This document shows positions 1 through 64,000 of a stretch of 64,000 nucleotides of DNA, piece by piece. Location of the stretch: positions 96,534,001 to 96,598,000 of the forward strand of contig OX597820.1 of the NCBI GenBank assembly GCA_951406725.2, given 5' to 3'. Under the pieces are notes generated by a model. That model was not told the origin of the DNA and did not search any database. It saw nothing but the letters and a program-made list of their open reading frames with translations. The position numbers and the translations under genes were made by a program. The stretch is from Octopus vulgaris (Eukaryota). How positions within the stretch are numbered: position 1 is the first letter of the stretch; the number at the start of each line of letters is the position of its first letter.

Positions 1-223
1 AGCCTTCTGAACTGGAGAAAATAAATTATTAGAGACATTTGCAAAGTTAATTTCCCTTCCATAGTTGAGCGATTAAGTTCCCTTCAAAGTCACCAGGTTC
101 TGAGTTTGATCCAGCTGCACGGATATCTTGGACAAGTGCCTTCTACATAGGTTTGAGTTTATGGTCTACTCAAATACGCATACTCTCCCTTTTTCTGACT
201 CTGTCTGTCTCTCTCCCTCCCCC

Positions 224-259
<36 letters not shown>

Positions 260-362
260 ATTTGTACTTTACATACGCACATAAATTTGTAATCTACAAA
301 AGTATTGAGTAACCCATCAGATTAATGTAAAATTGTTTTTATTATAATTGAACATAAACACG

Positions 363-397
<35 letters not shown>

Positions 398-411
398 CTC
401 TTTTCTATTTC

Positions 412-818
412 TCTCTTTTACTTGTTTCAGTCATTTGACTGTGGCTATGCTGGAGCACCGCCTTTAGTCGAGCAAATCGATCCCAGGACTTATTCTTTGT
501 AAGCCTAGAACTTATTCTATCGGTCTCTCTTGCCGAACCGCTAAGTTACAGAGACTTAAACACACCAACATCGGTTGTCAAGCGATGTTGGTGGGACAAA
601 CACAGACACACAAACATATACACACACTTACATATATATATATATACATATATACGACCGGCTTCTTTGAGTTCCTGTCTACCAAATCCACTCACAAGGT
701 TTTGGTCGGCCCGAGGCTATAATAGAAGACACTTGCCCAAGGTGCTACGCAGTGGGACTGAACCCGGAACCATGTGGTTTGTAAGCAAGCTACTTACCAC
801 ACAGCCACTCCTACGCCT
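412..818 (-). mobile_element. tRNA-derived SINE, family A (CORE-like block, internal (CA)/(TA) microsatellite)
   Basis: Minus strand starts AGGCGTAGGAGTGGCTGTGTGGTAAG (A box), then GGTTCAGTCCC (B box) and CCTTGGGCAAGTGTCTT (CORE-like). The same sequence recurs more than 10 times in the window. Confidence 0.85.
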
Positions 819-877
819 ACATATATATATTTATTTATCTGTTTATTTATTCCTATATATCTGCAGCTGATTTATGG

Positions 878-1110
878 TTTGGGCGATAAGTATGAATGTC
901 ATCTTCAAATCGGAGGCGTATTAGTAACACGCCGTTGATGTCCATGTACTTGTCCAGTCAATGTCTTTGGAGATCATTTCTAGACATGCAGTGAAGTGCA
1001 TTGAAGAGATGGTATTTCCTTGTTTGACACCCTTCCCAATTGAAACTATTGCGTTTCCAGAGATTTCAGCACTATATTCATCTCGACACTATCGATCGCC
1101 TTATCGTAGA
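878..1110 (-). mobile_element. Degraded RTE-clade LINE reverse transcriptase fragment
   Basis: Minus-strand translation IGKGVKQGNTISSMHFTACLE...DINGVLLIRLRFEDDI matches the RT motifs GVRQGD...LRFADD, with frameshifts. Confidence 0.7.
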
Positions 1111-1940
1111 CGACGAAAGCTATTCAGAGTCTGCTTGCTATCCTGTCGCTCGTTCTATAAGTTGTGTTAGAGTGACTATGTATTCCATCATACTGTAGTT
1201 TTTATGGAAACCTGCTTACTCCTTCGATTGAATGTTTCGATACTCTAGAACAGTAATTACCAGCATGGGGCATACGCCCCACAGATGCGGCATGGGAAAA
1301 TAGTAGTGGATCGTGAGACACGAAATGTTTTTTCTGTTAGTGGGACATGGAATTGTGAAAATTATTTATCCACAACAAATATACTACACCTATATTCAGC
1401 CTAGTCAAACCAATCATTCCAGCCAAATACACTGTGTAAACACTACTACAGTATAGCGCTATTCTAATGCCCTAGTATGGACATACCATTTAGCAAAGCA
1501 TGTAATTATGAGAAGTCTATAAATTATTAATCTTTTAAAGTACTTTATACAAATATCTTGTTCAAAATGAAAGGTGCCAAGACGTGACTATGTACAGCAA
1601 AGGAACTTTTGATTCATTTCCCCATATCTTATTTGGTTGAGTGTAGCTTTAGTACTGTTGGCGATTTGCTTCAAGCCAAGAGAAGCAGACTTGAAATTAC
1701 AAAACGCGATGATTTACAGCTGAAGCAAAAAAAAAAAAAAAATTGTGATCATTGAATCATGGAAATCTGCTGTAGTTGCCAGGCACAAAGTTCTAATAAA
1801 AGTGATTCACTTTGTTTCCTTTGTCAATAACATACTTTTTGTACTCAGCATTTAATAGTAAAATGTTACCAGTAGATACTTTTGTATTAATTAATTGGAA
1901 TAAAATATTTAAAATGTTGTTTTTTCCCAACTACCGATAT

Positions 1941-1971
<31 letters not shown>

Positions 1972-1974
1972 CAA

Positions 1975-2730
1975 TTAAGCTGGTTCTTATTTTTCGACAC
2001 CGAAAGGATGAATGGCAAAGTCGACCTCGGCGGAATTTGAACTCAGAACATAAAGGCAAACGAAATACCTATTTCTTTACTACCCACAAGGGGCTGAACA
2101 CAGAGAGAACAAAGAAGGACAGACAAACAAATTAAGTTGTTTATATCGACCCCAGTGCGTAACTGGTACTTATTTAATCGACCCCGAAGGGATGAAATGC
2201 AAAGTCGACCTCTACAGAATTTGAACTCAGAACGTAGCGGCAGACGAAATACCGCTAAGCATTTCGCCCGACGTGCTAACGTTTCACCCAGCTTGCCGCC
2301 TTTGTGTTATATTATTACTTATTTCTTTATTGCCCACAAGGGGCTAAACATACAGGGGACAAACAAGGACAGACAAAGGAATTAAGTCGATTACATCGAC
2401 CCAAGTGCGTAACTGGTACTTAATTTATCGACCCCGAAAGGATGAAAGGCAAAGTCGACCTCAGCGGAATTCGAACTCAGAACGTAACGGCAGACGAAAT
2501 ACCTATTTCTTTACTACCCATAAGGGGCTAAACACATAGGGGACGAACAAGGACAGACAAACGGATTAAGTCGATTATATCGACCCCAGTGCGTAACTGG
2601 TACTTATTTAATCGAAAGGATGAAAGGCAAAGTTGACCTCGGTGGAATTTGAACTCAGAACGTAACGGCAGACAAAATACTGCTAAGCATTTCACCCGGT
2701 GTGCTAACGTTTCTGCCAGCTCGCCGCCTT
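1975..2730 (-). mobile_element. Two tandem multimers of SINE family B
   Basis: Heads AAGGCGGC(G/A)AGCTGG..GAAACGTTAGCAC at 2302 and 2730 on the minus strand. Each is followed by repeated bodies joined at GAAATACCTATTTC (2062, 2496). Confidence 0.85.
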
Positions 2731-3283
2731 AATGTATTCTTAAAGATATTCTTTTCTACTCTAGGCACAAGGTCCGAAAATTTTGGGGGACGACCCCAGT
2801 ACGCAACAGTACGAACCCGAAAGGATGAAAGGCAAAGTCGACCTCGGTGATATTTGAACTCAGATTCTTAAGAATATTAAACAGTCAAATGTTTCACAAG
2901 GAGATTGAACTGGTAAGCTAGCTGATTTAAGGATACCTTAGGACTGCTGAAAAGGCCTTCCGATGCAAATGTTTTGTATCCTAATCGCTTGAACTCAGCA
3001 CAAGCAGCTAATGATGGCCTCAAAAATTAATACAGTTATTTTTATCTTTTTTTCACTTCTTGCATTATTAATATAGTACTTGTTTATGTAGTACCTATAT
3101 GCAGGTAGGTGAACCGAGCCTTCCATAACTGCGTAACAAATATGATCCCGTTTCATTAATGGCAAAGGAATCAGAACCACGAACATGTTTACTGGTCGTC
3201 TGACACGCTGCCAGTTAGGCACTGGACTTTCTGTAACTACTGTTCAGATCGGCAGCTAATTGCGGAATTTAAATTTATCAAAA

Positions 3284-3382
<99 letters not shown>

Positions 3383-3477
3383 CTCTGTCGCCACCGCTTG
3401 ACAGCTGGTGTTGTTTTGTTCCCATAAAATTTCTCACAGGGTGTTGTTTTGTTCCCATAAAATTTCTCACAGGGTAT

Positions 3478-4060
3478 ATTGCTACTCGACCTTAATCCGT
3501 TTGTCTCTCCTTGTTTGTCCTCTCTGTGTTTAACCCCTTATAGGTAGTAAAGAAATAGGTGTTTCGTCTGTCTTTACGTTGTGAGTTCAAATTCCGCTGA
3601 GGTCGACTTTGCCTTTCATCTTTTCGGGGTCGATAAATTAAGCACCAGTTACGCACTGGGGTCGATGTAATCGACTTAATCTGTTTGTCTGTCCTTGTTT
3701 GTCTCCTCTATGTTTAGCCCCTGGTGGGCAATAAAGAAATAAGAAACGTTACAACGCTGGGCGAAATACTTAGCAGTATTTCGTCTGTCTTTACGTTGCG
3801 AGTTCAAATTCCGCCGAGGTCTTACTTTGCCTTTCATCCTTTCGGGGTTGATAAATTAAGTACCAGTTACGTACTGGGGTCGATCTAATCGACTGGTCCC
3901 GTTTCCCAAAATTGTGGGCCTTGTGCCTTGAGTAGAAAAGAAAAGAATCGTTAGTATACTGGGCAAAATGCTTAGCGGCATTTTTCCGTCTTCGTGTTCT
4001 GAGTTCTGAGCTCAAAGGTCGGCTTTGCCTTATATCCTTACAGGGTCGATAAAATAAGTA
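3478..4060 (+). mobile_element. Tandem or partial copies of SINE family B
   Basis: Repeated GAGTTCAAATTCCGCCGAGGTCGACTTTGCCTTTCATC...GGGGTCGATAAATTAAGTACCAGTT blocks. Confidence 0.8.
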
Positions 4061-5118
4061 GTTATAGCTCTGATAGGTTAGACCTAGGTCCACATAGGTA
4101 GTCTCATCTGAATGAGTAAAGCGACTAAGAAGATGGAGGGCTGAAAAGTTAGTTATATATCTTACTTAAAAATAACTACTGAAATATGACAACCTCCTTT
4201 GAATCACATCACAAAAGCCGTCACTGCATTCATACCTCTGCCTTTATATTCCTAACCACCATATAAATTCCTGTATATTTTATGGGAACATAAACAAACC
4301 AGCATCGACTGTCATACGGTAGCGAGCGACACACGCACAGCTTTTAAAAGGTATTATATTTTATCATTAGCTGCCTATATTATAAGAATAAGTTTTTATT
4401 GTCAGATTTTCTTCTTTAATTATGGGAAAACACATAACCAGACGCTGACATTGTCTTTATTGTTTCCTCTTAAATAATATCTTAAAATAATTTCACAGTA
4501 AGGAAAGCAATAAAATAATTAAACTTTTTTTGTTTTCGTAGCAGACAGGTGACTGACTGACTGGTGTCAGCTTGTTTATGCATATAATTAGCACTCTTGT
4601 CTTGTTGCGATACAAAGACTTAATTTATGCGCTATGTGAAAATCACAGGAGTTCAACGCAAAAGCAAACCGCATTTTCTTATTTCTATGGGGTGAGAAAC
4701 TTTCTAACCAAAAATGATTGTTGTCATAAGGCATATATGACACATGTTCTTACGTAAACTAACAAATATCTGTGAAAATTTCTAGTTTCAATTTATTCTA
4801 AATTTTTTAATGTAATTTATTTGCTTAAAGGATTTGTTTTGTTATTTTTCTGATTAAAATTAGAATTTTATTTAAGTTGTTCCAACTCAAATGCAAAGGG
4901 GGAAAAACTGGCTATACGTGAAATAAAATTTCAAATGCAGTCTATGTTTACTAAGTAGGCACTGATAAGTAGTAATTTACAAACTCAATATACTAAATAT
5001 GTGCTTGATTACTTAACCAAACTTCTCCTCCAGTGAAAAGATTAAACATTTACAGAATTTCAGTCAAAATAGACTGAAGTTGATTTGCAAAGTCTTTTCC
5101 AGACCCTTATGTACTATA

Positions 5119-5662
5119 CAGGGTGGCCCAAAAGTAGGTTTATAGTTATTCAACTATCTCTTTCGCATTCATTTATTAACAATTTAGATCTTAATTATAA
5201 AAAAATATGAAACCATTATTCTATGCTAATTTACTTAATTTTGTCAAGCTCTTATGCGTTGACAGTAAGAGACCACCTTAACCAAGCCTTTCCACAGCGT
5301 TGGTTTGGAAGACGGGGCAGCATCGAATGGCCACCATGTTCACCTGATCTAACACCAATGGATTTCTTTTTTGGAGGTGTTCTAAAAAAAACAAGGTTTA
5401 TGTGAAAAATCCCAAAACAGTGAATGATGCATTCACTGAAATTGATGGAGGTCGGAATTTGTGCTGCACTGTGTGTCTGAAGAGGTTTGAAGAATGTTGC
5501 AATGTTGAAGGAGGGCATTTTGAGCATCTGAGAGATTAAACATTGTCTGTTTAAGATGTGCATCAACAATATGATTGTAAGAAATTTAAATGTCATAAAA
5601 TGTTTTAAAAGAAATTTAAAGTACCTACGGGATAAATGTAAATCTAATTTTGGGCCACCCTA
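5119..5662 (+). mobile_element. Internally deleted Tc1/mariner element
   Basis: TIRs CAGGGTGGCCCAAAA / TTTTGGGCCACCCT flanked by TA. Transposase C-terminal motif RWFGRRGSIEWPPCSPDLTPMDFF lies in ORF 5223-5405. Confidence 0.9.
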
Positions 5663-5758
5663 TATAAAAATGATAGAAGCCAGTAGTTAAAATTGGTTCT
5701 ATCGGCAGGCTTTTATATAACTAGTTAAAAACCTACTGGTGGGACCAGTTCTATGATC

Positions 5759-6132
5759 TATCTATCTATCCGCTCAGTCGAAGTCGACTCTCGGTTACTC
5801 CATGGATCAGTGTCCTCCAGTCAGTTCTATCCTGGGCCGCTTCTTTCAGATTGGCTATGTCCATTCCGGTATCACTCTTGATGGTGTCAAGCCAGCGGGT
5901 TCTTGGTCGGCCTCTTCCTCTCTTGCCACTGGCCATTCCGAGCATGATGTCCTCCTCCAGAGATTTTCTCCGCATAATATGACCAAAATATGCCAAACTA
6001 TGCTTGGTGATCCTAGCTTCTAGCGACATTTTCGGCCTGATCTGCTTAAGAACTTCTCCATTGGTGAGTCTCGCTGTCCATGGAATCCGTAAAAGTCTTC
6101 TCCAACACCAAAGCTCGAATGCACTAATTCTC
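5759..6132 (-). mobile_element. 5'-truncated RTE (BovB-like) LINE
   Basis: Translation AFELWCWRRLLRIPWTAR...YFGHIMRR..SLEEDIMLG...RGRPRTRWLD, a (GATA)n tail and a 10-bp TSD TTCTATGATC at 5749-5758 and 6133-6142. Confidence 0.9.
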
Positions 6133-6313
6133 TTCTATGATCAGACTTCTATAATTTTTTTTATCTAGCTGTTAGAGGTTGGGGCTCTCACGTTCGTAGG
6201 TTCGATTCTTGGACTGGGCGGTTGTATCTTTGAGCAAAGTACACCACTTCTCGTTGTTTCAGTCTACTTACACACAAACAATCACACACACACAAAAATA
6301 CAAATACATAAAC

Positions 6314-6600
6314 TGACACGCCGTCGGTTACGATGACAAGTGCTTCAGTTGATCGGATCAACAGAATAGTCTGCTCGTGAAATTAACGTGCAAGTGGTTG
6401 AGCACTCCACAAAAACACGTACCCTTAACGTAGTGCTCGGGGAGACACAGAATGTGACAAGGCTGGCTCTTTGAATAAAACGTACTACTCATTTTTGCCA
6501 GCTAAGTGGACTGGAGCAACGTAAAATAAAGTGTCTTGCTTAAGAGTACAGCGCACCACCAGGAATCGTACTCACGATCGTAAGCCGAATACCCTATCCT
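6314..6600 (-). mobile_element. SINE with CORE-like body and the family C 3' tail (older, diverged copy)
   Basis: Minus strand reads CTTAAGCAAGACACTTTATTTTACGTTGCTCCAGTCCAC, followed by the same tail (GCCTTGTCAC...CACGTTAATTTCACGAGCAG...CGTAACCGACGG) as 23079-23460. Confidence 0.75.
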
Positions 6601-6725
6601 TCTTCACATACAAATACATACATAAATACATACATATGTGTTCGAACGGCAAAGTCACAAATTGTCGGATTGATTATTCGTTTTCGAGTTCAAATACTGC
6701 CGAAGTCCTTGTCCAGGCTTATAAT

Positions 6726-7105
6726 GGAATGGAAGCACTCCGTCTGTTACGACGACGAGGGTTCCGGTTGATCCGATCAATGGAACAGCCTGCTCGTGAA
6801 ATTAACGTGTAAGTGGCTGAGCACACCACAGACACGTGTACCCTTAACGTAGTTCTCGGGGATATTCAGCGTGACACAGAGAGTGACAAGGCCGGCCCTT
6901 TGAAATACAGGTACAACAGAAACAGGAAGTAAGAGAAAGTTGTGGTGAAAGAGTACAGCAGGAATCACCACCATCCCTGCCGGAGCCTCGTGAAGCTTTA
7001 GGTGTTTTCGCTCAATAAACACTCACAACGCCCGGTCTGGGAATCGAAACCGCGATCCTACGACCGCGAGTCCGCTGCCCTAACCACTGGGTCATTGCAC
7101 CTCCA
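6726..7105 (-). mobile_element. tRNA-derived SINE, family C
   Basis: Near-identical to 23079-23460, with a 12-bp TSD CAGGCTTATAAT at 6714-6725 and 7106-7117. Confidence 0.9.
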
Positions 7106-7463
7106 CAGGCTTATAATTACCATAAATAAATACCATCACGTCAATTCGCTTGGAGCAGGTTGCTTTTAAAAGTTGCTGACAATCTTCAATTGACCCGAGA
7201 ATGTTGATTCAATTAGAATTACTCCATCCAAGCAATTCAATTAAGATTCCTAAAAATAAACCAAGAAATAATTAAATATTTAAGTTCAAATAAAATTTTA
7301 TTCCAGTTATATTATTTTTCCTATACTTTATAATGGAAAAACGTTTTGCATTTCAAAAATTTTCTGCTAACTGACTTTGCTTCAAATAGATAATTTTTCA
7401 AGTCAGTGAATGTTTCCAATGTCTATTGCAGTGCTCGTGAGTATGCAAGTTTGTTATTGATAT

Positions 7464-7510
<47 letters not shown>

Positions 7511-7647
7511 TTTTTTATTTATTATTGTCAGAAGCTAAAACGAATATATTTTCCTAAAAGAAAGTTGCATCACATATGACCTTCCCATTGGAAAGTTACG
7601 TCCCTATGCAAAGTTTCAAGTGCCTAGGTCAGAAGCGTGGCCCACAA

Positions 7648-7878
7648 TACATACATACATGCATGCATACATACATACATACATACATACATACATACAT
7701 ACATACATACATAAATACATGCATGCATGCATACATACATACATACATGCATGCATACATGCATGCTTGCATGCATGCATGCATACATACATACATACAT
7801 ACATACATACATACATACATGCATGCATGCATACATACATACATGCATACATGCATGCATACATACATACATACATAC
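7648..7878. repeat. (ACAT)n/(GCAT)n microsatellite
   Basis: Directly visible tetranucleotide array. Confidence 0.95.
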
Positions 7879-8188
7879 AGTCAGTTAAGATGTACAATTA
7901 CATATGTCTCCATATCTATGTATGCATATACACATACAAACATATACCTGCACACGCATTCATATACATACATTTATATATATACTTTTACGCATGCACG
8001 TAACACATACACACACACACAAACCCATACACACAGATATATATATATATGGTAGTACACTACCTTGGATATCCTTGTTACTTAATTTGATTATAATTAC
8101 CCCATTTGATTTATATGGATAATACCATACTAATTCGGGTGCCTTTAACTTAAGTACCATATTCATCTGAATCTAAATTTTGCTGAAC

Positions 8189-8225
<37 letters not shown>

Positions 8226-8346
8226 TGTATGTATGTATGTATGTATGTATGTATGTATGTATGTATGTATGCATGCATGTATGTATGTATGTATGTATGT
8301 ATGTATGTATGTATGTATGTATGTATGTATGTATGTATGTATGTAT

Positions 8347-8618
8347 GATGGAGGAAGCAGGTTAAGGAGGGGATCGACACTTTTGAGAGAGCACGTATCC
8401 AGCATGAAGAACTTAAGCGAGCTGCGCGAAAGCGCACAGCTCGTATAGTGAATGGGGAAAGCTTGGTCTGCAATTTTTGCAGTCGTGTATGCTTGTCAAG
8501 AGCAGGGCTCATTAGCCACCAACGGAGCCGCAAATGCAAAATATAAGTTAGTCCTAGAGTGCACAATGTTCCTGAAGGTCGGCAATGGTCTTCCTCGGTC
8601 ACGAGTGGACGGCCATCA
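8347..8618 (+). mobile_element. RTE LINE 3' end within an (ATGT)n tract
   Basis: Translation WRKQVKEGIDTFERARIQ...VCNFCSRVCLSRAGLISHQRS (C-terminal zinc finger) with a stop at 8544-8546, a short UTR and an (ATGT)n tail. Confidence 0.85.
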
Positions 8619-9252
8619 TGTATGTATGTATGTATGTATGTATGTATGTATGTATGTATGTATGTACCTAATGAATATGCTGAACTTTTTCTTTCTTAAG
8701 TCAATTGTATTCAGGTTATATTTAAATGTATAGTTTTAACATCGGCTTAATAATTAATGATGCACCAAATAAATTAACTTACCCGACCCTGTTCCCAGGT
8801 TATCTCCAACTATACAATTCTACATTGTTGTATTCCTTTTTTCTTTTGTTTATATAGTTTAATATTCGTTCCACATTATCATAAAATGTCAGGTCTATTT
8901 AAATAATTTTGATTAACTTTAAACTTGTCACCTTTGGGAAATTTCGAATACACGTGTAAGTGAAATTCATGTAGTGACCTCGCTTTAAATAGGTTATTCG
9001 TCTTCATTCGTACAGTAAGTACGAGAATAAATAAATCGAGCTGGATAGTCTTCTTATGCGATTAGATGGGGTGGAATAGAGTAATTGCACTATTTTAATT
9101 TTTATCTATATTCTTCAGATTTTTGCCTAAATATATTCCAGTATAACCTCTGATTACTTGTCTTCCAACAAAATCTCATGGGAAATTTCCAAACTGGTTA
9201 TCAGCAATCCCACACACAAAATTTATCATTATCATTATTATTATTATTGTTG

Positions 9253-9335
<83 letters not shown>

Positions 9336-9894
9336 GAGTGAGAGAGCAGTGCATGCCATCAAAGTGACACTGGGGTAAAATATACGAAGACCAGTATACC
9401 CATCATGACTACCCGTCTGACAAGAGTACACCAGGCACATGCATCACAGCCATATGTGCGCGACATGATGATCTCATACCAAGATCTCATACCAAGCACA
9501 TGACCTTGTAGGTGGGGCCCAGTTAGAATTTTCTTCTGGTCGAGTAACCCATCCTGCTCAAAAGGTCCCTGAGTAGGGGTTGTTTAAGGATGTTGAACGA
9601 AACACCCATGTTTCCAGAGGTGAATTATTAAAACCCCAAAGAATCCCTCTCAATACATGGCTATGATGCTCCCCCACTACTTCTGCTCGTGATCAGAGAT
9701 GCACATATCATCAGCCGTTGAGGGACATGCTCACCTGGTTAAGGTCAAACAACTGGCAAGCAAATCTGTGGTATTGTGCAGAATATTTGCTGTAGCCCAT
9801 CTTTTATACCAAGACAAAACAATGTACATGATAACACTTCCAATCAGTTAAGATCAGAAGCCATGAGAACCACTGCCTGGTACTGCATCAGGGC
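9336..9894. mobile_element. ~560-bp non-coding interspersed repeat embedded in (ATT)n
   Basis: Flanked on both sides by trinucleotide tracts. A partial second copy lies at 11064-11355. Confidence 0.7.
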
Positions 9895-9918
9895 TTCTTC
9901 TTCTTCTTCTTCTTCTTC

Positions 9919-9973
<55 letters not shown>

Positions 9974-9979
9974 TACTAC

Positions 9980-10037
<58 letters not shown>

Positions 10038-10042
10038 ACTAC

Positions 10043-11060
<1,018 letters not shown>

Positions 11061-11378
11061 ATGTTAAATGAAACACCAATGTTTTCAGAGGTGAATTATC
11101 CAAACCCCCCAAAATTCCTCTCAATACATGGCTATGATGCTTCCCCACTACTTCTGCTCGTGATCAGAGATGCACATATCGTCAGCCACTAAGGGACATG
11201 CTCAACTGGTTATGGTCGAACAACTGACAAGCAAATCTGTGGTATTGAGCAGAATATTTGCTGTAACCCATCTTTTATACCAAGACAAAACAATGTACAT
11301 GATAACAGCAAATATCAGAAGCCATGAAAGCCACTGTCTGGTGCTGCATCAGAGCATTATTATTATTATTATTATTAT

Positions 11379-11465
<87 letters not shown>

Positions 11466-11479
11466 CAGTAGTATAAATT

Positions 11480-12100
11480 GGTGAAAAGCTCGCAGCTTAT
11501 TTTGCTGGGTGTGATAGAAGGTCTCAGCTGTCCACAGCCAGTAAACTAAGTTGGCACTTATTTACTGGTCATACTTCAAGAACCCTGCGAAGAATTCTTG
11601 CAGTTCCAAACAATGCTGATTTTTTGTAGATGTTCTACCTTTACATTTGTACCAATCTTTTTCAGCCACGCTGGTAGTTAAATGCTGATTACTTCCAAGT
11701 GCGCCAATTACTATGGGTATCACATCTACTCTCCTCATTGACTACAACCTTCGCATTTCCCATTTCAAATCGTCATAGTTATTCAGTTTTTCCACTTCTT
11801 TCTCTTTGATCCTATTGTCACCGGGACACGCTACATCGATTATCATGCATGTTCTTTCTTTCTTTTCTTTTTTTTTTTTTTGATACAACAATGTCCAGTT
11901 TCCGATGTCTGGTCAGGTGATCTCACTGAATCATTGCACCCCGCAGGAATTTGCAAATCTCATTTTCGGTGACTCCTTCTGGGATTTTCTCATACCACGT
12001 CTTTGCTCTTTGTAGGCCGTGATTTCCACAGAGCTCCCAGTGGATCATTCTTGCCACATTGTCAAGTCGTCTTTTTGTATTCGCTTTGTGCCAATTTCGG
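11480..12100 (-). mobile_element. R4/Dong-type LINE 3' fragment, second family
   Basis: Translation RLDNVARMIHWELC...WYEKIPEGVTEN...IIDVACPGDNRIKEKEVEK...VIPIVIGALG...QKSALFGTARILRRVL. Confidence 0.85.
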
Positions 12101-12220
12101 GCGATCGCTAACGATGTGCCATACCGTTTCACCCCTCTCACCACGCATTCGGCATCTGTTGCTATCATTATTATTGTTTTAATTGATTTTTGTTAGCCCT
12201 TGTGGCCAATAAACGAACGA

Positions 12221-12253
<33 letters not shown>

Positions 12254-12254
12254 G

Positions 12255-12314
<60 letters not shown>

Positions 12315-12385
12315 CTACTACTACTACTACTACTACAGAAAACACTCGGCGAGAAACGGAAGAAAATTTGAAGAAAGAAGGAAAT

Positions 12386-12458
<73 letters not shown>

Positions 12459-12459
<1 letters not shown>

Positions 12460-13167
12460 ATTTCCTTCTTTCTTCAAATTTTCTTCCGTTTCTCGCCGAG
12501 TGTTTTCTGTTCACCTAGGGCAGAGAAGCTCATTGTATGCAGATTACACACGCAAATTCACAGGTAAAATATGTATTTATAAAATTAATAAATAAATAAA
12601 TTCATGAATGGATGTTGCTTTCACAGCGATAATGCTCTTCTCAGTAAATGAGTCGTTCCAGTTAACACGACTTTTTGCACTTCCTGTAAGGATGGTAAGC
12701 CTGGTATCATTTTCAAATAGGTTTCAGTACCTTTTTATTATCATTCCTAGAGATCCTACAATCATTGGGACTGTAGTCGCCTTGAGATGCCACATTTTTT
12801 AAAATTTCTATTATCAAGTCTTTATATTTACTGATCTTGTCAAATTCTTTCGCCGCTATATTGTGATCACGAGGAATACTCATGTCAATTAATAAACACA
12901 ACTTTTTTGTCTGATCTTTTATAATAGTATCCGGTTTATTAGCTTTTATAGTTTTGTCGGTATGTACGGAAAAGTCCCATAGAATCGACATATTTTCTCC
13001 CTCAGTCATAGCTTCAGAACGATGTCTATACAATTTGTCAACGGTTTTGATTTTATAATGCCGACATATTGTCCAGTGTAAATGCTGACCGACTCTGTCA
13101 TGTCTTTCTTTATATTCTACAGGTGCTAAGACTCTTCACTCTGAGATTAGGTTGTCTATAGTTTCAA
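12459..13167 (-). mobile_element. R4/Dong-type LINE 3' fragment, third family
   Basis: Translation EYKERHDRVGQHLHW...ILWDFSVHTDKTIKANKPD...LIDMSIP...KISKYKDL...QKVVLTGTTHLLRRAL, then a 3' UTR ending in (TAC)n. Confidence 0.9.
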
Positions 13168-13485
<318 letters not shown>

Positions 13486-13747
13486 TGTATCAAATTATTC
13501 AGGAAACCCATTACTCACTATTTCTTTTATAACTCTGATCCCGAACCAGATTTTCACACAAGATTATTTTACACAATGCATCATTTATTTATCCCTGTCT
13601 GCACTAGATAGCATCCTTATTATTTAACTCGATTGAAGCAGTAAGAAAATAAACCGAAGTTAATCATGGAACTTGTATGTATCATTTAAATTCATCAGAT
13701 CGACATCTCGATTCACTTCCTGTAGGTTGGTGAGAGAGAAATCTCTT

Positions 13748-14218
<471 letters not shown>

Positions 14219-14602
14219 AAAGCGACTAAATGTAGCAAGTAACTTCCTTTTTCTAAAATTGAATGTAATACCATAAGCCAATGAAGCACTCGTCAATTTT
14301 ACAGTGTCGTTGTTGCCCCTACTTTGAAAATAAACATTGCGAGGTAACAAGCACTACGGAAAATTCGTTTGCTTTTCTATTGTTCCATCACCCTGATCAT
14401 CTGCGAATATCCGGAAATGAATAAACTGATTGATAAGTCAACTTATTAAACTGCTTGTCATTTATTGCTATATAGCATCTTTGATTTATTGATTCATAAC
14501 TGTTTTTTGTTTTTTTTATGGAATCTTTACCAATTTTTAATTTGTATCAGTTGTTTTCTGATAATAGTAATGATGTGGTTGTGGCAATGCAAAACAAGGC
14601 TA

Positions 14603-15016
14603 GGATCTTTTCGGCTTGAACGGCATTTTTTTCTAGCGGTGTCATATGAAATTATGACCCTAGTATCGATCTATTGCATTTCAATCTGTTTTAGGGTTAG
14701 GGGTAGGGGGGAAGGGTATCCTTTTTGGATAAGATCCTTTTTTTTTCACTAATGTAAATAAACCCAATCTGTTTCTTAAACGAGGGACATATTCATACGG
14801 CACAGAATGTTTTTTACCTCAATAGACGTCAATGATTGGTTGAAATGGCAGAAATTGAAGGAAAAAACAACAAATATCTTACAAACTATAGAATTTTCTC
14901 AATAAAGCCGAGAGAAAAAGATGTTTTATAAACACATTCTACCAGTATACGAATTTTAAAAGTGTTTAGTTACCAAGAAATTATGTTAAAAACTGTCGTT
15001 CAAACCGAAAAGATCC
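14603..15016. mobile_element. Non-autonomous DNA transposon (MITE), GGATCTTTTC-terminated, Mutator-like
   Basis: TIRs GGATCTTTTCGGCTTGAACGGCA / TGTCGTTCAAACCGAAAAGATCC and an 8-bp TSD CAAGGCTA (14595-14602, 15017-15024). Confidence 0.85.
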
Positions 15017-15559
15017 CAAGGCTAATCTTATCCAAATAACCAAAGAAATGTAAAACGTATCGACGTGAAACTGAGATGAAGGTTTAAAGTATTTGAGTAA
15101 AATGTCGAACTGGCAGAAACACAAAACTGGCGGAGAGAATGGCAGTTTATATTAATCCCTACCCTTTTACGTTTTAATTTCAAATCCCGTCGAGCCCTGT
15201 ATGACTTTTGCCATTTTGGGATCGATAAGATTATATTTTGAGATCAAGTCCAACGACTGTACAACTTACCTAAACAAATAAACCAAAAAAAGTCAATATT
15301 TCACTTGAAGAGACTGTATTAATCCCCTTCGCCTCAGAGATTAGAGATTAAAGTCAGTGTAAAGAAATACTGGGCCTTAGCCAGGAATTCTACTCCTCAG
15401 ATATTGGTTACATATACCTATTTCCACTATGGTCGTGTGACAGGCATAGAGCCACTCGGCAAAACTCTAAAATTACTTATACGTTGATATACTCTACCCA
15501 TTTTCTATTGATTTCTTTGATACGATAAAAGCATTCAATTCTCTAAGAATGCTAATTCA

Positions 15560-16850
15560 GTGTAACTGTGCCACGTGTATCTTATAAACTAACTCTATAT
15601 AATTTGACACTTCTCTTTCTGTCACTCTTCTCTATAATAGTTTCGGGTACCCCATATCAGGGCCAACAGTCTAGTTGTAGATTTTGCTTAAAAGAAGCTC
15701 TCAAAATTCTAACCCACAACTGCTTAATAAATACAGCGAGGCCTTCACTACGTGTAAGCACAAATTCTTCCGCACTTTTTAATTCTTTCATAAATCTAAA
15801 TGTAAGCTCACCCCCACTAATAGCACCTACATACATACCCCTAGGATCATTAACGCACACCCCTTTTATATCCCTATAACTCTTATTTCTATCTTATGTC
15901 TTACCTCATATCTATCTACCGTACCTCATCACACTATAAGATAAATATTAATTCTTTAATTTATCTTTAATTTATTTTAAACCTTAACACCAAACATCCC
16001 TTAATCTAAACCCCTAACTCTAACTCCCACTCATAAATGATTTAATATTCAACTAGCTCTTCCTTTCTCGACCACCTACGCACACACAGCCTCATTGCTA
16101 AAAATAACTCTACAGCCACTGACCTTAGCCAGGACAGACGCAAGCATTTTCAACCAAATTTCCTCCCCAACAACTTTAGACTTTGAAACTACCAGACATC
16201 TACTAGTCTCTTTAAATTCCTTTCATTTCGCTCTATTTTTTTTTTTTACTCTATTTTTTTTACCCTATCTTCCTCTACCTCCTCATCCTCTCTCTTATCT
16301 TTTCGGCAGGCCCATACACAATTCTTAGATACCATACACAAATACACAGTGCTTTATCATATAGCCGATCCTTAAAATCCCCAATACTTCACTTTGTCCA
16401 CCCCTCATTCTACTTCTTTTCTTTTCTCTACTTTTACCAATTAACTGCCACCCTTGCTACCATTCTGTTATTGAACGTTAATATGTTCACGTTTTTTTCT
16501 TTGGATGTCTACTATATAAGGACTTCAACCAACATGGATATACGCAGGATTGCACCTCAGGACTCATGCTTTGGTTTCTATAACTTCAGAAAGTTGAACT
16601 ATGAACATTTATGCCTCTTTTTTCTTCTTTCTTTCCATCTCATTCTTTTACGCCCTTCCTCTATGTTATCCTCTTATTGATATATACCATTCTTATTTTC
16701 CATATTTTTTCTCCAATTTGTTTCTGGGATATCCCATACTCGAGGATATCCCAGAAAAAGCTGTAATATTTGAATTTCTTCCTGTAATAATGTTGCATAT
16801 GACGTAAGATGTTTGCCTTGCCTTAATGTTTGAGTCCTGTTTAACAATTA
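15560..16850 (+). mobile_element. Degraded Penelope-like retroelement (GIY-YIG C-terminus plus long 3' region)
   Basis: PYQGQQSSCRFCLKEALKIL followed by frameshifted LNKYSEAFTTCKHK matches the PLE C-terminal pattern CxLCLxE...LNKRSE..CRH. A hammerhead relic lies at 16721-16767. Confidence 0.75.
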
Positions 16851-17164
16851 TATATATATGTATATATATATATGAAATTTAAATAATGAGGGTGATAAAT
16901 TGAATATTAATTTAATTAACATCAATTTAAAACCAGTGGCCTAGCATATAGAAAAATCTGAAAATTCAGAAAAATTGTATTACATGCGTATAAGGAGGGA
17001 TGACCACTAAGAGAATGGAAAACTTTCGAATTGGTAGTAAATTCACACAAGTAAATTCATCAGAGGATCTGTACATCACATATATCACAGAAGATCGATC
17101 TACAGCAAAAGCATGAGTGAGAGTAACTGCAAAATTCAAGGAAAAAAGAGTCGGGAAAAAATGT

Positions 17165-17590
17165 CACGCTGCTTGACACCATTCTGTACAGGAATGGGTC
17201 TCGCCATGCCACCACCGATATTGATCCATGCTTCCATCCCATCATGAAATGATTTAATTATCGATACAAAATGTCCTAAACAACCAAGTCGGCCGAATAT
17301 TTTCCACAGAGAATCCGTATTCACAGTATCGAAGACTTTTGTTAAATCAATGTAAGCGTGGACAAGATCCATATTCTGCTCAAAGCACTTCTGAATGTCT
17401 TGCTGTATAGATTATATCCATTGTTCCTTGACCAGAACGAAAGCCACATTGATATTCACATAGGACGTCATTTACAAGGTATTTATTCAGGCAGGTAAGA
17501 ATACACGCCAGAACCTTGCCAGCAGCTGACAGTAGAGCAGAACTTTTATGGTTGTCATACTTTAATCTGATTCCATTTCCTTTGTCGCTT
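17165..17590 (-). mobile_element. RTE LINE reverse transcriptase fragment
   Basis: Translation LLSAAGKVLA...QCGFRSGQGTMD...YIDLTKVFDTVN..LWKIFGRLGC...NGVKQ. Confidence 0.85.
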
Positions 17591-17779
17591 GAAGATATAT
17601 TTCGTTGGCTAAGTGAATAATAGCTGAAGCAAACTCGCGAACATTTAACTATAATTGCCTAACATAAAGGTTTTTGGTGTTTGCGAATTACAGTGAACAA
17701 TATTAATAATTGCCGAATGAGAGGAAAGGAAAACTGCTCTGAAAATTTAGAAAGCTATCTGTATGACATCATGCGATCA

Positions 17780-18370
17780 GTCCAAAAATACACGAAGTCA
17801 TCTGCGCAAATCTCTGAGGCGCTTTGTGGCGATTATGGCTATCTGTCCTCTAAGTTACGCGTCAAAGAGTTTGTATAAAGGGCAAGAAGTCTAATCTAGT
17901 TCTAAGAGAGATCCTCGGTTAAAGTCAAATCAAGAAGTTGGATACTGTAGCTTTCTGGAAGATCATCCTCACCCAGAGCAACGGAGAGAAAGAATGGTTG
18001 CCTATAACGATTGACAAAGGCTACGACTTGTCAGCATTAAAATCACCAGCCATTCACGGTCCAACGCCACGACCGTGTGAAGACTATCCTCAAGAAAGGC
18101 ACCATGCACAAAGCAGCTTTCTCAAGGCAGTTAGTTTTGTCATGATAAAAGTAAATAGTAGTGTCATCGGCATAGCTGGTGAGTTTAGAAGCTCATTAAC
18201 GAAAAGGCAGAAAATAGTAAGACCAAGTATAGAACCTTAAGGAAATCCCATCGTGCATCTAAGATACTATTCCAGGCTATCAATAATAGCAATAAGAAGC
18301 ATGTTCCCAGGATTGTTTCTAGACAACTAAAGGAATTTGTTGGGTGTAAACGGATACGGCCGAAATGACC
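17780..18370 (-). mobile_element. Degraded LINE reverse transcriptase fragment (CR1/L2/Jockey-like)
   Basis: Minus strand GFP*GSILGLTIFCLFVNEL...YADDTTIY...WLVIFNADK-like motifs, with stops and frameshifts. Confidence 0.7.
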
Positions 18371-20492
18371 TGATCCACGTCTTAAACCATCGATCTGTCA
18401 TTTGGATCTCTAAACATTGTCTTTAGTCCGGAATCTAGATTGTTTTTCCTGTCGATTGGTTGTTTAGCTCCTGGCTGGCCATTCTCTAGCTGACTTACAA
18501 TTAAGAGTATTTCAATCATAACCATTCGGTTGTTTTTTTTACCTTCACGCGTAATGTATGTGATACCACTCTGTTTATTCGTCCTTTTAAGATGATAGTA
18601 TATATGAACTTTGGTTACTGTTCCAAACATATCGAACAACCCATCTTCTCTAGGTTTGTGGAAGGGATGATTTCACTACCAATCCCAGGAGACTGAGGTT
18701 GTCTTATTTTTCATGAGCTCCTTTAAGAAATTAATTTTGATCTGTTGCGATCACAGTAACTTTCGGAATGATCGACCCGTCTCTTTTGTAGGGAAACGGC
18801 TTTCAGATTTTAAATTACTAAAAAATCACTCTTCAGCAATAGTTGTTTTTTTTACTCTGTCTTTACTGCCTGCGAAATAGCTTCCGACTTTGTCTTTGCC
18901 CATGTCGGTGTCAACCTCTTCTAAGTCGATTCAAGAAAGGAATCATAGTACTCTGTAGTTTTCTTCATTTTCTCTTTCAACTGCATCATTGATTCGCCTT
19001 TAACCATGCAGCAGAGATAAGAAACACATAAATCTATTTACATTGGAGTTGAAGCAAACTAGGTAAGTCTAATCATGGACTACGTTCAATTTTCAGGTGA
19101 AACCATTTCACTTCAGTTTCATTGCTGTTATTGTCTAGTTTCTAGTCAGCCTAGTCGAGTACCTCCATGATTAAAATCACTCTAACCGCGACGTTTTGGA
19201 TAACTAGACTGTTGCAATATAAAGTATCTTATCGAAAAAAATGTCCAGCATATTGAACTCACTGACTGAGTTCCTCGAACTTTTTAAATCTATATAGGAA
19301 TGCTTTCTTTGTACAGTTTCACTACTTACAGGCAGGCCACGATATAAATCTGCCCGTAAGCAGTGTCAGCTGTGAACGCAATTTTTTTCTTTTTTATTCT
19401 AATCTGCAGATGATTGATGAAACTTCCATTGTTTCCCGAAAAAACATCAAAACAAGAAAATTGCCATCAAATAATAAACCCACAATAGACGCCGCCGTTT
19501 TTCAAGTCGCATTATTATTATTATTGTTTTTTACTTTGCAAATTCACTAAGAAATGACTTCAAATTTGATTTATTATACCAGAACTCATATTACAACTTG
19601 TACAAATCGAGTTGGAAGAACTGTTACCACGCCGGATAACGTGCTAAGCGACATGCCTTCCGGTTTTGTGTTCAAATTTCGTCGAGATCAACTTTGTCTT
19701 TTATTCTTTTGGGATCGATAAATTAAGTATTAGTTAAGCAATGGAGACGATGTATTTTACTACCCCTCCCCCACCTACAAAAATTTCAGTCCTTGTAGTA
19801 GGAGGGATTATTTACATAGATTTCGGGACAAATCTTACTCAGGTTGTTAAAAAACAAAACAAAAAAGAAACGCTGACGCTGCCACTGTTTAGTATTACTG
19901 AGATTAGGGATGTTACGGTTATTTTTCGGCTAAATTTCGGTTCTTGTACCTATAGTAGGAAGGATTATTTACAGATCTTACTCAGTCTGTTAAAAAAAAC
20001 CTGACGTTGCCAGTTTAGGATTATTGAGGTTATGGAAGTTACGGCTATTTTTGTGTATATTATTATTATTTTTGTTGTCTGCGCTGAGTAGAAAAGATAA
20101 TATTTATAGAATACCGTTTTGGTAGTGCTCTGAGATGTTGTGCACGTGTATAGCTGTTTAGATGCGGTTTTTTCCTGTTAAAACAGTCTGCATGGAAGAT
20201 AGTTTACTTCGGTTATAAACAATGCTCCTCGCCTGCCAAGGTGGTCTTTCACTTTTAGTATTAACCTTCTGTTTTTCGTTGTGTAGATGGTCCATGGATT
20301 TGGTCTGAGTACAACTTCTGACAATATTTAATATACTTTTTTATGTTTTCCTCAGGAATTAATTGAGGTTTGTTGCAGAAAGTTTGTGCACCCAGGACTA
20401 GCATAATCTATGATGTATCAAATGCATTGTTTCTCTCTTTTAGCTCAGTCTTGTACCTGTGAATGACCTAAGTATTTATACGTATATATTCG

Positions 20493-20818
20493 TGAAGGTG
20501 CATGGCTCAGTGGTAACAGCATCGGGCTCACAATCATGTGATAGTGGATTCGATTCCCGAACCGGACTATGAATTGTGTTTTCTTTCGCAAGATACTTCA
20601 TTTCACGCTGCTCCAGGCCACTCAGCTATAGAAATGAGTTGCAGCATCACTTGTGCCAAACTGCATCTGCCTTTCCCTTGGATAAAATCAGTGGCGAGGG
20701 GAAGCTGGAATGCATGGGCGACTGCTGGTCTTTGATAAACAATTTTGCCCGGACTCGTGCCTCGGAGGGGAATTTTCAAGGTGCAGCTACATGGTCATTC
20801 GTGACCGAAGTGGGTCTT
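20493..20818 (+). mobile_element. tRNA-derived SINE with CORE-like body and its own tail
   Basis: TGGCTCAGTGG A box, GATTCGATTCC B box, GCAAGATACTTCATTTCACGCTGCTCCAG body, and a 14-bp TSD TACGTAT(A/G)TATTCG at 20479 and 20819. Confidence 0.8.
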
Positions 20819-21501
20819 TACGTATGTATTCGATTTGCTGTCTTTTTGATATGTTGTAGAGGTGCTGCATCTTCCAGTATTTTTGTCTTCTTTGTGTAAA
20901 ATATGTTTACATTGTTCGAAGTTTGGTTGTTTTGGTTGCATATGATGTTTCTTGGTGTTACTAGTAGGGAGGGAGATAGTGGATATGGTAGATGCTATTT
21001 AAGTTTGTTTGTATGAAGTCGGTTTTCATTGGAGATTACAGGTGTGCAGCTGTGTTTGGAAAATAATGGGAGTTTGTGAGTCTGTAATCATCTATATGTA
21101 AGATTGCACGTATGTTTTGAAGAGATGTAGAAATATCATGTGATTGTTGTGTTTGAGCATATGGATATATGCTTATATATATATAGCATATATCTCATCT
21201 TTTGCTGCATGCAATAATTCTAATAGATTAAAGTAAAATAATCAGGAGAACTATAAAGAGATATGATTCCTTTGAACGGAAATAACACACAAATTCACTG
21301 ATCAACTTTTATTCTAGTTTTTCTTTCTTGTCAAATAATAGAGAGAGAGAAAATTATATTTCGGCTGCAAGTCTTAAGAATAATAATAGAATCTAGTGAA
21401 ACAAACAAGTTTTAGTGTATCTGGTTTTCAGAAACTGATTATAATATACATTAGATTCCAAAATCTAACCTACCCTTTTATGTGCTGTTATTGTCAATAG
21501 T

Positions 21502-21868
21502 GTGGAGGCGCACTGGCCCAGTGGTTAGGGCAGTGGGAGCGCGGTCGTAGGATCGCGGTTTCGATTCCCAGACCGGGTGTTGTGAGTGTTTATTGGGCAA
21601 AAACACCTAAAGCTCCACGAGGCTCCGGCAGGGGGAGGTGGCGAACCCTGATGTACTCTTTTCACCACAACTTTCTCTCACTCTCTCTTCCTGTTTCTGG
21701 TCTACCTGTATTTCAAAGTGCTAGCCTTGTCACACTCTGTGTCCCGCTGAATCTCGCCGAGAACTACATTAAGGGAACGCGTGTCTTGCACGTTAATTTC
21801 ACGAGCAGGCTGTTCCGCTGATCGGATCAACTGGAACCTCCGTCGTCGTAACCGACAGAGTGCCACGT
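21502..21868 (+). mobile_element. SINE family C (diverged)
   Basis: Homologous to 23079-23460, with TSD TTGTCAA(T/C)AGT at 21491 and 21869. Confidence 0.85.
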
Positions 21869-22107
21869 TTGTCAACAGTCTTCATATTGACTCCTTACAT
21901 TAGATCAAGGCCTCTAATTCTTTGTAGATGTTTTATAGTCGGTTAAACTGATATAAATTATTGTTTAGTTTCATCGGATCGAAACAGGAGCAATCAAAGA
22001 TAAAGTTTATCTTGGTGATTTTTGGACTCAGAATGATACCGAAAGACAATTACTCTGGCGGCCTTCCATATTTACCATATATTCCGCCCAATAATATTTT
22101 AGGTGCA

Positions 22108-22460
22108 GGCTTGTAATTAAGAAAGTCACTTTGCAACCACGTGGTTTCGGGTTCAGATTTACTGCATAACACCTTGGGCAATTGCCTTCTACTACATTCC
22201 CCGTACTGACTAATGCTTCGTGGGTGAATTTGGTAGAAGCTTGTCATATATGTATGTGTGTGTTTGTGTTTGCCCTCCCCCCGTTTGACAACTGGTGTTG
22301 CTTTGTTTACGTTCACTTAACCTAGCGATTCGATAAAAGACATCGATAAAATAAACACCAGACTTTAAAAATATGAGGAGTGAATTTGTTTGATGAAAAT
22401 CGTTCAAAGTGGAACCCCAGCACAGACGCAGACCAATGACTGAAACAAGTAAAACGTAAA
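22108..22460 (+). mobile_element. SINE family A (old copy)
   Basis: Diverged head, CORE-like block and tail of family A. Confidence 0.7.
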
Positions 22461-23000
22461 CGATAATTATAGCGCTAAGCTGTGATGAAGAATAAACGAA
22501 CTTTAGATTAGTTTAATGAATATGATTGTAACATATTTCAACCTCTAATGTCAAATTCGCTATAGTTACTGCTTCCTCAGTTGGAGATACCAAAGAGAGG
22601 TAACTCGAGCAGATTCTAAAGCCGTAGTTTTACCTTAAAACAGTCACTATCAGTGACTGAGTAGTGCTGGCGGACCGCCAGGCCGGAATAAATATAATGT
22701 TATCAGGGCTAAGCAGTGATGGGAGATGGGGGATATGTTTAAGTAAAAAGTGAAGGTGAAAGAAATGTCTAAGTATTAAAGGTCAATCAATGACGATTGG
22801 CAGTGTGACTTAGATTTATTTTTTGGTGAAAAGCTGAGTGTTTGTGGCTTGGTGGGGAATATAGGCTCTGCGCTCACTGTTATTTAGGGCATGTCAGTTA
22901 GACGTGATTCGCCCTTCAAAATTAAACGATGTGCCACGTTGCAAGGAGTATCGAGTTACACTGCAGGTTTATTTTATCTATCTATCTATCTATCTCTCTC

Positions 23001-23078
<78 letters not shown>

Positions 23079-23080
<2 letters not shown>

Positions 23081-23460
23081 GAGGCGCAATGGCCCAGTGG
23101 TTAGGGCAGCGGACTCGCGGTCGTAGGATCGCGGTTTCGATTCCCAGACCGGGCGTTGTGAGTGTTTATTGAGCGAAAACACCTAAAGCTCCACGAGGCT
23201 CCGGCAGGGATGGTGGTGATCCCTGCTGTACTCTTTCACCACAACTTTCTCTCACTCTTACTTCCTGTTTCTGTTGTACCTGTATTTCAAAGGGCCGGCC
23301 TTGTCACTCTCTGTGTCACGCTGAATAACCCCGAGAACTACTTTAAGGGTACACGTGTCTGTGGAGTGCTCAGCCACTTACACGTTAATTTCACGAGCAG
23401 GCTGTTCCGTTGATCGGATCAACGGAACCCTCGTCGTCGTAACCGACGGAGTGCTTCCAA
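23079..23460 (+). mobile_element. tRNA-derived SINE, family C (full length)
   Basis: Head TGGAGGCGCAATGGCCCAGTGGTTAGGGCAGCGGACTCGCGGTCG...GGTTTCGATTCCC. Copies occur at 6726, 21502 and 43591. Confidence 0.9.
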
Positions 23461-24033
23461 AATATATAGTTTAGAGCTTTAAAAAAATCTAAAACATCTG
23501 AACCCGGAACAATGTGGTTGGGGAGCAAGCTTCTTACCACACAGCTACGCCTGCACCAAGAAATAAATTCAGCTGTTTCTTGCAATAAATACATCACGAA
23601 CAAAATTTTTTTCATGGACCCTTAATATACTGCTGTGGATCCCCAATTCACTATTTTGCTTTCGTGGACCCCGAAAAACCGTATACGGCCCTCCCTGGGA
23701 TTATATGGACCGCGGTTGAGAACCTCTGATTGAGAGCTTCTGTTGTTTCCACCAATATGCCGTTTGTCTATTAAGTTAGGATAAGAAACAGCAATGTTTA
23801 CAAAATGTCCCAAACATTTGCTGGTAACATACTTCGGCTTCTTCCGACTGTTGCTGTTATATTATTAGGGATTATCAACGTCTTTGCTGAAATATGTTGG
23901 TTATTTAACTACAAAGAAATATCTCCCACAGCCCTTACTGATACTTGTTTACTTTACTTTGTCACTTGTATCTCTTTCTTTAATCAGTTCTTCTCTATTC
24001 TTCCCCTTTTCCAGATCTACCAACAACCTGACT

Positions 24034-24086
<53 letters not shown>

Positions 24087-24139
24087 CGTGTATGTATGTG
24101 TGTATGTATGTATGTATGTATGTATGTGTGTATATACAT

Positions 24140-24191
<52 letters not shown>

Positions 24192-24210
24192 GCGTGTGTG
24201 TGTGTGTGTA

Positions 24211-24253
<43 letters not shown>

Positions 24254-24276
24254 ACGTACGTATGTATCTTTTACCA

Positions 24277-24632
24277 TTTACTTCTTTCAGTCTTTAGACT
24301 GCGGCGGCCATGTTGGGACACCGTCTTGAAGAATGAATCAATTCCAGTACTATTTTTTGTCTGGTGCTTATTCTATTGGTCTCTTTTGCTGAACCGCTAA
24401 GTTACGGAGATGCAAGCACACCAACACTGGTTGTCGAGCGGGGGAGTGGGGGCTACCACAAACAGAAAGACACACACACACACGCACACACACATATATG
24501 TACGACGGGATTCTTTTAGATTCCGTCCACCAAATCAACCAGAAGCTATAGTAGAAAACACTTGCCCAAGGTACCATGCAGTGGGACTGAACCCAGAATC
24601 ATGTGGTTGGGAAGCAAGCTTCTTACCACACA
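24277..24632 (-). mobile_element. SINE family A (diverged)
   Basis: Same tail, body and head order as 412-818. Confidence 0.75.
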
Positions 24633-25080
24633 ATCACATCTGTATAATATATGTATGTATATATCATACCCACACACACACATATGTACATTTTAATATA
24701 TATATATACACGAGCAAAACGTCCCCGTCCAATGGACGGTGCTGAGTTGTCAAACATGTAAACCAAATTTTCTCAAAACAACTTGTCCGACCGTCCCATA
24801 GGCCTCCCCTTTGAGAAACACTGATTTAACCTAAATTTGAGACACCAGCAAAAGAAGAAATGAAGATAGACTTTTTTGTATTCCAAAGAAAAACGATTTT
24901 ATTCCCACAAATATGCAACCGAAGAGTTTAAAGTACCAGTAATGATAAGGCTGTTGACTGGGATTACACAAACATGGCTTAAACAGTAAGCTTGGCAGAA
25001 AAGAAACGTGCCTTTAAGCAGTACAAAAACAACAAAAAATGGAAGGTGCAGTTATGTACAGGTTGATGGAAGAAAAGCAG

Positions 25081-25266
25081 GACTAAAACGGCTTTATCGA
25101 TCGCATTCTCACCTGGAATCGATTTTTGTAATTTTTTCAAGACTTATACACGCCCTGATGCCGTCGGAATCTACATATCAAATTTGAGCGCAGTCGGATG
25201 GAGGATGCCCGAGATCCAAAAAGACACACACACACAGACAGACAGAACGGATTTCATATAATAGAT
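25081..25266 (+). mobile_element. Possible non-autonomous Helitron/Helentron-like 3' end
   Basis: The layout CAAATTTGAGCGCAGTCGGATG...CACAGACAGACAGA...ATAATAGAT resembles HINE/DINE-type ends (recalled pattern only). Confidence 0.4.
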
Positions 25267-25281
25267 ATATATCATGAACTT

Positions 25282-25375
<94 letters not shown>

Positions 25376-25976
25376 TATGTGTGTGTGTGTGTGTGTGTGT
25401 GTCGGTGTGTGCCTATCTATTTATTGAATTTAAAAAGCAAAATGAGATGCTTGCAGACGTTGCATCTGTGAAGTTGTTCTGAACTTAATTTTTCACCTAA
25501 ACGAAAGCAAAAGCTAACATCATCTCGTTAAGTGCCCTAACTACTGCACTCGATTATCACATCTCAGCATCTCAACCACCAGCTTCAAATGCAGCTTTTA
25601 GCAAAACCTTTTGTATGTAAAGCAATCCCTTACACTGGTACTTTCATTTTTCTATATGTCGAGTTAGAACAGAGACAAGTCTCCCACGCACAGGACAGAA
25701 CGTATATCGTAAGCAACTTTCCCATGTAGTATCAACCCAGAAACAGAACGAAAATCTGGTCACTGTGCAATGCTTTGTCGACTTGGCGCTTTTACAAGAA
25801 TACTAAAGATTTAATAGAAACCAGCAATAATGGTTATGTGAATGGTTTTGAGTTCAATTGTACTGCATGGCGCTTATGGAAAATGTCTGGTACAATAGTC
25901 TGGGTCCAACCAAAGTTTTATAAACGGATTTGGTAAACGGAAATTGTAAGACGCCCATCATATATGTGTGTGTGCG

Positions 25977-26045
<69 letters not shown>

Positions 26046-26539
26046 ATATTCCTATCTGTGTCCTTGCATTTGTGTCTTACCCCACACCACCACTTAACGA
26101 CCGGAGTTGGTCTGTTTATTTCTCCCGTAACCTAACAGTTTTGTCAAAGTGACCAATAAAATAAGTATTAGATTTTAAAAAATAAGTACTGGGACTGATT
26201 TGTTCGACTAAAACACTTCAAGGAGATGCCCCAGCCTGGCCGCAGTTTAATGACCGAAACAGCTAAAAATATAATAATTCTGCTCTAATCTAGACAATTA
26301 ATCCAATGACCATCTCAAGCCTCTGCTTCTTTCAGTAATTAATCTTTTTCCACCACATTAATTCATTCTGTTATAGGCACAAACCTTGAAATTTCGGTGG
26401 GAGGGGGCCAGTCGACCCCTAAGCTCGATTGCTATTTATCTCATTTACTCCGAAAGGATGAAAGGCAAAGATGACCTCAGCAGAATGATGCTACCGGTTC
26501 GTCGCCTTTGCTACATTAATACATTCTTTATATTATATG

Positions 26540-27479
26540 CACAAGGCCTGAAATTTTGCGGAAAGTGGGATGCTAGTTGATTACATCGAATCACAACGAG
26601 CAATTGGTACTTATTTTATCGACCCAGAAAGGATGAAAGGCAAACTCGGCCGCGATGACATTTGAACTCAGAACCTAAAAACTAGCGAAATACCTATTTC
26701 TTTATTACCCACAAGGGGCTAAACACAGAGAGGACAAACAAGGACAGACAAACGGATTAAGTCGATTATATCGACCCCAGTGCGTAACTGGTACTTATTT
26801 ATTCGACCCCTAAAGGATGAAAGGCAAAGTCGACCTCGGGGGAATTTGAACTCAGAACGTAGCGGTAGACGAAATACCTATTTCTTTACTACCCACAAGG
26901 GGCTAAACACAGAGAGGACACGCAAGGACAGACAAATGGATTAAGTCGATTATATCGACTCAAGTGCGTAACTGGTACTTAATTTATCGACCCCTAAAGG
27001 ATGAAAGTCAAAGTCGACCTCGGCAGAATTTGAACTCTCAACGTAGCGACAGACGAAATACCTATTTCTTTACTACCCACAAGAGGCTAAACACAGAGAG
27101 GACAAACAAGGACAGACAAAGGGATTAAGTCGATTACATCGAACCCAGTGCGTAACTGGTACTTAATTTATCGACCCCTAAAGGATGAAAGTCAAAGTCG
27201 ACCTCGGCAGAATTTGAACTCTCAACGTAGCGACAGACGAAATACCTATTTCTTTACTACCCACAAGGGGCTAAACATAGAGAGGACAAACAAGGACAGA
27301 CAAACGGATTAAGTCGATTATATCGACCCCAGTGCGTAACTGGTACTTAATTTATCGACCCCTAAAGGATGAAAGGCAAAGTTGACCCCGGCGGAATTTG
27401 AACACAGAACATAACGGCAGACGAAATACAGCTACGCATTTCGCCCGGCGTGCTAACGTTTCTGCCAGCTCGCCGCCTT
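26540..27479 (-). repeat. SINE family B head plus four tandem 184-bp bodies and a partial unit
   Basis: Junction TACCTATTTC at 26691, 26875, 27059 and 27243 gives a period of exactly 184. There is a single head at 27427-27479. Confidence 0.9.
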
Positions 27480-28388
27480 CAAGTCATTAACTGAGGCCTG
27501 TTTTCGACAGTGAATTGGCAGATTCGTTAGAGCGTTCGACTGAATGCTTTACTCTGTTGGTCCACTTTTTGAGCTTCGAGTTCAAATTCCACCAAAGTCA
27601 ACTTTGCCTATCATCCTTTCAGCATCGATAAAAACGTACTAAGCCAAAGTAGTGGATTAGCGCATACCCATCAGTAATTGTTCAAGTTCTTTGTGTTCTA
27701 AGTTCAAATTTAAGAGAAGGATAAAATTCTCTTTGGTAGGACGCAAATCTCTCTCAGAAAACTCCCCCACAATAGCCCGGTGTTCATTCTTAACAGCTGA
27801 TATAAACTGGGTCGGTGTAGTATTAATTTCACTACCCCGAGATGTAACGAAATGCTCGAAACTAAAATGAACTCATGATTTATAAATCTGAAACCTAACA
27901 ACATCTCCGTGTGGTTGTTTTGAATTTCAGTGTTACATGCATTCCGAAGTAAAGGTAGCCGAATGTTCCTTGACGCAACGGTAACTAAAAACATCAAACT
28001 CAATCATTGACAGACACACGGATTAAATCACATGAAGCTAGTCTTATAATGATTTAAGTCGCTGGAGGTTAAGTGGTATTAGTGAGTGACTGGTAGTGGA
28101 GCGGTCCACAAACTCGTCCGACTGGTAACTTAACAGTTGACTCATTCGCCCGGATGTAGACAATCACACGCTGTTCTACAAACAGGTTTTCTCTTTCTTT
28201 TTCCCTTTTTGTTTTTATTTGCTGTCAACAAATACTGAGATCTGTTCAGGAATTCGTCTTCTACTGCAGATAATATTTGCTAGAATTCAGAGTTAGGTCC
28301 GTGCAGTAAGTAGCAGGTACAGCACTTTTGACACAACCCGAACGTCTCAGTGCACGACAAAAGGAGGTTTCTACGCAAAGAGAAAGAC

Positions 28389-28438
28389 ATGGGCGCGAAT
28401 TCATCTAAAACTGAAATAGAAGAGGAACCGAAAACTAG
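28389..28438 (+). CDS. Putative first coding exon of the ankyrin-repeat gene (MGANSSKTEIEEEPKT, N-myristoylation motif)
   Basis: GACATGG start context, MGxxxS motif, and donor AG/GTATTT in phase 2 matching the phase-2 acceptor at 56667. It lies in non-repetitive sequence. Confidence 0.65.
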
Positions 28439-28493
28439 GTATTTTTATTTGATTTTTTGTGTTTAATGATTTCACCAACGTGCTTCTTACTTT

Positions 28494-28543
28494 TAGTATC
28501 ATTATTTATCGTTTGCTATTATTGTTTATCATTGCTTTTCTTT

Positions 28544-28605
<62 letters not shown>

Positions 28606-28650
28606 AAAGAAAAGCAATGATAAACAATAATAGCAAACGATAAATAATGA

Positions 28651-28655
<5 letters not shown>
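28494..28655. repeat. Perfect 53-bp inverted duplication around a (TA)n(CA)n spacer
   Basis: 28494-28546 is the reverse complement of 28603-28655. Confidence 0.9.
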
Positions 28656-28700
<45 letters not shown>

Positions 28701-28897
28701 TGTAAATTGTGATTGTAACATTTGTTTTTCTTTTGTTGACCCTAGTTTAATCGAAACAGACAAACTAAATCTTGATATTGATTATAATGACGAGATGGTG
28801 ATGACGATGATGTTGATGGTTTTGATAATGAGAAGGAAAAGGAAGATAAGGCAGAAAAGGACGTTGGTCTGACACCCAAAAACAAAAAAAAACAAAA

Positions 28898-28960
<63 letters not shown>

Positions 28961-29940
28961 CAAACAACGTACAAAATACATAGAAATCAAATAGATGTAA
29001 TTTGGAGAGAAAAAAAAAATCTATAGAACAAAATAGAAATAAAGAAAAGACAAAATTATTTATATTTAAATTGTAACGTCATCTGCTTGTTTTTTGTTTG
29101 GTAATTAATTTGAGATTCTGTTCGGTGTCCAACTGAAGCAGGTCTTTATCGTACGTACTCTGCTGTGTTACGTCCGTATCCAAGACGCTTAATTCACAAA
29201 TAGCTCACATCAGCTAATTGTAAACTTGGTACGATGGAGAGTAGAAACTCAAGCAGAAATCTGGTTTAAACACACCATATAACACCGCATAATCGTTTTA
29301 TTTTTTTTTTAAATTCCGCCAAAACTCATTGATATAAGTGTGGAAAGAGGACTTAACAACAGATTTATTTGTTTGTAGTGCTGAGTTTAAATTATTCCAT
29401 GTGTCAAAATATATTCCAACAGTTTAAAAGAGTTGATGTTATATGTTTCGAGCAAAGCTCTTATTCGGAAAGAGGAAACATAGGAAAGTCCAAGAGTAAT
29501 GGAAGAAAGAGGAAAAAATCGCCAGTAGTCCACGTCTAGTTACATGTATGTATTAGTATGTAAATATATGTATGTGTGCATATACATATGTGTGTGTGTT
29601 TATGTATGTATATATACACACACATATGTATATGCACACATACATACATATACATATATGTACATAAAAATATACATATATATAGACATACACACACACA
29701 AATACAATATGGGCGTATGCGTCTTTGTGTTCATGCTTGACACCTTACCATCGCCACCGCGTTGGTTTGTTTATGTCTCCTTGACTTAGTTTTTTCGGCA
29801 AAAGACACAAGACTTTTAAAAAATAAGTCGATTTGTTCTACTAAACTCTTCCGAGCTGTGCTTCAGGTTGGTCACAGTCCAATGAGCGAAACAAATAAAA
29901 GATAAAAGATGAGCTAGCTAGCTAGCTAGCTAGATATATA

Positions 29941-29971
<31 letters not shown>

Positions 29972-29976
29972 TCTTC

Positions 29977-30007
<31 letters not shown>

Positions 30008-30047
30008 CATACATACATACATACATACATACATACATACATACATA

Positions 30048-30262
30048 CGAGGGCTGCTGAAAAGTTCCTGGTTTTGGGTTAAAGAAAATACAGAAGGATC
30101 AGTTTATCATGATTTTATTCAGCCTATTCTCCTCTCAGATTTACACACTTATTGCCGCGGTCCTTCAGTTTTTCCAAGCCCTGTAAAAGAACTCGGAACG
30201 TTGGGCACCAACCAGATTTTTCGCGACACCCTTAAAGCCAGGAACCTTTCAGCATCCACTCA
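30048..30262. mobile_element. Mariner-type MITE (~215 bp)
   Basis: CGAGGGCTGCTGAAAAGTTCCTGG ... CCAGGAACCTTTCAGCATCCACTCA with TA flanks. Copies occur at 31295 and 54362. Confidence 0.85.
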
Positions 30263-30275
30263 TACATACATACAT

Positions 30276-30347
<72 letters not shown>

Positions 30348-30986
30348 GGATTTCTTTAAAAGGGGTACAAAAATATGTGTTACTTTGAGGAACAAAAGCA
30401 GTTGCTAAAACCTGGTCAGGTTCACAACAATCCTGGAACCTCTTTTAATACAAACCTTTTTTCATTTTTTAAAAATTTACTTTCTAAACTCTATCAGGAC
30501 AAAAGGAACCCAAGCAAAAGCCTGACAGAAGGTACTGTAGGTGCCCCTTCGCCTTTGTTACTTCATAAATTTTTGAAAAATGCATACTTTTTAAAGAAAT
30601 TTTGCAGATATAAACTCAGGTTAAGAAGTTCACCTTGCATCCACGTGGTTTTGAGTTCAGTCCTGAACAAGTGTCTTTTACTAAAGCTCCGGACTGAACA
30701 AAGTTTTATGCATGAATTTAATAGACGGAAACTATGTAGAAGCCCATTGCATTTATATATATATATAACCTTTTAGTTGTTTCAGTCGTTTAACTGCGGC
30801 CATGGTAGAGCACCGCTTTGAAAGGTTTTAGTCGAACAAATCGACCCCAGGGTCTATTTTTTAAAGCCCAGTAGTTATTCTACAGGTCTCTTTTGCCGAA
30901 CCAAAGCTATATGTATACACATACATACATACATACATACATACATACATACATACATACATACATACATACATACATACATACAT

Positions 30987-31017
<31 letters not shown>

Positions 31018-31018
31018 T

Positions 31019-31082
<64 letters not shown>

Positions 31083-31194
31083 TGGGTGCGATGGGTAACT
31101 GTTTATATTTTTAATTTCATGCATGTGCATTGTTTGTTTTTGATTTTGTCGATTGCATACATACATACATACATACATACATACATACATACAT

Positions 31195-31225
<31 letters not shown>

Positions 31226-31294
31226 TACATACATACATACATACATACATACATACATACATACATACATACATACATGCATACATATATACAT

Positions 31295-31509
31295 AGAGGG
31301 CTGCTGAAAAGCTCCTGGTTTTGGGTTAAAGGAAATACCAGAGTATCGGTTAATCATGATTTTATTCAACACATTCCCCTCTCAGATTCCCACACTTATT
31401 GCATCGGTCCTTCAGTTTTTCTAAGCCCTGTAAAAGAACTCGGAATGTTGGGTACCAACCAGATTTTTCGCGAAGCCCTTAAAGCCAGGAACTTTTCAGC
31501 ACCCACTCA
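31295..31509. mobile_element. Mariner-type MITE, part of a local duplication of 30048-30543
   Basis: Same MITE and same downstream flank as the 30048 copy. Confidence 0.85.
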
Positions 31510-31734
31510 TACACACACACACACATACGGATTTCTTTAAAAGGGGTGCAAAAGTGTGTGTTATTTTGTTATTTTGAGGAACAAAAGCAGTTTTTAAAAG
31601 ATGCTCAGGCTCATAACAATCCTGGAACCTCTTTTAATATAACCCTTTTTTAAAAATTTACTTTCTAAACTCTGTCAGGATAAAAGGAACTCAAACGAAA
31701 GCTTGACAGAAGATACTTTAGGTCTTACATCTAT

Positions 31735-32895
31735 ATAGGAGGGTCGAAGCAATTCAATCTGCCAGAAATTTAGAAACTACATGCTGTACTGCTCGCCATT
31801 CGCACCGGAACCCCAATACGAACATTTCAGAGTGTTTGGGTGTCAATCTGAGGACAGTGCAAAGGATTCGAAAAGAGTTGGATTAATCTAATGGTGATTC
31901 CGAAGGTTCAGCAGCTCCGAAAACTCACTCTGATCGTTCTGATAAGAAAAGAACTCCTGAATTTATTGGTGAGATCGAGGCCATGCTTGACAACGATTCC
32001 TCCAAGTCAATCAGGTCCATCGCCAGGAAAATGGGAGAATCTGAGTTTCTTATCAGGCAGGTAATGCATGAAGGCATTCCGTATTCCTCATGCAAGATGA
32101 GAAAGGGCCAATTTTTATCCCAAGCCATCAAGGACAAGAGGAAAGACCACGCTACGAAGCTCTTGAACAATCTCAAGCATCCCTCCAAGCGAACATACCT
32201 TGGTTTTCTCAGACGAGAAAACTTCTGCCAGAGTTATATGGTTAACACACAGAACAACCATTGGTTTGTCGTGTCCCAAAAACATGTACCGAGAGTTATA
32301 GAAATCACACATCCAGTCAACATCATGGTGCTTGGAATTATTCATTAGTGATGGCGACGTTATGCCTCCATTCATCTTCCCATACAGCATCAGAATCCAC
32401 ACGGAGGCCTACATCACGTACCTGGAGGAAGTAGTGCTGCCTTGGGTCAATAGGGTGGCTGCTGGAAGTCCTATGTGGCAACAAGACTCTGGAACATGTC
32501 ACACAAGTAGGTGAACCCAGTCATGGCTGTCAGACAATTTCTGCGACCACATCACCCTTCACATCTGGTCAGCTAACTCTCCAAATTGCAACCCCCGTGA
32601 TTATTATGTGTGTGGAGCAGTTGTGCGAGAAACCATACAACTCCTTGTAACACCAAAGATGAACTGAAGGCAAGGATTATGGCAGCATTCACCAACTTAA
32701 GGACACCGTCCAGAAGAGTTGCATGAGATTCCAAAGTCTTTTGGAAGCCGTGATTGAAAACAATGGCGATTTTATTGAATAAATCTACTCTTCAGTATTT
32801 CAAGATATTTTTATGTAATTTCGGTAAATATATCTGTTAAAATGAGACGCCAGTTTTATTTTCATCTTTGCGTAATTTAGACGGAAATTCACTGC

Positions 32896-32897
<2 letters not shown>
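31735..32897 (+). mobile_element. maT (DD37D) transposase pseudogene
   Basis: Translation KSIRSIARKMG...SDE(K)NF...WQQD, then exactly 37 codons (including one stop) to the D of SPNCNPRDYY. Frameshifts are present. Confidence 0.9.
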
Positions 32898-32928
<31 letters not shown>

Positions 32929-33644
32929 TGTATGTATGTATGTATGTATGTATGTACGTATGTATGCATGCATGTATGTATGTTTATTCGATCAAACTCT
33001 TTTGCCGAACCGCCAAGTCACGGGAACATAACCACACCAACACTGCTTGTCAAGCGATGACGGGGGACAAATAAACACACACGCACACACACTCACATAC
33101 ATACATATATTATTTAAGAATTACTGTATACGAAAGAATGTTGTTTACAGATGTAAGGTTATTTTTGAGGGCAGTTTTTACATATACATAGGTGCCACGT
33201 AGAATTTTACTTAGAAACGTATTTCTAACCATATTTACACCTTTAGTAGTAGAAACAGGTCCTCTTCCACTAGTCTTAGTATTTGGGATTTCAAGGACAA
33301 GAAAAAAATGTTTCTGTGGAGTGAGAAATTATAAGCAACGCTACTATAAGCAACCTGAATACTCTTTCTGCCTTCTTTGTTTAGAATATTATTTTCTAAA
33401 AGACGTCTCTTAAATGCTAAGATAGAAATGGGATTTTCTTGTGTGCATGCATCAAAATAGACATTTAGGAATTATAATTAGGTTTATAGTAATTATTGGT
33501 AATTGCTTATATATTAAAGATATTTATATATTTAAATGGATCAATATTTCTGGTATAATGCAGTTTTTCGGGTTTAATACACTAAATACGTATAAATGCT
33601 AATCAAATATTGTGAATGTAAGTTAAATGTAAGTGATGATCAAT

Positions 33645-34046
33645 ACTCTCTTTTACTTGTTTCAGTCATTTGACTGCGGCCATGCTGGAGCACCGCCTTT
33701 TAGTCGAGCAAATCGACCCCAGGACTTATTCTTTGTAAGCCTAGTACTTATCCTATGGGTCTCTTTTGCCGAACCGCTAAGTAACGGGGACGTAAACACA
33801 CCAGCATCGGTTGTCAAGCGATGTTGGGGAGACAAACACAGACACACAAACACACACACACATATATATACATATATATATATACGACGGGCTTCTTTCA
33901 GTTTCCGTCTACCAAATCCACTCAAGGCTTTGGTCGGCCCGAGGCTATAGTAGAAGACACTTGCCCAAGGTGCTATGCAGTGGGACTGAACCCGGAACTG
34001 TGTGGTTGGTAAGCAAGCTACTTACTACACAGCCACTCCTGCGCCT
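33645..34046 (-). mobile_element. SINE family A (full length)
   Basis: High similarity to 412-818. Confidence 0.9.
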
Positions 34047-34527
34047 TTACTGTAAATTTGATTAAACATACTTCTCTGAAATATTTTGTTAAAATTCCTA
34101 TAGTAACATATTAAACTAAACTTAAGATATAACATTATATTATAACAGTGGCAGCTTTGGTGTGCTTGGTTATCAAGTAGATATTCTATATGTAGTATGA
34201 GGTAATATGTAGGTTCTGATCATGTTTACGTAATAAGTATTGACCTTATATTTACGCAAATATTGATGACGTAACAATTTTAGGTGGAATTAAATTTGAT
34301 GTGATATATTTTATTAACCTTCAGTATTAACAAACATATGCTCAACTACTTGATATATTTAGCTACCCTCTCCTTCACACTTCATCTATAACGTTTTCCA
34401 CGTTCATTCGTTTTTATCTATAATTCTCTTTATAATATCTATACCTTAACTATCATAACACCATCAATGAACCATTGTGTATCATATTTGCACAAGCACA
34501 TATATACACACACGTGTGTGTGTGTGT

Positions 34528-34581
<54 letters not shown>

Positions 34582-35016
34582 GCAGAAATGTGATTTCCTT
34601 TTGAAATTCTCCCAGAGGAAATACCGAATTGACTGGTTTCGAATATTGGAATTTGAACTGATATTTATTTCTGTAATTGAATTGATTGGGTGTAGAAACA
34701 GCTATAGGCAGAAATTTCTCTGTAAGAATTTTTGAATGCCCGTGCAGGAAAAGAAAGATGACCACGTGAGGAAAAGAAAGATGGATGATGGTCACGTGTG
34801 AGCAACGAGAGAGAGAGAAACAGACAAACAGAAAATGGTGAATGAAGGAGGGGGAGAAAATGAGAATTAGAGAAGGATGGGGAAAGAAAACAGTAAAGAG
34901 TAGAGAGTCGCATCAAAAAGGTGAAGATAAACTTACTTGGAAATGGATGCGTGGCGTTCAATTAAATAATAAATAATATAATATATATATATATTTGTAC
35001 GTATGTGTGTTTATGT

Positions 35017-35048
<32 letters not shown>

Positions 35049-35767
35049 GTATATATGAGTACAGGACGTCACTAAGGTGCAAATAACATGAAATACGTAA
35101 ACAAACGAGTTAGATACTTACAACGAGACTTTTTGTTTATTATATGTAGGGAAGTAAATATGTGAGTTAACATGATCTCCCCACCTCCCTCCCAAACCAA
35201 TATATATATATATATATATAAACACTCCTATCAACAAACATTTTTACCAAAAGACATGTATCTTACACCTCATTAACACCACCACTCCAGACATACACCT
35301 AAAACAGAAAATTACTAAAAGAATTTGGAAAAAAATATCTGGCCATTAGATTTCTGATCAAAGTTCAATTATTCAAATGACTCACAAAACACTCCTTTAA
35401 CACCCCCACCTCCCAACTCCACCCTCAATCAAGTATCGTGTGTTGACCATTCACTACTTTCTTTCAGCTATCATTCATCAGTCTTTCACTCCCACACTGC
35501 TTAACAAATCCAGACCCCACCCAAACACACCCAACTCCCACATATAGAATCACAAAGCCTCAAATCCTCAGATCTGTTTGACAACGAAGGTGAGAATGTT
35601 CACCTAAAAAGTTAACAAGGAAATTTTTTTTAATAGATCTAAGAACTAAAATTTACTTAATTAAACAACTAAAAAATAATAAATTAAGCTGATTAGAACT
35701 ACCAGTGAAGTCATTCTTTTTCTTTTTTCAAATATACCTACAGTACCAAGAATTTCACACAGTTTCT

Positions 35768-36670
<903 letters not shown>

Positions 36671-36706
36671 TTACATCTCCGTAATATATATATATATATA
36701 TATATC

Positions 36707-37103
36707 GGCGCGGCGTGGCGGCGAGGTAAGAAGCTTGCTTTCCAATCTCATGGTTCTGGGTTCAGCCCAACTGCATGGTATCTTGGGCAAGTGTCTTCTA
36801 CTATAGCCTCAGGCCGACTGAAGCCTTGTGAGTGGATTTGGTAGAAGAAAAACTGAACGAAGCCTGTCATATATATATATACGCATATGTGTCTTTGTGC
36901 CTGTGTTTGTCCTCCTACCACCACTTGACAACCGATGTTTATATCCCCGTAACTTAGCAGTTCGGCAAAAGAGACCGATAAAATAAATATTAGACTTATA
37001 AAGAATAAGTTCTGGGGTCGATTTCTTCGACTAAAACCCGTTAAGGTGGTCCTCTAGCATGGCCGCTGTCAAATGACTGAAATAAGTACAAGAATAAAAG
37101 AAT
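36707..37103 (+). mobile_element. SINE family A
   Basis: Head, CORE-like block and tail of family A. An inverted partial head follows to ~37235. Confidence 0.8.
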
Positions 37104-38103
37104 ATACGACAGGCTTCTTTCTGTTTCCGTCACTCAAATCCATTGGTCGTCCTGAAGCTATAGCAGATGATACTTGCCCAAGGGTCTGCGGGACTGATCC
37201 CAGGACCATGTAGTTGGGAAGGAAGCTACTTATCAATCAGTCGTTTTGAGGAAACAACACTCTCAGAAGTGTATCTCTACAAGCGTATTCTACACTCGAT
37301 ATTTTATTGAAAGTTATGAATTTCTCAGAAAATTTTAAGGTAGCGGCACCAATCTTCAGTAATGCCGAAACTCCGTTGTTGAGTCGATGCGAATTGGTTA
37401 TCACTGTCGATTGAGGGCTTCTCGTTGAGTTGATTCACAGATTATCAACTTCTCATTCTCTGTTAATAATTCTGTGTATTATTTACACTTCAGAGATACA
37501 TTTCAGAACACTTCCATTATATGTCCTTGTAAACCCGACTCTTATCTTAACAAAGCTCTTCACTAATGTCATAAAGTTGAAAGCAAAATGTACTCCAATT
37601 TATTTTGAGTTTAATTGAAAGAACATCAAGGCTGGGATGACAGTGGGAAAAGAGGTTAGTTTTTATATATAGAATTTAACAGAATAAAGAGATTTTGAAC
37701 CGGACAATGTGTAGTATGTGTAGCTATTGTATTGCATACTAAGAAGAAACTAATGATTAATAAGCTGTCCCACAACTCATTGAAGTCGATGTATGAACAG
37801 TGGAGAGGAGGCTCATTATGTTCTGAGTTAAAATCCCACCGAGTTCAGCTATATACATACATGTCTGTGTGTGGGCGTGTGTGCGTGCATGTAAGTATAA
37901 GTCAGCTATATACATATTTATAATAACAAAATGATAAATAAAACATATGCATATATACATACATATATGTACATACCTACATTTATATGTATATATACAT
38001 GCATATATACAGGACACCAAAAAAACGTAGAACACAATGAGAAACGAGAACTTAAAAACATAAAAGCAAAACCATAGAAACGGACTTTTTCAAATACACA
38101 TAT

Positions 38104-38141
<38 letters not shown>

Positions 38142-38377
38142 GCAGCGCATCCCGGTGTTGCCCTGGTGGTATGCTCTACAGCCACACTGTATTATTTCTT
38201 CCTTTCTTACGGGCAGAATCGGCGCAGCTGATATATAGTTAACTGGATTACTGGCGTGAAGGAAGTTATTGTTTATTTGAAAGTGAAGTGGGTGAGGGTA
38301 CAATCTGCTTGGATTTGCATGGAAGTGCTCTCTGTTCTTAAAAACTATTACAAACTATGCATTGTTTCATCATATAA

Positions 38378-38517
38378 AAGGTGGTTAATATAATTTTGCC
38401 CAGAAATCACATTTTCAAAATTTTAATTTCCCCTCGTCCCCACCGCAATTTCTCAATTTGTACTTTTTCTAATTTTCTTTTTTATTATCCACGTAGAAAA
38501 ATACAGATTACCAATCT

Positions 38518-38563
<46 letters not shown>

Positions 38564-39052
38564 CTTAATTTTTCTTAAAGAAACACTCAGTGCCACTTTC
38601 TCCACCTCACCCAGCCATCACCTACTCGCATTCAAAAAGCTAAAATCTCCTAATGTTTCACTTTCATCTTATGTTTCATGCATGCGTAGAAATGTACAGA
38701 AATAGAAAGCGTAAAAAAATACCCGACCACCACCAGAAAACCCGATATACTAGAAACAACAGGTATCCGACATTGTTTCTAAAGAAACTTTCCAGCTTTC
38801 CAAAAAGCTAAAAACGAAACATCGAGAGTTTGTAACTTTTTGAAAGTGGTGAGGTGATGGGTGGATGTTTGGGAAGGAGATTTTAGTGTTTCTTCAAGAA
38901 AGAATGAAGAAGAAAGATTCGTACTCACTTTTTTCTCCTTGGGTTACTAAGAGAAAAATTTGAAAAAAAATTTTTTAATGAAGAAAGTGGGATGGGGAGG
39001 GAGAAAATTAAAATATTGAGAACGTGTTTTTGGGGCGAAATCCTAATCTCCT
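38378..39052. mobile_element. Old fold-back MITE with long degenerate TIRs
   Basis: 38394-38443 pairs imperfectly with 38987-39039, and 38571-38627 with 38842-38900. Confidence 0.5.
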
Positions 39053-39619
39053 GTATAGAAAACATAAAAAACGGAAGAAATTTAGGAAACAAATAAAGAC
39101 GGAGGACGCAAATGCCGCATCCGACATGCTAGAAACAACAGATAAATAACGAAAGTGAAACATTAGAAGCAAATCGAAATATTGTCCAAAAATGACAATA
39201 TTGTGCGACCCAACCTTGTTTCCGAGATTATTTTAGAAGTAAAAAGGAGTTGTTGTGCCAAAAACATAGATTATTCGGTAGATAGATAAGCAGCTTCCTT
39301 TATCATAGTACAGATGTGGCTAATTTGGAGAGACATTGCTTTCATTATTCACACATCATCACTATCGTAATGCAAAACTTTGTAAATTTGGTTCAAATTG
39401 AAAGTGTGAAACTATATTCACTTTCTAATGAAACCTGGTCGTTGTAGAGCAGTGTATTTCAAATAGCTATAGCTGGTTGTTGGGATAACGTAGAAAATAT
39501 GTAAATGAAAATAAAGTTTATTTAGTAGCCGAAAGATTACAGAACATTTTGATACCCCATACGTCAAAATCGGCTCAAGGAACGTACGCACACTCCCACA
39601 CATACAAACTCCTTTATAT

Positions 39620-43912
<4,293 letters not shown>

Positions 43913-44033
43913 TATATATAACAGTACTGAGAGGATAAGAAACGGAACGAAGCGACGAATCGAAACGAACCCGACGCGAAGGCGCTGTCAGACAATAGTG
44001 TAATAAATAAAATATATGCATACATACAAACAT

Positions 44034-44924
44034 GGATCTTTTCAATTCTGAAGCCAGTTTTTTCAAATTTTTCCTACTGAACCAAACAATTTGAAACTTC
44101 GTATACTGGTAGAATGTGTCAAAAGTAAACTTAATTGTAAACCAGAATGAAAACGGAATTGTAACTTCTAAGTTTAACGTTGTTTAATAATTAGAATTTT
44201 AACCAATGATATTCCGTAATTCGGCTTTATTTTATTTACTCCGTCTCGACCACCAATTTGGTGACGTATTAAACATCTTAAATGTAAACAGACCGCATGT
44301 CTCCGTGAAATCTCCTTCTAATTATTTAACGTACTCATGTTTCCAGGATCCTATAGTCAGCCACCTTCTAATAACAATATTTAAAACTAGTTAATAAGCC
44401 ACATGTATTAAATTGAAAATGTTTCCATTCTGTTAGTACTTGCTTTCGTTTGCTATTAAGAAGTGGCATCTCAGTGACGAGGCTTCTAACAAGATTTCGT
44501 TTCTAAGCTAATGCGTTTCATTTCACTTATTGTATTTATTTGTGCAAAAGGCAAGAAATTTAATATTAAAAAAGCAAAGAGCTGGCAGAAACGTTAGCAC
44601 GCCGGGCGAAATGCGTAGCCGTATTTCGTCTGCCGTTACGTTCTGTGTTTGTTTACAGTTTTCAAACGAACGTTAGTACGTCACAAAAGCGCTTTCTACG
44701 TCACACTAATAGAATACAGTCAAGTTTTACACATGAAAACAAACAATCTGATTGGTTAAAATTCGCAGTTTTAATCTACGATTAAAGTCATAAAATAGAT
44801 TTTTCTCAAATAAACTAGTTCCAACCTGTGTCTTGTTTTGCTAGACTCTATCAGCATACGAAGTTTCAGATTATTTAGTTAAGTAGAAAGATCTGTGGTC
44901 CTGGCTTCAGAATTGAAAAGATCC
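44034..44924. mobile_element. Mutator-like MITE (891 bp)
   Basis: Perfect 24-bp termini GGATCTTTTCAATTCTGAAGCCAG / CTGGCTTCAGAATTGAAAAGATCC, longer imperfect TIRs, and a 9-bp TSD TACAAACAT (44025-44033, 44925-44933). It carries a SINE B head at 44578-44650. Confidence 0.9.
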
Positions 44925-45189
44925 TACAAACATATATGTACGTACCTACATCTACATGTATATATACATGCATATATAAATATATATACGTGAGTACAGG
45001 ACACCACAACTAGACGTAGAACTCAACGAGAAAAAATGGCGTTTCCGTTTTCGTTTCTCGTTGAGTTCTACGTCTAGTTGTGGTGTCCTGTACTCACGTA
45101 TATATATTTATATATGCATGTATATATACATGTAGATGTAGGTACGTACATATATGTTTGTATGTATGCATATATTTTATTTATTACAC

Positions 45190-45259
<70 letters not shown>

Positions 45260-46596
45260 TGGTATATTCTGTTAAGAACGAAGTAGAGTACAGTAAGAAC
45301 CTCATCCACCGTCAGATTTGACTCTGTGTTATCCAGTAGTAGTATTATACGGGCTTCCAGATTTGGGTTTGGGCTTCTGTCGTGTGTGAATAGATAACTG
45401 AAAAAAATTTGGAGTCAACAAGAAAGAGTACGGCTGGACATTTATTTCCAATCGCTACAATTATTTGTATATGTGTATGTATGTGAGTGCGCGTACATAT
45501 CCGTTTATGTGTGCTTGTATATGGGTGTGTGTTTGAGTGAGTGTGTGCGTGTGGTGGGTGAGTGAATGCAACTTTAGATTTATGTTGATTGATAAGTTCC
45601 AAACTTAAAATTAATGGATCACTTTGGTTTGGCTGCCAGCATCATTTTCTCTTCGAATTGATTTCATATTCCATGTAATGATACACTATTATAGGCTAAT
45701 GTATGAAGTGAAAATCCTTTTCGTTATAAATCGATAAATAAAGAGTTAGTAACAATTAAATTTTGAAAATTTTGGGTAATTTTAGCTAATCGTAAGCCAC
45801 AGACACAGTCATGCCTGTTTCCATAGTAACAAGCCAAACATTAGAACTCTTTAGTCAGCTACAAAGCACGTGTGTTGACAAATATTCTCTACGCGATGCC
45901 ACCTGCGTTGATGCTGTGTTCTGTTGCTTGTGCCCATTTGTTGCTTGTAGCCTGGTCGTGAGATGTGCTAAAAATAACAGTTAAATATGCCTTAAATCAC
46001 GCTCCCCGCAATTTTAATTATTCTTTTTGTTTTCTTTTTTTTTTGCATAATCGTATGAATTCTCGTGTGTGGAGTACAAATTCGAAAAACCTTTCTGAAA
46101 ATTCCAACTTTTAAAAAAGTTATGAGGGGTTCTATGTCGTACGTTAAGCAGAATTTGATTTATTTACAGTTTCATATAAAAACACGTGCTATTTTCAGAA
46201 TGTTGGCAACACGTGCAGTCACACCCAAAATGACAGCTTCCAAATTCTGTTTCCTTACTCGGTGAAGATGATTAAACTTTAAAACCTCTATAACTTTTTT
46301 AAAACATTTTACAGGAAAAAGTGAAATAACTCTAGCAATTCAGCTTGGAAAAGTATATTAATGTGCCAAATTTTAAAATTTTATATAAACTTTAATTTTT
46401 GAAATGCTGGGTCTATATGCTGAACTAAACTCTTCAAGGCTGTGCCCCAGCATAGACGCAATCCAATAACCGGTTAAAGAGTAAAGGATTAAAACAATAT
46501 ACATACATACACACACACATACCATACTTAATTTTGAATATTTATCAATCATACGGAGAATATAAATAATATAAATGTATCGTTAATAAATTAGAT

Positions 46597-46822
46597 CCGT
46601 GGTTCTCAACCATTTTTTGTCTATAGAACTCTTTGATACCTATTTGATTCTACCAGACCCGCATAGACATTTGATGTTAAAAAAATTTCAGGAATTGTAC
46701 TAAAAAATTGTTAAAATATTTTGTTTATTGAAGTAGTATAACCATTTTATTGCACATAAATTCTAACAACTAAATTTTATACGGAGCCCAAAGGCCATAT
46801 GGACCTCGGTTGAGAACCACTG
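46597..46822. mobile_element. hAT/Charlie-type MITE
   Basis: TIRs CCGTGGTTCTCAACC / GGTTGAGAACCACTG and an 8-bp TSD (A/G)ATTAGAT. Confidence 0.85.
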
Positions 46823-47995
46823 GATTAGATCTACGGTATTTCTCTCCATAGTTTATCAGATTTACGATTATTGCAAATTTATGCCTTCGATTTCGTCCCA
46901 TAGTTTGGAACGTGACGCAAGAGTTAGGATGATAGGTAGGTAGGCATGGAGGTAGATAAGTAGGAAGGAAGGTACTTGTATATTGATATATAAACTTCCT
47001 GTATTAATATATTTGTTTACTCACATCTTCTCGCTGAAGAAATGGATTTTAACAAACTATTCGAGGTACTTTCAGCTTTTTGTGAGTGTTTTACTAATGT
47101 ATGTGTTTCTATGCGGTCTTTGTCCCGCTGGAAAGTGCAATCAGATGTCATCAAACTACTCCCACCACCTTCAAAAAGTGCATAGCTGAGGTAATGAAGG
47201 AATTGTCTATGCAGTCGCTCGATCACAGCCATGGGGACATATTGGATGATGGGCCTTTCGATACATTATGTCTGGAAAAAATAAAACAAAAGATAGAATG
47301 GTCATTTCTGGAACACTTTTGATCATAGACCTGCTCCGTCGGGGCTTAATGAGGCTAGACGAAAACATCAATGCATACTAAGTAAGTTAGACACTTTTGG
47401 TTGGAAGTTTGATGCTTTAGATATTCGAGCAATTACGAACGACAGTTAAAGTTATGAAAGTAAGTAAATAAAAGAGAGGCAGCAGATATGCAAATACGAG
47501 AGTGACGAAACAGTAACTAAAGCACTGTGAAAACAAATATGTATATTTCTGTCTAGTAAATATAATCACTTAACCACGTGTGAATTTTAATGAAACGGAG
47601 AGTGTTTGGACAAGTTAAATATATTTACAAAACAACAATGAGGTTAAGTTATGCACCTTTTTGCATAATGAACGTATGTACAATGAACAGTCGTCAGTTA
47701 CAAAACAATGTCTCTTCGGCACTTGGTGGGAATATAGATTTTATATGTTATTTGAAGTATAGCATTTTAAAACGGTAAAGGTTATTTTTAAAAGAGATTT
47801 GACTGCTGGTTCATCAGGTCGAACTACTGTGTGTGTTTGCACACGCGTGTATGAGTGTATGTGTGCGCACGTGTGTGTGTGCACACGTGCGTGCTTGTGT
47901 GTGCACGGTTGCGTATGTGTATTTATTTATATATATATTTATATATATATATACATATATATATGTATATATATATGTGTGTGTGTGTGTGTGTA

Positions 47996-48033
<38 letters not shown>

Positions 48034-48093
48034 TTTGTGTGTGTGTGTGTGTGCGTGCGTGTATGTACACGCATATGTTCATACATATATATA

Positions 48094-49304
48094 TAGGGTG
48101 CGTTCAAAATGTATCCGACTTTATTTTTCTCGCTAAAACTAATATTGCATGGACAAAATCCTTTGGATGAGAGGTAACGCTACCCTTCCTGGGCATAGGT
48201 GAAAATTCTCGCGCCGATAGGCCACGTCAGTTCCCGGCTGTTACATCTAGTGTGCGCTCGCTGGGTTTTCGTTTACACGCAAAACGACCGAACGTATCGA
48301 GCAGAGACCGTAAATTCTTGTCTCATCACCAGTGATGATGGCCTTCATGAAGTCTTGGTTGTGGTTTGCACAGTCCAGCGTGGAGTTGCTTCCGCTGATC
48401 TGCCATCACTTTGGGGGCTAATTTCGCTGACATTCTCCGCATGCACAAATCCTCTGTTAAAATGGAATGCAATAATTCAGTACTTATTCCCACTCTGTGA
48501 GCAAATTCCTGCATTGTTACACGACGATTTTCTATTATTATTCACCAAACTTCTCAATCGGCTCCACGTTTTAGCTTGTGCATGGACTGCCTGAGCGTAC
48601 CTCACTTTCCACTGAGGTGCGGCCAAGCTTGAAGCAGTTGTACCACTCCTATTTCTGAGTTTTGCCTATGGCGTTATCACCATAGACCTGCTGAATCTTC
48701 TTGATGTTTTGAGGTTGAGTATCACCAAATTTTTGGCAAAACTTGATTTTTTGTTGTTGTTTTTTTTTTGTTCCTTCTCGAGCCATGCCTGGCTCATAAG
48801 GGCCGGTTTCTCGGTTTCCTTGGCGTATAGGTTCCCCAACTGGACGGGACGCCGGTCCGTCGCAGGTCAGCTGCAATATGCAGGAGGAAAGAGTGCGATA
48901 AAGTTGTGGCGAAAGAGTCAGCAGAAGTTCGCCATTACTTTCTGCCGGAGCAGCATAGAGCTTGGGTATTTCGCTCATAAACACACACTTCACCCGGTCT
49001 GAGATTCGAACCTGCGATCCCTCGACCACGAGTCCGCTGCTGTAACCACTAGGCCATGTGTCTCCACTTGGCAAAACCTGATGCAATATTTCAACTCCGT
49101 ACGTTTGGTGAAAACGAAAATCGACGAGCGCACACTACACGTCTGTACTCAAGACGCAACAGTCGGGAACTGACACGGCCTACTGGCTCTAAAATGTTCG
49201 CGCATGTACAGAAAGGGTGGCGTCACCTCCCACCCAAAGGGTTTTGCCCACGCGACATTAGTTTTGGCAGAAAAAATAGTCGGATATTATTTGAATGAAC
49301 TCTG
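48094..49304 (-). mobile_element. Rearranged mariner element with long inverted ends
   Basis: Transposase N-terminus IKFCQKFGDTQ...VYGDNAIGKT...GISTELLHSILTEDLCMRRMSAK...TGDET. TIRs AGGGTGCGTTCAAA..ATCCGACT / AGTCGGAT..TTTGAATGAACTCTG. Confidence 0.85.
48748..49067 (-). mobile_element. SINE with C-like head/body and a different tail, inserted in the mariner
   Basis: Head GTGGAGACACATGGCCTAGTGGTTACAGCAGCGGACTCG, and a 15-bp TSD TTGGCAAAAC(T/C)TGAT at 48733 and 49068. Confidence 0.85.
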
Positions 49305-49315
49305 TACGCGCGTGT

Positions 49316-49520
49316 ACTCTTTTACTTGTTTCAGTCATGTGACTGTGGCTATGCTGGAGCACCGCCTTTCGTCGAGCAAATCAACCCAGGACTTATTCTT
49401 TGTAAGCCTAGTACTTATTCTATCGGTCTCTTTTGCTGAACCGCTATGTTACCGGGACGTAAACACACCAACATCGGTTGTCAAGCGATGTTGGGGGGTC
49501 AAACAGAGACACACAAACAT

Positions 49521-49551
<31 letters not shown>

Positions 49552-49636
49552 GATATACACGACAGGCTTCTTTCAGTTTCCGTCTACCAAATCCACTCAC
49601 AAGCTTTGGTCGGCCCGAGGCTATAGTAGAAAACAC
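49316..49636 (-). mobile_element. SINE family A (head-truncated)
   Basis: Tail and body of family A. Confidence 0.85.
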
Positions 49637-50353
49637 ATGAGCGCGCGCGCGTGTGTGTGTGCGTGTGTGTCAAAGAGTACGGCATTCAGTAAAAATATTT
49701 GTAAAATACGCAAAAACAAAGAAGTTGTTTACTGGTAATGAAATTTTTGTGTCGAAGAATATTTGATTACTGTTGTCTATATGTAACCTTATATCAGTGT
49801 GTAGCAAATCTATTATGTATGAAAGAAACTAGTTTACCTGGTTGGTTGTTGAAAATTACTTTGTGTATATCGATGCAAATCACTGTAAGAATTATGGTCT
49901 TTTTGTTTAAAAATTGTAAAAGACTCTTTCAAGATGTTATGCTTCTCTCAAGGACAAGTATGGCACCCTCTGGAGCTATTAATGTAGTTAAAGATGTGTT
50001 CAGTAACTGATGAAGTGATTTTTATATTTGTTAATATTTTCCTCCTTTAAACTTATGATATATTTGGATAATGATGGGATAAAGCGTCTTTGTGAGCGAC
50101 TGAATGTAAACACATTTTGCGAAAATCACTTTTAAAGGGATTTGTAGTAAATCCTATATAACTTTTGCTTTCACATTTGTTTACATGAATACTGATCACT
50201 TGATAAACTTATGTCATTGTAAGAGACATTCTGTTGAGATAAAGGACAGGTTTTTGCATTTGCTGCATTTGCATAGAAGAAAAGTGATTTGCATTTTCGT
50301 ACTAGAAAGTTTTCTTGTTTATACTGGCTGTACAAACATATGTCGATACGTTT

Positions 50354-50708
50354 ACACTTTTACTTGTTTCAGTCATGTGACTGTGGCCATGCTGGAGCAC
50401 CGCCTTTAGTCGAGCAAATCAACCCCAGGACATATTCTTTGTAAGCCTAGTACTTATTCTATCGATCTCTTTTGCCGAACCGCTAAGTTACGGGGACGTA
50501 AACACCAGCATCGGTTGTCAAGCGATGTTGGGGGAACAAATACAGACACACAAACATATATACACACACACACACATATATATAGATATACACGACAGGC
50601 TTCTTTCAGTTTCCGCCTACCAAATCCACTCACAAGGCTTTGGTTGGCATGAGGCTATATTAGAAGACACTTGCCCAAGGTGCCACGCAGTGGGACTGAA
50701 CCCGGAAC
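50354..50708 (-). mobile_element. SINE family A (head-truncated)
   Basis: Tail, body and B box of family A. Confidence 0.85.
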
Positions 50709-50709
50709 G

Positions 50710-50751
<42 letters not shown>

Positions 50752-50947
50752 TGCTTATATGCATTCATGGTGTTTCCTTGCTTCAATTGTTTGAATACTC
50801 AATAACCCAAAACCTAAAATTTCGATTCAAGAAGTTTCAGCTTGTAATAAAATTGCAGCTCATAAATAATAGAGTTTACATAATGAGTAATTTTCCATTT
50901 GTTTGTAGAAAGAGATGTTCACCAATCCGCACGCGCACACGCACGCA

Positions 50948-50995
<48 letters not shown>

Positions 50996-51139
50996 CACAC
51001 GCACACACACGCACAAACACACACACAGACATATATATGCATATACTTATACACATAATTTAGATTAGTTTTGACCACTTACTTGGTAGCAAGATTGTGA
51101 AGGAAAGCATATTATTATGATCATCCGTTAAATCTTAAG

Positions 51140-51900
51140 AAAATCTTGCAGATTTTTATTGTTATAGATATTATGATCATTTGTAGCGTATGAATTAGGA
51201 GTCAAGGAGTTGCATTCTCTCCCCCAAGAACCCAAGTCCAGCCATACTTTGCTCCAGACGAGTTGGTACCTATCTTGTTGCTCCAATAATAATAGATATG
51301 AGGCTTGGTCTATAGATGTTACCTTTCTCTTGTATATTTCTGACCACACTGGTGTCCAGAGAACAACCGACGCAAAACAACTTTCACTAATATACTTTTG
51401 ATTTACCGGTTTCAATATAATCAACTTCGTCTGTTGGTGTTTTCTTTTTTTTTTTTTATCCTGTTCCACATTGTTCTGGCCACTGCATCATGCCTCATGG
51501 GAAGATAATATCTAAGAGTCATTTTCTCATTGTTGGATTTAATGTGGTCCGTGCCTTCAGTTTTGGTTTTGAGCGACTTACATTTGTTGTCTGTCAAGCC
51601 GCTCTGCGTTTTCTTGTGTTCCAATCTACATTTTTGTCACTTATTCTTTTCCTCGCCTTTCATTCTCTTTCATTATTTTTGTTGACTCCATTATTTCATG
51701 TATTTCTCCATCTCATATTGTGCCTGAAACTGAAACTTTCATTTCTATAAATCTACCGTGCTGAATAATTCAGTGAAAGCTGAATAATTGATCTCATGAT
51801 TTAGATCAAGAACTACGTCATTTGGTTTGTAGTAGTGATCCTAACTAAGCAGCTGCTCTAAAATCTATGGGTTGATGACATTGCAGCATTGGTCTTCAAA
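51140..51900 (-). mobile_element. Degraded RLE-type LINE relic (related pieces at 53540-53770 + and 58190-59690 -)
   Basis: Zinc-knuckle region DNKCKSLKTKTEGTDHI...KMTLRYYLPMRHDAVART. The same motif appears at 53580-53700. Confidence 0.65.
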
Positions 51901-52057
51901 TTTAATGTACTTCCACACAACCATCTGCAACTGTGCTAGTTTCCAGTGACGTTTGGAAAAGACCCTTCCGTTCGAAGTATTATCTTCTCATTCCATGAAA
52001 AGATGATACTTTGTTCTCTCCATAACTGTCATGTACTTTATGTGTAATTTTATATTC

Positions 52058-52373
52058 ATTGCAGCGTGGAAGGTGTTTGTAAGCCATTTAAGAAACACAC
52101 AAAAGCCGTTCGATTCACTTCAACATTTAAGTTTAATTTGTCAAAATATTTTCGTCGCTTTAAGATCGCGACCTATTCACTGACAAAAATCCGTGCTGCA
52201 TCTCTTTTTGTCAGTGAACAGGTCGCGGTCTTAAAGCGACGAAAATATTTTGACAAATTAAACTTAAATGTTGAAGTGAATCGAACGGCTTTTGTGTGTT
52301 TCTTAAATGGCTTACAAACACCTTCCACGCTGCAATTGTTTTCGTTTCAGCGCACGATCTCAGATCAAGTCAC
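52058..52373 (+). mobile_element. Palindromic mini Penelope-like element (copy 2)
   Basis: 132-bp arms 52058-52189 and 52205-52336 (2 mismatches), a 37-nt 3' extension, and a 15-bp direct repeat TTTATATTCATTGCA at 52049 and 52374. Confidence 0.85.
52207..52257 (+). ncRNA. Minimal type I hammerhead ribozyme, G3-C8 core variant (antisense copy 52137-52187 has G3-U8)
   Basis: TTTGTCA-GTGAACA-G-GTCGC(ggtcttaaa)GCGAC-GAA-AATATT-T-TGACAAA, with a 7-bp stem I and a 5-bp stem II. Confidence 0.75.
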
Positions 52374-53043
52374 TTTATATTCATTGCAAGCAATCAATGT
52401 GTATTTTGTTAGAACATCTGTATGTAGCATTCTGATTTGTTGCCAAGTTTAAAAAGAATTTGAATGCATGCACTATTTTGCTTCCAAGTAGACAAGTGGC
52501 CCGAATCCTTGAAGAAAATAAATAACTGTAGGCGTAATTGTCTGGTTTGACAAACTTTTGGGGCTAATAGATTAGAGAGAAATATTTTTTTTATGCTTCT
52601 GGGTGCATGAAGGAAAAAAGTAACCCCCGATTCTGAAACTGAACATAATTGATTATTGTTATGTATGCTGTTCTTTAGTTAGGTAGCAGCTTCGGTGCAT
52701 TAGTTGCAACTGCTTGGTGATAATCATCATCATTGTTAGGTGTCTCACGCCGTAGTTAATGATAAAGATCGTCGCTTTGGTTCAGTTTAAGGCCTAACGA
52801 CGGAATTCCATTTTCTTGCGGATACCCTTCTTTGTCCTCAATGGCAATAAATATTAAGCTGAAAATGGCATCCTTTTAATCAACTTTGATTATAAAAAAT
52901 TTCGATTTTGAACCCGGTGTCTGAAGTTTTCAGATCTTGTCTGTGATTTTGTCATAATGCAAACAGTTTACAAATAACCACAAACTTCCATCAACATTAG
53001 GAACAAAACTCAGAAGCTGAGTGGTGATTTTGAGGATGCTGCT

Positions 53044-53436
53044 GTTGTTGCTGTTGCTGTTGCTGTTGAACGAACGGTCTTCGTCCCAGAGCTCGCAAGA
53101 TGGGAGAAGTCCGAAACGGGGTCCTTTGCTATTCGTAAGATCCGCAGAAGAAAAAGCAGGTCACCCCCCGACACCGAGAGCATCGACGGATGGATGAATG
53201 TGCATCCAGGCTCAGTGGTTTCGTAGGAAGTCGGGGACAAGAAACAGGAAGAAAGAGTGAGAGAAAGTTGGAGCGAAAGAGTACAACAGGAGTCACCACC
53301 ACCACCCTGCCGGAGCCTCGTGGAGCTTCTTAGGTGTTTTCGCTCAATAAACACACACAGTGCCCGGTCTGGGAATCGAAACCGCGATCGTCCGACCGCG
53401 AGTCCGCTGCCCTAACCATTGGGCCATTGCGCCTCC
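53044..53436 (-). mobile_element. SINE with family C head/body and a different tail ending in (CAA/CAG)n
   Basis: The first ~190 nt match 23079-23270, then diverge. TSD TGAGGAT(G/A)CTGCT at 53031 and 53437. Confidence 0.85.
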
Positions 53437-54361
53437 TGAGGATACTGCTTCTGTTGTGGCGGCCACGCACTGTAGTGCAGTCAGTGATAGTAATGGAAGA
53501 GAATGAAAAGAGGGGAAAATAATAAGTGAAAAACAATTACACAATGAAGCACGAGAAAATGAAGAGCGGCTTTGACGGACAACAAATGTAGGTTGTACAA
53601 AACCAAAACTGAAGACATCGACCACATTATTTTCCAGCTTTGAGAAAATGACTCTTAGATATTATCTTCCTATGAAGCACGGTGCAGTGGCCAGAACGAT
53701 GTTGAACAGGATAAAAAAAATTAAATACTAACAGACAAAGTTGGTTATATTGAAACCAGTAAGTCAAAAGAATGTTGGTCTCACTAAAAGCAAACCTTTT
53801 CTCTCACGGTTTGTTTTGGACTATTCACAAATTCGAATCATGGTTTAGAGAATGTATTTAGAGTTGTATTGTTTTGAAGCAAGTGTCTGTTGCCAATCAT
53901 TTTAGTCAGTAGAATAGACTTTATCCATTTCCCTGGGGCACGCATGCACATAAACAGACACATACATACACACACACACATACACACACAAGATAGCAAA
54001 TTCAATGTAACAGTGATCGATATAGATTTCACAGCCGGATCGTTATTTGTCTTCTATTAACACTATGTCACTAGTGTCGGAGGTTTTACTTAGAAACTCA
54101 CGAAGACTCCGAAGAACCAAAGAAAGAAGTGAATGACTTAACGTACTTTAGTGTCAAAAATATATTTAACAAGTTTTACTGTAAAAAAAAAACATTGGAA
54201 GTGAAATATCTTAATTGGCCATAAGGTTAAATAATATAGTCTCACTAAAAGCAAACGTTTGGTTACTCGACCTACAAGATATAGCAGCCAAATGTTTCTC
54301 AAATGACATCCTGCCAACTAAAAAACAGAGACGAACATACTGCATAATGTTTTTTCAGATA

Positions 54362-54578
54362 TGAGGGGATTCTGAAAAGTCTCTGACTTTAAGGGTATTG
54401 CGAAAGGCCTGGTCAAAGTCCCAACCTTCAGAGTTCTTTTACAGGATTTAGGAAAACTGAAGGACTACTGCAATAAGTGTGTGAATCTAAGAGGGGAATA
54501 TGTTGAATAAAATCATAATTAACTGATCCCCCTGTATTTTCTTTTACCCAGAGCCAGGAACTTTTCAGCAACCCCTCG
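54362..54578. mobile_element. Mariner-type MITE (opposite orientation to 30048)
   Basis: TGAGGGGATTCTGAAAAGT ... ACTTTTCAGCAACCCCTCG with TA flanks. Confidence 0.85.
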
Positions 54579-55467
54579 TATACTATTTTATGTCATATGA
54601 CAAAGGCGGGATGGTCACAGCTAATATTATTGGATCAGGGTTGATCTGGGACTGTAATGTTATGTCGTGATAGCAGAGTTGGTAGAGCACCAGACTATAT
54701 TTACTTCTGTCCCATTAAGTTCTGAGTCCATATCTGACCAAGCTCAACTTTTTTATTTCGTAAATACGTGAGATAAATAGCTATCAGTAATAAAGTAGTT
54801 GTAGATTAAAGTTACTGTAGCACTATTCCCTACAATATTTTGCCCTACAACTGATAATGCTTACTGAAATTTGGTGACATTTAATATTGAACATCATAAT
54901 ATCTATTTTCTTGGCCGTTATGGAAATCGTGTCGTGCATCTCATATCTACTTATATCAAGATTGGTAGAAACATAATCAGCCTGTCAGTTTCTCAGATAT
55001 GAGAGATTGAAGAAAGCTTTTAGCAAGATTTATTATTATCAATCCTATCTGCTGTTTATATTAGGGAACCTATGCATATTTATATGGTTTCAGAATGTTC
55101 TATAAATATACTTATGTTTAATAATTTATCAAAACTAATATCTGCTAATTTGTTTAACATCTGTTATGCACGTAATTGTTTCAGTAAGATTCACAATGTT
55201 CTCAGTATACATATGTAGTCATTAGCAAATACGAACGTAGGACGTAAATGTGGAGCAATTACTAAATTAATACAGCGCTAAATTTATTCCAGTATTTGCT
55301 TAACTCTGGTTATCTACAGAAACGACAAGGATCTAAATTAGACAGCGTGATTCTTGCTTCATTGAATGTGAATCAGAAATTATTAGATCCAACTTCAACA
55401 TTCTTGGTGGATATGTTCACAACTTTTAACCACAAAATTATTTTAGGATAACATTAAATATACATTT

Positions 55468-55723
55468 CGTTTTGGGATTTGGTTTGCAAGATTCTTTATA
55501 TGAGTTCGTGTGTTGAAGCATATACTGTTGTGTCTGGGGAGAGTCATTTTCTTTTTGTGCCTTATAATATAACACACTCACCAGATAGTCAAAACTATTG
55601 AAAAGGTTGCAAGACGCAACGAAAATTTTAGGAAAATAAAAATAAGAAAAAAGTGGAAATTTGACCGGTGAGTGTGTTATATTATTAGGCACAAAAAGAA
55701 AATGACTCTCCCCAGACACAACA
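55468..55723. mobile_element. Second family of palindromic mini Penelope-like element
   Basis: 57-bp arms 55526-55582 and 55667-55723 (1 mismatch), and an 18-bp direct repeat AACATTAAATATACATTT at 55450 and 55720. Confidence 0.75.
55595..55631 (+). ncRNA. Hammerhead-like motif, U3-A8 core variant (weak stem I)
   Basis: CTA-TTGAAAA-G-GTTGC(aagac)GCAAC-GAA-AATT-T-TAG. Confidence 0.55.
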
Positions 55724-56666
55724 TTAAATATACATTTTAATATAAAGTTAGCAACACTATGTACACTCAGTATGACCGAATGATTAAGAAGTTCGCTTTG
55801 CAACCATGAGGTTTCGGGTTTGATCCCACATGACGGCATCTTGTGCAAATGTCATAATTTATAACCTCAAGACGGTCCTTACAACTGATAATGCTTACTG
55901 ACATTAGGTGACATTTAATATTGAACATCATAATATCTATTTTCTTGGCCGTTGTGGAAATCGTGTCGTGCATCTCGTATCTACTTATATCAAGATTGGT
56001 AGAAACATAACCAGCCTGTCAGTTTCTCAGATATGAGAGATTGAAGAGAGCTTTTAGCAAGATTTATTATTCTCAATCCTATCTGCTGTTTGTATTTGGG
56101 AACCTATGCATATTCATAAGGTTTCGGAATGTTCTGTAAATATGCTTAATAATTTATCAAGACTAATATCTGCTAAATTGTTTAACATCTGTTATGCACG
56201 TAATGCGATATAATGGTTTGTGTATTTACAAATTAACGATATTTTGAAATAAACGCAAAAAAGCTGATTGACTTTTAGACAAGCATACAAACCTTTTCCG
56301 TTTGATGTTAAAATTCCATTCTTTCAACAAAATTTCTCTCAACCCTAGAAGCTAACGAAATACTCCAGTTTGCAATAAATATTTCAAGTATTCGTTAGCC
56401 TTTAGCGTTGAGTTATAAAATATGACTGTCTATATTCATAGTTATATCAGACACTGTCTTGTCGCCAAAGTCCGGTGTTTGGAAATTTACTGATATTTCT
56501 CAACGTTTAGACCTTAATTTAGCTACAATTAATCATCTCAGGGTGAAAAATAACTTTGTTGCCTGAATATTAACAATGATATTGTAATTGAAATATGTTA
56601 ACTGTCTGAAATTACCAACATGGCTGTAAACTATTATTTATTCTTACTTTTCTTTCTTATTTTCAG

Positions 56667-57558
56667 CTTGAAAAGAAGACTCACTATGAACACAAATCGA
56701 ACAGCGACTCGAATTACTTCAGTTCTTCGTCGATCATCTACCAAGCGTGTTCTTACTGGTCCTCGACTCAGACAAACTATACGACCCTGCGTAGACGCCT
56801 GCGAAGAGCAAGGACTGTTGTCTGCCATCGAAAAGTGTCATCATGCATGTGTGATGAAGCATTTAATCGGAGGAGATTCCCCTGATGTAGGAACAACAAA
56901 GGATGACATGCCCGTAATTTTAGCTTGTAAAAATCCAGAGATTCTCGAACTGCTTTTAGAATTCGGATGCGACATCAATCGAACACCCAAAGCTGATACT
57001 TCTATTCCATCAAAAAGAACACCTTTGCATTTTGCTGCAGAGTATGGGTACTTAACAAGTGTGAAACTCTTAATTCATTACGGAGCTAATGTCGATGCTC
57101 ACGATGCAAATAACATCACTCCGTTAATGCTGGCCTGGGACAAATCGCAGGACCATGTAGCAGAGTATCTCCTGAGTGTCTACCTTCGTGACAAAAAAGC
57201 TGGCTCTTGGGGACACCATGCTCTGATGCAGTCGTGTCAGAATGGTCAATTAGATTTTGTTCAAATGTTAATTGTCAAGGGACACGTGAATCCTAATGCA
57301 CATGACCAATACGATGGTTCAACGCCTCTGATTGCTGCAGCTAAATTTGGACATATAGAAATTGTTAGATTTCTTCTAACTCGAAACGTTGATGCTACAT
57401 ATCGTGATAAACTACGAAATTTTACAGCTGGAGATTATGCAAGTGTCAATGGACATCGAGAATGCTGGCTTGTATTGCAAGAAGCCTCAGAAGATCTTAA
57501 AGAAGATATAATAGTGGTTGTTCAAACTACAAATACTCCCCAAGAAATTGTCAAATAA
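56667..57558 (+). CDS. Ankyrin-repeat protein, terminal coding exon (about 5-6 ANK repeats)
   Basis: Intact ORF with RTPLHFAAEYGYLTSVKLLIHYGANVD, ITPLMLA and GSTPLIAAAKFGHIEIVRFLL. A strong acceptor TTCTTACTTTTCTTTCTTATTTTCAG ends at 56666. Confidence 0.92.
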
Positions 57559-58007
57559 ATCTAATATACCTAAGTATATGATACAAAACCTCTAAAGATT
57601 ATTCAAAACACTATCAAACATATTTACATGTGTTTGTGTCCATACATGTGATATATACATTGATAATTATTCGTGTATAATCCTATAAATGCATTTAATT
57701 ATTTGGTAATGGGATGAATTTGCCAAATGTCAAATGAGTAAGCTATAGTTAGCTGTTCAAATCTGTACATTTAGAGAAAAGACTTTTGCATTAACGAAGT
57801 GCTAAACGAAAGATGAGTAGTTAGCTGGTTGGCTGGCTGGTTTCTTGGTCCAATGCTATAGTCCAAGAGACGATGTATAGCCTCCAGCCAAGTAGGGCTC
57901 GACAAAAGTCAGTTATGTGGCTTATCTATTCGTGTATATGTGTTATATAATGCCTTTTTTGTTTTTGATTGGAGTATGCTTTATGCTTATTTTGACCTGC
58001 GCTTTGT

Positions 58008-58049
<42 letters not shown>

Positions 58050-58815
58050 AAAAAAAACAATATCGAAAATAAGGGAATTTTTTTTTATCATTTATACATC
58101 AATTCACACTCAAAATTATACGGTCAAGCGGTGTTTTATTGTTCTATTTATCGTGAATGTCTGTAGCATATGAATTATAGAGCAATATTATTTTTCTTTT
58201 TCTCCAAGAATCCAAGTTCAGTCATACTTTGATCCCGGTGGCTTAGTACGTACCTTGTCACTCCACTAGTAATGGGTATCGTGCTGAAAGTGTATTTTGA
58301 ATACTGGATTAGTCTATAGACTATAGCTGCATGTCTTGTATATTTCTCTTGTATATTTCTTACCCCACCAATGTTGACTTCCCACTATAGAATTTTTTTA
58401 TTATTATGTCGTCCCAAAGAGCAACATAAGGCCAGTTGCGTCTTAATTCGGTCGCTGTTCTTATTCTTAGGTTCCGCCAATATTCTTTTAACCCACTAGT
58501 CTCAATATGTTCATCTTTATTTGTAGTTATTTCGTTCTTTCGTATTCCATTTCAGATTGCTCTATCTACAACAGAATGCCATTCAGTAAGATAGTATCTA
58601 AAGAAATTCTCTTCACAGTTGGCAATGCCACGGCTAATGTCTTCAGTTTGGGTTTTACATAGTCTACATTTGTTGTCAATTGAAGCCTTCTAAATGTATT
58701 TAATGGGAATTTCTTGCTGTGTTCTTGGTCTAGTTTATTCCTTCTATGGTCTGTGCTTTTCGTTCACGCTAAGTGAACTGGTATATATTATTTCATCTTG
58801 ATAGGATTAAAAAAG

Positions 58816-58912
<97 letters not shown>

Positions 58913-60293
58913 TTCAATTTTGCGACTACAATTTCTTTAAAGAATATACAGATCCGATAATTGAAGTTTCACACTTTCGGTGATACATTCGGAATCACAC
59001 ATACTCTCTTACTGAAACTTATCACATATCAGTTAATATTCGGGTTGCTACTACAATGTTTCCTCTTCCTCCGAAGTACATGATACATCCGCTAAGACTC
59101 TCCAAATTCACGTGCCTATCCGATCACCGTGACTTATGTATTATAGCTCTTCCCCCTGCAAGATTGAATATAAACCTTTTAAAAGAATTCTTCATCCATG
59201 GAGTTTCAACTCTGACCTCCTCTTCCTTGTCCACACGTTTTTCTATAAATGTCAAAACGTGCTCATAAACCATATATCTGAGCAGAGCAGGGTGAAGATA
59301 TTTTAAAGAATTGAGAACTGCCTGTTTTTCCTGACTCCTGACCGTTTCCTTCAAAAACATTCATTCACTTTTGACCTACTTTGGTTTTATTTATTCGCGA
59401 TATTTCAGTTGCCAGACCCGTAGGTTGCATCTAAGGCACTGCTTTTTAACCATTTTTATACCACAGTTCCCTTCTTAAAAAGCAACTCGTCTGCCCCACC
59501 ATAAACTTGTGTATTCAGAAGTCTTAAAGTTTTAATGCAAGTCTTTTTTCGTTTATTTATTTACGTCCCATTCTGAAGTAACCAATTTTGAGAAACTCTG
59601 GTCTTGGGTTTATAGACCCTAAAATATTCTGAGTAAGGCTAAACGCACAACCTTATCTTGAATTAAACAATCCATAATCCTTTATGTTGTTTTATATAAT
59701 ACTTTCAGCCAAGCGTGTAAATGTGTGTGTGTGAATGAGAGGGTATTTCAGAGAAAGAAATACGTGCATGCGAGCCAATCGTTAAGTTTCATCGACACAA
59801 TTTAATAACTGAACAGAAACCAGAAAACTACAAATAACGTAATTACGTGATGTCATGGTTCGTGTTTTTACAAATAAACGATATTTTGAAATAAACGCAA
59901 AGGAGATAAAATATGCTTTACGAATAAAGTTTCATTGAAAAACAGCTTCACAACGTGTAATTTTTTTTATTTCAGAAAAATCTGATAAACAGAGTTTTGA
60001 CACCATAGAAACACAATTAAAGGCATCTAATTTGCTTTAGTACCTAATGAGTGACAATTCCAATCATAATTTAGTTATTTCGGCTATATTCATATTTAGA
60101 GAATATATATTAAATGCAATACTTTCAGAAATCTTTATCATTACCGTCATAATGTTGTCCTATTTGGAAAGCCTTAATCTCAAGGTTTCTTATTTCTATA
60201 TGGTTATGTAGAACCAGACTAGATACGATATCAGATCTCTTTAACTAAAGGTATATGTGTGAGTGTGTGTGCGTGTATGTATATACACACACA

Positions 60294-60874
60294 CGAGGAT
60301 CGGCTGAAAAGTTCATAGGCTGACCGAGATACTCACATCGAATGAAACCAAATGAGGTTTATTATTCAACATAGCCCTCTTGCAGTCCACACACTGCTTC
60401 CATCAGTGATGCAGTGCAATGATTGGATCCCATTGGTGAAGAAGCTCTCATCTTGTTGGTCTAAAATATCATCAACAGCAAATATGATATCATCATCACT
60501 GCGATACTCGTTCCTAGCCAAGTGTTTTTTTTTTTTCATGTTGGGGAACAGTTAACAGCCAAATTAGGGGAACAAGGAGGCTGATCAACCAGTTCAAATC
60601 CACAGTCATGCACAGCAGCTATTCAAATCAAGGACTTGTATGCTGGAGCATTGTCCTGATGAAACAAGACCCCTTTTATCAGCTTTCTGAGTGTTTGGTC
60701 TTGGCAGCCTTTCGTAACTGCTACAGCAAGTTGGCATAGCACTCTCCATTGATGGTGTGACCCTTTTGAAGGATGGTGCTCCTGCTTAGCCTTAACCCAA
60801 TGACTTTAAAAATGTAAGAGATAAAAAGACATGTATATAATTTGAAACTTTTGACCTCCAGTGAGCAGCCTACA
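60294..60874 (-). mobile_element. Mariner transposase relic
   Basis: Translation LQKGHTINGECYANLL...GVLFHQDNAPAYKS, and terminus CGAGGATCGGCTGAAAAGTTC. Confidence 0.8.
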
Positions 60875-61069
60875 TATTTTATTAGACTCTTTTTATAGAA
60901 TGGCTGAGTTTGTCGAGTAATACCTCGTTCAGTGAAGTAGATATTTGAAGGCATTCACATCGACACACACACACACACACACATACATACATACACACAT
61001 ACATACATATACATACATATATACATACATACATACATACATACATACATACATACATACATACATACA

Positions 61070-61103
<34 letters not shown>

Positions 61104-61120
61104 CATACATACATACATAC

Positions 61121-61631
61121 ATGGTGGCTGCCCCCTCGTTATCGAGTATGGCCATTGCACGAAGCTAAATCAATGTTGTTATCGTGCAATACCTGTGCAA
61201 GGAAATTTTGTTTTAAAGTGACGAAAGGCTGTACGCTGAGTCAATCCCACTCACTAAGCAACAGCAGCCATAATCCGAAAAGAAGAACAAGTCAACATCA
61301 TCGGTAACCACTGAGCCGCAGGTTTTATGTCGGAGTTATCCCAGTTACCTGAGTTACCTTCTCCTAGAAGGATGCCCTAACAAAGGCTAGGAGTCTTTCA
61401 CTCCCAATGGTTTAACTGCGCGATCGGGGTATTAAGTCCGATTATTTCTATGTCCCCGCGCATGATACAGCGTTAAGACATTTATTGGATGGCCGTTGAC
61501 TCTCAAGAGTTCCTCCGCCCTTTGACGGGTTTTGTTTTTCATCCGGCAGGGTGTCCAATAAACACCTTCCTTACCAAGCAAGCTTGGTGGGGTTGCCGGT
61601 TTAGTCGCCGACGACCTGACCATGCAACAGG
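61121..61631 (-). mobile_element. Non-autonomous bipartite RTE (5' leader fused to 3' tail)
   Basis: The 3' end GCAATGGCCATACTCGATAACGAGGGGGCAGCCACC(ATGT)n resembles the RTE tail at 8581-8620. Internal AGCCTTTGTTAGGGCATCCTTCTAGGAGAAGGTAACTC resembles RTE 5' UTRs. No RT ORF. Confidence 0.7.
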
Positions 61632-61894
61632 TTACATGCATACATACAACCATACGCGTACGCACGCCCACACAGGAACATTCACACTGAGTGCGCCTAG
61701 CAAATTTTCACTCGGTTAGTATTGATTAAACCAATGCAGCAGGGTAATAGTTGAAGGTACTTGTCCACTTTGTCGCTCAGATGCATCGAACTCGGAACTC
61801 CGCAGCTAAGGAGCAAACTTCTTAACGACATAGTGTCATCGCAAACTAATTACCGAGATATGAAGGTAAACAGTGATTGACGTTTCAAGCAATA

Positions 61895-62590
61895 AAAGGT
61901 GCATTTCAGAATTTTTCAGACTTTTGTTTAGGAACAACAGTTATGAATTTCAAAGAGGCACAAAACTATAATTTCCTTCAAAGTAGGATCCTCTGGTTTC
62001 AATACTCTTGCTTTAACAATCCAACCACTTCGTGAAGGCTCATCCATCTCCCTGCCGTCACGAAGGCGTCATTAAAAAATTTTTTTCTGTTAGCCACGGA
62101 GCTCCTTGGGAGCTCAAATTTTGCACAAAATTTATGCATGTTCTGATCTTCATGAATAATCTTGCGTACATTTGCCACACCAAACTTAAACTGAATACTT
62201 ATTGTCTGTACAGACAAACGACGGCCTTCATGCAGGAAATTGCGAATTTTCCCAACCAGCTCTGCTCTGACATCCTTCTCCCTCGCATCCATCTCATCCT
62301 CTTACTTCCTCTCTATCGTCCTTGAACCTCTTGTACCAGCAGTAAAGAGATGCTCAGCTAATACAAGTTAATCCATATACAGACTGGAGCATTTCATGTG
62401 TTTCTGAAGCGTTTTTGCCCATCTTAACACAAAAATTTGTTGCATAGCGAGTTTCCAAATTTGTCTTCACGTTCTAACTGCGTTCTGCAAACTAGTCAGC
62501 TACGACAAGCGGTGTTCAGAAGAGTGTGTTTAAAGTACTGTTACAGCCACCTCCTTTTAAATAAATTGTTAGGAATTTTTAAAATATTAG
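61895..62590 (-). mobile_element. Mariner transposase relic (N-terminal HTH)
   Basis: Translation KIRNFLHEGRRLSVQTISIQFKFGVANVRKIIHEDQNMHKFCAKF. Confidence 0.75.
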
Positions 62591-63284
62591 TAGATCTGCT
62601 TCTTAAACGTATAGTAACGAGATACTAAAATTACAATAATCTAGGAGTTATAACAGCCTCCCCTAAAAAGCCTGAAAACATCAAAAATGCACTCGTAACT
62701 TGTGATAGAAAACAAACAGGACATCCCGCCCCACGAACATCATTACCGATTAGTCCACATAACGCCTACATCATCCCGCTGGAAAATTACGTTTTAGAAG
62801 TGTTTCACGGTTCGTTCATCGCGGATTCTTTAAACGTTGATGAAAAATAAAATTAAATACTATAATATATTTGTAAAGTATACACTTCTCGTACACTTTA
62901 TAATCTCTTATAATATTCAGCTCAGTAAAACTAACAGGAATATGAATAATTCATCTTCTTTTGGTTCACTATCTTCATCTAAGATACAATCTTTAAAATC
63001 TACCGTCAATTCATCGACGTGTGATACTTTTAAGATATTGCAATACTTGATTTTATAATATAAAATAAACAATGAAAACTAAAAAGAATGAAATTATATT
63101 TAACAGACACAATTAATACCCTTCTAAGACAAGTCTGTTTGATCTATATTAATTCACTTGGACTTCTTAAAATAGAACCCATAGACTGAGGATAAATGTT
63201 TCCTTTCCGACTTACCACTATAAAGTGGTCTTCTGTTAGTCTTTAAGACATAGTATTAGATTTAAAATTATGCATTTAGATGAG

Positions 63285-63510
63285 CAGGCAGGAGTGTTAA
63301 CGTGCCGATCAAAATGCTTAGAGACATTTCTTTTGATGGTTACCGTTCTGAGTTCAAACCCCGCTGAGGTAAACTTTGTCTTTCCTCCTTTCACGGTGGA
63401 TAAAATAAAGTGCCAGTCAAGTACAGTGGTCGATATAATCGACAATCCCTCTCCCCTCAAGGCGGTTCTCCGGCATGGCTGCAGTCGAATGGCAGAAACA
63501 AATAAAATAA
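63285..63510 (+). mobile_element. SINE with family B head/body and a family A-like tail
   Basis: GTTCTGAGTTCAAACCCCGCTGAGGTAAACTTTGTCTTTCCTCCTTTC, then GGCGGTTCTCCGGCATGGCTGCAGTC...GAAACAAATAAAA. Confidence 0.65.
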
Positions 63511-63733
63511 ATAGATGTAGAGAGGAATGTGTAATTAAAACAAGACGACCGAATGGCGAACTATTACGGAACCTGCCAGATTCGAGACTAACTAGTTTAG
63601 TTGGACATTGTTTGGTTTTGGAGTGACTGGTGGTAGGAGGAACCCTTTACAGATTTCGTTCTGCAAATATTTATTCCTTGATTCGTCTCTGTTGTAATAA
63701 CGGTTAAACAAGCATTGTGCACCGCTGCTGTCT

Positions 63734-63904
63734 ATGGGCACAAAAATAAACAGAAAAAGCGTAGCATTAGATGATAAATTAGAAGTGTTGCAGAGATCTA
63801 GTAATGGACAGCGAGCAGTAGTTATTGGAGGAATTCCCCAGTTGCAACCAACAAATATTCGCCGTAATACCCCGCAAAAATTAGGTATTATGTTCAAAGT
63901 GTAA
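63734..63904 (+). pseudogene. Possible Tigger/pogo N-terminal HTH relic
   Basis: MGTKINRKSVALDDKLEVLQRSSNGQRAVVIG...LQPTNIR resembles the CENP-B-type RKxITLxxKLxVI motif. Confidence 0.45.
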
Positions 63905-64000
63905 CACATTTAGCTACTACAAAATGAATTTGGTATAGAACCAGATTAATGAGGAATACCTTTTCTTTTGTCTTTTACGTGTTTCAGTCATTAGACTGCG

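Follow-up and report, generated by a model that had tools for sequence, protein, structure and literature searches.

Judged from its sequence, the palindromic insertion at 52058-52373 of the window (the whole stretch of 64,000 nucleotides of Octopus vulgaris DNA that was analysed) is a piece of the terminal repeat (pLTR) of an autonomous Penelope-like element with a linker of the Neptune/Nematis type. It carries a hammerhead motif in which the C3-G8 pair of the core is inverted to G3-C8, and this inversion characterizes the whole family of copies. The 3-8 pair is a structural signature of the active hammerhead. The interpretation that we consider reasonably probable is that of a truncated inverted pLTR insertion whose motif descends from a hammerhead and acts as a slow, conditionally active ribozyme. 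It is likely the natural version of a hammerhead variant that was found described only as a laboratory mutant. The features of the window on which the argument is built are the following:

52049..52063, + strand: left 15-nt flanking direct repeat (target-site duplication), whose last letters overlap the inverted arm
52058..52204, - strand: inverted arm, extending from the more upstream of the 3' end points (CAATTG) to the 5' start shared by the copies
52137..52187, - strand: other hammerhead copy, carried by the inverted arm, with a C8-to-U change private to it (G3-U8)
52205..52373, + strand: direct arm, 5'-truncated terminal repeat (pLTR) of a Penelope-like element
52207..52257, + strand: minimal type I hammerhead motif with a G3-C8 core, 51 nt, predicted cut after U52250
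52207-13 and 52251-57, + strand: stem I of the hammerhead (UUUGUCA/UGACAAA)
52214-20, + strand: core GUGAACA, with G3 at 52214 and C8 at 52219
52221, + strand: inserted G after A9
52222-26 and 52236-40, + strand: stem II of the hammerhead (GUCGC/GCGAC)
52241-43, 52244-49 and 52250, + strand: GAA, the palindromic AAUAUU of stem III and U17, respectively
52307..52375, + strand: first codons of the RT-endonuclease ORF, matching the frame of the long ORF of the full-length copy L134
52337..52373, + strand: tail present in one arm only, about 23-25 nt short of the common 3' end of the family
52374..52388, + strand: right copy of the target-site duplication
36389..36692, + strand: another insertion of this family, within (TA)n; inverted arm at 36389-36487, direct arm to 36692

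The coordinates of the motif at 52207-52257 agree with the complete minimal type I hammerhead with a swapped core that had been noticed in the initial annotation. All the features of the minimal Penelope-type hammerheads are present, with the sole exception of G3-C8 in the place of C3-G8; the CUGANGA consensus, which has C3 and G8, is therefore not matched. A descriptor accepting any Watson-Crick pair at 3-8 found two matches in the window, this motif and its sibling at 36505. The predicted fold is modest, since the monomer reaches a minimum free energy (MFE) of -14.5 kcal/mol (z = -1.98) and 9 of 200 shuffled sequences folded as well. The AAUAUU sequence is palindromic, and a double-hammerhead fold is feasible, at an estimated -25.4 kcal/mol; two separate monomers, at -12.4 each, are barely less stable. 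The MFE predicted for a two-copy RNA (-30.6 kcal/mol) corresponds to a different fold. A search of the motif against Rfam gave 14 matches at E-values up to 10, with no hammerhead model among them, and the matches of this motif and of its canonical sisters (see below) were hairpin and repeat artifacts. Since the canonical sister motifs likewise had no hammerhead model among the 150/176 matches listed, this result is uninformative about the swapped core. The case for a hammerhead, as made from sequence comparisons, is carried by context and covariation, folding energy aside.

The two arms of the palindrome (52058-52189 and 52205-52336) are 132 nt long and 98% complementary, as first described, and differ at two positions in all, 52219 and 52228. 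The former is position 8 of the hammerhead, so that the minus-strand arm reads G3-U8. No spacer separates the arms: the intervening 15 nt belong to the inverted arm, which reaches 52203-04, and form its 5' leader. The annotated 15-bp target duplication does correspond to an identical 15-mer found twice in the window (52049-63 and 52374-88), but its true length is uncertain because the last letters of the left copy and the first two of the right one also match the element. The short 3' extension reported next to the palindrome is similarly present, but turns out to be the start of the ORF of the element and to end about 23-25 nt before the usual end. The direct arm (52205..52373) is 93-94% identical to each pLTR of L134. 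The transcript of the whole insertion is predicted to form a single long hairpin (-227.5 kcal/mol), which would bury the hammerhead motif of the window copy. In the second insertion, at 36389-36692, the inverted arm is shorter, and the G3-C8 hammerhead at 36505 contains a U.G pair in its stem I. Elsewhere in the window, 60975-61122 and 31217-31284 match the 3' UTR of the element at 74-77% and are possibly old relatives or a shared repeat; a tandem repeat with a spacing of 184 bp occupies 1977-2710 and 26602-27453, with an inverted copy at 3491-3755.

The parent of these insertions was reached by walking upstream from the motif, through about 1.1 kb of 3' UTR and then into an ORF ending in a GIY-YIG domain. 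In the locus L100, an open frame of 996 codons contains RT motifs, a CX3CxxC linker and GIY-YIG (Pfam PF01541, E = 1.8e-5, above the cut-off), and single ORFs with RT and C-terminal GIY-YIG were found in L100, L101 and L134. The ORF of the element itself had no RVT_1, PDB or NCBIfam match; RVT_1 was matched by three of the eight homologues tested, one of them above the cut-off. L134 is a full-length copy made up of an inverted truncated copy, a pLTR, the ORF from an ATG at 3834, the 3' UTR and another pLTR. Its two hammerheads (at 3738 and 7999, 4,261 bp apart) are both G3-C8, and its ORF carries two frameshifts. The 3' end of the family is continuous with this ORF (the junction was obtained from L099), and its ATG corresponds to 52307 in the window. 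The connection to an RT/GIY-YIG ORF of Penelope type that had been proposed is thus borne out by L100 and L134. The pLTR-ORF-pLTR order of L134, the inverted 5'-truncated partner and the tail are those of EN+ Penelope-like elements, and the CX3CxxC linker of L100 and the (TA)n that follows most 3' ends are those of Neptune/Nematis elements. A fuzzy hammerhead match at L099:6113 was false. Fragments of other RT-encoding retroelements lie beside family insertions at L062:3-947, L062:7395-8377 and L096:3-1712.

The distribution of the motif was studied in the genome (2.8 Gb, 227 contigs), whose assignment to an octopus agrees with the closest match to a named protein (Octopus vulgaris, 57% identity). 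A loose G3-C8 descriptor gave 8,371 matches (84 in the control) vs 366 for the canonical C3-G8 descriptor (86 in the control), and a strict pattern that left these two positions (3 and 8) free gave 4,339 (none in the control), the first 100 of which included 97 with G3-C8. This pair was present in 136 of the 145 copies examined and is the core of the whole family, in keeping with the earlier remark that CUGANGA scans would miss the motif. All 93 matches to the strict family context with another letter than G at position 3 were inspected: 8 had changed from G to C and none was C3-G8. On the other side of the pair, G3-G8 copies, which are predicted to be inactive, made up 47 of the first 100 of 225 non-C8 matches; they occur on all the loop-2 subfamily backgrounds, at about 10 times the frequency expected from the mirrored mutation at position 3. 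A mutational hotspot, minor source elements or a relic intermediate could be behind this excess. The subfamilies differ in loop 2 and outside the motif, one common stem variant retains a U.G pair, and the AC-insertion subfamily, apparently older, also has G3-C8. The family is present, with a variable loop 2, in contig sets of four other organism labels, where no core variant reached 5% (one of these sets has 3 contigs only). The variants listed for the window copy begin at 52234, probably through an end effect, and the core lies outside their reach. A match at C1:12071835 was considered as a second G3-C8 family, but no other locus joined it (L173) and it is probably a chance match.

Copies of the family are about 97% conserved across the entire region, and N7 is no more variable than the core (122 rows, from which duplicates from overlapping loci were removed only in part). 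This near-uniformity means that the core is not singled out by comparisons within the family, and the preferential conservation of the core that had been anticipated among copies does not appear at this level; it does appear across sister families, where the other core letters are kept. These relatives were reached via hammerhead-pattern searches only. Two of them, B and C, account for 11 and 2 of the first 30 canonical-core loci, respectively. They have C3-G8 at the homologous place and are homologous to the swapped-core family in the tail, and pieces of their ORF, 38-50% identical to that of the swapped-core family, are found upstream in L153, L154 and L167 and downstream in L170.

The three families were aligned in 18 rows (5 of the swapped-core family, 11 of B and 2 of C). 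At positions 3 and 8, 13 rows have C-G, 5 have G-C and none is unpaired. Five of the nine pairs counted change on both sides, among them two of stem I and two of stem II, and 95% of the cells pair vs 16-53% in slid controls; the pairs counted are our selection, with only two from stem I and the distal stem I of family B (which has a bulge) left out. U4, G5 and A6, A9, G12, A13 and A14, A15.1-U16.1, G10.1-C11.1 and H17 are invariant. The covariation at 3-8 that was to be expected thus holds in the sense that the pair is kept in 18 of 18 rows, but the swap is one evolutionary event that is counted five times. A change on both sides that keeps the tertiary pair fits the prediction of a maintained hammerhead fold. 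The motif likely descends from a standard Penelope minimal hammerhead in which C3-G8 was replaced family-wide by G3-C8; the polarity, with C3-G8 as the putative ancestral state, is based on the two sister families and the literature rather than on a tree. Other canonical-core minimal hammerheads with unusual registers of stems I and III occur in a repeat family at L143, L144, L151, L160 and L172 and in a further family at L158 and L159 (about 1500-1540); tests for a link to an ORF gave no positive result for either.

The short copies share their 3' end, often followed by (TA)n, and vary at the 5' end. The leader is spanned by 1,448 matches; of the first 100, 43 continue into the genomic sequence upstream, and the other 57 begin within 10 nt of AGATG. 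A G at -1, preceded by variable bases, is present in 33 of these 57, and 10 of the 33 can be explained by the sequence of an inverted arm (the 57/33/10 tally was made by eye; a script applied to the first 30 matches gave 7/17). The inverted arm of the window ends likewise, with an extra G at 52204 that we regard as likely cap-derived. In L1, the addition of an untemplated 5' G has been linked to cap copying (PMC9341517, in part); given this precedent and the G at -1, we infer that transcription starts at AGATG. The common start and the extra G suggest that the short copies are run-off cDNAs from capped, uncut mRNA. A different account of this start, which we consider rather unlikely, makes AGATG the 3' end of an intron, so that the short copies would come from spliced RNA and the G would owe nothing to a cap. 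The upstream sequence does resemble a branch point, a pyrimidine tract and YAG, and an intron of the D. virilis Penelope ends at the 5' side of helix I of its hammerhead (PMC4209133 and PMC2377424, in part). Yet the copies retain the AG and the added G, the preceding bases vary where a common upstream exon would be expected, and the tie between an untemplated 5' G and cap copying in L1 (PMC9341517, in part) also speaks against splicing.

Starting from a capped mRNA, the following scenario may be proposed. The first transcribed base would be the A of AGATG, some 22 nt upstream of the core. Reverse transcription would be initiated internally, at two sites within the first ~90 nt of the ORF, and proceed to the capped 5' end, giving cDNAs of about 150-205 nt, two of which, joined head to head, would form the palindrome with its one-sided tail. 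The cut after U17, 57 nt before the ATG, would strip the cap and a leader of about 57 nt. Copies that span the motif necessarily come from RNA that had not been cut, in keeping with slow or late cleavage, and the ribozyme would be slow, cutting only as a dimer or with the help of the protein of the element. The window copy would itself be a dead product of insertion. In PAc, a Poseidon element of Anolis, two internal RT start sites within the first codons of the ORF set the tail and both strands are extended (PMC11167929). In two of 22 head-to-head pairs (L006 and L029, about 1440-1700) the two arms belong to different subfamilies, which implies two RNA templates in one insertion.

These observations bear on the status of the palindrome, which the initial annotation had taken for a distinct, young, non-autonomous element of about 310 bp. 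An element of this kind, similar to a MITE or a SINE and replicating as a ~310-bp unit, would account for the predominance of short copies, for the inverted partner seen in 15 of the 30 best matches, several of them with the junction of the window, and for the short tandem arrays of the unit (L142). Nevertheless, the arms are ordinary segments of the autonomous pLTR and run on into its ORF, an inverted arm is missing from the other 15 best matches, neither the junctions nor the lengths of the arms are constant, the shared junction is found on differing subfamily backgrounds, and arms are mixed in the 2 of 22 pairs just mentioned. No fixed unit replicating apart from the parent ORF, as in MITEs, SINEs or retrozymes, was found, and the MITE and miRNA-hairpin readings are rejected given the pLTR nature of the arms. 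We thus hold a separate mini-element to be very improbable and consider, from the architecture of L134 and the continuity with the ORF, that the palindrome is an ordinary insertion product of the parent element. Two arrays may be described here: L142:7100-8440 has 8 hammerhead units spaced by 166-192 bp and joined by (TA)n, the transcript of which would be a natural multimer resembling a retrozyme, and L138:6600-7450 is a tandem array with two G3-G8 units.

The motif could be a relic that no longer cleaves, its fold being kept for dimerization or protein binding, with G3-C8 fixed by hitch-hiking or by folding alone. No peak of copy starts was seen by eye at the predicted cut in the first 100 of 934 matches, among which indel variants dominate; two clear and two ambiguous copies start there, and neighbouring bases give similar numbers. 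This agrees with a relic, as do the excess of G3-G8 copies on all loop-2 backgrounds, the insertion in vitro of hammerhead-dead mutants of the anole element, no RNA reads of which end at the cut site (PMC11167929), and the success of Naiad elements, which thrive without canonical hammerheads (PMC8557442, in part). However, the 3-8 pair could be restored only by a specific second transversion, every other letter of the core is kept across families whose flanks have strongly diverged, and the engineered double mutant C3G/G8C partially rescues cleavage, both in a Penelope hammerhead (PMC11167929) and in another study of hammerheads (PMC8495972, in part). We consequently regard a relic as improbable, though less so than a separate mini-element. 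Cleavage by a slow ribozyme under particular conditions is the reading that we retain: the minimal hammerheads of Penelope elements cleave poorly, as dimers (PMC4209133 and PMC6765202, in part), and cleavage in the anole Penelope hammerhead requires protein (PMC11167929).

A tentative extension is that a successful retroelement crossed a valley of two transversions by way of an inactive hammerhead, so that the inverted 3-8 pair would now be the wild-type core of the minimal hammerhead that is the most abundant of its form in the genome. If this were true, it would be evolutionary evidence of selection on Penelope hammerheads even though insertion in vitro can do without them; slow cleavage would be favored, since the cut would decap the mRNA and remove the template of the short copies; and a whole class of natural hammerheads with swapped cores would be absent from the CUGANGA-based censuses. 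In this genome, most such motifs escape scans with a fixed CUGANGA (8,371 vs 366 matches). A natural inversion shared by a whole family, next to canonical homologues, offers a comparison for whether and how fast Penelope hammerheads must cut, and the shared 5' start and extra G suggest a route to thousands of SINE-like copies without a non-autonomous master.

A natural G3-C8 hammerhead was not found in the full-text literature searched, and this novelty is provisional as key variant studies lie outside that search; in print, G3-C8 occurs as an engineered mutant (PMC11167929; also PMC3884650, in part). The main text of the octopus repeat annotation (PMC13282606, in part) has Penelope-like families and, in that portion, neither 'hammerhead' nor 'ribozyme'. 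The closest natural motifs are the minimal hammerheads in the pLTRs of metazoan Penelope elements (PMC4209133, in part). The window family shares with them the pLTR location, an extra base between 9 and 10.1, G10.1-C11.1, GAAA, a short palindromic stem III, H17, AU-rich flanks, thousands of truncated copies and opposite-strand pairs, but the inserted base, G here, has the consensus H there. Fig. S3 of that work (in part) has 53 C3-G8, two U3-A8 and one U3-G8 among 56 motifs and none with G3-C8, the descriptors used there having a fixed core. The U3-A8 variants, known among natural hammerheads (PMC3088659, in part) and in the Cercyon elements of Schistosoma (PMC4209133, in part), share with the window family a natural covariation of the 3-8 tertiary pair; they would require two transitions through a U.G wobble, whereas G3-C8 would take two transversions through a mismatch. 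As for the elements, those of the Neptune/Nematis type (PMC8557442, in part) have in common with the octopus family the RT, a CX2-5CxxC linker, a C-terminal GIY-YIG, (TA)n targets and an inverted 5'-truncated partner with a tail, which is about 59 nt here vs 30-40 there. PAc Poseidon of Anolis (PMC11167929) shares the hammerhead near the start of the ORF, a tail in its first codons, two 3' end points and AT-rich targets, and its mutant with the swapped pair is partly active. Unlike PAc, the window family has a linker resembling a Zn finger in its ORF and an ATG 57 nt after the cut site, and the swap, which in that member of the Penelope/Poseidon clade is a laboratory mutant, is here the wild type.

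What the first reader, a model, noticed from the sequence alone, without database searches (positions are those of the whole stretch)
55450..55737. A second mini-element family with a U3-A8 core gives double covariation
Seen: an element with unrelated arms but the same architecture (57-bp inverted arms, one-sided extension, 18-bp target duplication overlapping an arm) contains TTGAAAAG-GTTGC-aagac-GCAAC-GAAAAT. Aligned with GTGAACAG-GTCGC-loop-GCGAC-GAAAAT from 52 kb, the differences outside the loop are two compensatory pairs: core 3-8 G-C to U-A and stem II C-G to U-A. Inference: this covariation supports the fold and suggests a lineage of PLE hammerheads that has sampled non-C-G pairs at 3-8. 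Stem I here is only 3 bp and the palindrome is AATT, so this copy may be dead.
Basis: partly seen in the sequence, partly recalled or inferred. Interest (0 to 1): 0.8.

Follow-up and report, generated by a model that had tools for sequence, protein, structure and literature searches.

The report
Penelope retroelement fragment with variant hammerhead
This is a short, doubled-back insertion left by a Penelope-type jumping gene, probably in an octopus genome, and it carries a self-cutting RNA motif with an already described core variant, while its sister family in the same window carries a rarer variant.

Summary
In detail: 57-bp arms (1 mismatch), an exact 18-bp target duplication, a one-sided tail and the motif. 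It is a truncated, inverted pseudo-LTR insertion of an endonuclease-bearing Penelope-like element (PLE). The arms are not unrelated to the 52-kb element: both encode the same ORF start, which leads to Octopus proteins and to 29 longer RT proteins of PLE type. Covariation is stronger than reported: all 8 differences in 30 aligned columns fall in 4 compensatory pairs (3-8, one in stem II, two in stem I), though from only two lineages. In thousands of contigs from two runs, no listed variant touches U3, A8 or stems I-II (22 rows hidden). The 'probably dead' reading is unsupported: 3-bp stem I, AAUU and U17 are normal for PLE hammerheads. U3-A8 is published, including the same core in a Schistosoma PLE. 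What may be new is the sister family's natural G3-C8 pair (2 loci), which I did not find in print. Cleavage is untested.

The parts
55450..55467 (.). Left copy of the 18-bp target-site duplication; its last 3-4 nt also match the element's tail end (priming microhomology, inferred)
   Evidence: family coverage begins at about 55464-55465 (loose ends)
55464..55525 (-). PLE 'tail': about 60-nt extension present only on the inverted copy; AC-rich, lies inside the ORF start (about codons 8-28)
   Evidence: tail concept
55526..55582 (-). Inverted, more strongly 5'-truncated pLTR copy (left arm, 57 bp)
55464..55547 (-). First 28 codons of the PLE ORF (ATG at 55547, minus strand), homologous to the N-termini of P0004, P0007 and the 52-kb/36-kb family
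55583..55586 (.). Junction between the inverted and sense copies (differs from most family contigs at 55586)
55587..55723 (+). Sense 5'-truncated pLTR copy: hammerhead motif, A-rich spacer, ATG at 55702, ending one base after the codons for LPRHN
55595..55631 (+). Minimal type I hammerhead motif: stem I 55595-97/55629-31, U3 55598, A8 55603, bulged G 55605, stem II 55606-10/55616-20, G12 55621, palindrome AAUU 55624-27, U17 55628 (predicted cut after 55628)
   Evidence: layout compared
55720..55737 (.). Right copy of the target-site duplication; first 4 nt shared with the element's 3' end
52058..52381 (+). Sister family A insertion (132-bp arms, tail on the sense copy, 15-bp duplication 52049-63/52374-88); motif at position 3 = 52214 is G3-C8, the antisense copy (52180) is G3-U8
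36392..36672 (+). Second family A insertion, between TA repeats; motif at position 3 = 36505 is G3-C8

Best explanation
The element is one genomic copy of a high-copy Penelope-like retrotransposon family (B), with C-terminal GIY-YIG endonuclease inferred from relatives, reduced to its pseudo-LTR. How the copy arose (inferred): the PLE protein nicked an AT-rich target on both strands 18 nt apart. Each 3' end annealed by 3-4 nt to the RNA at one of two internal start sites in the ORF start, one just after the LPRxN codons and one about 60 nt further on. Two short cDNAs ran towards the 5' end of the RNA, stopped early and were joined head to head, giving arms, one-sided tail and overlapping duplication. 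What the motif does (inferred): it is the pLTR's minimal hammerhead. Two motifs in a tandem transcript pair through the AAUU palindrome to build stem III and cut after U17, slowly and probably with help from the PLE protein. U3-A8 replaces C3-G8 isosterically. The fold was kept by selection while families A and B diverged (shown as covariation between two lineages). This single copy has one motif only, so it could act only in trans and is most likely a passive by-product.
For: Shown. (1) Peptide homology B vs A: local score 38, p 2e-4 (residue shuffle) and 9e-4 (random window peptides); best of 36 frame pairs (next 27); codon-position identity 9/14/8 of 16. (2) A profile of the three window peptides found P0002 (Octopus bimaculoides), which led to P0004 and P0005 (O. 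sinensis, O. vulgaris) and to 29 proteins of 680-1222 aa. All 29 have YVDD and TDKS, 28 have a GLRKDHK-type motif, 9 a YIGET-type motif. Weak Pfam RVT_1 in 4 of 26 and GIY-YIG in 4 of 26 scanned. (3) The B peptide scores 56 against the N-terminus of P0004 and 49 against that of P0007 (0 of 10000 shuffles reached either), above every internal 40-mer score (at most 36) in 32 proteins. (4) Arm ends lie 16 nt (B) and 15 nt (A52) after the start of the L codon. (5) 8 of 8 differences lie in 4 compensatory pairs; placement null 3.6e-5. (6) Run X1 laid 18,723 contigs and X12 10,096. Only 2 of 40 listed variant rows fall in 55595-55631 (loop 55615; position 15.2 at 55625). The per-kind counts for X1 account for all T changes outside the motif, so U3 has no alternative at 4% or more in that run (my inference). 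Literature: architecture, two internal RT starts, tail and protein-assisted cleavage, min-HHR consensus.
Against: No cleavage data. The dimer hammerhead fold of B is weak: -5.4 kcal/mol against a cofold minimum of -15.6, versus -25.4 against -30.6 for A52. The monomer fold shows mainly stem II, z -1.7 to -1.8. Covariation rests on two lineages, i.e. one comparison. Two-sequence BLASTP saw no peptide alignment. No family B protein was found, and tblastn found no RT remnant in the window. All Pfam RT/EN hits are below curated cut-offs. Raw-read runs do not show the abundance: X23 laid 0 reads, X24 68, none over 55564-55627. 22 variant rows were hidden, including one A>G and one A>C in X1 that could be at A8. 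No coverage step at the predicted cut site, so most copies came from uncut RNA.
Confidence: 0.78

Rival explanations
1. Family B is a dedicated short non-autonomous PLE derivative (SINE- or retrozyme-like RNA that starts just upstream of the hammerhead), copied in trans by a PLE protein, rather than truncated copies of a full-length element.
For: 8 of the 15 joints shown land at 55587-55598, just 5' of the motif (biased by where this copy starts). Both sense copies of family A also begin a few bases 5' of stem I. No B protein found. Non-autonomous PLE derivatives are described.
Against: Loose ends show 60-105 contigs in X12 running on upstream of 55587/55594 (median 31-64 nt). The ORF start keeps a coding-type substitution pattern. 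Copies are single and inverted, not tandem like non-LTR retrozymes.
Confidence: 0.25
2. The motif keeps its fold because the PLE protein or another factor binds it (or it marks a splice or start site), and it no longer cleaves to any useful degree.
For: Weak dimer energy. In the anole PLE, hammerhead mutants did not affect insertion in vitro, and no RNA ends were found at the cut site. No step at the cut site here. Both families read MAG|GT across positions 8-10.2.
Against: Covariation includes the tertiary 3-8 pair, which matters in the catalytic conformation. U4, G5, A6, A9, G12-A14, A15.1-U16.1 are unchanged between families.
Confidence: 0.25
3. A MITE-like DNA transposon or foldback element with a chance hammerhead-like stretch.
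For: Short, high copy number, inverted arms, no ORF longer than 28 codons. AT-rich DNA makes TTGAAAA common. The same pattern gave 35 chance-like hits in metagenomes.
Against: Arms are not terminal on both sides and vary in length between copies. The duplication overlaps the element ends. The peptide links to RT proteins. Only 2 of the 35 metagenome hits satisfy both the 3-8 and stem II pairs (about 2 expected by chance), and neither has the palindrome, whereas all three window hits do.
Confidence: 0.03

Closest known systems
Minimal type I hammerheads (min-HHR) in pLTRs of metazoan PLEs, especially the Schistosoma mansoni Cercyon U3-A8 variant (Cervera and de la Pena 2014, PMC4209133)
   Same: Row Sm(4) of Fig. 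S3 has the same seven core letters at positions 3-9, a bulged base before G10.1-C11.1, a 4-nt palindrome, U17 and a 3-bp helix I; about 1,300 U3-A8 hits reported. The Crassostrea row has the same AAUU/U17/3-bp layout.
   Different: Different host and apparently a different PLE lineage (TDKS/GLRKDHK RT with Cys linker; clade not tree-tested). The bulge is G (1 of 56 rows, Nasonia, by my count; consensus H). The sister family has G3-C8, seen in 0 of 56 rows.
Inverted/partial-tandem PLE insertions with a one-sided 30-40-bp tail (Craig et al. 2021, PMC8557442; Frangieh et al. 2024, PMC11167929)
   Same: Inverted 5'-truncated copy, optional tail lying between two RT start sites within the ORF start, AT-rich target.
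   Different: Tail is about 60 nt in B (about 37 in A); start sites lie 22 and 84 nt into the ORF rather than 111-118; the hammerhead lies 81 nt (B) or 66 nt (A) upstream of the ATG instead of overlapping it.
EN+ PLEs of the Neptune/Nematis type (Cys-rich linker before a C-terminal GIY-YIG)
   Same: Relatives have a single ORF of about 800-1200 aa with RT, a Cys-rich linker and a YxGET motif near the C-terminus; linker described.
   Different: No reference Neptune or Nematis sequence was available to place them; family B's own RT was not found.
Natural C3U/G8A hammerheads (Perreault et al. 2011, PMC3088659)
   Same: Natural U3-A8 covariation, stated to be active in vitro.
   Different: That section mentions no natural G3-C8 pair.

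Membership tests
Penelope-like element (EN+) | PLE-type RT with C-terminal GIY-YIG in one ORF | tested here: inconclusive
   Absent from this truncated copy and the window. Reached indirectly: B peptide matches the N-termini of P0004/P0007, whose relatives have YVDD (29 of 29) and weak GIY-YIG hits.
Penelope-like element (EN+) | pLTR that includes the 5' end of the ORF | tested here: met
   ATG at 55702 (+) and 55547 (-), 28 codons homologous to PLE N-termini.
Penelope-like element (EN+) | Inverted 5'-truncated copy and one-sided tail | tested here: met
   definition.
Penelope-like element (EN+) | Clade assignment (Penelope/Poseidon, Neptune, Nematis, Hydra) by RT tree | not tested
   No reference set in hand; the supplement searched held no GLRKDHK sequence. 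The Cys linker points to Neptune/Nematis.
PLE minimal type I hammerhead | Core N3-UGA-N-N8-A and GAAA..UH with a Watson-Crick 3-8 pair | tested here: met
   U3-A8, U17; U3-A8 accepted as a variant.
PLE minimal type I hammerhead | Bulged base between 9 and 10.1, G10.1-C11.1, stem II | tested here: met
   the bulge is G, while the published consensus is H with one G row.
PLE minimal type I hammerhead | Palindromic 15.2-16.2 and short helix I | tested here: met
   AAUU palindrome, 3-bp helix I with 2 compensatory pairs against family A; consensus.
PLE minimal type I hammerhead | Self-cleavage as a dimer | not testable with these tools
   Only energies computed; the B dimer fold is weak.
Rfam hammerhead families | Match to a covariance model | tested here: not met
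   No hammerhead family among 20 hits at E<=10.
Non-LTR retrozyme | Tandem repeats with a hammerhead in at least two consecutive units | tested here: not met
   One motif, inverted layout; definition.
MITE | Fixed terminal inverted repeats at both ends | tested here: not met
   Left arm is internal by about 60 nt; arm lengths vary.

The most novel reading that the evidence does not exclude
Two sister PLE lineages, probably of Octopus, have both left the C3-G8 core pair, one to U3-A8 and one to a natural G3-C8, while keeping U17 and a bulged G. G3-C8 was otherwise seen in my searches only as an engineered rescue. If both are family-wide and cleave, they are a natural double-mutant cycle showing that selection keeps the catalytic conformation of PLE hammerheads. 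They would form a sub-class missed by CUGANGA descriptors and by Rfam here, possibly present in thousands to about 1e5 copies per genome.
Probability: 0.4. Interest if true: 0.58.

Novelty: new member of a known kind. Interest (0 to 1): 0.38.

Why it matters
Whether PLE hammerheads need to cleave is open: in the one purified system, catalytic mutants did not change insertion. Two homologous lineages that differ by four compensatory pairs, one of them the tertiary 3-8 pair, argue that the active-site geometry was under selection. They offer natural substrates for a direct test. Practically, descriptors fixed on C3-G8 and Rfam miss these motifs, and such insertions can be mistaken for MITEs. U3-A8 itself is not new, so the element in the finding is mainly a well-supported new example; the G3-C8 sister is the part that may be new.

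Tried and rejected
No whole genome is held, so no copy-by-copy consensus or R-scape-type test was possible. Rfam: no hammerhead. Motif pattern in viral contigs: 0; in metagenomes 35 hits, read as chance. Two-sequence BLASTP of the peptides: nothing (one search used the wrong frame; the right one). Search with the 40-aa B reading for longer proteins: none (weak evidence). P0001 and P0003 from the profile search are repeat proteins and were set aside as chance. ESM Atlas for P0002: no hit at 0.9 or more. PLE relatives in viral contigs: none; in prokaryote genomes one contig, L036, a probable eukaryotic contaminant, with no hammerhead in it. No RNA holder listed. Raw reads: X23 gave no test; X24 did not cover the core. 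The MAFFT alignment A4 mis-registers the 3' side, so pairs were counted by script. Earlier scan findings: nothing by sequence or place; 8 of 225 word matches were listed, none on this family. 'Dead because stem I is 3 bp' was rejected. Lunse et al. 2017 is not held.

Full report
1. Observation. The stated features are all there. The arms are 55526-55582 and 55667-55723 (57 bp, one mismatch), the exact 18-bp duplication is at 55450-55467 and 55720-55737 (0 of 2000 local shuffles), and an extension of about 60 nt lies on the left only. A hammerhead descriptor that allows any Watson-Crick 3-8 pair finds three sites in 64 kb: 36505, 52214 and 55598. Eight shuffles gave 0-2 hits each and one in total with a 5-bp stem II. 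A relaxed scan adds the antisense copy at 52180, which has G3-U8. Rfam lists no hammerhead at 55540-55700 among 20 hits at E up to 10, nor among the 150 of 224 window rows shown.

2. The arms are related. Read on the minus strand from the ATG at 55547, arm plus tail give 28 codons; the 52-kb and 36-kb elements give 22 codons from 52307 and 36598. They share the pattern LPRxN-x3-F-x2-R-x2-IK. Local score 38, p 2e-4 against residue shuffles and 9e-4 against random window peptides; it is the best of 36 frame pairs (next best 27); identity by codon position is 9, 14 and 8 of 16. The 36-kb copy scores 32 (p 0.006 and 0.002). Against this, two-sequence BLASTP reported no alignment. A profile of the three peptides found three proteins; two are repeat proteins that I set aside, and P0002 is an Octopus bimaculoides protein starting with the family A peptide. 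P0002 led to P0004 (O. sinensis) and P0005 (O. vulgaris). P0005 led to 29 proteins of 680-1222 aa: 29 of 29 with YVDD and TDKS, 28 of 29 with a GLRKDHK-type motif, 9 of 29 with a YIGET-type motif. Pfam gave weak RVT_1 (4 of 26 scanned) and GIY-YIG (4 of 26) hits, all below the curated cut-offs. Their consensus has a Cys-rich linker before YxGET, the mark of Neptune/Nematis-type PLEs; I made no tree. That these RT motifs are PLE hallmarks is recalled. The family B peptide scores 56 against the P0004 start and 49 against the start of the 815-aa P0007; no shuffle of 10,000 reached either, and the best internal 40-mer in any of 32 proteins scores 36. So both elements are pLTR fragments of related endonuclease-bearing PLEs, and the window is probably from an Octopus (inference from these named records). 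Family B's own RT was not found.

3. Covariation. With homology fixed by the ORF, I aligned 30 columns (three pairs of stem I, core, bulge, stem II, GAA, 15.1, 16.1, 17). B and A52 differ at 8, and all 8 lie in four compensatory Watson-Crick pairs: 3-8 (U-A vs G-C), stem II pair 3 (U-A vs C-G), stem I pair 2 (U-A vs C-G) and stem I pair 3 (C-G vs U-A). The palindrome is 4 nt in B and 6 nt in A, palindromic in both. This is one comparison between two lineages, and the descriptor itself required the 3-8 and stem II pairs, so the two stem I pairs and the palindrome are the independent part.

4. The family. Twenty listed runs in 11 studies hold part of the stretch, 13 with half its words or more; none is on record as RNA. 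I laid four. X1 gave 18,723 contigs and X12 10,096, with summed depth 1-3.5 million (X1) over most of the element against 22 on the left flank. The tool warns that this is not a copy number, and overlapping short contigs inflate it, so I read it only as thousands to about 1e5 copies. Coverage starts at about 55464 and stops at 55723. Of 40 variant rows shown (22 hidden), 2 lie in 55595-55631: loop C>T at 55615 (21% and 9%), which adds a pair to stem II, and A>G at position 15.2 (1% and 14%). In X1 the per-kind counts (T>C 2, T>A 4, T>G 1) are all matched by listed rows outside the motif, so U3, U4 and the U's of the stems and palindrome have no alternative at 4% or more there (my inference). 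One A>G and one A>C in X1 are hidden and could be at A8. Joints (15 of 145 shown) connect inverted copies of many lengths to sense copies, 8 of 15 landing at 55587-55598. So the layout is made anew at each insertion and is not a fixed MITE. No step in coverage or loose ends appears at the predicted cut after 55628. Against the abundance: raw-read run X23 laid 0 reads and X24 68, none over the core; I cannot explain this and do not use these two runs as support.

5. How it works. Shown: layout, ORF homology, covariation. Inferred from Frangieh et al. (both strands nicked and extended, AT-rich targets, two internal RT starts bounding the tail) and Craig et al.: nicks 18 nt apart leave two 3' ends, each matching the RNA by 3-4 nt. 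One primed at the distal start (84 nt into the ORF) and gave the inverted copy with tail; the other primed at the proximal start (22 nt in) and gave the sense copy; the two truncated cDNAs were joined. The proximal end lies 16 nt after the start of the L codon in B and 15 nt in A52, i.e. at the same place. In A52 the tail is on the sense copy, the mirror outcome, which fits the report that either start is used on either strand. The motif is the pLTR hammerhead, expected to work as a dimer through its palindrome, slowly and perhaps protein-assisted. The computed dimer fold of B is weak (-5.4 against -15.6 kcal/mol cofold minimum), so protein help would be needed. U17 in both families avoids a Watson-Crick trap between positions 3 and 17 (inference from the 3-17 mispair discussed).

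6. Comparison. U3-A8 was reported in nature in 2011 and in Schistosoma Cercyon PLE hammerheads in 2014, about 1,300 hits. In that paper's Fig. S3, by my count, position 3 is C in 53 of 56 rows, U in 3, G in 0; helix I is 3 bp or less in 29; the bulge is G in 1. Row Sm(4) has the same seven core letters as family B, U17 and a 3-bp helix; the Crassostrea row has AAUU, U17 and 3 bp. So family B is a new member of a known kind and nothing in its layout marks it as dead. G3-C8 appeared in my searches only as an engineered change: a partial rescue in the anole PLE and an unpublished remark. A search for hammerhead, retrotransposon and octopus listed four papers, none on this by title or abstract, and the 2026 O. 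vulgaris repeat paper has no mention of hammerheads. The library lacks most subscription papers, and Lunse et al. 2017 on PLE hammerhead variants is not held (title seen), so the novelty of G3-C8 is provisional. It rests on two loci, with a third copy reading G3-U8.

7. What I read. PMC4209133: main text parts 1-2 of 4, supplement file 2 parts 1-2 of 3 plus a term search; file 1 was not searchable and figure images were not seen. PMC11167929: parts 1-2 of 4. bioRxiv 10.64898/2026.07.22.740005: part 1 of 5 (supplements closed). PMC3088659: passages and section 8. PMC8557442: passages and one supplement search. PMC6765202, PMC13282606, PMC3884650, PMC8967140: passages only. Unseen supplements of the 2011, 2014 and 2017 papers could hold a natural G3-C8.

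8. Verdict. Real feature; PLE pLTR fragment with a minimal hammerhead motif (about 0.9), catalytic in the element's life cycle (about 0.6), new member of a known kind; interest 0.38. The most novel open reading is the U3-A8/G3-C8 sister pair (probability 0.4, interest 0.58).

Noticed in passing
window 55603-55607 and 52219-52223; 52205-52214: Both motifs read MAG|GT across positions 8, 9, bulge, 10.1, 10.2 (splice-donor-like), and in family A a pyrimidine run ends in CAG with G3 as its last base (acceptor-like). A splice constraint could explain the bulged G and the non-G at position 8; no matching acceptor was obvious in B.
   Followed up: no
run X24 on window 55465-55544: Loose ends on both sides show the same 25-27-nt spacer leading back to 55465, i.e. 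a tandem repeat built from this family's tail and ORF start.
   Followed up: no
window 55625: Position 15.2 is A>G in 14% of X12 depth; one T>C row in X12 is hidden. If it is at 55626 the palindrome is kept, a within-family covariation.
   Followed up: partly
window 55593: Most family contigs have G here (63% and 76%), which would place a tandem GA/AG mismatch directly after the 3-bp stem I and might extend it.
   Followed up: no
P0004: The O. sinensis gene model fuses a family A PLE N-terminus to a methyltransferase domain; probably an annotation chimera.
   Followed up: no
L036: A 2.7-kb contig of a bacterial MAG encodes a frameshifted PLE RT/GIY-YIG relative, probably host contamination.
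   Followed up: partly
window 56602-57558 (+): 318-aa open frame with ankyrin-like repeats (recalled pattern, not scanned), about 0.9 kb from the element.
   Followed up: no
window 54843-55176 and 55877-56204: The element sits between two 93%-identical copies of a 330-bp local duplication.
   Followed up: no
window 51386-51693 and 53473-53779: Inverted pair of 80%-identical fragments around the 52-kb element; reads like the C-terminal part of a non-LTR retrotransposon (recalled motif).
   Followed up: no
window 12335-12510, 28494-28655, 41165-41326, 43116-43277, 44925-45162: Other fold-back structures, three of them built around microsatellites; none carries the hammerhead motif or the LPRxN peptide.
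   Followed up: partly
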